Assembly: GCA_963770935.1 (NCBI GenBank)
Contig: CAVYRJ010000014.1
Location: forward strand, 1 to 64,000
Source: Candidatus Bathyarchaeota archaeon
GTDB taxonomy: Archaea > Thermoproteota > Bathyarchaeia > Bathyarchaeales > Bathycorpusculaceae
Direction: 5' to 3'
Length of the DNA stretch: 64,000 nt
Both the position numbers and the translations under genes were made by a program. Numbering within the stretch: the stretch's first letter is position 1; each line of letters opens with the position of its first letter. Below, piece by piece: positions 1-64,000 of the stretch. The notes under the pieces were generated by a model, which saw nothing but the letters and a program-made list of their open reading frames with translations, was not told the origin of the DNA and ran no database searches.

Positions 1-126
1 ATATATTGATTGCAATAATCACGGTTTTACATTTACGGTTGATGATACTTTTTGGAAAGGAAGGTTTAAATAAATACCGCCATATTTCGTATATGCTTTA
101 AGTTAAAAAACGGATGAATATTTAGC

Positions 127-618
127 ATGTCGTCACAGGAATATCGCTATATACTTCGTATAATGGGTACAGACGTTCAAGGTACCTTAAAGACTTCTTA
201 CGCAGTTGCGGAAGTCAAAGGCGTAAGCGCAGCTCTTGCTAACGCGGTCCTCAAGAAGGCAGGTGTGAACCCAGACCTTCGGGTGGGATTTATAACTGAG
301 TCAGACATCTCGAAAATAGAAGATGTTATTCGGGACCCAGCAAAATATAGCATTCCTAGCTGGATGTTCAACCGTCGAAAAGACACAGATTCCGGAAAAG
401 ACGCTCACATGTTGAGTGCTGATCTTGCATTAAAGATTAAAACTGACATTGATCAAGCCAAAGAAATCAGGTCATGGCGTGGATACCGCCACGCTTACAG
501 CCTGAAAGTACGTGGACAAAGAACAAAAACCACTGGAAGAGCAGGTAAAGCCTTAGGCGTCAAGAAGAAGACCCTTATGCAGAAACCAGGTGGAGCACCA
601 GCTGAAGGAGGCAAATAG
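127..618 (+). CDS. rps13: 30S ribosomal protein uS13
   Basis: [24 protein letters not shown] signature; first gene of the conserved archaeal S13-S4-S11-rpoD operon. Confidence 0.98.
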
Positions 619-620
619 AC

Positions 621-1211
621 ATGGGCGATCCGAAGAAGCAGCGTAAGAAGTTTGATACTCCACGTTTCCGATGGCGTAAAGATGTCCTCCAAGAAGAATT
701 AAAACTTCTGGGGCAATTTGGTTTAAGAAACAAACATGAACTCTGGCGCCACAAAACTACTCTTTCCAAAACCAGAAGCATCGCCCGTTCACTTATCAGC
801 AAAACTACTGAAGAACGTTCCAAGATGGAAAATGAACTGCTCGCACAACTCAAGAAAAAAGGAATTCTGCAAGAGACAGCAGTATTGGACAACGTTTTAG
901 ACTTAACCATTGAAGACATATTGGAGCGTAGATTGCAAACAATCGTTTTCCGCAAGGGCTTAGCAAGAACAGTCTACCAGGCAAGACAACTAATTACACA
1001 TGGTCATGTAACAATCGATGGTCGCAGAGTAACGATCCCCGGTTATATAGTTCCAAAAGAGGCTGAAACAAAAATAGTCTACTCACCCGAAAGCGCATTA
1101 GCAAACCAAGAACACGCATTACGCGTGGGACTATCAGTTGTGGCTAAGCAAGTAGAAGCTAGACCACCTCAGAGAGGCCGCAGAGGCGGACGAGGAGGCG
1201 GCAGATTCTGA
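621..1211 (+). CDS. rps4: 30S ribosomal protein uS4
   Basis: [11 protein letters not shown] start, [28 protein letters not shown]4 motif; RGG-rich tail. Confidence 0.98.
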
Positions 1212-1615
1212 GCGCTCCCAACAATAAACGGAACGAGAAGTGGGCAATTGTCCATATCTTCAGCAGTTACAATAACACATTAATCCACATCACTGATATT
1301 TCAGGCGCAGAAACCATCGCTCGCACAACAGGCGGAATGTTCGTCAAAGCCGACCGCATGGAATCTTCACCTTACGCAGCAATGCGTGCATCGACAGGCG
1401 CAGCAGAAATAGCAAGAGATAAAGGAATAACAGCCATCCACATCAAAGTCCGAGCCCCAGGCGGCGCAGGACCCAGAACACCTGGACCAGGTGCCCAAGC
1501 AGCTATCAGAGCATTAGCCAGATTTGGATTCAAAATTGAACGCATCGAAGAAGTCACACCAATTCCTCACGATGGAACAAGAAGGCCCGGTGGCAGAAGA
1601 GGCAGAAGAGTCTAA
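1208..1615 (+). CDS. rps11: 30S ribosomal protein uS11 (probable CTG start)
   Basis: Frame of ORF 1337-1615 extends upstream through [27 protein letters not shown] to CTG at 1208; [20 protein letters not shown]-terminus. Confidence 0.95.
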
Positions 1616-1665
1616 TCTGCAACGATTTCCCCTTATTGAAAGTAACTTATTGGAGTGTCTAGCAA

Positions 1666-2481
1666 GTGAAAATAGAAGTCCTTGAAAAAAATGATATTAA
1701 CCTTCGCATAGCTGTCAGAGATGCGGACGTGCCTTTAATGAATGCTCTGCGACGTCTAGCACTTGCTGAGGTTCCTTGCATGGCAATCGAAGAAGTTGTC
1801 ATGATAGAAAACAGTTCAATTCTTCAAGATGAAATAATCGCCCATAGACTGGGTCTTACTCCACTTAAGACAGATTTAGACGCGTATAGTCTTCCTGAAG
1901 AATGCGAATGCAAGAGCGAATTTGGTTGTTCCTCGTGCCGAGTGACGCTAACACTTGATGCTGAAGCAAGGGATGGAACAAGAACCGTCTATTCAGGTGA
2001 AGTGGTGTCAGAAAACCCAGAAGTCTTACCTGTATCAGACAAAATCCCTATAGTTAAACTTGCAAAAAACCAGAAACTGAAGCTTGAAGCCTATGCGAGG
2101 CTCGGCAAAGGCAAAACTCACGCAAAGTGGCAGCCAGTTTCTATGTGCGCATACAAATATTACCCATCAATTACCACACCAATTGGCAAGTGCGAAGGAT
2201 GCCAAAAATGCGCTGACATCTGTCCAAAGAAAGTCTACGTCGTCAAGGAAGAGAAAATTGCTGTCCGAGACCTCTTGGCATGTAACCTTTGCATGGATTG
2301 CGTTGATGCTTGTCCACAAAAACCTTCACCGCTTAAGGTTGAATGGGAAAAGAACGCTTTCATAATGAATATTGAGTCTACCGGTGCGCTTCCTCCAGAA
2401 CGTGTGCTCAAAGAAGCTACTAAACTGTTAGGCAAACAACTAGACGAGTTTGAAGGACAAATAAAGGCTGGATTGCAATGA
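1666..2481 (+). CDS. rpoD: RNA polymerase subunit Rpo3/D with ferredoxin-like insert
   Basis: NALRR, ENSSILQDEIIAHRLGL, GKGKTHAKWQPV motifs; two CxxCxxCxxxCP motifs. Confidence 0.97.
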   Translation: MKIEVLEKNDINLRIAVRDADVPLMNALRRLALAEVPCMAIEEVVMIENSSILQDEIIAHRLGLTPLKTDLDAYSLPEECECKSEFGCSSCRVTLTLDAEARDGTRTVYSGEVVSENPEVLPVSDKIPIVKLAKNQKLKLEAYARLGKGKTHAKWQPVSMCAYKYYPSITTPIGKCEGCQKCADICPKKVYVVKEEKIAVRDLLACNLCMDCVDACPQKPSPLKVEWEKNAFIMNIESTGALPPERVLKEATKLLGKQLDEFEGQIKAGLQ

Positions 2482-2840
2482 GAGAAACTAAAACTACAAA
2501 CCCACAATTAATCGAGCTTATAGGTCTTCTAAAGAAGGAAAGCAGAGAAAAACAAGCTGCCATCTGGCTTGATGTTGCTGACCACTTAGCAAAGTCACGT
2601 AGCCAACGGGTCGCCGTTAATTTGAGCAAAATAAACAGGCACACAAAAAAAGCTGACGTTGTAGTTGTTCCAGGTAAACTCTTAGCTTCAGGCAACATAG
2701 ACCACGCAGTAACTGTTGCGTCATTTGATATCTCGGACAAAGCAAAGGCTAAGCTTGAGGCTGTTAAAGCAAAATATATAACAATTCTGGAGCTGTTGGA
2801 GAAAAACCCCAAAGGCTCAAACGTAAAAATTATCCGGTGA
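2478..2840 (+). CDS. rpl18e: 50S ribosomal protein eL18
   Basis: TNP..., VNLSKINR, VVVPGKLL, NPKGSNVKII; operon position. Confidence 0.97.
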   Translation: MRETKTTNPQLIELIGLLKKESREKQAAIWLDVADHLAKSRSQRVAVNLSKINRHTKKADVVVVPGKLLASGNIDHAVTVASFDISDKAKAKLEAVKAKYITILELLEKNPKGSNVKIIR

Positions 2841-3301
2841 GAAAAATGCAAACAACAACAACAAAATCCCCTGCAGTCACATTGGTTAATGCCGAAGGCT
2901 TAATAGTTGGCCGAATGTGCAGCAAAGTCGCCAAACGACTGTTAAACGGCGAAGAAGTAATCATCCTTAACGCGGAAAAAGCCGTGTTTTCAGGCAAAAA
3001 GAAAAGCAAAGTTTTAGAAGCACACAAGTTCCTTGAAGTGGGAGCACCAATGCGCGGTCCCTTCCATTACCGAAGACCTGATCGTTTCCTACGCAAGACA
3101 GTTCGCGGTATGGTTCCCTTTAAGTTGCCTAAAGGCAAGAGTGCCTATAAACGGTTGAAGGTATTTATGGGTGTGCCACTTGAATTCAAAGATCAAAAGA
3201 TGATAACATTCGAAGAAGCCAATTCGATAAACCTGAGAGGGCCACATTTTACCCTTGGTGAATTGGCAACTGAAATCGGATGGTTCAATAGGATGGAATA
3301 A
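2837..3301 (+). CDS. rpl13: 50S ribosomal protein uL13
   Basis: GRMCSKVAKRLL, GPFHYRRPDRFLRKTVRGM. Confidence 0.97.
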   Translation: MRKMQTTTTKSPAVTLVNAEGLIVGRMCSKVAKRLLNGEEVIILNAEKAVFSGKKKSKVLEAHKFLEVGAPMRGPFHYRRPDRFLRKTVRGMVPFKLPKGKSAYKRLKVFMGVPLEFKDQKMITFEEANSINLRGPHFTLGELATEIGWFNRME

Positions 3302-3303
3302 TT

Positions 3304-3714
3304 ATGCCCGCCAAAAAAGTCTTAGTTGTTAGTGGAAAGCGAAAAACCGCAGTTGCCCGCGCCATAGTTAAACAGGGTGTTGGCAGAGTGCGGATAAATA
3401 TGACTCCAGTTGAAATTGTTGAACCCGACATTGCCCGGGCTAAAATCATGGAACCCCTCTTGCAAGCAGGCGGTGACGTCTGGCAGCAACTCGACATGGA
3501 CGTTAAAACCAGCGGCGGAGGCTACATGGGGCAGGCAGAAGCAGCACGCATGGCAATATCCAATGCACTCCTCAAATGGACAAAGAGCACCCATCTGCGC
3601 ACAGTCTTCAACGAATATGACCGTACAATGGTTGCTGGAGACAGCAGAACCAAAGAAACCAAGAAAGTCGGCGGAGCAGGCGCAAGGTCAAAAGAACAGA
3701 AAAGCTACAGGTAG
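3304..3714 (+). CDS. rps9: 30S ribosomal protein uS9
   Basis: [29 protein letters not shown]-terminus. Confidence 0.98.
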
Positions 3715-3725
3715 GAGAAAACAAA

Positions 3726-3956
3726 ATGATTATTCCCGTAAGATGCTTTACATGCGGCAAACTTGTCGGCGACAGATGGGACGAATTTACACGTCGCATA
3801 AAAACCGGCGAGAACGCCAGCGATGTACTGGACAGCTTAGGTTTGAAGCGGTACTGTTGCAGACGCATGTTGCTCTCTAACGTGGAAATCATCGATGAAG
3901 TCTTGCGTTTCTATGAAGAAGCGGAGAAACGCAAAGAAGCCCGCAACTTCTACTAA
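3726..3956 (+). CDS. rpoN: RNA polymerase subunit Rpo10/N
   Basis: [12 protein letters not shown] ... RYCCRRM. Confidence 0.98.
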
Positions 3957-4472
3957 ATTCTCTTTATTTTCAGTTAATTTCAGCTTGCCAATAGCTTTCT
4001 CTCTGCGAGACCTATTCCTTCTTTATAGCTACATAGCTAAAGGCGGCCTTTCTCCTGGTGACTCCTAACGTCTTTTATCAGAGATCGATAGGTTGAGCTC
4101 TTTAGGATTTATTCGCCTCTAATTCTATCTCCAAGCATATCTGCCAAACCTAAAGTTTTTAGACGGCTACTCCATTAGCAGCACACTTCAACATGCCTCA
4201 CACCCACAACCAGCTAAACCAACATTCTTTTGAAGGAAAAACCCCTTACAATACAACTAAAAAGCCAATAAAACACTGCCCGAACCAAAAAAGCAACCCG
4301 ACCGCAAAAGCAAAAGAAGTGCCCCAGCAAACACCCTCAAGCACTCAGAGAGCCCATACGATAAATGCAGAACCAAACAAACACTTATGGGATATGCTCT
4401 CGGTTAGTCAAGAAAGTTTGACGAAAACAGTTTTATGTTATCTTTTTTTAATCCAAATGAGGCGAGTAGATA

Positions 4473-5529
4473 ATGAATAAAGCGGCTATTGAATTAACGA
4501 TTCTTGCTTTGATAGGATTAATTATGATCCCGACTGAAGCGTCAGCACAAATCACTCATCCGAGCCCATCTTATGAGTACGCACCGCTTACCCCAAGGGT
4601 CGGCGACACCGTAACTTTTGATGCCTCAGACTTTATCGCGTACTGGACTGAATCAATCATTGTTTCTCTTGACTGGGATTTTGCCGATGGAACAACCCAA
4701 AGTGGAACAGTCGTTGAACACTCTTTTGCTAAAGCGGGAGAATATTGGGTTGAATTAGCCGCAACTGATAATCGAGGAATGACCGCTTCTACTGCACATT
4801 TGATAACAGTGACCGAGCAAACCCCCATAACAGTTTACTTATTCTTAAGCAGCGAGAGAGTCTACATTGGGCAAGACATAACCATAAGTGGAGACTTAAT
4901 ATCCAATGGAGAAGGCGTACCTAGTGAGCTGATTTCTTTTTCAACTAGGAATTATGCTAATAACGCCAAATGGATTGAAATTGGTGACGTAAAAACCGAT
5001 AACGATGGCAAGTACTCAGTTATTTGGCAATTAAAGGAACCGAGAGGTTATCAAGTTAGAGCCAGCTGGGAAGGCAACGCCACCTACCCAGAAACAAGCC
5101 TCAGCCGCATTCTCTACGTTAATTCCTACGGAGACTTAATCACTGGGGTTTTCATCTAACTCAACCATAACTGGAATGAATTTTAACATGACTACCCGCC
5201 TGCTCAGCTTCACGGCAGCGGACCAACTTGAATAACAACTTGACAACCAGCCAATCCAATACACTATAGAATCAACCAGCCAATCATGGACCCTCTATTT
5301 TACTTACACGCAGAGCTTCCACATCATACTGATAGATTTCACTGGATCATTCATTAGACCCGAAACCACCGGTACGCCTTGGACTCCTACTGACGGAAAT
5401 GTTCCGTCAGTTCCATTGGCAACAACTTTAGTAGTCGTTTCAACTGTGTTACTAGCGGTTATACTTGTGGGCTTACTTGTTTACTTAAAGAAATGTCCTG
5501 CTTTGCCAAAAAGCAGAGGCTTAAATTGA
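4473..5529 (+). pseudogene. secreted PKD/Ig-like cell-surface protein with C-terminal membrane anchor, frameshifted and probably internally deleted
   Basis: Signal peptide, PKD motifs (VTFDAS, WDFADG, HSF), Ig-like domain; after GGGG near 5145 another frame reads SSNSTITGMNFN; a later segment reads LYFTYTQS...VVVSTVLLAVILVGLLVYLKK to TGA 5529. Confidence 0.7.
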
Positions 5530-5548
5530 AACTGAAACAAAGAAAGGT

Positions 5549-6355
5549 TTAGTGGGAGTATAGTTTTTCGTAGGGTCGCTTTGATGAGGGGTAGGATTTT
5601 CTTGAATTTACCAGATAAGATTTGTTTTGGAGTCGACACCGAAATGGCTACAGTACTCTTTGACTAATCCTTCGACAACTTGCATGTCCCGTTTGCCAAC
5701 TGGTAAGGTTTTGGTACCTGCTTCGGGTTCTAAGATTTCGCCACGTTCGTAGATGACTCCGCCATGCATTCCTGTGCCCACGAATCGGGCTTTGCATTTT
5801 TCGCCATCCTTGAGATTCAAGCCCAAAATGAGGATTACTCCGCCAGCCATGTACTCAGCCAAAAAGTCGCCTGCTGTTTCCCCGATCACGATTTGGGGTA
5901 TTTTGCGTTGGTACTCTTTCATATGGATACCGACTCGGTAGCCCACGCAGTCTTTGATGAAGATTTTGCCGCCTCGCATTGAATGCCCAGTTAAATCTCC
6001 AGCGTGACCATGAACGATTATTTGCCCATCGTTCATTGTGTTGCCGCTCGCATCTTGTGCGTTGCCATGGATTACCATTTTGGGTCCGCTCATAAACGCG
6101 CCAAGGTCGTTGCCCGGTGTTCCATAAACATCGATCTGTATGTTGGTGTCTAAGGTCGGTTCCGAGGTATCTTTGTCCACAAACATTATGCAGCTCTATC
6201 CTCTCTACGTCGCCAGTTATGACTGCTCTTAGGATGCTGTTTAGTTCTTTGTAGTAGAGTCCTTCAGCGTTGATTTTGACTATTTTGCCCTCGGTTTTTA
6301 TTAGTGAGTGATATTTTGCGTCGATTTCTAATGGTTCACTTTTTTGTTGTTGCAT
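5549..6355 (-). CDS. gltB3: glutamate synthase subunit, GXGXG domain (GltB3), with three apparent single-base insertions
   Basis: N-terminus from ORF 5855-6355 (CGQRYLGTDL) joins ORF 5608-6186 (GTPGNDLGAFM, GNTMNDG, EYMAGG, GTGMHGG); C-terminus SKRPYEKLYSH lies in another frame. Confidence 0.85.
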
Positions 6356-6358
6356 GTT

Positions 6359-7870
6359 TTACGCTCCTGCCATCTTTACGCCTAAAATCTCAAGCTCTGT
6401 CTTTGTCAAGCCGACGCCACGAAGGGCTAATCTGTTGCCGCGTAAGCTTTCAATGGCGTTTATGCCCATGCCGCCCATCATGTCCTTAATCTCTAAGCTC
6501 CAGCTCTGCAGCAAATTCACCAGCCGTTTGGACGCGATGTCGGGGTTGATGCGTTTGCTAATCCATGGGTCACTGGTTGCGATTCCCCATGGACACTTGC
6601 CCGTGTAGCAGCGTTGGCAGACCGTGCAGCCTATAGCGATCAAAGCGGCAGTGCCAATATACACAGCGTCAGCACCCAAAGCTATGGCTTTAAACACATC
6701 TGCTGCGCCTCGGAATCCTCCAGCCGCAACTACGCCTGCCTTGTTTCTTATGCCTTCTTCACGGAGCCGCTGGTCTACTTGTGCGATGGCTAACTCGATG
6801 GGCATGCCTACGTTGTCTCTGATGACTTTAGGTGCTGCACCTGTTGCTCCTCGAACACCGTCTATAGCGACTATGTCTGCTCCAGCCCGAACCATTCCGC
6901 TGGCGATTGCTGCTACGTTGTGGACTGCTGCAATTTTGACGGAGATGGGTTTGGTATAGTTGATGGCTTCTTTGAGCGCGTAGATTAGTTGGCGGAGATC
7001 TTCGATTGAGTAGATGTCGTGTTGCGGAGCAGGCGAGAGTGCGTCTGTGCCTTGTGGTATCATGCGGGTTTTGGCGACGTGTTCGGTGACTTTTTCGCCT
7101 GGAAGGTGACCGCCGATGCCTGGTTTTGCACCTTGCCCAATCTTAATTTCGACAGCTGCCCCTGCGTTAAGGTATTCACTGTGGACTCCGAATCTACCAG
7201 AAGCAACCTGCACGATGGTGTGGGCACCGTACTTGTAGAGACTCTTGTCCAATCCCCCTTCACCGGTGTTCCAGTAAGTTCCACATTCTGTTGCTGCACG
7301 CGCTAACGATTCATGCACGTTTAGACTTATGGCGCCATAGGACATGGCTGAGAACATAATTGGTGTATCCAAGCAAAGCTGTGGAGTAAGCTGAGTTTTT
7401 AGAACTGTTTCGCCGTTTTCCATTGTTAAGTCTAAGCGGTCTGGTTTTGCGCCAAGGTACGTGCGGATTTCCATGGGTTCCCGCAACGGGTCAATTGAGG
7501 GGTTGGTAACTTGGCTTGCATTTAGAAGCAGCCGGTCCCAGTAAGTGTATTCTGGTTTGTCGCAGCCCATGCCAGTTAAAATTACGCCTCCGCTTTCAGC
7601 TTGCCTTTTCAAGTCGCGGATTGCTTCCATCTTCCAGTTCGCGTTTTCTCTGCTAACGTTAGGGTTCTTTTTGATAGTTATGGCGTGGGTTGGACAGAAA
7701 GTTACGCATCGCTGGCAGTTAACACAGTTTTCATCTTTACTGCAGACAGTGTCTGTTTCTTCGTCATAGACGTGGGTGTCGTAGGTGCATTGGTTAATGC
7801 ATACTTTGCAGCGTATACAACGTTTTTCGTCTCGTTCAATTAAGTATTCAGGTTGGAGGTAAGTTTTCAT
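6359..7870 (-). CDS. gltB2: glutamate synthase FMN-binding subunit with N-terminal 2x[4Fe-4S] domain (GltB2)
   Basis: SAMSYGA, NTGEGG, QVASGRFGV, EIKIGQGAKPGIGGHLPGEKV, C-x5-C-x4-CP cluster motif. Confidence 0.95.
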   Translation of the reverse strand: MKTYLQPEYLIERDEKRCIRCKVCINQCTYDTHVYDEETDTVCSKDENCVNCQRCVTFCPTHAITIKKNPNVSRENANWKMEAIRDLKRQAESGGVILTGMGCDKPEYTYWDRLLLNASQVTNPSIDPLREPMEIRTYLGAKPDRLDLTMENGETVLKTQLTPQLCLDTPIMFSAMSYGAISLNVHESLARAATECGTYWNTGEGGLDKSLYKYGAHTIVQVASGRFGVHSEYLNAGAAVEIKIGQGAKPGIGGHLPGEKVTEHVAKTRMIPQGTDALSPAPQHDIYSIEDLRQLIYALKEAINYTKPISVKIAAVHNVAAIASGMVRAGADIVAIDGVRGATGAAPKVIRDNVGMPIELAIAQVDQRLREEGIRNKAGVVAAGGFRGAADVFKAIALGADAVYIGTAALIAIGCTVCQRCYTGKCPWGIATSDPWISKRINPDIASKRLVNLLQSWSLEIKDMMGGMGINAIESLRGNRLALRGVGLTKTELEILGVKMAGA

Positions 7871-8985
7871 TGAAGATCTCCTTTTGGCATGTTTTTAAGT
7901 CTACAAACAACGGGTTCTCCACCTCGAGGGGCAAAAAACTTGTCGAGTTGGGGTGAAACAAGCCGCATTGCAGCTTCCTCTGAAGAAAGGAACATGAAGT
8001 CACCTTTCGTGCCACCAACCAGAGGTCGAAGTTTGATTCTATCAGTTAACCCAATCATTTCGCCATGGTGAGCAATAACTATGCTAAATGGACCATTCAT
8101 CAGTAGACTGCCATACGTTTGGCGCAGTGTCCGCAGTAGATTTGCATGTTTAGGCTCCATGTTATCTATTTCGCTCCATAGCGGTGCCGCAAGGATTTGA
8201 GCAACCAAGTTAATGGGTAGGCGTTGTCTTCGCATAAGCAAATCCACAGCGTAAGCTAACACTTCAGTATCTGTCTGCATCGTGCATTTGTAACCGTACA
8301 TTTCCAAGAAACGGCGGTTTATGCCGTAGGATGATAACTCACCGTTATGGACAACTGTCCAGTCAAGGATGTTAAATGGGTGTGCTCCGCCCCACCAACC
8401 AGGACTGTTAGTTGGGAATCGGCTATGGCATGACCAAAGGTACCCTTGGTAGTCTTCCAAGCAGAAGAACTCTGCAACATCCTCTGGGAAACCAACGCCT
8501 TTGAAGACGCCCATATCTTTGCCACTTGAAAACACAAATGCCTTGCCTGTTTCAGTGTTGATACGCATAATGGCTTCTATTACATAGTCTTCTTCAGCTT
8601 GGTTTTTGGGTCGACGTTTTTTAGGCTCCACGAAGTAGCGCCAAACCATCGGTGGGTCTTTGACGTCTGCAGGTTTTGTTTGCATTTCCTCATCGTAAAC
8701 TATATCAAATTTTGAGGCAAGTATCCTGTCTGTTTTTTCTTTAGCGTCCTTACTTAGGTACATGACGTGGAATGCATAGTAGTCTTTGAATTGTGGATAT
8801 ATGCCGTAGACTGCGAAACCTCCCCCTAAGCCGTTACCGCGGTCATGCATGTTTGCCATGGCTCGCACGGGGTCTTTTGAACCAAAACGTTTGCCGTCAA
8901 TATTCATTGCCGCAAAAATGCCGCAGGCTGAAAAATCCTTATCGTCCCCGAATGGGTTGATTATTTTTCTGTCGTTTTGATCCAT
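7867..8985 (-). CDS. gltB1: glutamate synthase glutamine amidotransferase subunit (GltB1)
   Basis: ACGI Ntn cysteine, HDRGNGLGGG, HSRFPTN, AHPF, HNGE, TDTE, DRIKLRP; ATG at 8985 overlaps the upstream TAA. Confidence 0.93.
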   Translation of the reverse strand: MDQNDRKIINPFGDDKDFSACGIFAAMNIDGKRFGSKDPVRAMANMHDRGNGLGGGFAVYGIYPQFKDYYAFHVMYLSKDAKEKTDRILASKFDIVYDEEMQTKPADVKDPPMVWRYFVEPKKRRPKNQAEEDYVIEAIMRINTETGKAFVFSSGKDMGVFKGVGFPEDVAEFFCLEDYQGYLWSCHSRFPTNSPGWWGGAHPFNILDWTVVHNGELSSYGINRRFLEMYGYKCTMQTDTEVLAYAVDLLMRRQRLPINLVAQILAAPLWSEIDNMEPKHANLLRTLRQTYGSLLMNGPFSIVIAHHGEMIGLTDRIKLRPLVGGTKGDFMFLSSEEAAMRLVSPQLDKFFAPRGGEPVVCRLKNMPKGDLQ

Positions 8986-10265
8986 TATTGTATCACACTC
9001 ATTTTCCTTTGAAGAGCCACTGGTAAAACTGCCCATCCAAAATCATCTCTGAGCAACTCCCCTTTGAATTTCTTCACGTTAACTTGATTCTTCATCAAGC
9101 TGAAGAGGATTCCTGCACGATCGATGCAGTCAACCAAGGTTAGGCCGACAATAATATTGTTCTTTAGCACCAGTTTCTTGTATACATTGTGTTCTGTGTC
9201 CTGCTTAACTGCAATTTCCAGCGTCGGGTCATCTTTAGTGTTAGCTAAACCAATGGAGACGATAGGTATGCCAAAGTACTTGAGACTACTCATGTTGGTA
9301 CCGCCTTCATAACACGTTTTTTGACCTGCCATGTTATACCCTGCAACTCTGCCTTCCAAAACCGCAAGGGGCCAAAGGGGCAAGAGCCGGTTCTGGTTAA
9401 GGATGAAATCGTAAGCTTCCGCAACGTCGCCGCTGGCGTAGACGTCAGGCAGGTTGGTCTGCATGAAATTATCGACCACTATACCTCGATTTATCTTTAC
9501 AGCAGTTCCCACCACAAGTTCGGTTCTTGGAATTACACCAATGGCTACAACAACTATGTCACATGACACTTTGTCGCCTTTGGTTAAGATTACCCCGCCA
9601 ACTGCGCCGTCGTTTTCTGGTTTGCCAACGATTTTCTGAACTGACTGGCCTGTGGCTAAGTTTACACCCGCTTTCCTTATAACGCCTTCAACGATGTCTG
9701 AAGCTTTTGCATCTAAGAGTAAACTCAGGATTTTGTCTTGGAGTTCTACAACGGTAACTTTTAAGCCGCGCTTCATGAGGGCTTCGGTTACGCTTATGCC
9801 GATTAATCCTGCCCCAACAACCACTGCGCTCTTGGCATGTATGCTGTCAATTTTTGCGTCTAAACGCTGGGCATCCGTGATGTTTGTAAAGGTGAATACG
9901 CCGTCTTTGTCTTGTCCATCTATTTTGGGAACAAAGGGTTTGCCGCCTATGGCAAGTAAAAGCTTCTCATAAGCTACCTTTTCACCGTCGTCTAAGCTCA
10001 CAGTTTTTTCGGTTAGGTTTAGCTTTACTGCTTTTTTACCTAAACGTGTTTCTGCCTTGTTTTCAATCCAGAAACTATCAGCTTTACACTTCATTTTTTG
10101 GATATCTGCTTTACCACTGACTAAGTCACTAATCATGGGGCGGCTGTAGTTTGCGCATTCTTCTTCACTAATTACAATGATTTTCCCAATCGGATCTACT
10201 TTTCTTATAGCTTCAACTGCGCCTACGCCTGCTGCTGAAGCGCCAACAATCACATACTTTGCCAT
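8985..10265 (-). CDS. FAD-dependent NAD(P)H oxidoreductase, probable electron donor to glutamate synthase
   Basis: GASAAG and GAGLIG Rossmann motifs, TNLPDVYASGD; operonic with gltB1-3. Confidence 0.85.
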   Translation of the reverse strand: MAKYVIVGASAAGVGAVEAIRKVDPIGKIIVISEEECANYSRPMISDLVSGKADIQKMKCKADSFWIENKAETRLGKKAVKLNLTEKTVSLDDGEKVAYEKLLLAIGGKPFVPKIDGQDKDGVFTFTNITDAQRLDAKIDSIHAKSAVVVGAGLIGISVTEALMKRGLKVTVVELQDKILSLLLDAKASDIVEGVIRKAGVNLATGQSVQKIVGKPENDGAVGGVILTKGDKVSCDIVVVAIGVIPRTELVVGTAVKINRGIVVDNFMQTNLPDVYASGDVAEAYDFILNQNRLLPLWPLAVLEGRVAGYNMAGQKTCYEGGTNMSSLKYFGIPIVSIGLANTKDDPTLEIAVKQDTEHNVYKKLVLKNNIIVGLTLVDCIDRAGILFSLMKNQVNVKKFKGELLRDDFGWAVLPVALQRKMSVIQ

Positions 10266-10709
10266 TTAGGCTTTTACCTCCTTGAATACTAACGCTTGGT
10301 TTGGGCAGTTGGCAACACATGCTGGTTCAGCTAATCCCTGGCAGAGGTCACATTTAGCGACCACTTTGCCTTCCTTATCCATAAGCAAGGCGCCGTAAGG
10401 ACAAACCATAACGCAGGTCCAACAACCAATGCACTTATCCTTGTTATGGATAACTTCGCCTGTTTTTGGGTCTTTTGTCATGGCGCCGGATAGGCAGGCG
10501 GTTACGCATGGTGCGTCTTGGCAGTGGCGGCATTGGATGGCAAAAGAGACGGGTTTGTTTACTTCACGTCTGATTCTGCTTATGGGTTTAGGGTGTTCGC
10601 TGTTGTAGGCTTTGACTATATCTTTTGACTTGGAATGCTGTACGGTGCAGTAGACTTCACATAGTCCACAGCCCATGCAGGCTTCTTGGTTTGCGATTAT
10701 TCTTTTCAT
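10266..10709 (-). CDS. 4Fe-4S polyferredoxin (DmsB/HydN-like)
   Basis: Four Cys clusters: CMGCGLC..C, CRHC..APC..C, CIGCWTC..CP, KCDLC..PAC..CP. Confidence 0.92.
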   Translation of the reverse strand: MKRIIANQEACMGCGLCEVYCTVQHSKSKDIVKAYNSEHPKPISRIRREVNKPVSFAIQCRHCQDAPCVTACLSGAMTKDPKTGEVIHNKDKCIGCWTCVMVCPYGALLMDKEGKVVAKCDLCQGLAEPACVANCPNQALVFKEVKA

Positions 10710-10987
10710 TCAACTAAACCTCTTTTAATATTTTTTACTTGCGCGGACAAGTGAGCATGACAAATATGAAGTTCCACATCATTTGTGTATAAAACACCCT
10801 TACTTGTCGTCGCTTGATTATCATTTTTGATTATTACTTTACATGTGTTTAACGGCATTCTATCCACATCTTTTTCTGGAGCTAGCCGATCAAATAGCAT
10901 GTATTCTATATAACTTTGTTGAAAATCATTTATATGCAACTTAGTGAAATATGTAGTGTACATGAAACATTTACCAGGTGTTTATTC

Positions 10988-12091
10988 ATGGCAGAAAAAG
11001 ACCTAGGCTACAGACGGGTCCAATGCACTGGACGAGGCTCATACATAATATCCCTACCAAAAGAATGGGTAGAAGACATAGGCTTAAAACGAGGCAGCGA
11101 AATTGCTTTCAACATCCAACCAGACTCCACACTAACACTTGTTCCAAGAACAATCATGGAAAAAGAAGGCAGAGAAGACACCTCCAAACCCAAAGAATAC
11201 CTCATAAACATAGACCCCAAAGAAACCCCGCAATCAACCCTGCGCATGATCCGCGCATTATACGCCATAGGCGCCGACATAATCAGAGTCCGCTTTAAGA
11301 ACACCATAGATGCCGGAAGGCACAAAAACGACATAAAAACTTTCGCCCGCGACCACTTTTTAGGATCAGAAATAATCGATGAAACAACTGACGAAATCAC
11401 CCTCCAAATCTTAATAAAACACTCAGAATTCCCAATTGAAAAAGCCGTCCGAAGAATGGCAATCGTTGCTCTGGCAGCAAACAGAGATGCCATCGCCGCC
11501 CTAAAGGACCGTAGCACTGTTCTGTTCGACAGCGTTATTGGCGCTCACAACGACGTAAACCGCCTTGGCCTCTATATCGTTCGCCAATTAAAATACGGCA
11601 TAGAACGGAACCTATACCGTGAACTAGGTTTTAGAACACCCAAAGAATTTCTCCTATACCGCATAGCAATAAACGACATAGAAAGCATCGCCCAAAACGC
11701 AATGAACATAATAAACAACCTTGGCGCCCTCCAAAAACTAATCGACGATGAAACACTATTTATAAAAGACCCCGTGGACGAGGAAATATACAATCAGCTA
11801 GTCTATTTCAGTTCACAAGCACACCAACTCTACGATGACTCCATAAAAGCACTCTTCAAACGAGAATACAAGGACGCCGAAAAATTAATCTCCAAACGAG
11901 AAGCACTTATTCCGCTCGAAAACGAACTAATCATGCTTATGTCAAGCAAAAAACTCGACCCAAACATCGCTTCAGTACTGAGGTTAATCTTTGACAGTTC
12001 AAGGCGCATAATGGATTACAGCCGAAGTATGGCAGAACTAACACTTAACCGCACAGTAGAAGAAATCTGCTCAACACTCACTTACAAATAG
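10988..12091 (+). CDS. AbrB/PhoU-family transcriptional regulator
   Basis: RRVQCTGRGSYIISLPKEW AbrB-type N-terminus followed by helical PhoU-like repeats; ATG at 10988 after AGGTG. Confidence 0.85.
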   Translation: MAEKDLGYRRVQCTGRGSYIISLPKEWVEDIGLKRGSEIAFNIQPDSTLTLVPRTIMEKEGREDTSKPKEYLINIDPKETPQSTLRMIRALYAIGADIIRVRFKNTIDAGRHKNDIKTFARDHFLGSEIIDETTDEITLQILIKHSEFPIEKAVRRMAIVALAANRDAIAALKDRSTVLFDSVIGAHNDVNRLGLYIVRQLKYGIERNLYRELGFRTPKEFLLYRIAINDIESIAQNAMNIINNLGALQKLIDDETLFIKDPVDEEIYNQLVYFSSQAHQLYDDSIKALFKREYKDAEKLISKREALIPLENELIMLMSSKKLDPNIASVLRLIFDSSRRIMDYSRSMAELTLNRTVEEICSTLTYK

Positions 12092-12118
12092 TCTCTTTTT
12101 TTCAAAAAATTGAGTGGT

Positions 12119-12196
12119 TGGTGCTCCGGCCGGGATTTGGACCCGGGTCGCCGACTCGAGAGGCCGGCATACTTGACCGGACTATACTACCGGAGC
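12119..12196 (-). tRNA. tRNA-Glu(CTC), CCA encoded
   Basis: GCTCCGG acceptor stem, anticodon loop CTCTCGA, T arm CCGGG-TCCAAAT-CCCGG, ACCA end. Confidence 0.95.
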
Positions 12197-12452
12197 ATGG
12201 CTTAGCGTAGATACAGATTTCTCCTGTATTAATTTACTTTCCTCTCTGTGCAACAACAGATTCGTAAATGTGGGTAACTTAACCCAAAATTTTTAACGTA
12301 TAGGTTATCAACAACAGAGCATCCAACTAAATCCGACAATAACAGAAGTTGGAACTTCAGCGTCAATGGTTGTTACGATAATATTGTTGGTTGCTGTTTT
12401 CAAAAAACGAAAATCAACTTAATTAAAAAGAAAAATTAAAGGGGAAAATTAT

Positions 12453-14102
12453 TTATTCTTCGCCCATGCCGCCCGGCATTCCGCCTGGGCCACCTGGACC
12501 GCCTTTGGGTGCTTTGGATGTGATGACGTCATCGATGCGTAGTATCATGGCTGCCGATTCGGCTGCTGATTTTATGGCTTGTTCTTTGACCACTATTGGT
12601 TCGATTACGCCGTTTTCGATGCTGTTTTGCAGTTTGCCTGTGAATACGTTAATGCCCATATACTTGCCGTTTTCTTTGTCGTGAACTTGTCGTAGTTCGA
12701 CAAGTATGTCGATTGGCTCTAAGCCTGCGTTCTCTGCGAGTGTGCGTGGAATTACTTCGACTGCGTCTGCGAATGCTTCTACTGCTAGTTGTTCTCTTCC
12801 GCCGACTTTGGTTGCGTACTTGCGTAGTTCTTTTGCAATTTCGATTTCGACTGCTCCGCCACCTGCGACGATTCGGTTGTTTTCTATCACGTCTGAAACA
12901 ACTGAGAGTGAGTCGGTCATGGCTCTTTCTGCTTCATCAACCATGCGTTCTAGTCCTGCGCGTATGAGGATCGCGACTGAGTGAGGGTCTTTGCATTTTT
13001 CGACAAATATCATTTTGTCGTCGCCGATTTTGCGTTCTTCAACGTGACCTGCGCTGCCTAGGTCTGCTTTCTTTAGGTCATCTAGGTCGCTTACTATTCT
13101 TCCGCCTGTGGCTCTTGCGAGTTTTTCCATGTCGGATTCTTTTACGCGTCTTGCTGCAATGATGCCCTCTTTGGATAAGAAGTGTTGTACCATGTCGTCG
13201 ATGCCTTTTTGGCAGAAGATTACATCTGCGCCTGAGGCTTTGATTTTAGTAACCATGTCTTGCATCATGTCAGTTTCTTGGTCTAGGAACGCTTTCATCT
13301 GTTTGGGGTCTTTGATGCGGATTTCAGCGGTGATTTCGGTTTTTTCGATTTCTAAGGCTGAATCTAAGAGTGCAATCTTTGCGTTTTCTTTGATTTTTGG
13401 CATCCCTGGGCTGACTACTTCTTTATCTATGATTATACCTTGGATTAGTTGTGTTTCAAGGAGGCTTTTGCCTGTTTTCTTGACGAGTTGGATGTTGTCT
13501 ATGTCGGCAATTGTCTTGTCTCCACGCTGTTCAGCGATTTGTTTGACTGCGTCTATTGATATTTCTGCAAGGTGGTCTCTTGCTGAGCCAACTGCTTTGC
13601 TGCTCATTGAGGTTAATGCAACTTTGAGGAGTGTTTTTCGGTCGTTGATGTCGAGTGGTACGGCCATTTTTCCTATGGCTTCGATTGCTTTTACTGAGGC
13701 TTTGCGATAGCCGCTTACCAGAATGGTTGGGTGTATGTTTTGGTCGAGGAGTTCTTCAGCTTTTTTGAGTAATTCGCTCGCGAGGACGACTGCGGATGTG
13801 GTTCCGTCGCCTACCATGTCATCTTGGGTTTTTGCGATTTCCACCATCATTTTTGCTGCTGGGTGTTCTACGTCGATTTCTTTAAGGATGGCTGCGCCGT
13901 CGTTTGTGATTGTGATGTCGCCTAGGCTGTCGATGAGCATTTTATCCATGCCCCTTGGGCCTAGAGTTGTTTTTAGTACTTCGCCGATTACTCGTGCTGC
14001 CATAATGTTGTTTCTTTGGGCTTCTTTGCCTCTGCTTCTTGTTGTTCCTTCTTTAAGGATGAGGACTGGTTGTCCTGACCCTGTTGTTGTTAAATACGCC
14101 AT
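12453..14102 (-). CDS. ths: thermosome (group II chaperonin) subunit
   Basis: TLGPRGMDKML, ITNDGA, GDGTTS, ILRIDDVI; GGP/GGM tail. Confidence 0.98.
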   Translation of the reverse strand: MAYLTTTGSGQPVLILKEGTTRSRGKEAQRNNIMAARVIGEVLKTTLGPRGMDKMLIDSLGDITITNDGAAILKEIDVEHPAAKMMVEIAKTQDDMVGDGTTSAVVLASELLKKAEELLDQNIHPTILVSGYRKASVKAIEAIGKMAVPLDINDRKTLLKVALTSMSSKAVGSARDHLAEISIDAVKQIAEQRGDKTIADIDNIQLVKKTGKSLLETQLIQGIIIDKEVVSPGMPKIKENAKIALLDSALEIEKTEITAEIRIKDPKQMKAFLDQETDMMQDMVTKIKASGADVIFCQKGIDDMVQHFLSKEGIIAARRVKESDMEKLARATGGRIVSDLDDLKKADLGSAGHVEERKIGDDKMIFVEKCKDPHSVAILIRAGLERMVDEAERAMTDSLSVVSDVIENNRIVAGGGAVEIEIAKELRKYATKVGGREQLAVEAFADAVEVIPRTLAENAGLEPIDILVELRQVHDKENGKYMGINVFTGKLQNSIENGVIEPIVVKEQAIKSAAESAAMILRIDDVITSKAPKGGPGGPGGMPGGMGEE

Positions 14103-14411
14103 ATTATCATTCCCTACTTACTAGAATATGTTTAGTTCGGATTATTGCAAAAATCAAACGCAAATATAAACTTTAAGGCTTAATGATGAATTTGTTGGTC
14201 TTGTTCATTATGAAGTAGTGATTTTTAGCTGTTTTTTCTCTCAGTTGTTTATCCATCTTCTTTTCGGAACTCTTTTTCTGATCCCCCTATTCATATTATA
14301 AAGGCTGGCTGATGCAAAGTGACTAAAGGTGATTCTCTTCGGCTGAGGCAGGGGCTAAAGCAAAAGCAAAAATAACCTCAACAGCACATTTCATTCCTTG
14401 AGATACTTTCC

Positions 14412-14939
14412 ATGATTAACGGCTTTAACCTCATAGCTACTACTTCTCGCGGTAACGAACGCCCAATGATCAACGAAATTCTCTACCTTCTCAAGGACGA
14501 GTTAGGAGACACACAAGCACAGGCCGCCAAAACAAAAATCCGAGGCTTAATCGTCGCCAAAACCGCACTCGACCCATACATTGTGATAGAAAAATTTCAT
14601 ATCATCCTAAAAGAACGCCCCTACGAGTTCCGCTATGCCTTGAGAATCCTGCCCATCGAGCGAGTTGTGCCTACGGATTTGGAGGAAATTAAACGGGCAA
14701 CCGCAGAATTAGCAGCGAAAATAAGCGAGAAAGAAACCTTTAGAGTTACCGTTGAAAAACGCTTCACTACTCTCCACACCAAAGACCTCATTGAGGCAGC
14801 GGCAGGAGATATCAAACAAAAAGCCAACCTTAAAAATCCAGATAAAATCTTACTTATTGAGGTTCTTGGCGCATTAACCGGGTTGTCGTTATTAAAGCCC
14901 AGTGATATCTTAGCAGTTGTTAAAGAGAAAATGCTTTAA
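14412..14939 (+). CDS. stand-alone THUMP domain RNA-binding protein
   Basis: TFRVTVEKR ... ANLKNPDKILLIEVLG THUMP pattern. Confidence 0.85.
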   Translation: MINGFNLIATTSRGNERPMINEILYLLKDELGDTQAQAAKTKIRGLIVAKTALDPYIVIEKFHIILKERPYEFRYALRILPIERVVPTDLEEIKRATAELAAKISEKETFRVTVEKRFTTLHTKDLIEAAAGDIKQKANLKNPDKILLIEVLGALTGLSLLKPSDILAVVKEKML

Positions 14940-14941
14940 CT

Positions 14942-15505
14942 TTATAGTTGAGTCGATAGCAGGGCAACACGCTCAATAACTAAGTTGACAATTGCCTTTT
15001 TTTGGTTACAGTATTCTATAGTTCTTTGTTCTGTATCTGTAATTTCGAAGGTTTTTTTGATTTTTTCTTCCTTAGCTTTTGTCATTTCGAGAACGCTCTC
15101 ATTAGGTTCACTGCCAACGCATTTGGCTACTGCTTGTTGCACATCTTGTATTTGCTTTGGGTCTGTGTCGATTATTATCATTGCCATGTTTTTGGTTTGA
15201 GGTTTTATCCCGCAGCGTTCGATAGCTCTTTGTATTTGATGCTGAGCTGAAGCATACAGGATTGTTTCCATGGCTAGGCTCTTTGAGAGGTTTGTTTTGT
15301 TCTTGAAGACTTGCAGAGCATTTAGGATTGCGAAATAGAGATGCTCTGGCGTGGCGATTAATTCAGCGTCGAAGAACTGGATCTCAAAGTTTTGCCGAGT
15401 TTGTTTTCGGCTGGTCTTCAAAAAAGCTTCAACCTTATCGAAATCAACGTCTTGGTAACCTGTTATTTCCACATATACGCCATATTCATGTATGTACTTT
15501 AGCAT
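14942..15505 (-). CDS. cgi121: KEOPS complex subunit Cgi121
   Basis: QFFDA, HLYFAILNA, SLAMETILYASAQHQIQRAI..G, VIERVALL. Confidence 0.88.
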   Translation of the reverse strand: MLKYIHEYGVYVEITGYQDVDFDKVEAFLKTSRKQTRQNFEIQFFDAELIATPEHLYFAILNALQVFKNKTNLSKSLAMETILYASAQHQIQRAIERCGIKPQTKNMAMIIIDTDPKQIQDVQQAVAKCVGSEPNESVLEMTKAKEEKIKKTFEITDTEQRTIEYCNQKKAIVNLVIERVALLSTQL

Positions 15506-16100
15506 TCTTGGTCCCTGCCTTAATGGCTTTTAAGAGTTTTTCAGCTAGTTGTTTTGGTAAGCCAGCTTTTACTAGTTTTGCAACTTCATGGTTTAATCTG
15601 CGTTTGCCGTGTTGCCTCTGAATTATTTTTCTAAGGGTCTCTTTGGTATCCCAAGGAAAGACAACCCAGCTTGCGGTTTGTTTTTCGTAGAAGTCTGGGG
15701 TTGTTGAGGATTGGGGTTTTTTGTATAGAGTAGCTGTTTTGATTTGGCAGGCGCCTTGTTGTTGGAGGTAGGTTTTGGCGAGGTTTAGGCTTCTTCCTGT
15801 GTCTGCGATGTCGTCGACCAGAAGCGTTTTTTTTCCCAACACCTGAATAGTTAAGTTTTGTTTTAGCGTTGGTTCTTGTCGAGTTTTGTTGATATCTTTA
15901 TAGAATTCTATGTGGATATATCCAAGTTCTTGGATTTCTAAAAGATCAGTTAGGGTGCGAGCGGGTATTAAGCCGCCTTTCGCGATGGCGATGATTATGT
16001 CTGGTTTGTAGTTTTGGTTCTGAATCTTTTGAGTTTGGCTTAACAGCATGTCGTAGATTTGGTTCCATGTTGGAACTTCGTACTCAATATTGGCAGCCAT
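15486..16100 (-). CDS. type I phosphoribosyltransferase (purine PRT-like)
   Basis: IAIAKGGLIPA, LLVDDIADTGRSL PRPP motif, PDFY..WVVFPW. Confidence 0.9.
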   Translation of the reverse strand: MAANIEYEVPTWNQIYDMLLSQTQKIQNQNYKPDIIIAIAKGGLIPARTLTDLLEIQELGYIHIEFYKDINKTRQEPTLKQNLTIQVLGKKTLLVDDIADTGRSLNLAKTYLQQQGACQIKTATLYKKPQSSTTPDFYEKQTASWVVFPWDTKETLRKIIQRQHGKRRLNHEVAKLVKAGLPKQLAEKLLKAIKAGTKNAKVHT

Positions 16101-16425
16101 CGCTTTTTCCTCTTATGAATGGGAGTTACTTTTTTTGTTTCTGTTAAGCCTTTCGATACTTCAAATTCTCAATGCAATTAATTTCGATTAGTTTTTTGGT
16201 ATTTGACTATTTAGCAGTTTCTTGTGCATGTGGTTCCATTTTTATATTCGTTTTTGTTAGTGCTTGATTTGTTTTTTTGCTTGCTTGGTTGCATATTTAT
16301 TAAGGTGTTATGGCAATTAATTTTATTCGAGAGATAGACGTCTGGAGATATGTGTCGTATTTCGTAATATAGTTTAAATGCTTTGACGTCTTTTCCAATA
16401 CTAAAAATGAAAGGAGACTTGAAAA

Positions 16426-16767
16426 ATGGTGAAGAATATGGATGAAGAGAAGATAAAGCGCGTGCTCACAGAGCCCAAACTGGCTGCTATCAAATCAATG
16501 CTCGAAAAAGACCATGCTATCGACTGTTTGCTGCTGCTCCATGTTGGTCGCGGTAAATGGAAGGATGCTAAAGACTTCATGAAAGACAATAACTTAACTC
16601 TTAGCGATGGCACCTTTAGGGCTAGGATGATTGAGATTGAATCCTTGGGTTTAGCCAAGAGTGAACGCATCGATCCACTAAAGAAGTATTATGTTAAGAC
16701 TGAACTCGGGGAAAAAGTAGCGAATCTTCTTCTCGGTTTTTTTGACGAGCTTGAGCTGAAAAGCTAG
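16426..16767 (+). CDS. winged-helix DNA-binding protein
   Basis: LSDGTFRARMIEIESLGL...YYVKTELGEKV recognition helix and wing pattern. Confidence 0.65.
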   Translation: MVKNMDEEKIKRVLTEPKLAAIKSMLEKDHAIDCLLLLHVGRGKWKDAKDFMKDNNLTLSDGTFRARMIEIESLGLAKSERIDPLKKYYVKTELGEKVANLLLGFFDELELKS

Positions 16768-16927
16768 GTATTAGCAATCAAAGGCTCATAGCCGTTTTTT
16801 TATATCATTATTTTTTTGTATTTGTAGTCGCGTTCTACAGATTCTTACTATGGTATAGTAAGACGTAAGATTTATAGGGCTGAATCTGTCGATAAATATA
16901 ACAAACCTACAAAAGGTAATAAGAAAA

Positions 16928-17370
16928 ATGAACACATACCTAAGAAAAATAAAGAAAAACTCGAAAGCATTAAGCCCCGTAGTCGCATCAATCATCTTGA
17001 TCGCAGTTACAGTTGCAGTCAGCGTCGTCGTTGCAGCATGGATGGGAGGAATGACCATTGGATTTCATGGGAAACGCAGAACAAATCTCTGTCACAAATG
17101 TTGCAGTTTGCTGATGGTACAAGTCCCGCTGCGATACAATTATACGTTAGTGGTGCGAAACAATGGAGGAGCCGATGCAAGTATTAGCAAAGTCTATGTA
17201 AACGAGCAGGTGTAGCACTAAGCACATTCACCACCGCTATCTTAGAAAAGGTGCTATACATTTACGTGACTTCACCATTACAATTGAGCTGCAAGCACTA
17301 GCTTATCAATTCAAATTGACAACGGCAAACGGTACCAATGTATTCAATACTCACAGTATACAACCCATAA
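16928..17370 (+). CDS. archaeal type IV pilin/archaellin-like protein (frameshifted)
   Basis: Class III signal peptide KKNSKA/LSPVVASIILIAVTVAVSVVVAAW; frame switches near 17063 to MGNAEQISVTNV; later VRNNGGADASISKVYVN and YQFKLTTANG segments. Confidence 0.8.
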
Positions 17371-17467
17371 ATTTCAACAGACGTAGCTTAGAAATTCGGG
17401 GTAAGGTGAAGGAATCTTCACCCAACTTTCCTCTTTCTCTCTTTAAAAAAATAGGAAGTAACAAATC

Positions 17468-17893
17468 ATGGTAACACAAATCAAAGAATACACATCCGCC
17501 CAAGCCATAGCCGACGCCTTAGACAAACAACTGTCTGAAACCAAAAGCGTACTGGGCGAATACCTGCGAAAACTCGATGAAATCCGCACGCTAGCGGAAA
17601 AATCAAAAAAAGTCCGTGAAGTTGTCCTCAAGCTTGCGGGCAAAAAAGCCCCAACAGAGAACTCCAGCGAAATCACGGTAGGAACATTAAACATTGTTTT
17701 GGACGCTAACCCATCCCACGAGTTAACCGCCATAGAATCGGTTGTGCGCAGCCACCAAGAACGGCTCCTCGTTTTGCAGAGGGTTCGTGAAGCATTAAAA
17801 TGGCTTGACCAACTGGGCGACACGGAAGGTCTTAGGTACCTTGTGGTAGAAGACGAAGGCATTCCTGAACGGATACTATTCAAAATATCCTGA
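17468..17893 (+). CDS. hypothetical coiled-coil protein
   Basis: 141-aa ORF, two long amphipathic helices, co-oriented with downstream roadblock-like genes. Confidence 0.75.
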   Translation: MVTQIKEYTSAQAIADALDKQLSETKSVLGEYLRKLDEIRTLAEKSKKVREVVLKLAGKKAPTENSSEITVGTLNIVLDANPSHELTAIESVVRSHQERLLVLQRVREALKWLDQLGDTEGLRYLVVEDEGIPERILFKIS

Positions 17894-17914
17894 CCCTGAA
17901 AGGAGTACTAAACG

Positions 17915-18724
17915 GTGACTGAGGCTTATTCGAATCCACTCCAAACATTCATAGATGAATTCAAAAACATTAGCCCAGAAACCACAAATGCCTTAATTTT
18001 CAAAAGCGACGGCCAAATCATAGCCAATACCCAAGCTACAACCGAAGACCAAACCAAGAAACTAATCGACTATTTTAACAACATATCACAGTATGCTGAA
18101 ACCATCGGCGGTATAGAAAACCTAACAATCCAAGCAGCTGAAAGGCAACTAAACATAACCGCAATAAATAGCAATTATTTGGCAACGGTTTCTTCGCGGG
18201 CAGCCAACCAAGAAATCGTTAAGTCATTAACGCACGTTTTGGTTCCTACAGTTGTACGGCTTGTTGACCAAGTTGCATCTATGCCTAAAGAAACCGAACT
18301 GCCCCAAACCATTCGGCTCGATAGTCCATTAACTGAAGAAACTGTTTTACCCGTTGAAGAAAAACCACAAATTGAACCCATACCTGAATTGCAACTACCC
18401 TTCGAGCCGTTTCTTCCCATAACACCGATAAACCAGTTTATGGTTGAAAAAATCGGAGGCCTCCTCGTCCCAGCTGACACCGTGCGAATCGATGCTGATG
18501 TGATAGCTAAATGGAGCGACCTCTATGACGGCAAACAAATCACTATGGTAAACATAGAAGCTTTAGATGGTAAAAGGACCACCTGCAAGTTCAAACCGAT
18601 AAAGGAAGCTAAAACCAATGCCAAAGGTATAATTCAAATTCCAGAAAAAATCCTTCAAACATTGCAAAGTGAAAAGGGCAAACTGGTTATGGTGAAGCCA
18701 GTAATCGATAAGGCAGAGGTATGA
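17915..18724 (+). CDS. roadblock/LC7-like domain + Pro/Glu linker + double-psi beta-barrel-like domain
   Basis: NALIFKSDGQIIA roadblock-like strand; EEKPQIEPIPELQLP linker; KGIIQIPEKILQTL..KGKLVMVKP resembles the CDC48 N-domain. Confidence 0.6.
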   Translation: MTEAYSNPLQTFIDEFKNISPETTNALIFKSDGQIIANTQATTEDQTKKLIDYFNNISQYAETIGGIENLTIQAAERQLNITAINSNYLATVSSRAANQEIVKSLTHVLVPTVVRLVDQVASMPKETELPQTIRLDSPLTEETVLPVEEKPQIEPIPELQLPFEPFLPITPINQFMVEKIGGLLVPADTVRIDADVIAKWSDLYDGKQITMVNIEALDGKRTTCKFKPIKEAKTNAKGIIQIPEKILQTLQSEKGKLVMVKPVIDKAEV

Positions 18725-19129
18725 TTTTGAAACAAAAAACAAGCGCGGGACTCGAAACCTTACTCCCTGACAGTGCCCCTGTTATTTCACTCGGGGATGA
18801 TAATTCTGTGTTCACAAACTTGGCAGCTAGTTTAGCTGAAATACGCAAACTCAAAGGAGTTATGGGTTATATTCTAAGAAGCGACACCTCAGCCATAATA
18901 GATCTGACTGGGCAGGAGAAAATAATCGAGTACGCCGTCCTATCCTCCCAAATCTCAGAATCAAGTATTCGAAATGGCAATACAATTTAATATGACGGAT
19001 TTAGAGAGTGTGTTGGTGGAGGGCAAAAGCGTTAAAGTGCTCTGCATGAGTGTAAGCGTCAACAGAATCAGCGTTTTTATGGAGAAAACCGCCACTCACG
19101 CGGGGATAATACAAAGAATTCTCCTCTAA
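18721..19129 (+). CDS. roadblock/LC7-like protein (frameshift near 18967)
   Basis: LAEIRKLKGVMGYILRS start; continues in another frame as EMAIQFNMTDLESVLVEGKSVKVLC..ISVFMEK to TAA 19129. Confidence 0.65.
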
Positions 19130-19337
19130 ATAGCCCTTATTTTCTTGTCTGCACTGTTTTTAACATTTCAAAGATGCTGAAACTTTGATTCCGACCTATC
19201 CCTGAATTTTTAACATTTTGGGTCACTTTAGGTTTGGTTCTTCAATGAACCTGTTGCTTTTTTCTTGTAGATAAAGGATTAGACAGCACTTCAGCTTAAG
19301 AACATCTAGGAGAGTGAGAAATTGAAACGTGATTATA

Positions 19338-19550
19338 TTAGGCTTGTGCCTGTTTGTTTTCTCTTTGCTGCCGCAGAAGAGTAGCCGCCAGTGTCGCCAA
19401 GAAAATTATTGTGAAAACTATAACTGCGATACCTATTTTGTAGGAGATTTCCATGTCAACGTAAAAGAGCGCTAAAACAGACACCAACATCAACCCTAAA
19501 ACAAGCGCTTCTTGAATTCCATTAAAAACCTTCAGACTTCCAAAACTCAA
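19338..19550 (-). CDS. small two-helix membrane protein
   Basis: Two hydrophobic segments; GGTGGAG-like RBS upstream of TTG. Confidence 0.65.
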   Translation of the reverse strand: MSFGSLKVFNGIQEALVLGLMLVSVLALFYVDMEISYKIGIAVIVFTIIFLATLAATLLRQQRENKQAQA

Positions 19551-19789
19551 TTTTCAACTCACCACTTTTCATGCTCTTGCATAAGCATACAATATTAATT
19601 TCTACTTTAAAACTTTATTTTTATGTTAATTGCCAAAGCTGCTAAAGTCGTAATCATTTTTCGAAAGATAAGTCAAATCAAACCCTTTGCAAGAAAATTC
19701 TTCTGCTGTCTGAAATTTTATTGAAAAATCAATATTAAGTATAAGAAAATTGAGGATATGCTGTTTAAATGTGGTCAGTGGTCAGTTCT

Positions 19790-20190
19790 TTTACTCGTGT
19801 TTCGATGAATTCAGCGGCATATACGCTGGTTTGGTCCGTTTACGAATAATGGGCGGAATGGTTCGTAAAGGCGCTTTTACTAAGGAGGGTAACGGGTGCT
19901 GCGTTAGACTATGCTGGAATGCGCTTCTACGCATGTTTACAAATATGATACTCGGATTAGTCGATCGTATAGGTGCTTAGCTGGCAGGAAAGGGAAGAAA
20001 ACTGCCAGGGCTGCAGCTGCCAAGAAACTTTTAGTGGTTTGTTTTTCGCTGTTTAAGAATAAGCAGCCGTTTTATAATTTCCTTAGATTGTTTCACCGTG
20101 AAGAACTGTCCCTTTAATGTGGACGTGTTGATGATTGATGAAGGGTTGAATGCGTTGCCATTTTGCCTCTAAGTGAGCGGATAGGTGTTT
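19790..20190 (+). mobile_element. degraded IS110-family transposase 3' remnant
   Basis: YAGLV ... G..RKG.FTKEGN then (frameshifted) MLECASTHV ... RKGKKTARAAAAKKLLVVCFSLFKNKQPF matches the IS110 C-terminal domain pattern; no DEDD domain; boundaries approximate. Confidence 0.75.
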
Positions 20191-20239
20191 GCCTCCATCG
20201 TCAACTAGGAAGGAAGAATGGAAAGAAAGACCCACATAG

Positions 20240-20653
20240 TCAAACTTCACAGAGGTGTTCTCCAGCATCCAGCAGCAACTCTACTTCCACATTTTTCTTT
20301 TTATCCATAAAACAAAGTTCTAGCAACTTTATATATTTAGAAAAAGTCAATTCTGGGATGAGCCATTTTGGACCCACCCAGTCATATGTGCATTCTATTT
20401 TTTCATTTAGACATTTCATTATTAAAATCTCAAGCTGCCGAGCAGCCAATCCGAAAATTTGTTCAAGAGCATCTGAAAAATCGTGAACTCTATCAGGGAT
20501 ATCTTGCCTTGAAATCGCAAATTTACTCTCAAGATAAAAGTATATAGCTGATTTTGAGTTTTCTCCTAAAGTTAAGAAGGCTTTATCAATCGACTCGAGC
20601 AGAATGTCGTTAAATTTCTTTTCACGTTTTCTTTCAAATGTTTTTCTTTTCAA
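20240..20653 (-). CDS. NitrOD5/DUF3227-like archaeal output-domain protein
   Basis: LLESIDKAFLTLGE..IYFYLE..IP.R...FSDALEQIFG.AARQLE pattern. Confidence 0.6.
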   Translation of the reverse strand: MKRKTFERKREKKFNDILLESIDKAFLTLGENSKSAIYFYLESKFAISRQDIPDRVHDFSDALEQIFGLAARQLEILIMKCLNEKIECTYDWVGPKWLIPELTFSKYIKLLELCFMDKKKNVEVELLLDAGEHLCEV

Positions 20654-21204
20654 GTTAATTTCTTACCCTGCAATTCTTGAACGTGCTTTTAAGTCTTAAA
20701 ATTAAAAAGAAGGTATACTAAGTAAAAGCTTATGAATTTCTGATTCTAATCGCAGATTCACTGTAATCTTGCCCAATAGGAGACTGACAGGTGTGGGTAA
20801 TTTTATCTAATAGCAAAGGCCGAATTTAAGAATAATGGGTTGATTTTTTAATCCTATCCCAAGCGGCAATATTCCTATGATAAGAGTTCCATACTGAACA
20901 ACACTAACTATTTAATGCCTGCGCCATCGCAAAGTCAAGCAATTGGTTAGTCAGGATTACTTACAGATTATCACTGGAATTTTATCGATACAGAAATAAT
21001 CGATGAAAGAAATATTGCTTGTGACTAATGTACAAAATAAGTTATGAAAGAATTACTTTTGTCTAAGTAGCAATCAAGTAATCGATTAATTAGAAAGAAT
21101 TTAAGCAATGTTTTAAATATGTCGATAAGCAAATCTTTTGTTATCATGGTAAGTTTTTAATGGATTTACCATGAAAAAGAAATTGATAGGAAAGAAAAAC
21201 AAAA

Positions 21205-21670
21205 ATGAAAATTTCTAAAAACAAAACTACTGCTACTTTTATTGCTTTAATTCTAATGACAACAATTATTACCGCTTCAATAATGTCTGGTTTGCCTGTT
21301 GCAAATGCACTGATTCATACTGAGTCTGATACACACGCGTTCATAACTAGACACAATTGATCCTAACGGCAACTATGTCCACATCGGCGATGTAACAAGC
21401 GACATCAACGGCATGTTTAAGAAGACTTGGACTCCTGAAATTCCAGGAGAGTACACAATCATCGCCACCTTTGCAGGCTCCAAATCCTATTTCAGCTCAT
21501 ACGCAGAAACCGCCTTAAGTATAGCAGAGGCAGCGCCAACCGCTTCTCCGATTCCAGTTGCCAGTTTACCACCAACCGAAATGTACATTGCGGCAGCAAC
21601 AGCAGCAATAATTGTAGCAATCGCAATAGTCGGTGCCCTAATCTTAATAGCTGTTAGAAGAAGACCATAA
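21205..21670 (+). pseudogene. internally deleted secreted surface protein (signal peptide fused out of frame to C-terminal Ig-like domain and TM anchor)
   Basis: MKISKNKTTATFIALILM..VANA..THAFI joins near 21347 to IDPNGNYVHIGDVTSDINGMFKKTWTPEIPGEYTIIATFAGSKSY..TM-RRRP, recalled as the termini of large Bathyarchaeia PQQ-like beta-propeller proteins. Confidence 0.7.
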
Positions 21671-21799
21671 GGACTCAACCTACAACATTATTTTCTCTTT
21701 TTTTGTTTTTTCTTGTAGTTTGTTTTGATTTTTCGATTTAGTATTAGTAAGAAGTGCTAATGTTGTTCCTTTAAAATCCATGTTGATTCAAGCTGGCGC

Positions 21800-22138
21800 T
21801 CATTTTTTACGTGCGTTGCATTGGAGCACTTTGGGGCAAATTAAACATTCTTCTTGCGTCAATGTGCTACCCGGCGGGGCATTCAAAAGCCCGCTGAAGT
21901 GTGCACATTTAGCTGGTGAATCAAAAACTGTGGGGTACTCGATTGCTCTAACATTCACTATCTTTTCTTTGGCGGTTTCTAATTCTAATCTTGACATGCA
22001 GAATGGGCAGGCATAATGCGTTTGGCGTGGAATAACAGAGTTATCTGTAATCATTGTCGGCTTATCAAAGTGCTTTTCGCAGCCTTTGTATGGGCACTGA
22101 AGTTGGTCACTTGAACCATGGGAGGGGAAAAGACGCAT
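21800..22138 (-). CDS. Cys/His-rich zinc-finger protein
   Basis: CPYKGC..F, HYACPFC, CAHF, CLIC....QC. Confidence 0.7.
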   Translation of the reverse strand: MRLFPSHGSSDQLQCPYKGCEKHFDKPTMITDNSVIPRQTHYACPFCMSRLELETAKEKIVNVRAIEYPTVFDSPAKCAHFSGLLNAPPGSTLTQEECLICPKVLQCNARKK

Positions 22139-22243
22139 TGTACTCAGCCTTTGAAAAAATTTGGTGTCTTAACATTTAATAAACCTTGCCGCTCTAAACC
22201 AAAAATTCCTTTCTGTACAACACAGCCACACAAAAAACTAAAG

Positions 22244-22317
22244 AGCCTCGAGCGGGCTTTGCTCCCGCGGCCTGCTGCTTACGAGGCAGCCGCTCCACTG
22301 GGCTGAGCTATCGAGGC
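22244..22317 (-). tRNA. tRNA-Thr(CGT) with atypical D and T loops
   Basis: Perfect stems GCCTCGA/TCGAGGC, GCTC/GAGC, GCTGC/GCAGC, GCGGG/CCCGC; anticodon loop CTCGTAA; T loop AGCAAAG. Confidence 0.88.
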
Positions 22318-22416
22318 ACCATAAACGCTAAACAACACGGTACCAATTTTTAAAGTTTCACAAACCTCAACCTTAAAAGCAATAAACAATCATTCAAAAC
22401 TGGGAACGACCTGCAA

Positions 22417-23430
22417 ATGAGCCAAAAAGAAAACCTGAAACAAACTGCCAAAACGCTTGGTGAGCACAAGATAATTGAAATCATCCAGAGCCACTTAACC
22501 TCTATGCCTAATATGCCTGTTCCGTTCGGAGACGATGTTTCCGCGGTGAATCTAGGTAATAAACAGGTCGCTGTGCTTAAAACTGACATGCTCGTGGGCA
22601 AAACAGACGTTCCAGAAGAAATGACTCTTTTTCAAGCGGCAAGAAAAGCCTTAGTAATGAACATCAGTGATTTTGCTTCAAAAGGCGTCCAACCTATGGC
22701 AGCGCTGATTGCGTTGGGGTTACCGGCAGACTTTACTCAAAAAAACATCGAAGAAATCAGCGACGGTTTAAATGCTGGAGCACAAGAATACGGCGCTTAC
22801 ATCATCGGCGGCGACACCAGTGAGGCTTCGGATCTAATTATTTCCGTCTCACTCTACGGTACAGCAAATAAATCAACGTTAATGTTGCGCAGCGGTGCGA
22901 AGCCAGGCGATATTTTGGCTATTACGGGGTTTTTCGGCAAATCAGCGGCTGGGTTGCGCTTATTGCTTGGCAACTGTTTAGTTTCAAAGAATGCAAAAAA
23001 CCTTGTGGATGCAGTCTTAATGCCCAAAGCAAGATTAGTGGAGGGTTTGGCGCTTGGCGGTTGTGATGTGGTTTCAGCGTCGATGGATTCAAGTGATGGT
23101 TTAGCTTGGACTCTACATGAACTCGGTCGCTCAAGTAACGTGGGTTTTAAACTGGATAATGTTCCTGTTGCTCCTGAGGTTAAGCGGTTTGCGGAGCTGA
23201 ATAGTCTTGACGCGTCTGAGTTGGCGCTTTATGGCGGCGAAGAATACGAGTTAGTTTTAACTGTTAAGCCCGAAGGTTTGGCTGCGGCGGTGGCTGCGGT
23301 TGAAGCGGTCGGCGGACAACTATTGTCCATTGGAAAAGCCACTCAGGATATGCGAATTATTCTTAGAGACAAAAGCGAAGAACACCCTATTGAGGCGCGG
23401 GGGTGGGAGCATTTTAAGACCCAACTTTAG
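22417..23430 (+). CDS. thiL: thiamine-monophosphate kinase
   Basis: GDDV, KTDMLV, NISDFASKG, GGDT, RSGAKPGD, MDSSDGL, GGEEYEL, GWEHF. Confidence 0.95.
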   Translation: MSQKENLKQTAKTLGEHKIIEIIQSHLTSMPNMPVPFGDDVSAVNLGNKQVAVLKTDMLVGKTDVPEEMTLFQAARKALVMNISDFASKGVQPMAALIALGLPADFTQKNIEEISDGLNAGAQEYGAYIIGGDTSEASDLIISVSLYGTANKSTLMLRSGAKPGDILAITGFFGKSAAGLRLLLGNCLVSKNAKNLVDAVLMPKARLVEGLALGGCDVVSASMDSSDGLAWTLHELGRSSNVGFKLDNVPVAPEVKRFAELNSLDASELALYGGEEYELVLTVKPEGLAAAVAAVEAVGGQLLSIGKATQDMRIILRDKSEEHPIEARGWEHFKTQL

Positions 23431-24001
23431 CTTGCTGGTCAAGGGTATAGTTAATTATCGTGATGCATGATGCAGCCAAGTAGGGTTGTTTTCCAAGACT
23501 GATTTTTTCTCCAAACCGCTGGGCAAAGACTTCAGCTTTTTTAGGTAACCCAACATGGTCGCCCAAGATGAAAAGGCTGTTTTCTTCTATTTCAAATTCG
23601 CGTATGTCTTTGCCGTCTTCTTCTAAAACGTATATTTTGCGAGTTTGCGATTTAGTCTTCACGAGGGCTTCGAAGCTTGTCTTATCCTTCGTAATGCCAG
23701 GGTGCGGTTTGCCCTGTAGGGTTTTTTTAAGGATTGCCTGCCAGGTGTCCATGTCAGTTCGCACGTCGAAGAGGGTTTCTCCTTCGATTTGAATGTGCAC
23801 GGGAGGGTTTGGCGGACCATTAATGATAACATGAAAGGTTACGTCCCTGCGCAGCCCATGCGAGAGAAACAAGCTACTAACTATGCATTCGTGGACGATG
23901 TCGAGCCTTCCGGCATCATGGAGACTGCGGAAATTTGAGTCAGTTTGTCCTATACGAGAGAATAGGATGAATTCTCTTGGCAAATCAGTCACTGCATACA
24001 T
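23414..24001 (-). CDS. trmY: tRNA (pseudouridine54-N1)-methyltransferase, SPOUT family
   Basis: AGRLDIV..SLFLSHGLRRDV, FILGDHVGL, ISLG..YLAASCITI. Confidence 0.88.
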   Translation of the reverse strand: MYAVTDLPREFILFSRIGQTDSNFRSLHDAGRLDIVHECIVSSLFLSHGLRRDVTFHVIINGPPNPPVHIQIEGETLFDVRTDMDTWQAILKKTLQGKPHPGITKDKTSFEALVKTKSQTRKIYVLEEDGKDIREFEIEENSLFILGDHVGLPKKAEVFAQRFGEKISLGKQPYLAASCITIINYTLDQQAKVGS

Positions 24002-24220
24002 CTATGCACATTTTGCTTTAAAGCGCTTTCTTGCACGAAGACACTCTATTAGAGCCTACCCTGCAGGTTTTAGACTTAGAACTCGAAGAGGAAAGATTAT
24101 TGTTCAAAGTTTTTTCTCAACAAAAGGAAGAACAACAGTTGTGTTTGCATTTAGGACGGGTTTGTTTTGGCTTGCTTTCTTGTTTTAGTGTTTGTGGTGG
24201 TTGCAGGTTGCGTCTGGATT

Positions 24221-24255
24221 AGTCACAAAACGTCATAGAAAGTCACAGAAAGTCA
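24221..24255 (+). repeat. 10-bp tandem repeat (consensus AGTCACAGAA) x3.5
   Basis: agtcacaaaa cgtcatagaa agtcacagaa agtca. Confidence 0.7.
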
Positions 24256-24473
24256 ATCTGCATCAAGAAAGAAAAACAACAGCTGTGGCATTAACTGAGT
24301 TCCACGGAAAAGTTACATAAGAAAAATCGATTGAAATAAAATAATGCATACTACCACTGGCTCGACCGATAAAGAAAATGCCCCATAACCTGTGACCCCT
24401 AAAACCTCAAAAGGCTCTGAAGGGTAGCTAAGGTTTTTATGGTTCTTGCGAAATTATGTTCTCTGCACGCTTT

Positions 24474-24551
24474 GGGGCTCTCGGCTAGCTTGGTCTAGGC
24501 TTGTAGACTTGGGCTCTATAGACTCCGGTTCAAATCCGGGGAGCCCCACCA
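24474..24551 (+). tRNA. tRNA-Pro(TGG), CCA encoded
   Basis: GGGGCTC/GAGCCCC acceptor, GTAGA-CTTGGGC-TCTAT anticodon arm, TTCAAAT T loop. Confidence 0.95.
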
Positions 24552-24745
24552 TCAAATTATTTCTTTTTGAGAAAAGGTACGATTTTCAAGCTTTTGTTGC
24601 TTGATTAAACCTTAGTGAACTCAATAATCTTATCAAAATCCGCAAGAAAATCCCGCTCGCTCAGTAAGTTAGCCGATACGATAGTTTCTAAAGAACTCAT
24701 TTTTTTCTTCTCTATTTAATTTCCTAATGTTAAATCAATCATTTG

Positions 24746-24994
24746 TTATTTCTTCAGTTTCCTTAAGCTATAGCGCCCTTTGATACTTCTTGAAAGTTCC
24801 CAAATGCAGTTTTCACTATCGATAAAAGCAACACATTCACCCTTATCTAAGGTAATGACAAGCATCTTGTCGCTATCATAGAGTTCCTTTTTTGAACCTT
24901 CTATACCGAGTAATGCTTTAAATGCTAAGCCAACTTTGCCCTCGAGATCTTTGACTTTGACTGGAGATTTTATACTAACCATTTTCTCTAACAC
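24746..24994 (-). CDS. hypothetical protein
   Basis: 82-aa ORF with protein-like composition; start uncertain. Confidence 0.5.
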   Translation of the reverse strand: MLEKMVSIKSPVKVKDLEGKVGLAFKALLGIEGSKKELYDSDKMLVITLDKGECVAFIDSENCIWELSRSIKGRYSLRKLKK

Positions 24995-25369
24995 CTATGG
25001 CTCGAGAAAAAGACTGTTTCGTTATGGATGTTATAATCAAGGTGAACACCCCCGACAAGGTAGCAGTAAAATTGCATTCAAACATAATTAATAGCCGAAT
25101 CATGATAGGTTAGTTTTACTTAAGAAGTAAGTGGTAGAACTACTAAGTGGGTATGCGGAGAGCTAAGTAAAAGTGAGCCTACAAAAATTCTTAAGCACAA
25201 GATTTTTAACTAACAAATGGTTGAAATGGTTTCCTATTTTTTGAGATACTTTATCTAGGGTACGTCTAATATTCCAACATTGTTCATGTCCATTTTGGTT
25301 TAACGGAGTTGCCGGAGCTGTCACGCTGACCGAAATGTTAAAATCTGCATAAATTCTCCTTCTAAATAG

Positions 25370-25789
25370 GTGAATTTCTTGCCAGCTAATCAAAAAGGAA
25401 CAAAAGATGATCCTTGGATACTTAAAACGCCTCCGGGCACTTCTGAATTCAAAGCATATAAGGACCAAACCGCTGACCCGCCAGCAGTCGTTGTTTGGGT
25501 GGGCAAAACAGAACTAAAATATCAACTCCGTTGCTTGGATGATCTTCACAAGATGCTGAAAGAAAAAGGCGATTGGATGCCGCTTGGAAGCGCAGACGAA
25601 CAGAAACCAGCCGCGGAAGGAACGGTTGAAGCTTGGGGCAGATCACCTAAAAACCCCGTTGGTGGATGGTACGGTATCAAAAAAGGGTTGCGAGGACGAT
25701 TTGCAAACTACATACCGCCAATCTTGGAAGCTTTAGGTCTGGCGGAAGTGGAACACAACCCTAAAAACAATCGAATGCGAGCACTCTGA
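25370..25789 (+). CDS. conserved hypothetical protein (DUF6855-like)
   Basis: GTKDDPWILKTPPG, LGSADEQKPA..TVEAW.R..NPVGGWYG.KKGLRGRF; start may be TTG at 25379. Confidence 0.75.
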   Translation: MNFLPANQKGTKDDPWILKTPPGTSEFKAYKDQTADPPAVVVWVGKTELKYQLRCLDDLHKMLKEKGDWMPLGSADEQKPAAEGTVEAWGRSPKNPVGGWYGIKKGLRGRFANYIPPILEALGLAEVEHNPKNNRMRAL

Positions 25790-25864
25790 TTTTCTCCATT
25801 TCTTCTATTTACCTTCAAATAATCGAATGTAGAAAAGACAAAAAAATAAGATAAGAGAGAAATT

Positions 25865-26341
25865 ATGCTAACTATAACAGATTGGGCAGCGATTTTAACT
25901 GCAATAGCAAGCGCCCTTGCCGCCACATTTTTTATGTTTGAGCTAAGGCATATGAATAAGCATAGAGACTTAGAGATAACAATGAAATTGTTTGAGTGGG
26001 CTGAAACTGATAGACTTCGGAAAGCGTTTAGGTGGGTGGAGACGGACTTCGAGTTTGAGACTTTGGAGAAATATAAAGTTGACGTAGCGGAAAAGTTTGA
26101 AGTTGGTGATTATGCATATCAAGTTGAAGCTTACTTTGAAGAGGTGGGTTTTTTGGTAAACAAGAAATTTGTTGATATTGATGTTGTAGTTGATCGTTTG
26201 GGTGGTCATATTATTTCAAACTGGAGGAAACTTGAGCCGTGGATACTTGCTATGCGCAAGGCAAGAGATGACGAAACTTTTGGTGAGCATTTTGAGCTAT
26301 TATATCAGAAAACGTCTGCATATATGAAGAAGAACAGATAA
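25865..26341 (+). CDS. membrane-anchored DUF4760-like protein
   Basis: N-terminal TM; YFEEVGFLV...W..L.PWI...R.....FE.L pattern. Confidence 0.7.
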   Translation: MLTITDWAAILTAIASALAATFFMFELRHMNKHRDLEITMKLFEWAETDRLRKAFRWVETDFEFETLEKYKVDVAEKFEVGDYAYQVEAYFEEVGFLVNKKFVDIDVVVDRLGGHIISNWRKLEPWILAMRKARDDETFGEHFELLYQKTSAYMKKNR

Positions 26342-26480
26342 AACATTTTTTCGGGCCAACTCAAAGTAACAATGATCAATTCCAAATTTCAAAAAATCTT
26401 AAAATTTTTAAGAAATCAAAAATCTCTAATTATTCTAATTAAGAAAATAGACTAGAGAATAGATTTTGATTAATCGACTT

Positions 26481-26714
26481 TTATTCTACAGCTTCAACTT
26501 TCTGTATTTCTGGGACTCTCTGTTTGATGAGTGCTTCAACACCGTTCTTTAAAGTCATTGCTGCCATTGGGCAACCGGCACAATGTCCAACCAAACGGAC
26601 CTTCACAGTCTGTTCTTCAACGGCTACAAGCTCTACGTCTCCACCGTCAAGTTGGATTTGGGGTCTTATTTCGTCGAGGGCTTCTTGCACTCTCTTTTTT
26701 ATTGATTCAGTCAT
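26481..26714 (-). CDS. NifU/Nfu-like Fe-S scaffold domain protein
   Basis: IRPQIQLDGGDVELV..LVGHCAGCP..TLK.GVE. Confidence 0.93.
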   Translation of the reverse strand: MTESIKKRVQEALDEIRPQIQLDGGDVELVAVEEQTVKVRLVGHCAGCPMAAMTLKNGVEALIKQRVPEIQKVEAVE

Positions 26715-26782
26715 GTGTGTTCACTTGTGCAATTTTGAAATTAGTTAATGGTTATAAAAGATTGCTGTTTCTTGGTGCAATT

Positions 26783-26965
26783 CTACTCTTTTAGCTTGGG
26801 AAGCACCTTTGTTGCCCATTCGGTTTTAGTATTGTATATTGTACGCAGTTTTGGTGTGGCGGTAGAAGTCAATTTCACTTTTGCGAGCATTCGACTTTTG
26901 GATTTGCTAATGGCGCTGGTTCTTTTTGGCTTATTTCTAATCGATTTATAATTCTCTGGATTCAT
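26783..26965 (-). CDS. small basic hypothetical protein
   Basis: 60-aa K/R/S/T-rich ORF downstream of a TATA-like TTTTAATA. Confidence 0.4.
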   Translation of the reverse strand: MNPENYKSIRNKPKRTSAISKSKSRMLAKVKLTSTATPKLRTIYNTKTEWATKVLPKLKE

Positions 26966-27204
26966 ATATGATCTCTGCTAATCAAACGGCACCTGACATA
27001 TAGGAGTTGCCCCCTTTGGGGGTGGAGAGTGCTTGTATTAAAATCGTTTCTTTCAAGATAATTTAGAGGTGACTTCGCTTTTCTGAATAACGCTGAATTG
27101 ACTTAAAATGTTTGGACACTGTAAAACGGTGAGAAAACCACCCAAAAAACTACGGAAGACTTAAGCCTTCATCTTCCTTAACACACAAAATAAGGAAGGT
27201 TTGC

Positions 27205-27444
27205 ATGGTTCATAGAAGAGTGCGAGGGGGACACTATAAGATCAAGCATGTTGAGAAGAAATGTCCCGTTGAGTTGGGAGACGAATTAGAAGTAAATATC
27301 ACTGATATATGTCCTAACGGAGATGGCATGTCTAAGATTCAAGGTTATGTTATACAGGTCCCAAAAGCCAAGCCTAGAGAACGTGTGAAAATAAAAATTA
27401 ACCAAGTGGGCGAAAAGGCGGCAACCGGCGAAATAATCAAGTAA
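27205..27444 (+). CDS. single TRAM domain RNA-binding protein
   Basis: PVELGDELEVNITD...GDG..KIQGYVIQVP...VKIKI. Confidence 0.88.
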   Translation: MVHRRVRGGHYKIKHVEKKCPVELGDELEVNITDICPNGDGMSKIQGYVIQVPKAKPRERVKIKINQVGEKAATGEIIK

Positions 27445-27513
27445 TCCACTAACTACCGCCATTTGTTTAAGTTGATGGTTACATTAACACTTTAAATCAA
27501 TTAACAAGGAGAA

Positions 27514-27889
27514 TTAGGCTTCAATGTTTTTGTTTTCAACTTGCTATCGATAACACTGAGCAACTTGTCTGGTTGAATTGGTTTTCTAAGTAGAACGTCT
27601 GCGCCTTCTACACATGTCCTGCGACAACATTTTGCCCGTGAGCATAATCTTCAACGTTCTGGGCGAGGTACTTGGATTAGTGGGAGACGTTCTGTGCCCT
27701 CCATGTCGGGAAGTCGGAAATCAATCAAAGCATCATCGTAATGGTTAGAGTTTATTTTTTCTTAGCTTCTCTACCTCTCTCAACTACAGTTACAGAATAA
27801 CCATTTCTTTGAAAAATGCGACTGAAATCGTGTAGGATTGCTGTGTCGTCGTCAATGATAAGTATAGATGGCTTGCCAGCAATAAACAA
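27514..27889 (-). pseudogene. response-regulator receiver domain, multiple frameshifts
   Basis: Manual translation: SILIIDDD..., YDDALIDFRLPDMEG, KIMLTG, GADVLLRKPIQPDKLL spread over several frames. Confidence 0.8.
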
Positions 27890-27968
27890 GTAGTAAAATC
27901 CTTTGATATACTTAATGTTCGATTTATTTATAATTTTACACGAGCGTTAAATGCATGTATTCTCTTTG

Positions 27969-28205
27969 TTATGTTGCCGGCTGTTTAATCCACACTTTAC
28001 CGTTGCTTTGTACCTTTACTCTGGCTTCAAACTGCATCATCTTGATTTGAGCGTCAACAAAGCGGTCGTCATGCGCGTTAAATTCTTTTTTGATGGCGTC
28101 TTCAAGCTTAGGCAGGCTTATGTGTTCAACCGAGCCGACTATATTCCAAAAATACCGCTGGACTTTTTCTCGTTTCTTACATTGGGTGACTGCGTCTTTA
28201 TCCAT
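27969..28205 (-). CDS. small hypothetical protein
   Basis: 78-aa ORF, AGGTAAG RBS-like sequence upstream. Confidence 0.55.
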   Translation of the reverse strand: MDKDAVTQCKKREKVQRYFWNIVGSVEHISLPKLEDAIKKEFNAHDDRFVDAQIKMMQFEARVKVQSNGKVWIKQPAT

Positions 28206-28377
28206 CGAGCTTACCTTGCACAGTATGGGTCTTCATTTTTTTCCTTATGATGCCGCACACATTCCGTACAATTGCTGTGGCGAGGGCACTCTCTTTTAGG
28301 GCAAGGACAATTAGGTGCTCTATCTGACATACCCAAGACTAAACCAATCATGCAATATAATTATTGCCAGCCGCAAC

Positions 28378-30411
28378 TCAGAGAAAGTTTTGGTGTATTT
28401 TCATTATAGCCGAAATAGTGACCAGAGTTAGTAGCCTGAAGGCTAAACCACCAATCAAGCTAACGCAGCTCCAATTATTGCGCTAGGCAGGATATCACTG
28501 AAGCTGCTTTCCAGCCGAACTCTTTGCCTAGAATCGCCATTGTGGACAAGCAGGGTATATAGAGCATCGCTACCAGCGCCATAACAACCAGTTGTACTGC
28601 GTGAAACCCCCTGGCTGCACCATTAAGTTGGTGGTGCCCAAAATTGCCACAGCTCCAAGTACGATAAGTTCTTTGCGTACAGCGCCAAGAATTAGCAGGA
28701 TGCCTGCAGCGGAGGGTAACCCCAGCCACCAAACCGTCAGTGGCGAGAGCGCATTGCTGATTGGTGTTAGCACGTTGAATACGTAGAGGGCTTGTATGAG
28801 TGCGCTGCCCACGATGTAGATTGGGAAAACGATGTAGATGATTGATTTGGTTCTCGCCCACGTTTGTTTTGCAACGACTTTGAGGGAGGGCGCTTGAAGC
28901 TGCTCATTTCCATGATTAAACCGGTGGATTTGCCGGGAACCACTTTCATTGCGACTCTGCCCAAGATAAAGATGATTGCGATGTCGATGACATATAGGAG
29001 TAATGCCCATTGTATGCCCACAAATAAACCGACCATACCAAAGAGCACGATGGTTCTTGCTGAGCAAGGTGCAAACGTGATGGCGAATGCTGCTAAGAGC
29101 CGCTCGCGCCTTGTCTCCATGATTTTGCATGCATGAATCGCTGGTACACTGCAGCCGTAACCCAGAATTATGGGAATTAAGGCTTTGCCGTGTAAGCCCA
29201 TCTTATGCATGGCGCTGTCCATCATGAAGGCTACTCGAGTCAGGATGCCTGAATCCTCAACTATGGCTAGGAGCAAGTAAAATGGAATGACGAATGGGAT
29301 GATCAGGGTTAGGCCTGCGTTGAATCCGCCCCAAACACCGTTCAGGATTATGCTTAAGATGGGTTGAGACGCAGACAAAGCGGGGTCAATAGGGTTAATG
29401 AAGCTTAACCCGCCAGAAATCAAACTGGATAAGCCGTTGCCAATGAAGAAGGTCCAAAGCAATAAACCAGCGATAACGCCTACTGAGGTAATGTAACCCA
29501 GAATTTTATGAGTGGTTACCCACTCAAGTTTGTCCGAGAAGGTGCTCCATATTTCGCTCTGCTGTAACGCTGAAGCAGTTATGGAACTTGCAAGCGCATA
29601 CCGCTCAGAGGCAATGACGGAAAAACATGGTTGCTGACAACTCTTCGACAGTTCCTGCGATATAACCTTAGCTGAATCAACAACTGCTGTGGATTTTTCA
29701 GACAATGACTTTGGTGATTTCATTGTCGCCTTCAAGTAGTTTTATTGATAGCCAACGAGAAGGATACTGAAGCCCAAGGTTCTGTTTTTCGATTATCTGC
29801 TTTAGTTGATCGATCTTTTCTTCAAGTTCTTTTCTATACTTTAGATGTTTCGACTTAGGTTTGTTTGCAGCGACTTTGATAGCTTCGCGGACTAGTTCGT
29901 ATACGCCTTCGCCTCGGGTGGCGATTGCAAAAACCACAGGTACGCCTAGGGTTTGTTCGAGTTTTTCTTTGTCAATAATCATGCCTTTGCTTTTGGCAAC
30001 ATCAACCTGATTAAGACATAGAACTAAAGGTGCCTGCATTTCGAGAAGTTGGAGCGTAAAGAACAGGTTGCGCTCTAAAACTGATGCGTCAACAACGTTA
30101 ATGACGACATCAGGTTTTTCGAGTGCCACATAGTCTCTTGAAACCAGTTCTTCCATCGAAAAAGTTGAAAATGAGTAGATGCCAGGCAAATCTATGACTT
30201 TTATTTCAGTACCCTCAAAGCTAAGCGTTCCCTCTGCGCGATCCACGGTTTTGCCCGGCCAGTTACCGATTATCTGGTTGGAACCCGTGAGCTGGTTGAA
30301 AATTACGCTTTTTCCAACATTTGCATTTCCTGCGAGTGCAAGGGTTAGGGGTTTGCCTTTTTTGCTAATGGATGCTTTACCGTTTGAACTTGAAATAAGA
30401 TGGCGTGACAT
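28378..30411 (-). CDS. feoB: ferrous iron transporter FeoB (split by at least four frameshifts)
   Basis: [24 protein letters not shown]-domain; [27 protein letters not shown] gate motifs in successive frames. Confidence 0.92.
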
Positions 30412-30414
30412 AGC

Positions 30415-31161
30415 TTATTTTGCTCCTTCGGTTACTTCTTCTATTTCGACGAAGACGTTGCAGGCGATGTCTTGCCCCAACGCCAGCTTTGAACCGCGAA
30501 CCGCCACTTCCACGGGACCATCCAAAGGGGCAACTTTGATAACTTTTATCCTTGTTCCAGGCGTAAGCCCCATGTCTAGGAGCCGCTGGAGGACTTTGTG
30601 TTCTCCTCTGATGAAGCTGATTTTTCCATATTTCCCATCTTTCAGTTCACGGATTGAAATCAAGTTTGTGTTTCGTTTGCCGACTTCTTCAAGTCCTTGA
30701 TTATGCAATTTTATACATTCTTCACAGCTGGAAAAGGGCAGATTGCAGGCAGGTATGGTTTTGCCGTCGTCGGAGCAGGTGTCGGGGTGTTTGAGTAAGC
30801 GGCAAAGCGATTCTTCTGCTTCGTCTGAAAGGGAGTGTTCCATCTGGCAGGCTTGGGTGTGAACCTTGTCTTTTCCAATGTGTAATACGTCAAACAGGAA
30901 TTTTTCTAGGAGGCGGTGTTTTCGGGTTACTTTTTGGGCTTCTTGGAGTCCTTTTTCGGTTAGGGTGCTGCCGTGGTAGGGTGAATATTTTATGTAGCCG
31001 TCTTGGGCGAGTTTTTTTAGCATTTCTGTTACGCTTGCTGGAGCAACGTCTAGTTTTTGGGAGATTTCGGTGTTGCTGACTAAGTATCCGTTTCTGGCTA
31101 GATTGTAGACGGCTTTAAGGTAGTCTTGTGTTGATTTTTGTTCCATAGTTTCTCGCTTCAA
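30415..31161 (-). CDS. DtxR/MntR-family metal-dependent repressor fused to FeoA
   Basis: DYLKAVY, APASVTEMLKKL, RKHRLLEKFL, ACQMEH; C-terminal RLLDMGLTPG..APLDGPV FeoA domain. Confidence 0.93.
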   Translation of the reverse strand: MKRETMEQKSTQDYLKAVYNLARNGYLVSNTEISQKLDVAPASVTEMLKKLAQDGYIKYSPYHGSTLTEKGLQEAQKVTRKHRLLEKFLFDVLHIGKDKVHTQACQMEHSLSDEAEESLCRLLKHPDTCSDDGKTIPACNLPFSSCEECIKLHNQGLEEVGKRNTNLISIRELKDGKYGKISFIRGEHKVLQRLLDMGLTPGTRIKVIKVAPLDGPVEVAVRGSKLALGQDIACNVFVEIEEVTEGAK

Positions 31162-31162
31162 A

Positions 31163-31210
31163 TTTAGGTAAACCTAAACTTTACCTAATAAATGTTTAGG
31201 CATGCCTAAA
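31163..31210. promoter_or_regulatory. two DtxR/IdeR-type operators
   Basis: TTTAGGTAAACCTAAA (31163-31178) and perfect palindrome TTTAGGCATGCCTAAA (31195-31210) flank the TATA-like box of the repressor-feoB operon. Confidence 0.85.
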
Positions 31211-31328
31211 AAATATCGTCCGTCAAACACAATACATTCCAACCTTTGATCATTCACGCTGTCCCAGTAACGGCTAAATACTGCAAAGCCTAATTCCGTT
31301 GATGATTTAGCGAGGGATAGACAAGAAA

Positions 31329-32666
31329 ATGAAAGACCTGCCCGATTTAGTTCAAGACATAGTAGAAGCATCCCGAAAGCATGAACAGTACCGCGACAAA
31401 GAATGCATAAACATGATTGCCAGCGAAGGACTCAAATCCCCAGCCGTCAACCAAATGCTCGACCTTTCACACGACCTCGCATGCCGCTACGCTGAAGGCG
31501 AAAACGACGCTCAAGGACACGTTAAGAAACGGTATTATCAAGGGCAGAAATACATGTCGGAAATCGAAGATTTCGCAACCGACATCATGAAGAACCTCTT
31601 TAAGACTACTTGGGCAGACGTGCGCTTGGTTTCTGGTACTCACGCTAACCTTGCAACTTTCAAGGGTTTGTCGTTAGCTTCAAAGAATAACAAGATGGTA
31701 GTCACGCCTCTGAGTTGCGGCGCCCACATTAGTCACGATTATACGGGTTTAGCAGGTAACGTTTTGGGTTTAGAGAACATAAACCACGTCTACAATATAG
31801 ACGAGTTCAACATTGACCCAGAAAAATCAGCCTACGTCATACGCGCGGCAAAGCCAGGCATCGTCACTTTCGGCGGAAGCCTCTTTTTGTTCCCACACCC
31901 AATCAAGGAACTTCGAGCTGTCTGCGAGGAAGTCGGTGCATACATTGCCTACGACGCCTCACACGTACTGGGCTTGATTGCAGGCGGACAGTTCCAAGAT
32001 CCACTCCGCGAAGGCGCAGACTTCATCACTTCTTCAACCCACAAGACTTTCCCTGGACCGCAAGGCGGCGTTGTCATGGGAAGTCCAACTAACCCAGCAT
32101 TGGAGAAAGCCGTGAAGAAGATTCAATTTGCCATTTTTCCGCTTAGTGCTTCAAGTACGCATCTTGGAAGGTTGCCAGCGCTCAGTATAGCTGCTTTGGA
32201 AATGAAGGTTTTCGGCGCTCAATTAGCTAGGCAAATAATCAAGAACGCTCAAACCGCAGGACAATACCTGTGTGAAAATGGCGTTAAAGTTCTAGCCGAA
32301 CACAAAGGCTTCACACAGTCGCATCAGATTGCGCTTGACATACGTAACTTCGGTGGAGGTAACAAAATCGCACAGGATCTCGAAGACGCAAACATTATCC
32401 TAAACAAGAACCTGCTTCCCTACGATGACCAAAGCTCTAAAGAAAACCCTTCAGGCTTACGCATTGGCTTCCAAGACATAACCAGACGGGGCTTTGGCGA
32501 AGGAGACATCAAACACCTCTGCGACCTAATGCTTGACGTAATCAAGAGCAAACGCAAACCAGCCGAAGTAAAATTGGATGTTTTGGCGTTCAAGAAAGAG
32601 TTTACCCAAGTAAAATACGGGTTCCAAAATGTGGAAGAAGCCTTAAGTCTCATAAAAAAGGTTTAA
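31329..32666 (+). CDS. glyA: serine hydroxymethyltransferase, archaeal type
   Basis: NMIASE, RYAEG, RYYQG, GAHISH, SSTHKTFPGPQGG PLP lysine. Confidence 0.96.
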   Translation: MKDLPDLVQDIVEASRKHEQYRDKECINMIASEGLKSPAVNQMLDLSHDLACRYAEGENDAQGHVKKRYYQGQKYMSEIEDFATDIMKNLFKTTWADVRLVSGTHANLATFKGLSLASKNNKMVVTPLSCGAHISHDYTGLAGNVLGLENINHVYNIDEFNIDPEKSAYVIRAAKPGIVTFGGSLFLFPHPIKELRAVCEEVGAYIAYDASHVLGLIAGGQFQDPLREGADFITSSTHKTFPGPQGGVVMGSPTNPALEKAVKKIQFAIFPLSASSTHLGRLPALSIAALEMKVFGAQLARQIIKNAQTAGQYLCENGVKVLAEHKGFTQSHQIALDIRNFGGGNKIAQDLEDANIILNKNLLPYDDQSSKENPSGLRIGFQDITRRGFGEGDIKHLCDLMLDVIKSKRKPAEVKLDVLAFKKEFTQVKYGFQNVEEALSLIKKV

Positions 32667-32737
32667 ACCCTTCTCCTTTCCAAAAAATACCCCTAAACAT
32701 TAATTAACCCACATTTCGCTTTTAGCACTGAAAACTC

Positions 32738-33028
32738 ATGACGATAGACTTTCTATCGATTCTCTTCTTAATTGCTTTTATAGGAGCTCTGTTGCTTTTC
32801 ATTCTGCTTCCTAGGTACGGTCCACATTATACTTCTAGGCTAACCTGTCCAAACTGCAAAAGAATCTTCAATTTCCATTGGATACCCGGTGCCACAATAA
32901 CCTCACTGGTTTATAGGAATAAACGGGCTCTAAAATGCCCCTACTGCCACGTAAAATCAACCTACGAAATAATGTCCACAAGAGTCAGAAAACCAAAAAA
33001 AGCTCCAAAAATCAAGCAAAGAGCATAA
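32738..33028 (+). CDS. membrane-anchored zinc-ribbon protein
   Basis: N-terminal TM, CPNC and CPYC motifs. Confidence 0.7.
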   Translation: MTIDFLSILFLIAFIGALLLFILLPRYGPHYTSRLTCPNCKRIFNFHWIPGATITSLVYRNKRALKCPYCHVKSTYEIMSTRVRKPKKAPKIKQRA

Positions 33029-33107
33029 GCCTCAGAACGTTCCATCAGAGAACTTTATTATCCAGATCTGCAATCAACTTTTCAATTAAACTGCGGAGAC
33101 ACTTAAC

Positions 33108-34292
33108 ATGAAGGTTCTGTTGAATGATGGTTTGGAGAAAGAAGGCTTAAAACTCTTCCAAGAAGCTTGCATAGAAACAGATACGAAAAAAAGAGACATA
33201 ACAGCTCTTGTGGCAGAAATTGGACAGTTTGACGCATTAGTTGTCCGCAGCGCCACCAAGGTTACCCGCGAGGTTTTGGAAGCAGGTGCCAAGGGCAAAC
33301 TCAAAATCGTCGGAAGAGCAGGCGTAGGATATGACAACATTGATGTCGTTGCCGCCTCAGAAAGCGGCATTGTAGTAAAGTCTGCGCCCTACGGAAGCAC
33401 TAACGCTGTCGCAGAACTAACCATTGGTTTAATGTTAAGCATCTCGCGAAACATTCCCCAAGCCCACTCTTCACTAAAGAATTGTGTATGGAAAAAAGAT
33501 AAACTCAAAGGCAAAGAATTATCGTACAAAACAATGGGCCTTTTGGGCTGCGGCAGAATTGGGCAAAAAGTTGCTCAGATAGCCAAACGCGGCTTTGACA
33601 TGGAAGTTATAGGCTACGACATTAAACCCTGTTTTGAATCAGGAATAAAATTCATGACAAAAGAGGAAGTGCTATCAAGGTCCGATTACATCTGCGTCCA
33701 TACAGGTGGCAAAGAAGCAATAGTTGGCGAAAAAGAATTTGCCCTAATGAAACCCACCGCTTACTTAATCAACACCTCCAGAGGCAACAACATTGACCAG
33801 CAAGCACTCTACAAAGCTCTTAAAGAATGTAAAATCGCTGGAGCTGCAACGGACGTTTTCAAAGAAGAGCCCAAAGTAGAAGGGGCCGAATTCAAAGACC
33901 CGTTAAAAGAACTCGACAACATCGTTTTAAGCAGTCATCTTGGTGCTTCAACGACTGAGGCTCAACGGGAAACCTCAATTGAGATTGCCCGCGTTATTTC
34001 AGGTTACCTATTAGGCGGAGACTTTACGAACTCAGTCAACGCGGGGGAAAGCATTGAAGTTGAGAAAAAACCTGTTTACACACTATTTATCCATCACCGT
34101 GATGTGCCAGGCGTTTTTGCAAACATCGACAAGGTCCTAGCGGATAACGACATAAACATACGAGCAAACTATTCTCGGCAAATCGGCAACAGTGGCTATG
34201 CAATCTCAGTCTATGGGCTCCACAAAAAAGTTAATGAGGAAATCGTTAACAAACTCAAAGCTATCCCAAACGTTTGTAACGTAAAAATTTAA
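33108..34292 (+). CDS. serA: D-3-phosphoglycerate dehydrogenase with ACT domain
   Basis: VRSATKVT, GRAGVGYDNID, GCGRIG, INTSRG, HLGASTTEAQ, HRDVPGV ACT. Confidence 0.9.
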   Translation: MKVLLNDGLEKEGLKLFQEACIETDTKKRDITALVAEIGQFDALVVRSATKVTREVLEAGAKGKLKIVGRAGVGYDNIDVVAASESGIVVKSAPYGSTNAVAELTIGLMLSISRNIPQAHSSLKNCVWKKDKLKGKELSYKTMGLLGCGRIGQKVAQIAKRGFDMEVIGYDIKPCFESGIKFMTKEEVLSRSDYICVHTGGKEAIVGEKEFALMKPTAYLINTSRGNNIDQQALYKALKECKIAGAATDVFKEEPKVEGAEFKDPLKELDNIVLSSHLGASTTEAQRETSIEIARVISGYLLGGDFTNSVNAGESIEVEKKPVYTLFIHHRDVPGVFANIDKVLADNDINIRANYSRQIGNSGYAISVYGLHKKVNEEIVNKLKAIPNVCNVKI

Positions 34293-34345
34293 GATTACGC
34301 CTGTTTAAGCAGGCATATAAACCACCCTTCTTCTTTAGAGTAACC

Positions 34346-35026
34346 ATGCGATTAGGAGTCCTATTCTCAGGCGGTAAAGATTCAACGCTTGCTTTGCACT
34401 TAGCTGCAGATAAAGTAGAAGTGGCATGCCTAATCACGGTAGTTTCTGAGAACAAGGAAAGCTACATGTTCCACACCCCAAACATTGACATTACAGCACT
34501 TCAGGCAGAAGCTTTGGGATTGCCGCTTGTTTCGGTAGTCACTGAAGGAAAAAAGGAAGAGGAGCTTGTCGACTTGGAGAGGGTAATCACTAAAGCCCAA
34601 AATAAATATCAAATCGACGGTATTGTTACGGGGGCGGTGGAATCAGTTTATCAGTCTTCACGGATACAACGCATTTGTAACCATCTTGATGTTTGGTGTT
34701 TTAACCCGCTATGGAAGCATGATCAAAAGGCGCTTTTGGAAACGCTTGTCGAAAAGAATTTTAAGGTAGTTATTTCGGGGATTTTTGCGTATCCGCTTGA
34801 TGAGAAGTGGCTCGGAAAACAAATAGAGCCAACGGTAATAGCTCGCTTGATGGAACTTCAAAGTCAATACGGTATTAGTCCGTCAGGGGAGGGTGGCGAG
34901 ATTGAGACGACTGTTTTGGATGCTCCAATGTTTAAGCAGAGAATTGAAATCCTAGATTACTCGGTTGAGGCGAGAGGAAACTGTGGAGTTTTCCAAATTA
35001 AACAAGCAAGGCTGGTCCCCAAATGA
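34346..35026 (+). CDS. dph6: diphthine-ammonia ligase family PP-loop ATPase (MJ0570-like)
   Basis: LFSGGKDS, SYMFHTPN, SVYQ..R, NPLW, GEGGEIETTVLDAP. Confidence 0.85.
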   Translation: MRLGVLFSGGKDSTLALHLAADKVEVACLITVVSENKESYMFHTPNIDITALQAEALGLPLVSVVTEGKKEEELVDLERVITKAQNKYQIDGIVTGAVESVYQSSRIQRICNHLDVWCFNPLWKHDQKALLETLVEKNFKVVISGIFAYPLDEKWLGKQIEPTVIARLMELQSQYGISPSGEGGEIETTVLDAPMFKQRIEILDYSVEARGNCGVFQIKQARLVPK

Positions 35027-35577
35027 TTTTGGTCGTGGACATGAATTGGAAGCGGGATTCTTTGGCTTTCAACGAGTTCGTTTCCCCCATCGTTTCTGGT
35101 GTCCAACCGCTTGAGGAATGCACGGTGAAGCATTTTTTGGACATTGCCTCTTCGGAGCTAAGCGGTTGCAGCAAGGTTGTGCTCTCAGGAACAACACTAA
35201 AAGACCATGCGACGCTAAAACAGATTGACAGGTTCAACTGGATACGTGAGTTTGACAAGCCCATTTTGGGTATTTGTGCAGGCATGCAAACAATCAGCCT
35301 GGTTTTTGATGGCTCCTTAACTTCTTGCCTACAAATCGGCATGACTGAAATCGACACGCTAAAAGACAATCCTCTGTTCCAAGGCAACTTCAAAGCCTAC
35401 GCTCTACATAACTACTCGATTAAGCGCTCTCAAGATTTTGAAATCCTAGCGAAATCCGCAAAATGTATCCAAGCAATAAAACACAAGCAGAAAGACATCT
35501 ACGGAGTACTTTTTCACCCTGAAGTACGGAACCAAGAAATCCTAAAACACTTCATACAACTTAACCAATACGTTTAA
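35023..35577 (+). CDS. class I glutamine amidotransferase
   Basis: PILGICAGMQ nucleophile and YGVLFHPE His-Glu; ATGA overlap with dph6. Confidence 0.88.
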   Translation: MILVVDMNWKRDSLAFNEFVSPIVSGVQPLEECTVKHFLDIASSELSGCSKVVLSGTTLKDHATLKQIDRFNWIREFDKPILGICAGMQTISLVFDGSLTSCLQIGMTEIDTLKDNPLFQGNFKAYALHNYSIKRSQDFEILAKSAKCIQAIKHKQKDIYGVLFHPEVRNQEILKHFIQLNQYV

Positions 35578-35682
35578 GACAAAACTCAGTGGCTTTAGAG
35601 TAAAGCGGAAATTAGCCGTTTAAAGGAGTTTTTTTAAAGTGACGCGATTACTCTATAACCAGCGATGTGCTTATTAGTGGAA

Positions 35683-35883
35683 ATGCAGCCGAATCAGCAG
35701 AGAAGCCAAATTAAGGTCGGTAACCGAGTAAAAATCGTTTTAAAGCAAGACCAGCGAAGCGGGAAATTAACTGAGGGAACTGTCAAAGATATTTTAACCA
35801 ACAGCTCAACTCACCCCCACGGAATCAAAGTGCGATTAACAGACGGCAAAGTCGGCAGAGTACAATTAATAATTTATCCATAG
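35683..35883 (+). CDS. YwbE/DUF2196 family protein
   Basis: IVLKQDQRSGKLTEGTVKDILTNSSTHPHGIKVRL.DGKVGRV. Confidence 0.9.
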   Translation: MQPNQQRSQIKVGNRVKIVLKQDQRSGKLTEGTVKDILTNSSTHPHGIKVRLTDGKVGRVQLIIYP

Positions 35884-35958
35884 CATGTTGCCGCTTGGCA
35901 GAAAGGGTTAAAAGTTAAATGTGTGTTTTTTTTCATGTATTTATAGGAGATTTTTGTC

Positions 35959-38373
35959 TTGGTTAATCAATTGCCAGTAGAAAAATTACGAAATGTGTGT
36001 GATGCTAGCTTTCTGCATTGTGAATCAACCAAGGACTTGGTTCCACTTAGTGAAATTATCGGTCAAGAAAGAGCTGTCCGTGCCTTAAAATTCGGACTCG
36101 GGATTAAAGACCATGGCTTCAACGTGTATGTGGCGGGGTACCCTGGAACAGGCAGAAAAACTGCGGTCAAAAACTTCGTGGAAGCCCAAGCTAAAACCCA
36201 ACCGGTGCCGCCCGACTGGTGTTACGTGAACAATTTCGGCAACCAATATGAACCAAAAGCTATCAAGCTGCCAGCCGGGAAGGGTAAAGAATTCCGCGAA
36301 GAAATGAAAAACTTTATTGAGGACGTCAAGACGGCGCTTCCGAAGGCTTTTGAAAGCGAAGACTACGTTGCCAGGAGGGAAGCCACAATCAAGGTTTTAG
36401 AGAATCAGCGTAAACAGATAATCGCCGAATTAAGTGTCAAAGCTGAGCGCGAAGGATTTGTAATTCAAACTACCCCAATTGGTATACTGCTTATTCCAGT
36501 GTTAAACGGGAAACCGCTTAGCGAAGAAGAAATGCTTTCGTTACCCCAAAAAACAAAGGACAATATTAACGAGAAAAGAGAAGCATTGGAAACTGAATTC
36601 CGAAATACAATTCGCCAACTAATCGATATGGAACGCAGAATCCACGACGCCTTAAAGAAACTCAACAAGGAAGTTGCTCTTTACGCTCTAGGTAACCAGG
36701 TGGAGAGCCTCATGGAAAAATATCCCGCTAACTCGGAAGTTGTAACTTACCTTAGAGAAGTACAAAACGACATCCTAGATAACCTACAGCAATTCATAAG
36801 GAGAGGCGAACCTGAACAGCAACTGCCGTTTCCTGTGCCCTGGATGAAGGATGAACCCTACAAGAAATACGAGGTGAACATAGTCATCGACAACTCTAAA
36901 ATTGCAGGCGCGCCAGTTGTGGTGGAAACCAACCCAACTTACCATAATTTGCTTGGTAGAACAGAGAAAGAAGCCCAGTTTGGCGCGCTCACAACCGACT
37001 TCAGTATGATCCGTCCGGGAGCTATTCATAGAGCCAACGGCGGCTATCTAATCGTTCCTGTCGAAGACTTGTTGCGAAACCCGCTTTCCTACGACGGTTT
37101 AAAGCGCGACATCAGGGATTCAAAGATGTCAATCGAAGAACCTGAAGAACGTTATGGCTTTTTAAGCATTAAAACTCTTAAGCCTCAGCCTATTCCATTA
37201 ACAGCGAAAGTCATCCTAATTGGCACCCCGTATTTATATCAACTCATGTTCAGTTTAGATCCCGATTTTCATGAACTCTTCAAGATAAAAGCAGAATTTG
37301 ATACAACTATGCCTAGAACTGACGAAAAAGTACTGCAATACGGTGCGTTTGTATGCGGGCTCTGCGAGAGGGAAGGCCTCAAACATCTTGATGGAAGCGG
37401 CTTGGCGAAACTTGTTGAGTACAGTTCAAGGATCATAGAAGACCAATTCAAATTATCGACACAGTTTAACTCCATTGCCGACATCATTCGTGAATCAAAC
37501 TATTATGCGGTACAAGACAATGCCGAGTATATTACTGGAAACAATGTCAAAAAAGCCATTGAAGAAAAGATTTACCGTTCCAGACTAATCCAGGAAAAAA
37601 TTCAGGAGATGATTACCCGCGGCTTTTTCTTGATTGACACAGTTGACCAAAAGGTTGGGCAGGTAAATGGTTTGTCGGTTATAGGGCTGGGAGATTTTGC
37701 TTTTGGTATGCCCTCACGTGTGACCGCAAGCATCGGACTTGGCAGAGAAGGTGTCATGGACATTGAAAGAGAAGCCAAAATGGGTGGACCCATACACACC
37801 AAAGGAGTCCTAATTCTCAGTGGCTACATCACTGACAAATATGCTAGAGACAAACCTTTGAGCCTCTCAGCTAGGTTGGTCTTTGAACAAAACTACGAAG
37901 GGGTCGAAGGCGACAGCGCATCAAGCACAGAACTCTACTCCATACTCTCATCGCTTTCTGGGTTGCCGATTAAACAGAATTTAGCCGTCACAGGTTCAGT
38001 TAATCAGAAAGGAGAAGTCCAGGCGATCGGCGGCGTGAACGAGAAAATCGAGGGCTTCTTTGAAGTGTGCAAAGCCAAAGGATTAACCGGTGAGCAAGGC
38101 GTTATGATTCCTAACAGCAACGTTCAGAATTTGATGCTTAAAGAAGAAGTTGTTGATGCTGTTAAAGCAGGTAAATTTAGCATTTACTCAGTTAAAACAA
38201 TCGATGAAGGCATTGAGGTGTTGACGGGAACAAAAGCGGGGCAGCAACGAGCAGACGGAACTTACGAAGAAGGCACTGTAAATTACTTGGTGGATAAGCA
38301 GTTGCGAGAGATGGCGGAGAAACTTAGAGATTACTCAGGCGTGCAGGCACAACAGAAAAAAATCGTAGACTAA
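35959..38373 (+). CDS. Lon-like protease (LonC/AAA_32 type, no TM)
   Basis: IGQERA, DWCYVNNF, GAIHRANGGYL, VEGDSAS (Ser) and GGVNEKIEG (Lys) dyad. Confidence 0.92.
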   Translation: MVNQLPVEKLRNVCDASFLHCESTKDLVPLSEIIGQERAVRALKFGLGIKDHGFNVYVAGYPGTGRKTAVKNFVEAQAKTQPVPPDWCYVNNFGNQYEPKAIKLPAGKGKEFREEMKNFIEDVKTALPKAFESEDYVARREATIKVLENQRKQIIAELSVKAEREGFVIQTTPIGILLIPVLNGKPLSEEEMLSLPQKTKDNINEKREALETEFRNTIRQLIDMERRIHDALKKLNKEVALYALGNQVESLMEKYPANSEVVTYLREVQNDILDNLQQFIRRGEPEQQLPFPVPWMKDEPYKKYEVNIVIDNSKIAGAPVVVETNPTYHNLLGRTEKEAQFGALTTDFSMIRPGAIHRANGGYLIVPVEDLLRNPLSYDGLKRDIRDSKMSIEEPEERYGFLSIKTLKPQPIPLTAKVILIGTPYLYQLMFSLDPDFHELFKIKAEFDTTMPRTDEKVLQYGAFVCGLCEREGLKHLDGSGLAKLVEYSSRIIEDQFKLSTQFNSIADIIRESNYYAVQDNAEYITGNNVKKAIEEKIYRSRLIQEKIQEMITRGFFLIDTVDQKVGQVNGLSVIGLGDFAFGMPSRVTASIGLGREGVMDIEREAKMGGPIHTKGVLILSGYITDKYARDKPLSLSARLVFEQNYEGVEGDSASSTELYSILSSLSGLPIKQNLAVTGSVNQKGEVQAIGGVNEKIEGFFEVCKAKGLTGEQGVMIPNSNVQNLMLKEEVVDAVKAGKFSIYSVKTIDEGIEVLTGTKAGQQRADGTYEEGTVNYLVDKQLREMAEKLRDYSGVQAQQKKIVD

Positions 38374-38499
38374 TCAGAAATGTTATAAACGGGGCATTTT
38401 TCTGCTTTTTCTTCTATTTAAAAAATGTTGAGTTTTAATCCTTATTCTGGCTAATCAAAGCTTATTTGTCAATCAGCAGATTGGTAATCAGGTGCACGG

Positions 38500-38736
38500 T
38501 TGGTTTATCAAAAAGTTAAACCCAAGCGCAGCAAAGCGCTCATTATTATGCTTCTTCCAGCACTCATTTTCATAGCTGTCGTTGGATGGTTCATGTACTC
38601 TATAGACAATAAAAATTCAACAGGCCGAAAACAAACACACAGAAGAACAGTCGAAGAACGCAACGTAACCCTACTGCCCATCGATTTTGAAGAACAACGG
38701 CAAATTAGAATCAATAATGCTATTAGAAACCGCTAA
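38500..38736 (+). CDS. small single-TM protein
   Basis: AGGTG RBS, TTG start, one hydrophobic helix. Confidence 0.6.
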   Translation: MVYQKVKPKRSKALIIMLLPALIFIAVVGWFMYSIDNKNSTGRKQTHRRTVEERNVTLLPIDFEEQRQIRINNAIRNR

Positions 38737-38842
38737 TTCTTAGTTATTTGCCAATTTTTAATTTCCTTTTGCAATTGGGCTCGCATGCTTGTTGTTACTA
38801 TAGCACAACCACAACTCCATTTATAGTCGACAAATATTTGTT

Positions 38843-38996
38843 CTCTTGCGAGAAATAGCCATCCAAGAGGTACACCCACGCTTGACGGGTCAGCCGTTAA
38901 CCATGATGCGCATCGTTCTACCCCTAAAGAAGGATTAGGGACCTATTTCTGATCCGCGTCTTGGGTTAACTCTGGCGATCCGTCAAGCCTACTTTT
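38843..38996 (+). ncRNA. candidate structured RNA or palindromic element, copy 1
   Basis: TTTATA at 38820; small hairpin CTCTTG/CAAGAG; 109-nt hairpin 38880-38988; TTTT after. Confidence 0.55.
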
Positions 38997-39082
38997 AGTT
39001 ACAGCGGTCGCTAATGGTGTAATTAGTTTCTAGTATATAATTTATAAGGTTTAAGATGCAATGCTACCTTTCGTGAGCCACT

Positions 39083-39442
39083 TTGAGCTATAAAGAACGC
39101 ATGCATCCAAAAGTCAGCCGGGCAGAAATAGAAGTTTTTAAATCATTAAGTATGGCTGGGTTAACCAGCGGCATGGTAACACAGCAACCGATCATCCTCA
39201 AATCAACCATACCTGACTTCTGCTGGATGGAAAAACGCAAAATCGTCTATTTAGATGGCAAACCTGTTCACAGAAAAGACAAACAAATCGAACGCGACGA
39301 AGAAATCGATAACCTCTTAACCGCTCAAGGATGGGATGTCCTGCGTATTCCCTACGACCCACCCATAACACAGAAGGGCTTAGAGAAGATTATGGTAACC
39401 ATAAAACAGTTCCTCAACATAGATGAAGAAGTTATAGAATAG
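39083..39442 (+). CDS. DUF559/Vsr-like PD-(D/E)XK endonuclease domain protein
   Basis: S.AE, PDF, VYLDG..H, RD..ID..L...GWDVLRI. Confidence 0.75.
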   Translation: MSYKERMHPKVSRAEIEVFKSLSMAGLTSGMVTQQPIILKSTIPDFCWMEKRKIVYLDGKPVHRKDKQIERDEEIDNLLTAQGWDVLRIPYDPPITQKGLEKIMVTIKQFLNIDEEVIE

Positions 39443-40541
39443 CCCTTTTGGGTTAACCGCCTTCTTTTTCAGTTTTTCGCATTATTAATTTTAATACTTT
39501 CCTGCTCTGCAATATGCTTGGGGCAAAAGGTTGACTTCTTAAAAATACTATTGTTTGTCTGAACTTATCGGGCACTTTTAACTTCTTGCGTCATGGTCAA
39601 TTGAAGTTTGTGCGTTTCGCTCAGGGAATAAAACTCAGTAAAAATGACATCAAATGTTTTTTGATGGAAAAGGCAGTAAGCGATGTAAAGTACTCTCTGA
39701 AAATCCCTCATGACCACAACCCCTTTGATATTACATACCCATTCTATCAGAACAAGCGTCCATGACCATAGTTGTTGAAAAATTGAAAATAGTTAATAGA
39801 ATGCAAAAATCTTTCAAAGAAGCAAGTTAGACCACAGTCTTTCGCAAGATTGGCTCGAGTAAGAACATTGTCAAAAGACTTCTTTTTCTAATTGCTTATT
39901 ACTGGATGCTGTTATTACTCGTGACAAAAAGACTTTTCGCGCTGGGTAATTTCACAGTATCTACTAACCAAAGGGTTTAACAGGTTAAAACACAGAAGTG
40001 CTTTTGGCGGATTTGAAAATGGTATCAAAAAATTCTAATGTTGGTAAGCTTTTTGATTTTAGCGAAAACGGATATGGCATAGTAACCCATGAAGCAAGAG
40101 TAGACTATAAAACTTGGTCACCTGTTATTCACATTTTGAAGTTTACAGATGATAAACATAAAGAACCGGACAACAAATTAAAATCTCGCTAAATATTTTT
40201 TTTGAACAGATATTGTGCATATTATGGAGTAGAAAAGCGTTCTTGATAGCAAAATTAATCAAAGCATCGACTGATTAGCAACCAAAATCTCTACTTCTGA
40301 CCAGAATATAGAGGCAAGTTAGTCTGATTCAGTTTTCTTTAAAACTAAATACCATACTGTTCCAGCAAAGTGCATTGTCGATGCCTTAGCTGAAAAGCGT
40401 TCTGAACCGCTAAGTAGACCAAGTAGAGAGAGAGCATTAAATTTTAATCCAACCAACCAAAACTACGACCTTTTGCCATGTTACCAGTGTTAAAAAACAG
40501 TCGGGGTTGGTTGCAGAAGGTTAGGATAGTTAACTTACGGT

Positions 40542-40637
40542 TGAGGGATAAAAAATAAACAATTATTTATCCCTCATAAAATAAGAAAGTTAATAATACA
40601 ACAGAAGTAAAAAACAACAGAATACTTACCCTCATAA
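40542..40637. repeat. 11-bp inverted repeat plus an extra half-site
   Basis: TGAGGGATAAA (40542-40552) / TTTATCCCTCA (40566-40576); CTTACCCTCATAA at 40625-40637. Confidence 0.6.
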
Positions 40638-40869
40638 TTAAAAATAAAATAACCTTATTGGAAGTAAAAGAGATAAGAAAACTTAACCCTTCGAAAAATA
40701 TGCATTCAAATTCCAATATCAACTTGAAGAAGGACAGGCATTATTCAGGGAGCGTCGCTCAAAAGTCTCTGAACAGCAATGACCACAGAAATTGGCATGA
40801 AGAGTGTTCCATTTTGGAACAACCCACTGTTTGCTTGTTCTTTGAGTTCTCATGTGTTCTCGTTGCATA

Positions 40870-41029
40870 GATTTTGATGGCTGTCATAATTTCAACCAAT
40901 AGGAAAAACACATCTGAAGGTACTTCAGCACTGTGGACAACTGACACCAACCTTATCGACGTGCTGAGAGGATACTTTGAGACCGCCTGGAATGAATCCG
41001 AAGAACTAATAAAAGCAACAAGCAACTAA
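40870..41029 (+). pseudogene. C-terminal remnant of a TrmB-like regulator
   Basis: SALWTTDTNLIDVLRGYFETAWNES resembles the TrmB-family C-terminus; upstream part interrupted by a stop. Confidence 0.5.
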
Positions 41030-41103
41030 AGTAGCTTTCAATAACAAACTATTCAGTAAAAGATTTATTCTAAGTAGGTAGGCTCTTCGACAAGTAACTC
41101 TGA

Positions 41104-41277
41104 CTATTCAAGTTCTTCACTTGAAACAAGAATTGTGGGGTACTGTTTTGAAACCCCTGATTTGTCACCTGTTTTATTATGGCCTTCCCTACATCTCATT
41201 CCGTATCTTGTTTTAGTTGCATTTTCCCAAACTTTTTCAGTTGATCCACCACATATTGGGCACTTAAAATTTTTCAT
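41104..41277 (-). CDS. 57-aa zinc-ribbon microprotein (below ORF-track cutoff)
   Basis: MKNFKCPICGGSTEKVWENATKTRYGMRCREGH...; GGTGA RBS upstream. Confidence 0.7.
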   Translation of the reverse strand: MKNFKCPICGGSTEKVWENATKTRYGMRCREGHNKTGDKSGVSKQYPTILVSSEELE

Positions 41278-41514
41278 TTATTTTCACCAAAACCAAAAAA
41301 GTCAAAAGTAAATAAGTCGTTGCTGTGTTTTCCCAAGTTCTTCCGCTCTGTATGTGTATTGTTGGCTTGTTTCTTTAAGCCTTCCTATCGGTTTTTCCTT
41401 CTTCTTTGTGAGAAGCTCTCCTTTCTCCTCAAATAAAGAAATCGCATCTAAGGGTTAAAAGGCATATTTCAGAGTTGGAATATATCAAAATCTATTTTTC
41501 ACTTAAATTTTAGC

Positions 41515-41661
41515 TTAAGTTATAGTTCTGTATTGTGTTTTTGAACGTGAAAATGATTTACTGCAACAACCACAAACATATGCTTCAAGAATAAATAAAT
41601 GATTACTTAATAACCTGGCAGGTTTCGCTATTTCTCTACCACAATTAAGACACTTAGCCAC
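41515..41661 (-). CDS. 48-aa zinc-ribbon microprotein (below ORF-track cutoff)
   Basis: GTG start; MAKCLNCGREIAKPARLLSNHLFILEAYVCGCCSKSFSRSKTQYRTIT. Confidence 0.65.
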   Translation of the reverse strand: MAKCLNCGREIAKPARLLSNHLFILEAYVCGCCSKSFSRSKTQYRTIT

Positions 41662-41982
41662 ACGTCAACCCTACCCCATTTGAATTAAGGATAAAAACTC
41701 ATGTGACTACAAAAGGAAACAACAAGTCCCAGTCGAGCAAGTATCTGGAAAACTTTTTCACTCTTTCCTTTTTTATGTTTCTAGATCTAGCTATTTTTAG
41801 TTAAATATTGGCAGTTATTTGAATAAAGCAAAACTCAAAATTACACGTTTCGGGCACTCAATGTAAGACAAATTAAGAACAAAGTGCTATATAATTTAGG
41901 TGAATGTTTTGCGTAAACAACACAGACCAGAAGGAATGACAACCTCCCCAAACAAGGGCAGTATAGCAAGAAAAGCAAATGC

Positions 41983-42042
41983 CGCCAATCGTTCGAGACA
42001 GAAGCAAGCCAACGCCAATCGTTCGAGACAGACCCAAGCCGA
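41983..42042 (+). repeat. 30-bp tandem duplication
   Basis: CGCCAATCGTTCGAGACAGAAGCAAGCCAA / CGCCAATCGTTCGAGACAGACCCAAGCCGA. Confidence 0.85.
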
Positions 42043-42199
42043 CAATTCAAGGAAGTAAAACAGCTTTTAGCAAAATACCAAAAACATCATAGTTGAATGT
42101 AAACATTCGTCTGTGTCTTGTTTGCGGGTTACTGTCAAGTCGGTGCGTCCTAACAGTAAATTCAGAGAAAAGTACACATCAACTATTTACTATTATTAG

Positions 42200-42406
42200 T
42201 TAGTTTTTGGGTGTCTCTTCATTTGAAATGGGTAAAAACGTCTCAATTCTTTTGTTGGTTTTTTGATTTTTCTTTTGGACCTCTTTGAGTCTATATTTGG
42301 AGTCTGTTTTGGGTGTTAAGCTATATGTTTTGGATTTTTTTGTTGTCATTTCTTTTCTGCCTCTAAAAATTTTTTGATTCGAAGAATTTGATTTCTTATC
42401 GGGCAT
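42200..42406 (-). CDS. small Lys-rich hypothetical protein
   Basis: ORF; more likely start is the internal MTTKKSK after AGAGG. Confidence 0.4.
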   Translation of the reverse strand: MPDKKSNSSNQKIFRGRKEMTTKKSKTYSLTPKTDSKYRLKEVQKKNQKTNKRIETFLPISNEETPKN

Positions 42407-42514
42407 GGAAACATTGTTTCCATTAATCCCTTATCTGAGGTGGTAGTGTATAAGCAGTTTTCGGTTTCGTATATTTCGCAGGGCGGAGGGGATTAAATTT
42501 TAAATAAAAAAATT

Positions 42515-42727
42515 CTATGGCGTGGAAATAGTCAAATAGTTGTTGTTCATTTTGCATGACAACTCTCGTTTTCTTACAAATAGTGCAATTGCGTGGCGGT
42601 CATAATCGCCTCTAATCTGCAATCTATATCTGTCTGGTTCTTTGTGTTCAATAAGAACTAACTTGGGATTAACAAGTTTGTTAGCTCCTAATTCATTTAA
42701 TAAAACTGTTGCCTCTTCCTTCTTCAT
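42515..42727 (-). CDS. hypothetical protein
   Basis: 70-aa ORF with alpha/beta pattern. Confidence 0.6.
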   Translation of the reverse strand: MKKEEATVLLNELGANKLVNPKLVLIEHKEPDRYRLQIRGDYDRHAIALFVRKRELSCKMNNNYLTISTP

Positions 42728-42930
42728 GTGCTTTTCCCCATGTCGACAATGAGCAGTACAAGATTAAGATTATGCAATTGGATCAAAAAACTAATGGATT
42801 GATTCTGGCAAAAGAAAGTACATGTGGCTGACCTGACCCAAGTCTTTTTTTTAAATAAATTTTAAGCGCAAAAGCAAGCGATACAAAGGCTTAAAACGCC
42901 ACTCTGGCAATATATTTTCTGACAGCGATC

Positions 42931-43377
42931 ATGTATATGATTAAAAAAGTTAACTTGAAACCCATCAATCCTAGCACAATACCTATAACAAAAAGGGCAT
43001 ACAATACATTTTCTATTACACTTTTCTTAGATAACGCGCCTGAAGACGATTGGAAGGGAATTTTCACAGAAGAAGTACAAAGTTTCTTTCAACCGCCTGC
43101 ATCCCCAAAAAGGCAAGGTTTGGCAAATCCCCTCCCCCAAACAACCTATCAAGTTGATTTAGGAGAGGAAACAATTAAACTAATTACGAATTTGGATAAC
43201 TTCCAAAAAGACATCAAAACAGTTATGCGGTTAGTGGAAAGGGTAAACGATAGAGTTGATAAACAAAATTTAGAAGCAAAACATAGAAAGCAAGCAGAAA
43301 AAATGGAGTCTGAAAGAAACCAAAAACTCATAGAGGAAATGCGGGAATCTTTAAGGAAAAATCCGCCAACGCTCTAA
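42931..43377 (+). CDS. hypothetical protein with C-terminal coiled coil
   Basis: 148-aa ORF downstream of CTTAAA box. Confidence 0.65.
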   Translation: MYMIKKVNLKPINPSTIPITKRAYNTFSITLFLDNAPEDDWKGIFTEEVQSFFQPPASPKRQGLANPLPQTTYQVDLGEETIKLITNLDNFQKDIKTVMRLVERVNDRVDKQNLEAKHRKQAEKMESERNQKLIEEMRESLRKNPPTL

Positions 43378-43528
43378 TAGTCTAACATCCATAACTTCCG
43401 CCAAGGGGTAATGGCTTACTTAATTTTTTTTCTTGAATGGTTAGAATTTAAGAAATTTAGAAACCTTAGCTTATTTTACAAAATTGGAAAACTAATAAAT
43501 TAGGAAATGAAGTATCTTGGTCAAAAGA

Positions 43529-43909
43529 CTATACAAAAATCTTTGATCTTGTGGATATATATGGAGCTACTTGTGGTATTTTGTTGTCGGCTACCATATT
43601 CTTACATATTAAGTTGAGTGAGTTTTCAGTGAAGCTCAGACAGTCTTTTCCTTTGTTAGTTAGATTGTATACTTTTCGTGGTCTTTCTGCATCCATGTTC
43701 CATACGCTCTTTACGTAGCCTTTCTTTTCTAGCAGTCCCAATAAGGGGTAGACGGTGCTTGGTCCAAAATAAACGCCAAAACCCTTGCGGATCGTAGTTA
43801 TAAGCTGGTATCCGTGCATTGATTCGTGTTCTAAATATTGGAGAATAATCATATCTAAGAGGCCCTTAGTGAGTTTTGTTTGGGCTTCTTTTTGATTGTT
43901 AATGTTCAT
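43529..43909 (-). CDS. PadR-family transcriptional regulator
   Basis: KGLLDMIIL, MHGYQL, GPSTVYPLL..LEKKG, RPRKVYNLTNKG. Confidence 0.93.
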   Translation of the reverse strand: MNINNQKEAQTKLTKGLLDMIILQYLEHESMHGYQLITTIRKGFGVYFGPSTVYPLLGLLEKKGYVKSVWNMDAERPRKVYNLTNKGKDCLSFTENSLNLICKNMVADNKIPQVAPYISTRSKIFV

Positions 43910-44319
43910 TTTCTAAGTTTCGCTCCTGATGTTGTGTTGTTAAGGTGCAAAATGTCTTACAAAGACACATCTCTTACGTCTTCATAGTGCGTAAAGTGCC
44001 AGATAAACTCTCGCACATAACCAAAGCATACTAAAACGTCTCATGCAACCTAACTGTCCAACACCAGAACAAGTCAATACGTAAAATATATCTTAAAAAC
44101 ATTATTTCAATCACATGATTCACTTAAAGGGAACTGTACAACAGATAAACAGAAAACTCCCCAAGCTCAAGGCGGGAATGAGCATCTGATATGAAGTACG
44201 ATTCCCTTCCCCGTTAGGGTAAAAGAGGGTGTTTATTTTTTCCCAAGATTCTATATGTAGCAAATCAATAGTTTGAAATAACTCCAAATACGGCTCAAAA
44301 ATAGCCATAACTGGTAAAT

Positions 44320-44430
44320 TGGCGCCGGGAGGGGGATTTGAACCCCCGTGGCCCCGAGAGGCCACAAGCTAATTGGTGCCCCCAAAGAGCATCTCCAGGC
44401 TTGCTCCCTGCCTGGCTAGGAGACCCCGGC
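44320..44430 (-). tRNA. tRNA-Ser(GGA) with 22-nt intron at 37/38 (44371-44392), CCA encoded
   Basis: GCCGGGG acceptor, CAAGC-CTGGAG/intron/A-GCTTG, long variable arm, TTCAAAT, GCCA; bulge-helix-bulge around intron. Confidence 0.93.
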
Positions 44431-44630
44431 ACAAACTTGACCTATGGTTGGTTTGCACCTTTTCTCTGACCTTTGCAGAATTTAAAGCTTTATTGAACTG
44501 AAGAAAATTTATCTTTATTTAATTGTGCAAACACACAAACATATCTGTTAATTTTATGAGCATTTATTTATTTCATCCGAGTCTATAACAATTTAAAAGC
44601 TAAATAGAATTTAGCGGTCAGCGAACGAAA

Positions 44631-45299
44631 ATGAACAGAAAGAAATTGATGCTGTTGGCGATAGGTTTAGCCATTTTAATTGCATCATCGGGATTAGCGG
44701 CGTTTTACATGTCCACACAGAATAATCCAAAAGACGGTAAAATTCGGGTTGCGTGCGTCGGCGATAGCATCACGGAAGGAACCTATTATCCAATAGATCT
44801 TGAGATTCTGCTTGGCACAAACTATTCTGTAGGCAACTTTGGAGTCGGTGGTTCTGCAGTCTCTTTGGACTCTGGGAAACCATACATGAATGAGGACGCA
44901 TTTCAAGGAGCCAAAGCATTTCAACCCAATATTGTTCTCATCATGCTGGGAGCAAACGACGCTTCCCCACTTAACAGTCCAAGCAACGACAGCTTTGTTG
45001 AGGGATACGTGCAGTTGATTGGAGCATTTCAGATGCTTTCAAGCAAACCCAAAATGTACATTGTGAAGCCGCCGCCAGTTTTCAGCGATGAAACGGGACT
45101 AAATCCTGAATTTTTCTTAAAAAACATAATTCCAAACATTGAAAAGGTAGCAGAGCAAACTAATTTGCCAATAATTGATGTGTACTCGGCTTTAGCTAAT
45201 AACTCGAATTTATTCCCGGATGGAGTCCACCCAAACGCTGAGGGTGCACAATTAATTGCCAACACTATTTACCAAGCAATAACCCAGCACCCAAATTAG
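44631..45299 (+). CDS. SGNH/GDSL esterase with N-terminal signal or anchor
   Basis: CVGDSITEG, NFGVGG, LGANDA, DGVHPN. Confidence 0.93.
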   Translation: MNRKKLMLLAIGLAILIASSGLAAFYMSTQNNPKDGKIRVACVGDSITEGTYYPIDLEILLGTNYSVGNFGVGGSAVSLDSGKPYMNEDAFQGAKAFQPNIVLIMLGANDASPLNSPSNDSFVEGYVQLIGAFQMLSSKPKMYIVKPPPVFSDETGLNPEFFLKNIIPNIEKVAEQTNLPIIDVYSALANNSNLFPDGVHPNAEGAQLIANTIYQAITQHPN

Positions 45300-45422
45300 C
45301 TATTCAGGATTTAACATGTAATTCTTCCAGAGTAGTCTTGTAGAATCATGGAATAATTTAAAATAACTCTTCTTGTTTATATCAGAGAAACACGTAAAGA
45401 AAACACGCAAGGAAGAAATGAC

Positions 45423-45632
45423 ATGAGCGAAGAAGGCGACACATTTTGGGTCTCTTTAGCTGAAAGACTCTTCGGATTACTCCTTATAGTAATTGGGGCA
45501 ATAATGATCTATTTCACAGCAACAAGCTCTGACTCTGCCGCTTTAGGCGGATTTAGCGTGCTATTTGGTGCCCTAAGCGTTATACTTGTGATCTTGGGCA
45601 TTTTCATGTTTCTCGTTAAACCGCCCCAATAG
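45423..45632 (+). CDS. small two-TM membrane protein
   Basis: Two hydrophobic helices. Confidence 0.7.
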   Translation: MSEEGDTFWVSLAERLFGLLLIVIGAIMIYFTATSSDSAALGGFSVLFGALSVILVILGIFMFLVKPPQ

Positions 45633-45636
45633 ATTT

Positions 45637-45954
45637 CTATTCTCTTCTTTCAACTACAATTCGGCAATTGGCAACTAAAGCAGCGACAACACCTAAAGCC
45701 GCCAACCAAGGAGCCACAATCACTCCAACCACACCAACCGTTGCAGGAATCTCAAGCAAAGTTTTACCTACTTCATTCTTAACAATTACACGCGTCACAT
45801 TTCCCTCATGCAACAATTCCCCAACGCGGTCAACAAGATTTTTTCCCGAAACAGTGAATTCTTCGCGTGTGAACTTGGGAACGGCTGCACCACAAACCGT
45901 ACAAAACTTGTCATTTTCCTTTATTAGAGCGCCACACTTAACACAATAAGGCAA
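45637..45954 (-). CDS. zinc-ribbon + DUF4342 protein
   Basis: PYCVKCG..FCTVCG; LLHEGNVTRVIVK..LLEIPATVGVVG..APWLAALG; TTG start inferred. Confidence 0.8.
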   Translation of the reverse strand: MPYCVKCGALIKENDKFCTVCGAAVPKFTREEFTVSGKNLVDRVGELLHEGNVTRVIVKNEVGKTLLEIPATVGVVGVIVAPWLAALGVVAALVANCRIVVERRE

Positions 45955-46106
45955 ATCAATCACCAACCAGAAAAACACATCAACAAAATAAAAACCTTAC
46001 CAACAAAGCAAAACTATACAAACCAGATGCAATAAAATGAGTATTTATTAATCAACACTCATAACAAATCAAACTAACTATCAATTGTTGAGGGAGAAAA
46101 AACTAA

Positions 46107-47891
46107 ATGCCCACGCGCCAACCAATCGTATGCGTTCTTGGTCACGTAGATACAGGTAAAACCTCGTTGCTTGATGAGCTTAGAAAAACCAGTGTTCAAG
46201 CACGCGAAGCCGGTGGAATGACTCAGCATATTGGCGCAAGTTTTTTCCCAGTTGAAACTCTCAAACAACTCATTGGATCATACATCTCAAACTTTAAAAC
46301 TGGAATCGAGATTCCTGGTTTGTTAATCGTTGATACTCCTGGGCATGAAGCGTTCACGAATTTAAGGCGCCGAGGCGGAAGTGTCGCTGATATAGCCATT
46401 CTTGTCGTGGACATCTTGAAGGGCTTTGAAGCGCAAACGTTGGAATGCATTGAAATTCTAAAAGCTCGCAAAACACCCTTCATTGTTGCAGTCAACAAAA
46501 TCGACCGCATTCCAGGCTGGAAACCCCAGCAATCCACACCCTTCCTAAAATCCTTTGGTATGCAGAATAGTTTTGTGCAGGAAGATTTCAACAACCGCCT
46601 CTACCAAGTTATGGGTGAATTCAGCCGCTTAAACTTCAAAACCGACCGCTTCGACCATATCCGCGACTTCACCATTAACATTGCACTTGTGCCTACCAGC
46701 GCCAAAACCGGTGAAGGCTTATCCGAATTAGTTATGGTTCTAGTTGGATTAACTCAGCAGTTCCTAAAGAAGCGGCTGCAAACCACAGATGGCGCAGCAA
46801 AAGGGTCCATTCTCGAAGTTAAAGAGGAACCAGGTTTAGGATTAACGTTAAACGCGATTGTTTATGATGGCACATTGCATAGAGATGATTTGATTGTTGT
46901 CGGGGGCAAAAACGGGCCAATTTCGGCGCGTGTGCGAACGATTTTGGTTCCTAAACCGCTTGATGAGATGCGTGACCCACGCGACAAATTTACCAGTGTT
47001 GAGTGTGTTTATGCAAGTGCAGGTGTGAAAATTGTTGCGCCCGATTTGGATGGGGCTTTGGCTGGAGCACCTTTGTTTGCTGTACCCGAAGGTGAAGACG
47101 TTGGCAAATACTGTAATCTCATCACGGAAGAAATCGGCAGAATCAGGATTACAAAGGAAATCGACGGAGTAATAGTAAAAGCTGACACTTTAGGTTCACT
47201 TGAGGCTATGGCTGAGATTTTAAAGGCCAACAATGTCCAAGTACGGATCGCCGATATTGGCGACATTAGCAAACGTGACGTCATCGAGGCTTCGGTTGTG
47301 AAGACGCGTCAACCCTTAGTTGGTGCAATCCTGGCTTTTGGGGTTAGAGTACTGCCTGATGCTGAAATTGAAGCTGAAGCAAACGGCGTAAAAATCTTCA
47401 AAGACCCAATCATCTACAACCTAATCGATAACTATCTGGAGTGGGCAAAGAATAAGCGGGAAGCTAAAAGCGAAGCAGAGTTTGAAGCGCTTGTTAAACC
47501 AGGAAAACTCACTGTGCTGCCAAACTGCATTTTCCGACGTGCCAAACCAGTTGTTCTGGGTGTGGAGGTGTTAGGTGGTAGAATAAAACCCAAAGTTTCG
47601 CTTTTGCGTGCAGAAGATAACTCAGATTTAGGTGATGTGGATCAGATTCAAGATCAAGGCAAAGCAGTCGGAGAAGCTAAAGTGGGGATGCAAGTGGCGA
47701 TTTCTATGGATAAACCCGTTGCAGGAAGACATGTGTTCGAACGAGATGTTTTGTACGTGAAGGTACCTGAGGCGGACGCGAAAAAACTTTTAACATCACA
47801 CATGGATGATTTGACTGGTGAAGAGCAAGAACTTCTCAAGGAATTCGTAGCATTTATGCGTAAGAAGACACTGTTCTGGGCTGGAGTTTAG
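46107..47891 (+). CDS. infB: translation initiation factor aIF5B (IF-2)
   Basis: RQPIVCVLGHVDTGKT, TQHIGA, DTPGHEAF, NKID, KADTLGSLEA. Confidence 0.98.
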   Translation: MPTRQPIVCVLGHVDTGKTSLLDELRKTSVQAREAGGMTQHIGASFFPVETLKQLIGSYISNFKTGIEIPGLLIVDTPGHEAFTNLRRRGGSVADIAILVVDILKGFEAQTLECIEILKARKTPFIVAVNKIDRIPGWKPQQSTPFLKSFGMQNSFVQEDFNNRLYQVMGEFSRLNFKTDRFDHIRDFTINIALVPTSAKTGEGLSELVMVLVGLTQQFLKKRLQTTDGAAKGSILEVKEEPGLGLTLNAIVYDGTLHRDDLIVVGGKNGPISARVRTILVPKPLDEMRDPRDKFTSVECVYASAGVKIVAPDLDGALAGAPLFAVPEGEDVGKYCNLITEEIGRIRITKEIDGVIVKADTLGSLEAMAEILKANNVQVRIADIGDISKRDVIEASVVKTRQPLVGAILAFGVRVLPDAEIEAEANGVKIFKDPIIYNLIDNYLEWAKNKREAKSEAEFEALVKPGKLTVLPNCIFRRAKPVVLGVEVLGGRIKPKVSLLRAEDNSDLGDVDQIQDQGKAVGEAKVGMQVAISMDKPVAGRHVFERDVLYVKVPEADAKKLLTSHMDDLTGEEQELLKEFVAFMRKKTLFWAGV

Positions 47892-47920
47892 CCCCTTAGC
47901 TTCTTCTTGTTAAAGACAAA

Positions 47921-48232
47921 TTAGCCACCGCCGACAGGTGGAAGAATTGCTAGAACATTACCATCCTTTAGCTCCGTTTCGAGCCCATTGAGTGTTGAGG
48001 TGCTTGTTCCATTGACGAGGAACTGGAGAAAACCTTTGGGGTGACCTGTTTCGTTATTGTAGACATAGTCGGTGAAGGGGTTGCCGTATTTTTTGGAAAG
48101 AGTTTTGAGAATCAAATCCACAGTGACCTTTTCACTGTTTGGAAAAAATAGTGTTTCCTCTCGTTTGTCCACGATTTCTCTTAGACTGGTGAAGAAGCGA
48201 ACTTTAATTTCCACTTTTGACACTTCAAGCAA
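47921..48232 (-). CDS. MoaD/ThiS/SAMP ubiquitin-like protein
   Basis: KVRFFTSLRE ... LKDG..AILPPVGGG C-terminal GG. Confidence 0.9.
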   Translation of the reverse strand: MLEVSKVEIKVRFFTSLREIVDKREETLFFPNSEKVTVDLILKTLSKKYGNPFTDYVYNNETGHPKGFLQFLVNGTSTSTLNGLETELKDGNVLAILPPVGGG

Positions 48233-48341
48233 TTAATAGAAAAATGGAGGAAATTAACTATTATGCAATTTGGGATAGAAAAATTAGAAAGAAACCTTTA
48301 ACATAACTATTAAAAAAGGGAATTGGTAGAAGGCTTGGACA

Positions 48342-49109
48342 ATGAAGTTGAGTTTGTCTAATGGGATTTTCAGCAAACTGCGTTTGGATAGGAACTTTGC
48401 CGCTGTTAACCAGCTTGGATTCGAGAACATTGAGTTTAATATGAAATCGATCAAGAAAGAACATGACACGGACGTTTACCGTGAAAAAGAAGCACTATCT
48501 GCATCGGGCTTGAATTGTTTAACACTTCACTCGGCAGTTCTACATGTCAAAGACCCTATCGAAGTCCATCAGGCGGTTTACTATGGAAAAATCTCACTCG
48601 AATGTGCTCGTGCACTACATGCATCTCTGATGACTGTGCATTCGAATGTTTCAAAGAAAATGCCTAAACCGGTCAGGGAGAGATGTTTGAAGGAAGTTTT
48701 TGGGCAAATCACTCCTTTTGCCAAACAACTGGGCATCAAGTTGTCTTTAGAGAATCTGTCTTATACCTCGACGGGGTTTGGAAAGAACGTCGAGCAGCTT
48801 GAAGAAGTACTGAATATAATCGACCCTGAAGATGAAATGGGGATAACGTTTGATTTGTGCCATGCATTGGAAACCAAAGAAGTGGATAATTTGCTGGAAG
48901 CTTATGGCAAACGCGTTTGCAATGTTCACATGGCAAACAAATCCCATAAACCTTTTACAGAAGAAGCTCCAGAACTGACATCCTTCCTAGCTAAGATGCA
49001 TGAATTTGGCTATAATGGTCCAATAACTCTTGAATTAATACACAACACACCCATGGAAGAAATCGCCAAAACCAAAGCCCTATTCGAAAAAATACTAACG
49101 AAATATTGA
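48342..49109 (+). CDS. sugar-phosphate isomerase/AP-endonuclease-2 family TIM barrel
   Basis: LENL, TFDLCHA, NVH, GYNGPITLE metal ligands. Confidence 0.85.
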   Translation: MKLSLSNGIFSKLRLDRNFAAVNQLGFENIEFNMKSIKKEHDTDVYREKEALSASGLNCLTLHSAVLHVKDPIEVHQAVYYGKISLECARALHASLMTVHSNVSKKMPKPVRERCLKEVFGQITPFAKQLGIKLSLENLSYTSTGFGKNVEQLEEVLNIIDPEDEMGITFDLCHALETKEVDNLLEAYGKRVCNVHMANKSHKPFTEEAPELTSFLAKMHEFGYNGPITLELIHNTPMEEIAKTKALFEKILTKY

Positions 49110-49124
49110 GCGCTTTTCTTTAAG

Positions 49125-49979
49125 CTACTTTTTGAAACTTACCGCTGCGTACCCAACTACGCTTGAGTTGTCGCCTGTGATGTCGCCGCTGTTATGGTAG
49201 CTTAAGAGCTTGGCTTCTTTTGCGCATATGCCTTGGGCGTAAGTGATTAAGGATGTAATTGGCGCGTAGCCGCATGCAGTGATGTTTTGGGCTTCAACAG
49301 TTTGATAGAAACTTTTTGCGTCCATATTTATTACGGCTTTGAGAGCTAAGTGGTCTTTTTCTGCGGCAACATTAGCTGGTTCATAGTGAGTCATGTCAGA
49401 TGAGGCAATAACGACCGAGTTAGTTGCATCTAAAGCTTCAACTAGAGCTCGTCCAACTTCGACGGCAGAGTCGTAATCTTGCATTAAGAAACATATTGGG
49501 ACGATTTTGAATGCGTTGCCGTAAAGAAACTGGAGAAAGGGAAGTTGAACTTCAAGAGAGTGCTCGTATTTGTGAGCTGTTTCATCCACATCAATGATTT
49601 TGGTTTCATTGAGTATCGCATCAGCTAATGCACCATCGATTTCGACGTCGCCAAGCGGCGTTCGCCAAACGCCCTCCCGCATCAACGCTAACGCGCTACC
49701 GTAGCCTGTGTGGTTGGGACCCAAAAGAACAACCGTGTCAGGTTTGCCATCTTGGGCTAACTCGTTAAAAGCATGTGCCGCTACAGGACCAGAATACATG
49801 TAGCCTGCGTGTGGGCAAATCAAGCCTACGATTCGTCGCGGGTGAATATGAAAATTGGTTTGGGGAATTTTTTTTGGACCAAGTGTATGGAGGAAACAAG
49901 CGCTGATTTGTGCTCTGAGCGCTTCGGCGTTGCCCTCATAAAATTGAGAAGCTACATTTGGACGCCGAATTGTCGGCAA
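49125..49979 (-). CDS. MEMO1 family protein
   Basis: PHAGYMYSG, GPNHTG, EHSLEVQLPFLQ, ASSDMTHY, CG, VVGYAA. Confidence 0.95.
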   Translation of the reverse strand: MPTIRRPNVASQFYEGNAEALRAQISACFLHTLGPKKIPQTNFHIHPRRIVGLICPHAGYMYSGPVAAHAFNELAQDGKPDTVVLLGPNHTGYGSALALMREGVWRTPLGDVEIDGALADAILNETKIIDVDETAHKYEHSLEVQLPFLQFLYGNAFKIVPICFLMQDYDSAVEVGRALVEALDATNSVVIASSDMTHYEPANVAAEKDHLALKAVINMDAKSFYQTVEAQNITACGYAPITSLITYAQGICAKEAKLLSYHNSGDITGDNSSVVGYAAVSFKK

Positions 49980-49985
49980 AAAATT

Positions 49986-50750
49986 TTAGGGCTCCTCTTC
50001 CTCTTCGCGTGTCACTTTAGCTTCAAAGTCTTCTATGGTTACTGGTGGATCGCGGTCTGGACCAAGTTCGCCTCTTTCACGGAGCACTTGTCTTGCGAGT
50101 AGCCAGAAGACGACTGCTAGTGCGCGTCTGCCTTTGTTGTTGGTTGGAATGACTAGGTCTACGCCTGCAAACTCGTTGTCTGTGCTGCATAGGGCGACAA
50201 TTGGGATGCCGACTTTGGATGCTTCTTTGACTGCTTGTGCGTCTGCTCTTGGGTCGCAGACAAGGATTACTTCGGGGTCTATGCGGCTTGAGTACTGTGG
50301 ATTGGAGAGTTGTCCGGGGATGAATCTGCCGATGAGCGGTGTTGCGCCTGTTAGTTTGCAGAACATTTTGACTGGTTCGTGGGCGTAAAGCCTGGTGGCT
50401 GCTACTGCTACGCGTGCTGGTTCATAACGTGAGAGGAATTTTCCTGTAACTCTGATTCGGTCATCTGTCTTCTTAACATCCAAAACAAATAAGCCGTCTG
50501 GGCGTACGCGGTAGATGAATGGCTCCATGTCGAGGGTTTTCATCCTGGTTCCGATGTGGATGCCTGCAGAAAGCAGGGTGTCTCTGGGTAAAAGAAGAGT
50601 TTCTTCTGGAGCTTGCGCTTGCTGAGTTTCTACTTCAGCTTCAGACTCAGTACTAACGTTTTCAGTTGTTTCTTCTTCCAAAGGAGCCTCTAATGCTTCC
50701 TCTTGTTGGTCTTCAACTGGTTGATTTTCTTTTCCTTCATCTTCAGACAT
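49986..50750 (-). CDS. rps2: 30S ribosomal protein uS2 with acidic N-terminal extension
   Basis: LSAGIHIGT, GRFIPG, PTNNKGRRAL. Confidence 0.97.
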   Translation of the reverse strand: MSEDEGKENQPVEDQQEEALEAPLEEETTENVSTESEAEVETQQAQAPEETLLLPRDTLLSAGIHIGTRMKTLDMEPFIYRVRPDGLFVLDVKKTDDRIRVTGKFLSRYEPARVAVAATRLYAHEPVKMFCKLTGATPLIGRFIPGQLSNPQYSSRIDPEVILVCDPRADAQAVKEASKVGIPIVALCSTDNEFAGVDLVIPTNNKGRRALAVVFWLLARQVLRERGELGPDRDPPVTIEDFEAKVTREEEEEP

Positions 50751-50767
50751 TATTTTTTCATCTTCTC

Positions 50768-52021
50768 TTAGCGTATTTTTAGATCAGCCATTTTGGCTCT
50801 GTTACCAAGGAAATGCTCAATTCGGATGAGCTCATTTAGTTTGGCTATTCGTGCGCCTTCAACAACGCCTGTTTTGACAAGGGGGCACTTGTATGCTACA
50901 GCCAAATGAGCGATGTGCCAATCGCACGTGTCGCCGGAACGGTGGGACACAACAGCATCGTAACCGTGACGTTGGGCGGTTTCGATTGTTTCAGTTGCAT
51001 CGGTTAAGGTGCCTATCTGGTTGACTTTGATGATGATAGCGTTTCCAGCGTTAATCTTAATTCCATTATTTAACCTTTCAGTATTAGTTGTGAACAAATC
51101 GTCTCCGCAAATTAAACAATTCTTAGCTTTGCGGGTCAATTCAGCGAAACTGTCAAAGTCATCTTCATTGAAGGGGTCTTCGACATAGGCAAGATGGTAC
51201 TTTTCGATCAATTCCAGCATATACTCAAGCTGCTCGGCAGTGTCTCGTTTCTTTCCTTCACATTCATAAATGTACTTTTCTTCTTTTGACTTCCAAAATG
51301 AGGAAGCAGCTACGTCTAAGCCAAAACCGCACTCAAAATCCAGTTCGTTGCCGACTTCTTCACAGGCTTTCGCCATAAGCTCAAATGCGTCCACAGTGTC
51401 GATGTTAGCGATCCATGCGCCTTCATCACTTTTTCCCCCATTAAAAGTAGTGCTTTTCTTTTTGAGCAAGTCGCCGATTTTCTTGTGAATTTGTGTGTTT
51501 GCAGTCTGGGCTTCAAGAAAACTTTCTGCACCATGAGGGAGCGCAAGGTACTCTTGAATGTCAGGTGCTTTACCACGGGCATGTGCTCCGCCGCTTATGC
51601 AGTTGCCCAATGGATAAGGCAGGGTGTTTGCGGCGTTTCCGCCGAGAAATTGGAATAAGAGCAAACTATGAGAGTTTGCTGCGGCTTCAGCGTTGGCAAG
51701 GCTGATTGCAAACGCGGTGTTTCCGCCGATGTTCTTGAAGTCGGTAGTGCCGTCTATTTCGTGGAGGGTGTTGTCGATCTCTTCCTGGAAATCAGCGTTG
51801 AGCCCGGCAAGTTCAGGTGCAATTAAGTCGTCAACTTTTTTGATGGCTGCTTCCACACCACCCTGAGGATAATATTCCACCTCAGCTTTTCCGCGGCTTT
51901 TCCCTGCTGGAGCAGCAGCTCTTCCGAACCCGGAAGCAGTGATTACATCGACCTCTATGGTTTCTTCTCCACGATTGTTGAAAATTTTTCTAGCAATGAG
52001 GTCTTCAATGATGGATGACAC
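50768..52021 (-). CDS. eno: enolase
   Basis: SGGAHA, IQEY, SDEG, GLDVAAS, EDPF, GDDLF, IKVNQIGTL, SHRSG. Confidence 0.95.
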   Translation of the reverse strand: MSSIIEDLIARKIFNNRGEETIEVDVITASGFGRAAAPAGKSRGKAEVEYYPQGGVEAAIKKVDDLIAPELAGLNADFQEEIDNTLHEIDGTTDFKNIGGNTAFAISLANAEAAANSHSLLLFQFLGGNAANTLPYPLGNCISGGAHARGKAPDIQEYLALPHGAESFLEAQTANTQIHKKIGDLLKKKSTTFNGGKSDEGAWIANIDTVDAFELMAKACEEVGNELDFECGFGLDVAASSFWKSKEEKYIYECEGKKRDTAEQLEYMLELIEKYHLAYVEDPFNEDDFDSFAELTRKAKNCLICGDDLFTTNTERLNNGIKINAGNAIIIKVNQIGTLTDATETIETAQRHGYDAVVSHRSGDTCDWHIAHLAVAYKCPLVKTGVVEGARIAKLNELIRIEHFLGNRAKMADLKIR

Positions 52022-52316
52022 GCAGTGAACCTCAAGTGGCTATACTTTTGTTACGCACTTATTTTAGGTTTCGGAAAACCAAACTGAACGTTTCGGCGCT
52101 TGAGGAAGATCTTTTGGGATTGGTTTATTAAAGTTTAATGACCTGTTGAAGTGGAATTATTTTTTTAGCATGTATTTGGCTATTTTAAGGTCCGCAAACC
52201 TCTGCAAATATTACTATTTTATGTCAGAAATGATTTTAGCAACTGGTTGACTTCGATTTGGTGAAAGAATGTTTTTATTTTGTTTGTGTAATAGCTTTCT
52301 TTCAAGGTGTAATTTA

Positions 52317-53261
52317 ATGGGTAAAGGTTCAGGGTATGGAAAAGTAATCTTGTTTGGCGAACACTTCGTTGTTCACGGTGTCCCAGGCATTGTTTCAGCT
52401 ATAGATTCCACTACTGATGCAGAAGTAAAAAAAGCGCAGAACGGAATCAACGTTAAAGACGAGCGGAAAACCTCAAAGGGCTACAGCGACGAAAAACGAC
52501 TTCAGCAACTCGAGTCTATCGAGAGAATGCTGAAAGCCATGGGCATAGACCCCAAAATTGCGCTGGATATTTGGGTAGGTGGAACCCTTCCAGGTTTCAG
52601 TGGACTTGGTGCTTCAGCTGCAAGCAGCGTCGCCATCGCACGAGCCATAGCCCAAGAGCTGGGCATGAAAATTTCTAACGAAAAAATTAATCAAGTTGCT
52701 TATGAAGGTGAGAAAGCCTACGCCGGCAACCCTTCAGGTATCGACAACACTGCAGCAACATATGGCGGACTTATGTGGTTTAAGAAAAACATGGGTGGCG
52801 GACCCGACAAAGTCGAGCCCCTAAGCATTAAAGATCCTGTGGAAATCGTCATCGGAAGCACGGGCAAAGTTGCTAACACCAAAGCGATGGTCGAAGGGGT
52901 AGCCGAACGCAAAAACAAAAACCCACAAAAATACAATCCAATCTTCAAACGAGCAGAAGAACTAGCTTACGAGGGCAGAGCAGCACTGGAATTCTTCAAC
53001 CTAAAAAAAATCGGTGACCTCATGAACGAAAACCACCACCTACTTCAGGAAATCGAGGTTTCAAGCAAAGAACTCGACCTGCTTGTTAACCTTGCGAGAA
53101 AACAGGGCGCTTTTGGCGCTAAACTCACAGGCGGGGGAGGTGGAGGTTGCATTGTCGCTTTGACCCCAGGCAAAGAGTTGCAGAGCAAAGTTGCAGACGC
53201 AATAAAGAACTTAGGCTTTGAAGTATTAAGCACAAAAATTGGGGTCGTAACTCGAAACTAA
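52317..53261 (+). CDS. mvk: mevalonate kinase
   Basis: GKVILFGEHFVVHG, SGLGASAA, PSGIDN, GAKLTGGGGGG; ATG at 52317 after AGGTG. Confidence 0.92.
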   Translation: MGKGSGYGKVILFGEHFVVHGVPGIVSAIDSTTDAEVKKAQNGINVKDERKTSKGYSDEKRLQQLESIERMLKAMGIDPKIALDIWVGGTLPGFSGLGASAASSVAIARAIAQELGMKISNEKINQVAYEGEKAYAGNPSGIDNTAATYGGLMWFKKNMGGGPDKVEPLSIKDPVEIVIGSTGKVANTKAMVEGVAERKNKNPQKYNPIFKRAEELAYEGRAALEFFNLKKIGDLMNENHHLLQEIEVSSKELDLLVNLARKQGAFGAKLTGGGGGGCIVALTPGKELQSKVADAIKNLGFEVLSTKIGVVTRN

Positions 53262-53389
53262 AATGGTTAAAAAACCCATTTTTACTCTAACCGATTATTT
53301 TGTTTTCCCGCATAAAAATTGGGTGTTAATCATTTTGCGATTCTTTTATAAAGAGAAAAATACAGGTATTTGAAATAGGCGAATGCAAC

Positions 53390-54700
53390 ATGGGCTTAAG
53401 AGATTTCATTGAGCAATTAAACAAAAACGGCGAACTAACCAGAATAGCGAAGCATGTTTCCACAGAGTACGAGATTGCTGGAATAATCAATGCTCTTGGC
53501 GAGAAACCAGTTTACTTTGAGAAAATAAAAGAATCCTCTTACCCCGTTGTTGCTGGGCTTGTCTCCTCGAAAGATTTGATTTCGCGGTCACTTGGCATAA
53601 GCAAAGACCAGCTCTTGCCAAAACTGTTAGCCGCCATCGACCACCCAGTTTCCGCAAACCTTGTACAGAAGGGCGCGTGCCAAGAAGTAGTGGAGACCAA
53701 CGTTGACTTAACCAAACTTCCAATAATGCATTACACTGAAAAAGACGGTGGAGATTACATTGCTTCAGCCGTGTCCATTGTTAAAGACCCCGAGTTTGGA
53801 CGCAACATGTGCTTCCACCGCCTGATGCTTCTTGACAAAAACCGTTTTGTTGCCCGAATAGTCGAGAACCGTGGTACTGATACGGCGCTCAAAAAAGCCG
53901 GCGGAGAACTTGACATCGCCATATGCATAGGCAACTCCACTGCGGTTCTGCTTTCGGCGGCTACAACATTGCCGATGGGCACCGATGAGTTAGGAATGGC
54001 AAACGCCTTAGAAAAAACTGAGCTTGTCAAATGCAAAACCGTAGACCTTGAGGTTCCAGCTGACTGCGAATTTGTGCTGGAAGGCAGAATAACAAAGGAA
54101 AAAGCCTCAGAAGGTCCCTTCCTCGACTTAACAGGCATCGTTGACCGCGTAAGACAGCAACCAATCGTTGAAATAAAATGCATAACCCACCGCAAAAACC
54201 CAATTTACCAAACTATCCTTGCAGGCAGAAACGAGCACAAGTTTCTAATGGGCATGCCAAAAGAACCAACCATTTACAGCGAAGTCAACAAAGTCTGCCA
54301 ATGCAAAGATGTCTACATTACGCCGGGCGGATGCAGCTGGCTTCATGCGGTTGTGCAAATCAAAAAGCAGAATGCTGATGACGGCAAAAAAGCAATCAAT
54401 GCCACGTTCGAAGGGCACAAATCTCTAAAGCACTGCGTAATCGTGGACGAGGACATCAATATCTATGACCCCGATGACGTGGAATGGGCAATTGCCACAC
54501 GTTTCCAAGCCGACAAAAACAGCGTCATCCTCTCGAACCAGCCTGGTTCGTCACTGGATCCCTCGGGCGACCTCTCAGAAGGCAAAAAAGCCACCACCGC
54601 CAAAGCAGGCTTAGACGCCACGGCGCCGATGGTTACGACGGGAAAAGGCTTTAGAAAAGTTGATTACATCAAAGTTGACCTAAACAAGTACCTGGGATAA
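53390..54700 (+). CDS. UbiD-family decarboxylase, probable anhydromevalonate-phosphate decarboxylase
   Basis: HR, EGPFLDLTG, GGCSWLH, VDEDI..VEWAIATRFQ, SSLDPS; position between mvk and AcnX genes. Confidence 0.85.
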   Translation: MGLRDFIEQLNKNGELTRIAKHVSTEYEIAGIINALGEKPVYFEKIKESSYPVVAGLVSSKDLISRSLGISKDQLLPKLLAAIDHPVSANLVQKGACQEVVETNVDLTKLPIMHYTEKDGGDYIASAVSIVKDPEFGRNMCFHRLMLLDKNRFVARIVENRGTDTALKKAGGELDIAICIGNSTAVLLSAATTLPMGTDELGMANALEKTELVKCKTVDLEVPADCEFVLEGRITKEKASEGPFLDLTGIVDRVRQQPIVEIKCITHRKNPIYQTILAGRNEHKFLMGMPKEPTIYSEVNKVCQCKDVYITPGGCSWLHAVVQIKKQNADDGKKAINATFEGHKSLKHCVIVDEDINIYDPDDVEWAIATRFQADKNSVILSNQPGSSLDPSGDLSEGKKATTAKAGLDATAPMVTTGKGFRKVDYIKVDLNKYLG

Positions 54701-54702
54701 CC

Positions 54703-55902
54703 ATGGAACTGACTAAGCAAGAACAGGATATGCTGGATGGCAAAGAAGGTTATGCTGTCCGTAAAAGTATGGAAATCCTAACTGCACTCGGTGACATTTT
54801 CGGAGCAAAGAGCCTAATCAAAGTAGGCAGTGTCCAAGTAGCAGGAGTATCCTATCACAACCTAGGCGACGCAGGACTTGAATTTCTAAATGAATTGGCG
54901 GTTGATGGCAGAGTAAAAGTTCTCACTACATTAAATCCCGCTGGGATGGATTTGGAGAATTGGCAGCAACTCGGCATAAGCCCCGAATTCGCAGAAAAAC
55001 AAAACCTAGTAATCGACGCCTTTAAACGCATGGGCATACTCATCAGCTGCACCTGCACACCCTACCTTATCGGCAACTTGCCGCTTTATGGCGAGCACCT
55101 TGCATGGTCAGAAAGCAGTGCAGTCACTTTTGCCAACTCGGTTTTGGGCGCAAAAACTAACCGTGAAGGGGGACCATCAGCATTGGCAGCCGCATTCGTC
55201 GGAAAAACTCCCTGCTACGGGTTGCACCTTGATAAGAACAGAGTGCCTGATATACATGTTCAAGTTAACGCAGAATTAACCAAACTTTCCGATTGGGGCG
55301 CACTGGGCTACGCGATTGGCAAAAAAGCAGAGAACAAGATCCCATACATCACAGGCATTAAAGCGGCTGACCTTGACGATCTCAAGTCTTTCTGCGCTTC
55401 CGTAGTAACTTATGGTGCAAAACCTCTTTTCTACATGAAGGGCGTAACACCTGGAGCCGAACAACAACCGCAACTTAATGAAAAAGTAATCATTGAGCAA
55501 AGTGACCTCAAAAATGCCTACGACAACATCAACGACGACATAAATAATATTGAACTGGTTTGTGTGGGCTGTCCGCATTGTTCTATTAAGGAAATCTCTG
55601 AAATCGCTGATTTAGTCAAAGGCAAACAGGTGGCACAGGGCACGGAGTTTTGGGTCGCCACATCTCGAACCGCTAAACAACTTGCGGATAAACGCGGCTA
55701 CACAACAACTATTGAGGCAGCTGGGGGCAAATTCGCCTGCGACACCTGCATGGCAGTAGCTCCCTTAAAAGGTAGATTCAAAACTTTAGCCACAACGTCT
55801 GCGAAGGGATGTTTCTATTCAAGGCAGAATCTTATGAAAACCAAGATGGGCAGCATAGAAGAATGCGTACAAGCAGCGGTGACTGGAAAATGGAACAATT
55901 AA
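54703..55902 (+). CDS. aconitase X catalytic subunit (phosphomevalonate dehydratase large subunit)
   Basis: TTLNPAG, CTCTPY, AWSESSA, ANSVLGAKTNREGGPSAL, GCPH, DTC. Confidence 0.9.
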   Translation: MELTKQEQDMLDGKEGYAVRKSMEILTALGDIFGAKSLIKVGSVQVAGVSYHNLGDAGLEFLNELAVDGRVKVLTTLNPAGMDLENWQQLGISPEFAEKQNLVIDAFKRMGILISCTCTPYLIGNLPLYGEHLAWSESSAVTFANSVLGAKTNREGGPSALAAAFVGKTPCYGLHLDKNRVPDIHVQVNAELTKLSDWGALGYAIGKKAENKIPYITGIKAADLDDLKSFCASVVTYGAKPLFYMKGVTPGAEQQPQLNEKVIIEQSDLKNAYDNINDDINNIELVCVGCPHCSIKEISEIADLVKGKQVAQGTEFWVATSRTAKQLADKRGYTTTIEAAGGKFACDTCMAVAPLKGRFKTLATTSAKGCFYSRQNLMKTKMGSIEECVQAAVTGKWNN

Positions 55903-56276
55903 AAGGCAGAATAATCTACAAAGGCAAAGCGCAGGGCGAAGCCTTGGTAACTTCGATGCCAATTTCGTTTTATGGTGGCGTGGATCCCAACACAGGAGTC
56001 GTCCTAGAAAAAGGACACGATCTCCAAGGCATAAGCGTCAAAGGCAAAATCCTCGTCTTTCCCCAAGGCAAAGGCAGCACAGTCGGAAGCTACACACTCT
56101 ACCGCATGAAAAAGAACAACACCGCACCCGCCGCCATGATAAACAAAGAAACCGAAACCATAATCGCCGTCGGCGCCATCATCAGCGAAATCCCAACCAT
56201 AGACAAAATCGACGTGTCAAAGATTAAAACCGGCAATAAAGTCAGCATAGAAAACGATACCATCACCCTTTTTTAG
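55890..56276 (+). CDS. aconitase X swivel subunit DUF126 (phosphomevalonate dehydratase small subunit)
   Basis: ISFYGGVDP.TG, GKILVFP.GKGSTVGSY; ATG at 55890. Confidence 0.9.
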   Translation: MEQLKGRIIYKGKAQGEALVTSMPISFYGGVDPNTGVVLEKGHDLQGISVKGKILVFPQGKGSTVGSYTLYRMKKNNTAPAAMINKETETIIAVGAIISEIPTIDKIDVSKIKTGNKVSIENDTITLF

Positions 56277-56397
56277 GGCTTTTTTCTTTTCACGGACAAT
56301 TTTTAAGTATCCTCATGGACCAGTCTGATATAGGCAGAGAAAAACTGCAACGTTAAATTAGCCGAACTCAAATAGACATAGTCAGGTTACGATTACA

Positions 56398-57201
56398 ATG
56401 AACGATTCAAGACCTATAATCCTAAAGATCGGCGGCTCAGCTATCACTGACAAAACCGGAGAGTTAGCTGCAAAAACCGAAATCATAAACCGCTTAGCTG
56501 AAGAAATCAAGCGAGCAGACCTAGACAACCTCATCGTTGTTCATGGAGGCGGCAGCTTTGGTCATCCGACAGCAGAAAAATATGGCATAAAAAACGGCTA
56601 CAACGAAGACCCAACACAGAAATTAGGCTTTGCTGAAACCCACCATGTCATGACAGTGCTTAATGGCTTGGTTATGGATGCTTTGATTTGGCATGAAATC
56701 GCTGCCGTAAGCATCGCGCCATCTTCCTGTTTCTTGACTGAGAACGGCAAAATAAATTTCTTCAACGAAACCGTCCTTAAATCCATGCAAAAAATGGCAT
56801 TCACACCAGTCATGTATGGCGACGCAGTTTTAGATGAAAAGTTGGGCTTCACAATCCTCTCAGGAGACCAGCTTGTAGCTTACTTAGCCATAAAATACAA
56901 CGCGTCAAAAATCGTCGTCGGCACTGACACCGATGGCTTATTTGACGCAGATCCAAAAACCAACCCAGATGCAAAACCCTACAAAAAACTAACTTTAGCT
57001 GAGCTCAAAGCAATTCAGCCAAAACTTGGTAAATCCCAAGGTAAAGATGTTACAGGCGGCATGGCAGGCAAAATAGCCGCATTAATCCCGGCAATCGAAC
57101 AGGGAATACATGTAACAGTTACGGGAGCCACAAAAGGGTTATCTATTTACAGAGCCTTAACAGACCAAAGTGTGTTAGGCACTGAAATAGAGAAGACCTA
57201 A
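56398..57201 (+). CDS. ipk: isopentenyl phosphate kinase
   Basis: LKIGGSAITDK, VHGGGSFGH, GD..SGD, DVTGGMAGK. Confidence 0.93.
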   Translation: MNDSRPIILKIGGSAITDKTGELAAKTEIINRLAEEIKRADLDNLIVVHGGGSFGHPTAEKYGIKNGYNEDPTQKLGFAETHHVMTVLNGLVMDALIWHEIAAVSIAPSSCFLTENGKINFFNETVLKSMQKMAFTPVMYGDAVLDEKLGFTILSGDQLVAYLAIKYNASKIVVGTDTDGLFDADPKTNPDAKPYKKLTLAELKAIQPKLGKSQGKDVTGGMAGKIAALIPAIEQGIHVTVTGATKGLSIYRALTDQSVLGTEIEKT

Positions 57202-57202
57202 G

Positions 57203-58299
57203 ATGGCTGAAAAAACCGGCAAACGTAAAGTAGACCACATACGCATTTGCTTAGACCAAAAAGCTCAAGCCAGAAACGTTACCGCAGGTTTCGAGGACAT
57301 CCAACTGGTTCATCGTGCACTGCCTGAAATTAACAAATCCAAAATCAACCTTTCAACCACTTTCTTAGGTAAAAAATTCAAAGCGCCAATTATTGTAGGT
57401 GCAATGACTGGGGGGGCGGAGGAAGCAACCTCCATTAACGCTTCGATAGCTGAAGCAGTGGAGAAGCTTGGGTTAGGCATGGGTTTAGGTAGCCAGAGAG
57501 CCGCCATCGAAAACAAAAGCCTTGAAAAAACCTACAGGATCGCACGGGAAAAAGCCCCAAACGCATTCTTAATAGCCAATGTCGGCGGAGTTCAGCTGGT
57601 GCATGGCTACGGCATCAAAGAAGTAAAAAAAATTGTAGAAATGATTGACGCGAACGCCGTCGCAGTTCATCTTAACGCATTGCAGGAAGTTGTGCAGCCT
57701 GAGGGACAAACCAACTTTCAAGGTGTCCTATCCAAGATCGGCGAAATCGCGGGAGAACTTGATGTGCCAGTCATCGTAAAAGAAACTGGGGCAGGAATCT
57801 CCTCAGAAGACGCAAAAGCGCTTGAGACTAGGCAGGCGTTAAAGCCATCGATGTCGGGGGAGTTGGCGGAACCAGCTTTGCAGCAGTAGAATACTACCGC
57901 TCAACCCAACAAAAAGATATTTACTTAGGCGAGGCTTTCTGGGATTGGGGCATACCCACCGCGGTGAGTCTTGTCGAGAATGCGCAGACTGTAAAGTTGC
58001 CCTTGATTGCTTCAGGCGGTATACGAAGCGGCACGGACATTGCCAAAGCTTTAGCTCTTGGTGCAAGCTTAGCCAGTGTATCCCAGCCCATTCTTGAAAC
58101 GGCAGTTAAAGGCGTCAAAGAAACCGAGGAAAAACTGTCCTGCCTAATCGAGGAACTACGCAACGTCATGTTCCTTGTAGGCGCAGAAAAACTAAACGAT
58201 TTAACCAAATCTCCTGTAGTGATAACTGGAAAAACCGCTCAGTGGCTGCAAGCCCGCAGATTCAACTTAGAAAAATACGCTAAAAGAGGCGCACGTTAA
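57203..58299 (+). CDS. fni: type 2 isopentenyl-diphosphate isomerase (frameshift near 57830)
   Basis: RKVDHI, AMTGG, GSQR, HLNALQE.VQPEG, KETG; other frame continues AGVKAIDVGGVGGTSF, WGIPT, ASGGIRSG. Confidence 0.92.
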
Positions 58300-58300
58300 C

Positions 58301-59371
58301 TTGGACATCGAAAAATACCTCGAAGAAACCGCCCCATTAATCGACAAAACCATCGAAAAATACCTACCACGCAAGTTCAGCAAGGACGCGGTACTCTTTA
58401 AGGTCACTCCGCCCATTTACAGCTACACGCTTGAGCCTATGAACAAGGCGGTAGCGGACCCCATCTGGGACATGTTGGACCGAGGCGGAAAACGTTGGCG
58501 ACCGGCTCTGTTCCTTTTGATTTGTGAAGCACTGGGCAAAAAAGCCGAAAACTGTTTAGACTTCTCAATTATTCCCGAAGTTATCCATAACGGCACCTTA
58601 GTCATCGACGACATTGAAGACTCCTCCGAAATGCGCCGCGGGAAGCCTTGCACCCATAAGATTTTTCAAATGGACATCTCCATTAACGCTGGAAACGCCA
58701 TGTATTACTTGCCACTTTTGCCCTTAATGGTGCAAAGAGAGAAGCTTTCTCCTGAGGTGCAACGGGACTTTTACGAGGTTTATGTTCAGGAAATGATTAA
58801 CCTAAGCATGGGCCAAGCAATGGACATTGCATGGCACAAGGGTATAGCTAACGCAGACGCCCTTGGTGAAGACGATTATTTGCAGATGTGTGCCTACAAA
58901 ACAGGCACCCTAGCCCGCATGGCGGCAAAAATGGCAGCAGTTCTCGCAGACGCCCCGAAGCCTCTTGTTGAAAAGCTTGGTCGTTTCGCCGAAAGTATCG
59001 GCGTTGCCTTCCAGATGCAGGACGACATCTTGGATTTGACGGGGCAAGAGTTTGCCAAAAAGAAGGGTGGCGTCGGACAAGACATCACTGAAGGCAAACG
59101 TTCCCTAATGGCTATTTACACTCTCAAAAAAGCCAACAGCAAAGACAAAAAGCGGCTAGTTGAGATTCTCAATATGCACACCTCCGACCAGAAACTCCGA
59201 GACGAAGCCATCGCACTCATGCAGAAATATGGTGCCATGGAACACGTCAAACAAACCGCGGAACGGATGGTTATGGAAAGCTGGAGTGAAACAGAAAAGC
59301 TTTTACCCACTCCCCAAGCTAAGGAAAAATTAAAAGCGTTCGCTGAATTCTTGATTAAACGAAACAAGTAA
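58301..59371 (+). CDS. polyprenyl (probably geranylgeranyl) diphosphate synthase
   Basis: GGKRWRP, VIDDIEDSSEMRRG, GQAMD, YKTG, FQMQDDILD, DITEGK. Confidence 0.9.
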   Translation: MDIEKYLEETAPLIDKTIEKYLPRKFSKDAVLFKVTPPIYSYTLEPMNKAVADPIWDMLDRGGKRWRPALFLLICEALGKKAENCLDFSIIPEVIHNGTLVIDDIEDSSEMRRGKPCTHKIFQMDISINAGNAMYYLPLLPLMVQREKLSPEVQRDFYEVYVQEMINLSMGQAMDIAWHKGIANADALGEDDYLQMCAYKTGTLARMAAKMAAVLADAPKPLVEKLGRFAESIGVAFQMQDDILDLTGQEFAKKKGGVGQDITEGKRSLMAIYTLKKANSKDKKRLVEILNMHTSDQKLRDEAIALMQKYGAMEHVKQTAERMVMESWSETEKLLPTPQAKEKLKAFAEFLIKRNK

Positions 59372-59392
59372 CACTGAGCGAGCGTAAATGAT

Positions 59393-61144
59393 TTGGCGTT
59401 AGAAAACGATATTGAACTCAGAGAACTTATTCGAAAAGCCGCCTTGCTAAACGCGGTTGGGCATGACGGGAAAGCACAAGATGGCGCAATGGTTGGAAAG
59501 GTTCTTGGAGAAAAACAGGAGCTAAGAAGCCGCGTAAAGGAACTCTCAGGCATAATTAACTCGGTTGTAAATGAAGTTAACAGTCTGTCTCTCTCTGAGC
59601 AGAAAGCTATCGTTGAAGCAAATTGGCCTGAAACCCAGAAAAAGCATGAAGCTGAAGAGAAACGTCTTTCGCCGCTGCCTAACATCGATAAGTATCCTCA
59701 GATAGTAACTCGTTTTTCACCTAACCCTGACTGCGTTTTACACTTGGGTTCAGCAAGAGCCATACTGCTAAGCCACGAATACGCTCGAATATACAACGGT
59801 AAATTCATTCTGCGTTTCGAAGACACAGACCCCAAAATCAAAAAGCCATCCTTAAAATTCTATGACAGCATCAGGCAAGATTTGAAATGGCTGGGCTGCA
59901 AAATCGACGAAGAATACATCCAAAGCGACCGACTCCCCATCTACTACGAGTACACTGAGCGGCTCATTGGGGATGGCAACGCATACGTTTGCGAGTGTGT
60001 GCCTGAAGAGTTCCGCAAAATAACGATAGCTAAGCAAGCATGTCCATGCAGAGCTGTGCCAGCTAATGAACAATTGGAGCGTTGGCATAGCATGTTGAAT
60101 GGAGAATACACAGAAGGGCAAGCTGTAGTTCGCGTGAAAACAGAACTTGAAAACCCAAACCCAGCAGTCCGAGACTGGCCTGCCCTCCGCATCGTCGATA
60201 CAAAGAAATATCCTCATCCACGCGTCGGAAGCAAATATGTAGTTTGGCCTCTCTACAACTTAGCCGCAGGTTTAGACGACCATTTAATGGGTATGACCCA
60301 CATCATTCGTGGCAAAGAACACTACACAAACATGGTCCGTCAAAAATACATGTACGCGCATTTGGGCTGGACCTACCCCGAAGCCATACATTATGGAAGA
60401 CTAAAAATCACAGGTGCCTTCCTCAGCAAATCAAAAATTGTTCAAGGCATAAAAGAAGGTCTGTACACAGGCTATGACGACCCGCGGCTGGGCACTTTTG
60501 CTGCCCTAAGAAAACGCGGAATCACACCCGAAGCCATCAAAAAAATGATAATCGACGTAGGCACAAAATCTAACGACGTCACGTTGAGTTGGGAGAACCT
60601 GTTTTCATACAACCGCAAAATCCTTGATGCCTCAAGCGACAGGTACTTCTTCGTGCCCCAGCCCGTCGAACTTAAGGTTTTGGACGTGCCAAAGACTTTC
60701 CAAGCTAAACTTCCATTGCACCCAGAGAAACCTGACCGCGGATTTAGAGAATATACGGTAACTCCATACGGTGGAGATAAAGTTGTTAGCTTTTGGGTTT
60801 CCCAGAAAGACGCAGAAGCCATGGAGCCAGAAAAAGTTGTAAGGTTTATGGAGCTTTTCAACATTAAAATTAAAAGCAAAACCGAAACTTCCATAACTGC
60901 AACGTTTGCCAGCGAATCCTACGAAGATGTGCGGAAAATCAAAGTCCAACTTATGCAGTGGATACCCAAAGGCACAGAATTCTCAAGCCAAGTAGTGATG
61001 CCTGACGCGTCAGTTGTCGAGGGTTTTGCTGAGGCTGACTGCAAAAAGTTAAAGCCAGACGATATCATACAGTTTGAACGCTTCGGTTTCGTGCGGGTAA
61101 ACGAAGTCGGCGAGAAACTAGTCGCTTACTACACACACAAATAG
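59393..61144 (+). CDS. gltX: glutamyl-tRNA synthetase
   Basis: TRFSPNP..LHLGS, LRFEDTDP, THIIRGK, LSKS, QFERFGF. Confidence 0.97.
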   Translation: MALENDIELRELIRKAALLNAVGHDGKAQDGAMVGKVLGEKQELRSRVKELSGIINSVVNEVNSLSLSEQKAIVEANWPETQKKHEAEEKRLSPLPNIDKYPQIVTRFSPNPDCVLHLGSARAILLSHEYARIYNGKFILRFEDTDPKIKKPSLKFYDSIRQDLKWLGCKIDEEYIQSDRLPIYYEYTERLIGDGNAYVCECVPEEFRKITIAKQACPCRAVPANEQLERWHSMLNGEYTEGQAVVRVKTELENPNPAVRDWPALRIVDTKKYPHPRVGSKYVVWPLYNLAAGLDDHLMGMTHIIRGKEHYTNMVRQKYMYAHLGWTYPEAIHYGRLKITGAFLSKSKIVQGIKEGLYTGYDDPRLGTFAALRKRGITPEAIKKMIIDVGTKSNDVTLSWENLFSYNRKILDASSDRYFFVPQPVELKVLDVPKTFQAKLPLHPEKPDRGFREYTVTPYGGDKVVSFWVSQKDAEAMEPEKVVRFMELFNIKIKSKTETSITATFASESYEDVRKIKVQLMQWIPKGTEFSSQVVMPDASVVEGFAEADCKKLKPDDIIQFERFGFVRVNEVGEKLVAYYTHK

Positions 61145-61154
61145 GTGAAACAAA

Positions 61155-61466
61155 ATGAGAAAACTCGATAAAGCAATAATCTGGCCAGTCTACTTTGACT
61201 GCAATAAATCAAGAAAAGAAGGACGGCGAGTCCCTAAAAGTCTGGCAGTGCAATCGCCAAAAATTGCTGAAATAAAAGAAGCAGCGGACAAACTTTGTTT
61301 ACAGAACGAAGTTAACTTTGAGGCTCATTTTCCCAAGACGCCGTGGGTTAAAGCTGGGATGCTACTTATTGAGAAACAGGAAGCGAAGGAAAAGATAATT
61401 CAAAAACTTGCAAAGCAACTATTGAAAATTAAAAACCAGCAACAACAGTTGCTTGCTAAACGTTGA
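61155..61466 (+). CDS. srp19: signal recognition particle protein SRP19
   Basis: IWPVYFD...SRKEGRRVPK.LAV..P. Confidence 0.95.
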   Translation: MRKLDKAIIWPVYFDCNKSRKEGRRVPKSLAVQSPKIAEIKEAADKLCLQNEVNFEAHFPKTPWVKAGMLLIEKQEAKEKIIQKLAKQLLKIKNQQQQLLAKR

Positions 61467-61483
61467 GAATTTAAAGAAATTTT

Positions 61484-61876
61484 TTAGGCTTTCTCTTTGG
61501 TTATGAGAACAGCGTTGATTATGCCATCGCTGCCGGGTCGACTAGTAACTTTCGCTAAGCCGAGTGCGGTCTCAATTTCTGCGCCTTTTGTGATGACGCC
61601 TCTGCGGTTGTAGTCAACGTTCGCTCCGTTTTTAACTACTCGGGTAATTTCTGTTTTTTCTGTTTTGCCGCTTTTAGGGTCAGTTACAGAAGCGTATTTG
61701 TCGCTGAGCACCTTGATTTTGCAGATGCCGCCCATGCCACGGGTGGTCTTGCGTCTTGGTTCACCAAGAGTTGTTTCAGCTGGGTATCCGCCTGCTTCGT
61801 ATTTTTTCTTTGATCGGTAAGCTCTTTTTTTGCCGCCTGTAAGTTTTCTTTTGCGCAAACTACTATGAGTAGACAT
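61484..61876 (-). CDS. rps8e: 30S ribosomal protein eS8
   Basis: RKLTGGK, RRGVITKGA, AKVTSRPG.DGIINAVL. Confidence 0.97.
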   Translation of the reverse strand: MSTHSSLRKRKLTGGKKRAYRSKKKYEAGGYPAETTLGEPRRKTTRGMGGICKIKVLSDKYASVTDPKSGKTEKTEITRVVKNGANVDYNRRGVITKGAEIETALGLAKVTSRPGSDGIINAVLITKEKA

Positions 61877-62032
61877 ATTCTACATTTCCTTGATTCGAGT
61901 AGTCACTAAAACTGTTAATTTCAATATAAACATATCCGTTTTAAGGTAGTTGTTCTCCAGTTCGAATTATCGTTTTAAGTATGGATTTAACGATGTTTTC
62001 TCTAATAGGACGCTTGATAATGTTTGGGGAGC

Positions 62033-62167
62033 AAAAAGGTTTGTTAAGCGGATTTAGCCGTGGGCTAGCATCAAGGGGCGCAAAAGTAATTAACTGTCGC
62101 CTTCTTTTTGTTAGCCGCCAGACCCGCTCAACTGTTGGCTCTTAGTAAATTGCTTTCTCACTACCCC
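62033..62167 (-). ncRNA. candidate structured RNA or palindromic element, copy 2
   Basis: CTTATAT at 62190-62184 (minus strand); TAGTGAG/TTTACTA hairpin; 90-nt hairpin 62043-62132; TTTTT after; sequence similarity to copy 1. Confidence 0.5.
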
Positions 62168-62323
62168 ATAACGATTCGATTTGATATAAGGCAATGTTGT
62201 TACATAATGAAGCAACAATTGCTATGTTCTTTACTGATTTTTCTAAGAACAAAATATGGAATTATACGTGTAATATGGGAAAAATAATAAGTGCCTGCTC
62301 AGCGAATGGTTATTGATAGCTGT

Positions 62324-63415
62324 ATGAAGAAAACAGCAGTATTCGTAGTATTCATTTTGGCGCTACTCATTTCCGCGACGTTTACGATTGGTATGGGAAA
62401 TTCGGCGCCCTCATATCCTGTCCCGACAGGGCCTTTAACTCCTCCAGTGATATCGCTGAAATCGCCGACAAGCACGACTTATGTGTCAAAGTTTGTACCA
62501 TTAGAATTTTCTATGAACGGAAATTGGGATGGTTATGTGAACCATTGTTCTGTTGAGATTAGTATAGACGGAGGCGATCGATATGTTATCTATTATCTTA
62601 GATTCCGTGTAAATGAGGTAGCTCAGAACTTTTCAGTAACTTTGGGGCCTCTTTCAGAAGGAATACACCAACTGCAAATCTTTGCTACCGTCGGTGGCAT
62701 TTACAGAACAGGTCCAAACTTTACTACTCTTGAGGTTAACGACTTTACTTCACAAGCTTCAGTTTACTTCACAGTTAACACTGCCAACCAAGCCCAAATC
62801 TCAATTCTCTCTCCACTAAACGAAACTTACAATGTAGATAAAATGATTCCATTGGAATTCACTATAGACAGGACAGAGTCAATTGTTAGCATGGGCTACA
62901 CTGTAGATGAGCAAGCGAATGTTACTGTGCCTAGAAACACAACATTGTATGGACCAATATCTGATGGCATGCACACATTGAAGGTTTATTCTTTATTCTC
63001 TGATATACTCCCAGTTTCTTCAACGGTTAACTTCACAGTTGATACCACGGCGCCAAATGTAGCAGTTCTTTCATTGCAAAACAAACTTTACAATTCATCC
63101 AAAATCCCTTTAGTTTTCACAGTTAACGAGTCAACTTCGTTAATTACCTACAACATGGACGGAAAAGTGTACACGATTGATGGAAATACAACTTTGACTG
63201 GGCTTCAAAACGTAGACCACAAATTAATAGTTTATGCGACAGATGAAGCAGGAAACGTTGGAGTCTCAGAAACAATTGATTTTAATGTACAAGTTCTACT
63301 TTCACCTCAGACGGCTCTACCGATTATACCGCCAATGATTGTAGTCCTTGTTGGTGGTCTAAGTCTTATGATTCTTATCAGGAAACGCAATCGAGCATCA
63401 GTAAACAAACACTGA
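62324..63415 (+). CDS. secreted protein with three Ig-like repeats and C-terminal TM anchor
   Basis: Signal peptide; repeats of (I)SP.N.TY...PL.F...G.H.L.VYA...V.FTV; TM followed by RKR. Confidence 0.8.
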   Translation: MKKTAVFVVFILALLISATFTIGMGNSAPSYPVPTGPLTPPVISLKSPTSTTYVSKFVPLEFSMNGNWDGYVNHCSVEISIDGGDRYVIYYLRFRVNEVAQNFSVTLGPLSEGIHQLQIFATVGGIYRTGPNFTTLEVNDFTSQASVYFTVNTANQAQISILSPLNETYNVDKMIPLEFTIDRTESIVSMGYTVDEQANVTVPRNTTLYGPISDGMHTLKVYSLFSDILPVSSTVNFTVDTTAPNVAVLSLQNKLYNSSKIPLVFTVNESTSLITYNMDGKVYTIDGNTTLTGLQNVDHKLIVYATDEAGNVGVSETIDFNVQVLLSPQTALPIIPPMIVVLVGGLSLMILIRKRNRASVNKH

Positions 63416-63521
63416 CAACTCATCTTGTACTCACTATCGGAAGCTGTCAGCTTTTGTCATATTTCATTTTCGGCTTGCTCGCGCATTACGATAAAATAGA
63501 TTCTTTGAGTGTTATTGTAGC

Positions 63522-64000
63522 TTAGTTTTTTTGTTGCAGCCAACTGGACAAGTAAACTTGGTTTGTGTTTCCCGTCTTTTCCAGTGAAACGATTCCTCTG
63601 TCAGCTAGGCGTGCGATTATTCGGTGGGTTTGGAGTCTGCTCAGCCCAGTTTCGCTTCGAATGTATTTTTGGAGGTATTTGCCTTGATGGCTGTTTAGGA
63701 CCTCAACCACTTTACGTTCTTCTTCGGTTAAGGTTTTAAGGACGGATTCATAGGCTGTTGAACCATTCGCGGCTGGCTGAATTGCCGCAATGTTTTGCGT
63801 AGCTTGAATTACTCCTACAGTTCCAACCCGAATTTGAGGATAGAGCAGATAATAGCCTACACCAATAATTCCAATAACTGTCACACCAATTAAGACCGCG
63901 AACAAGACGCCAAAGAAAGGCAGCAGACCGCTTGATGTTGTAGTTGTGGTTCCTCCCATCATGCCGCCCATTCCGTCGTAGTTGTTTGAGCCTCCCCACA
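63522..64000 (-). CDS. membrane-anchored winged-helix protein (5' end probably outside window)
   Basis: TM helix then TLTEEERKVVEVL..GKYLQ.YIR.ETGLSRLQTHRII.RL..RGIV..EK.GNTN. Confidence 0.75.
   Translation of the reverse strand, partial: WGGSNNYDGMGGMMGGTTTTTSSGLLPFFGVLFAVLIGVTVIGIIGVGYYLLYPQIRVGTVGVIQATQNIAAIQPAANGSTAYESVLKTLTEEERKVVEVLNSHQGKYLQKYIRSETGLSRLQTHRIIARLADRGIVSLEKTGNTNQVYLSSWLQQKN

Follow-up and report, generated by a model that had tools for sequence, protein, structure and literature searches.

A candidate multi-copy family of ~150-nt structured RNAs in Bathyarchaeia

Copy 1 and its neighbourhood

The DNA analysed here (the window) is a stretch of 64,000 nucleotides from a Candidatus Bathyarchaeota archaeon. 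Within the window, lonB (35959-38373, + strand) is followed by a DUF559 gene (39083-39442, +), and the unit referred to as copy 1 lies between them. From 5′ to 3′, copy 1 is made up of a predicted promoter, an unpaired leader, a rod-shaped hairpin and a short tail that includes a T-run. The promoter (38807-38827, +) consists of a conserved block, CAACCACAAC..CA, then TTTATA (38820-38825). Its columns are invariant or nearly invariant in 19 orthologues, and the spacer 3′ of the block varies; the upstream part of the 19-sequence alignment reads CACAAC..CATTTATA, then the variable spacer. The GAGAAA motif (38850-38855) is found in the window sequence 30 nt past the TATA box, as the initial annotation of this DNA, made from the sequence alone, had described. 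The start was placed by the distance usual in archaea between TATA box and transcription start, and the transcript of copy 1 is predicted to begin at or near 38848. The leader, GCGAGAAATAGCCATCCAAGAGGTACACCCAC, then covers 38848-38879 (+). Here the 19 orthologues share an almost invariant 31-nt block, GCGAGAAATAGCCATCCAAGAGGTACACCCA, found ~28 nt past the TATA box (start of box to start of block), whereas their overall identity is 72-90 %. One metagenome relative differs within the leader, with CTGAAAGG instead of CCAAGAGG.

The hairpin occupies 109 nt (38880-38988, +). Its basal 12-bp helix pairs GCTTGACGGGTC (38880-38891) with GATCCGTCAAGC (38977-38988), and is followed by the GC/GC, GTTAAC, GATGCG/CGCGTC and ATC/GAT helices. 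Both the sequence and the minimum free energy fold agree with the rod and the helices proposed in the initial annotation. Near the apex is a small hairpin, CCCTAA/TTAGGG (38922-38940, +), that is specific to the copy-1 subfamily and missing from relatives of the second unit (copy 2, see below). Three of its pairs were scored, and they are CG in 19/19 sequences, CG in 16 and UG in 3, and CG in 7, UA in 6 and UG in 3. Immediately 5′ of the descending strand is a U-rich segment, CTATTTCTGAT (38943-38953, +), for which most orthologues have (C/T)TATTTTTGAT; T148, T149, T151, G152 and T154 are invariant. The tail, CTACTTTTAG (38989-38998, +), is conserved among orthologues and contains the TTTT already reported, at 38993-38996. 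As oligo-T is a termination signal for archaeal RNA polymerase, this T-run is a probable terminator. RNA folding of 38820-39000 gave −60.6 kcal/mol (z = −4.3), and 1 of 200 shuffled sequences was as stable.

Covariation was scored on alignment A2, which comprises the 19 copy-1 sequences aligned with MAFFT and not fitted to the structure, with 35 pairs named by hand. The sequence of the hairpin drifts among the orthologues and the pairs are maintained; 93.2 % are paired and 15 of the 35 show changes on both sides. A comparison with shuffled controls had been suggested in the initial annotation, and none of 500 shuffles matched any of five measures or reached the covariation of the 35-pair structure. 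When the partners were moved by 1-3 columns, pairing fell to 21-47 %. The named strand has many G-U pairs (e.g. GU in 18/19 and 17/19 sequences at two pairs), which extends to the orthologues the earlier assignment of the wobble pairs to the + strand. As G-U pairs are common on the + strand, the folded molecule appears to be an RNA read from that strand. A further small hairpin, CTCTTG/CAAGAG, had been placed ahead of the rod. The sequence is present, but it is not supported as a conserved structure, as its 5′ arm varies without compensation (TATCTTG, TTAATTG or TAATTTG in orthologues) and its 3′ arm is invariant. This 5′ arm also lies at or before the predicted transcription start.

No match to a known RNA family was found at either unit when the window was scanned with Rfam 15 at gathering thresholds, the only matches being three tRNAs. 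A scan of 38500-39300 up to E = 10 gave two chance matches, both outside the element. A full-text literature search on non-coding or structured RNAs of Bathyarchaeia/Bathyarchaeota found no paper on such RNAs in the portions of text that were accessible.

Public RNA data touch the locus. Three runs labelled as RNA contain small shares of a 5-kb stretch, and one of them is probably DNA. In one metatranscriptome, a contig of depth 2 covers 38875-39039 and so extends beyond the T-run by 43 nt; there is also coverage of the neighbouring genes, DNA carry-over or read-through is possible, and start, end and strand are not readable from contigs.

Downstream of the DUF559 gene, the 3.5 kb at 39450-42930 contain no ORF of 90 aa or more and no Rfam match. 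Five sub-blocks of 150-370 nt within this region are 79-91 % identical to dispersed sites in relatives, often several per genome, and some of these sites have a member of the RNA family described below no more than a few kb away. At least two of the blocks hold small ORFs, namely a 57-aa ORF with CxxC motifs (41104-41277, −) and a small basic ORF (41900-42058, +). From its sequence, the region looks like an island of small genes.

Copy 2 and the extent of the family

The second unit, copy 2, is on the opposite strand at 62033-62203 (−), and has the organization of a paralogous gene with a promoter block, GTAACAACATT (62203-62193), TTATAT (62189-62184), a leader (~62166-62133), a hairpin (62132-62043) and a T-run (62037-62033). 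The region 62025-62200 (−) folds into a long hairpin (z = −3.4; 0/200 shuffles as stable). The rpS8e gene is 157 nt downstream in the same orientation, and the SRP19 gene adjoins the unit. Using BLAST with E ≤ 1e-7, relatives of copy 2 were found in 12 of 24 genomes of the genus, with up to four per genome, and they have a similar promoter block, (G/T)AAC(A/C)ACA(T/A)T..TTATAT.

Plain alignment using MAFFT and blastn-short revealed no meaningful link between the two units in the window, and BLAST found no near-identical copies of the unit in this genome. A covariance model, R1, was built from 20 copy-2 relatives (alignment A5, 22 consensus pairs) and does not include any copy-1 sequence. In the 64-kb window, the top R1 match is copy 2 (62033-62159, −), with 119.2 bits on the named strand versus 21.5 bits on the reverse strand. 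Copy 1 (38849-38998, +) is recovered over the full length of the model with 25.3 bits (E 1.2e-4) and ranks second of the 16 matches listed, and the best unrelated match scores 14.6 bits. R1 also recovers 9 of the 19 copy-1 orthologues at the expected positions. Both copies have the leader motif AAGAG, the words TTG(R)CGGGTC, TAAC and RATCCG, and two T-runs, one preceding the descending strand and one terminal. Judged by the sequence model, copies 1 and 2 are homologous members of one family; the initial annotation had already recognized the same blocks in a unit at 62033-62190 (−), and the R1 match to copy 1 bears this out.

Copy 1 is among the sequences from which a second model, R2, was built, and the match of R2 to copy 1 is therefore by construction. 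With R2, there are four clear members in this genome, the two in the window (C14:62033-62159 and C14:38849-38998) and one each on two other contigs (C8:223021-223152 and C4:27155-27281). The covariance-model search that had been recommended thus found further homologues, and there are up to seven members in a relative. A borderline fifth member (C13:44751-44894, 24.4 bits with R2) has the family layout. At this locus (L134, G000:C13:43251-46394), a DDE (IS4/IS5-type) transposase gene lies ~200 nt away from the member, and a gene with a ParB N-terminal domain adjoins it.

The family layout consists of a promoter with an AAC(A/C)ACA block and a TATA box, an unpaired leader of ~25-35 nt, and a body that is an irregular rod hairpin of 90-110 nt with a U-run in the 3′ part of its apical loop, followed by a terminal T-run. 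The strands of the basal helix are G(C)TTG(R)CGGGTC and RATCCG(Y)YAA(G/C). In an alignment of 76 members, 18 of 22 pairs show compensatory changes; this alignment was fitted to the model, which favours the structure. A TATA-like hexamer is present no more than 70 nt upstream in 66 of the 76 aligned members, and a T-run of at least 4 at the 3′ end also in 66/76. The apical region contains a T-run of at least 4 in 68/76 members and of at least 5 in 47/76, and in 56 of the 68 the run stops 11-13 nt short of the end of the apical region. Within an orthologue group the leader is conserved, and between paralogues it differs.

Three units in one relative (L052, L057 and L061 in G114) are ~250-260 nt long and 89-94 % identical, with unrelated flanks. 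Each consists of the RNA plus ~125 nt upstream that includes a palindrome, ATATTTCGTAATT(G/C)GAAATAT, and they are without the usual TATA block and without the 3′ T-run.

By BLAST, 18 of the 24 other genomes examined in the genus have one orthologue of copy 1 each, and none was detected in 16 genomes from other families in the order. Most orthologous loci have lonB on one side and an ORF of 117-143 aa for a DUF559 protein on the other. In one of them (L005, G023), LonB is split into a 203-aa ORF (AAA-LID) and a 119-aa ORF (Lon_C), and a frameshift or local decay is possible. Over 121 genomes of the order (55 genera), matches to R1 are confined to the genus, namely this genome and 5 of 10 others, with up to seven copies, and as 22-28 candidates were scored per genome the absences are weak. 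Over 151 genomes of the class (79 genera), and with the same number of candidates per genome and the same weakness of absences, R2 found members in this genome, in 2 of 5 others in the genus and in one genome of a sister genus. The sister-genus relative (26.2 bits) is copy-1-like and lies between ilvC and trm1.

A scan of 185,579 species genomes for exact 17-mers gave 47 loci. Of these, 33 pass R1 and all 33 are in archaeal records, 32 titled Candidatus Bathyarchaeota or Bathyarchaeia and one 'uncultured archaeon'; the remaining 14 are bacterial chance matches. None of 11 IMG/VR contigs that share a 17-mer passes the model. In a metagenome scan with a 15-mer from the basal helix, at least two members were present among the 80 matches listed. 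The confirmed members are thus all from Bathyarchaeota/Bathyarchaeia, almost all from one genus, and the family is most likely restricted to a small group of peat and wetland archaea.

Two identical members in G004 (L031 and L032, at ~1880-2063 and 10183-10366 of contig C4) are in inverted orientation ~8 kb apart, each with an ArsR/DUF7347 gene and a Nop5 gene as its neighbours, and this pair is an inverted segmental duplication or an assembly artefact. In one relative, two members are ~300-400 nt apart at two loci, in tandem at L030 (1488-1617 and 1892-2043, +) and in opposite orientation at L038 (1500-1629, −, and 2030-2162, +).

Identity of the element and alternative explanations

The region 38807-38998 (+) is probably a free-standing gene for a structured RNA of ~150 nt, predicted from its sequence to be transcribed, which belongs to a real and previously undescribed multi-copy family of Bathyarchaeia. 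The initial annotation had left the choice between a small RNA family and a short palindromic mobile unit. A small RNA family is favoured by the conserved, syntenic orthologues, by strong strand-specific covariation, by the position of the conserved block ~28 nt past the TATA box, and by the lack of a match in Rfam and of a paper on such RNAs in the literature search. The alternative, that the units are short non-autonomous mobile or selfish palindromic DNAs resembling MITEs, with the hairpin a DNA feature or by-product, is improbable. The units are dispersed and multi-copy, as such elements would be; G114 has its three very similar units with unrelated flanks, another relative has the identical inverted pair, and one member in this genome is close to a DDE transposase gene. 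However, when the three recent copies (89-94 % identity) were aligned with their flanks, no terminal inverted repeats or target duplications were found at their borders, and near-identical copies are absent from this genome. Transposase families matched none of 82 flanking ORFs scanned (from 26 of 40 member loci), though a DDE transposase was found at one of two further loci. Copy 1 is single-copy and syntenic in 18 genomes, and none of the 11 viral contigs with a shared 17-mer passed the model. In addition, G-U pairs on one strand only, together with frequent compensatory changes, point to selection on an RNA. The family does share with MITEs and palindromic repeats the character of short, dispersed, hairpin-forming units present in several copies, but it differs from them in having no terminal repeats or target duplications, a low copy number, syntenic orthologues and RNA-type covariation with strand-specific G-U pairs.

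It is quite improbable that copy 1 is instead a cis element of a neighbour, serving either lonB as a 3′ structure or terminator or the DUF559 gene as a 5′ leader or attenuator, with rpS8e as the corresponding gene for copy 2. The position of copy 1 between lonB and a DUF559 gene of the same orientation in most orthologous loci would fit this, as would the 157 nt between copy 2 and the similarly oriented rpS8e and the RNA-library contig that runs past the T-run. Against it, every unit comes with a conserved promoter block and a T-run of its own, and paralogues adjoin unrelated genes, often in antisense or divergent orientation. At L005, no DUF559 ORF of at least 80 aa is found downstream of copy 1, and the sister-genus relative has ilvC and trm1 as neighbours.

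Several known classes were also considered. C/D box sRNAs have a box C (RUGAUGA) and a box D (CUGA) with a kink-turn next to the terminal stem, and H/ACA sRNAs have an ACA (ANA) box directly 3′ of the guide hairpin, an upper stem that contains a kink-turn or kink-loop, and pocket strands that complement rRNA or tRNA on either side of a target uridine. A very divergent guide RNA of either type that is missed by the Rfam models would be consistent with stand-alone multi-copy genes, several beside S8e, S19e, L31e, eIF6 and Nop5, and with the internal loops of the hairpin. Copy 1 of this genome contains ATGATGC and CTGA, and many copy-2 relatives have ACA, ACU or ACG in a 4-nt bulge just 3′ of the GTTAGC helix. 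The words resembling boxes C and D are, however, not conserved, and orthologues read CATGACGCG, CGAGACGCG or CAAGGCGCG, and TTTTTGAT, at the same columns, while the bulge triplet varies (ACA, ACU, CCA, GCA, GUA, AUU). By inspection, no pair of tandem G-A motifs that could form a kink-turn was seen in either alignment. Downstream of the basal helix, copy 1 has the tail CTAC, whereas the tail of copy 2 is AAAC, TAAC, CCAC or a similar sequence. The leader has no significant complementarity to rRNA. We know of no counterpart in the H/ACA or C/D classes to a basal helix of at least 15 bp. This assignment is very improbable. The same types of gene provide a broader comparison, as H/ACA and C/D guide sRNAs are likewise multi-copy, stand-alone genes of stable-RNA type, often among translation genes and with a hairpin containing internal loops; the family differs in having no conserved ACA, C or D boxes, no kink-turn that could be seen, a long basal helix and a leader that does not complement rRNA.

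A reduced RNase P or SRP RNA was suggested by the lack of a match to RF00373 in this 91 %-complete genome, by the position of copy 2 next to the SRP19 gene, and by GAGAAA, which we take to resemble the conserved GAGGAAAG of RNase P RNA. This can be given almost no probability and was rejected. A canonical SRP RNA (RF01857, 150.2 bits) is present in this genome at C8:290903-291217, and this model has no match at the element. Of 30 other genomes of the genus, 24 have a canonical RNase P RNA that scores above the cut-off, among them G001, G002, G003 and G012, which also hold copy 1. In addition, the family is multi-copy, and RNase P RNA has a single gene per genome. The RNase P RNA missing from this assembly probably lies in the unassembled part of the genome. 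The initial placement of the element outside the SRP, RNase P and C/D patterns is therefore upheld by the Rfam scans, by the canonical SRP and RNase P RNAs elsewhere and by the unconserved boxes. A small protein-coding gene, with AAGAGGT as the ribosome-binding site and translation starting from TTG or ATG where the hairpin begins, is hardly credible. Some orthologues do have a GAGGT word 6-10 nt before TTG or ATG, but there is no conserved start codon, with ACG, ATG, AAG and ATA all found in that column. The hairpin also has indels whose lengths are not divisible by three, and substitutions track base pairs and not codons.

Possible function and significance

The copies neighbour housekeeping genes that vary from copy to copy. 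Five of ~12 distinct loci adjoin genes for translation or ribosome biogenesis (S8e/SRP19, S19e, L31e/eIF6, Nop5), which is a hint at most. The RNA may act in trans within an RNA-protein particle, with the rod and U-run as a scaffold and the leader as a specificity element; this is a tentative proposal. The conserved, single-stranded apical U-run would be a putative binding site for an Sm-like (LSM) protein, and the leader, through base pairing with another RNA or through protein binding, would determine the specificity of each copy. Conservation of the leader among orthologues and its difference between paralogues is the pattern of a specificity region. The Sm-site consensus is A-U4-6-G, and TATTTTTGA in most copy-1 orthologues is a match to this motif only. 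There are three genes for LSM-domain proteins in this genome, but LSM proteins are present in most archaea and their presence here discriminates nothing. The U5 run inside the gene might alternatively be a partial terminator.

Complementarity of the leader to 16S and 23S rRNA with 400-500 nt of flank was at best 10 contiguous nt (16S) and 8 nt (23S), and 4-26 of 30 shuffles were equal. In two relatives assembled as single contigs (G003 and G014), the 16S and 23S rRNA genes are unlinked and far apart, and no 16S gene was found in this assembly. Genome-wide, there are 40 non-self 11-mers complementary to the leader, a weak excess over the 12-28 in only five shuffles, and none of the sites is at a gene start. 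One recurring complementary site, ATGGCTATTTC, is found at five non-self places, none of them at a true start codon. A pseudoknot between leader and apical loop was rejected, as cognate leader-loop duplexes had no advantage among 20 paralogues (−6.16 kcal/mol for cognate versus −6.12 kcal/mol for non-cognate combinations). A regulon sharing the promoter was also rejected; the loose pattern has 36 matches in the genome, five of which are family members, versus 51 in the reversed sequence. On visual inspection, the promoter block was not seen upstream of 27 tRNA genes.

Among characterized RNAs, the trans-acting small RNAs bound by Sm-like proteins (bacterial Hfq-dependent sRNAs and archaeal SmAP/LSM-associated RNAs) share several features with the family, namely their own promoter, a single-stranded 5′ region conserved among orthologues, a structured 3′ body, a single-stranded U-rich site, a terminal U-run, and sibling paralogues with a common scaffold and differing 5′ regions. 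The body of the family differs in being one long rod of ~45-50 bp rather than short hairpins, and its U-run is apical; the family has no sequence relation to any Rfam family. Bacterial 6S RNA is similar in that a long irregular hairpin makes up most of the molecule and the structure is more conserved than the sequence. The family differs from 6S RNA in lacking a large central bubble, in having a long unpaired 5′ leader and more than one paralogue in a genome, and in its archaeal host, and there is no match to 6S RNA in Rfam.

A more specific reading, which is rather unlikely as things stand, is that the family is a new class of archaeal guide or specificity RNAs, in which a dedicated protein (Sm-like or of another kind) would be recruited by the constant rod scaffold with its U-run loop, and the paralogue-specific leader would direct the particle to different RNA or DNA targets. 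The logic would be comparable to that of C/D, H/ACA and CRISPR RNAs, to which the family would be unrelated. If this is true, the location of several copies in ribosomal-protein and ribosome-biogenesis clusters would suggest a function in translation or ribosome assembly.

The Bathyarchaeia, which are still uncultured, abound in peat, wetland and sediment, and to our knowledge almost nothing is known about their non-coding RNAs. The narrow range of the family, essentially one genus plus one weak sister-genus relative, limits the present weight of the finding. A structured RNA family with a promoter, paralogues and a near-invariant leader nevertheless provides a handle for Rfam curation and for reading metatranscriptomes, and it permits testing whether archaea use sibling small RNAs with a common protein-binding scaffold.
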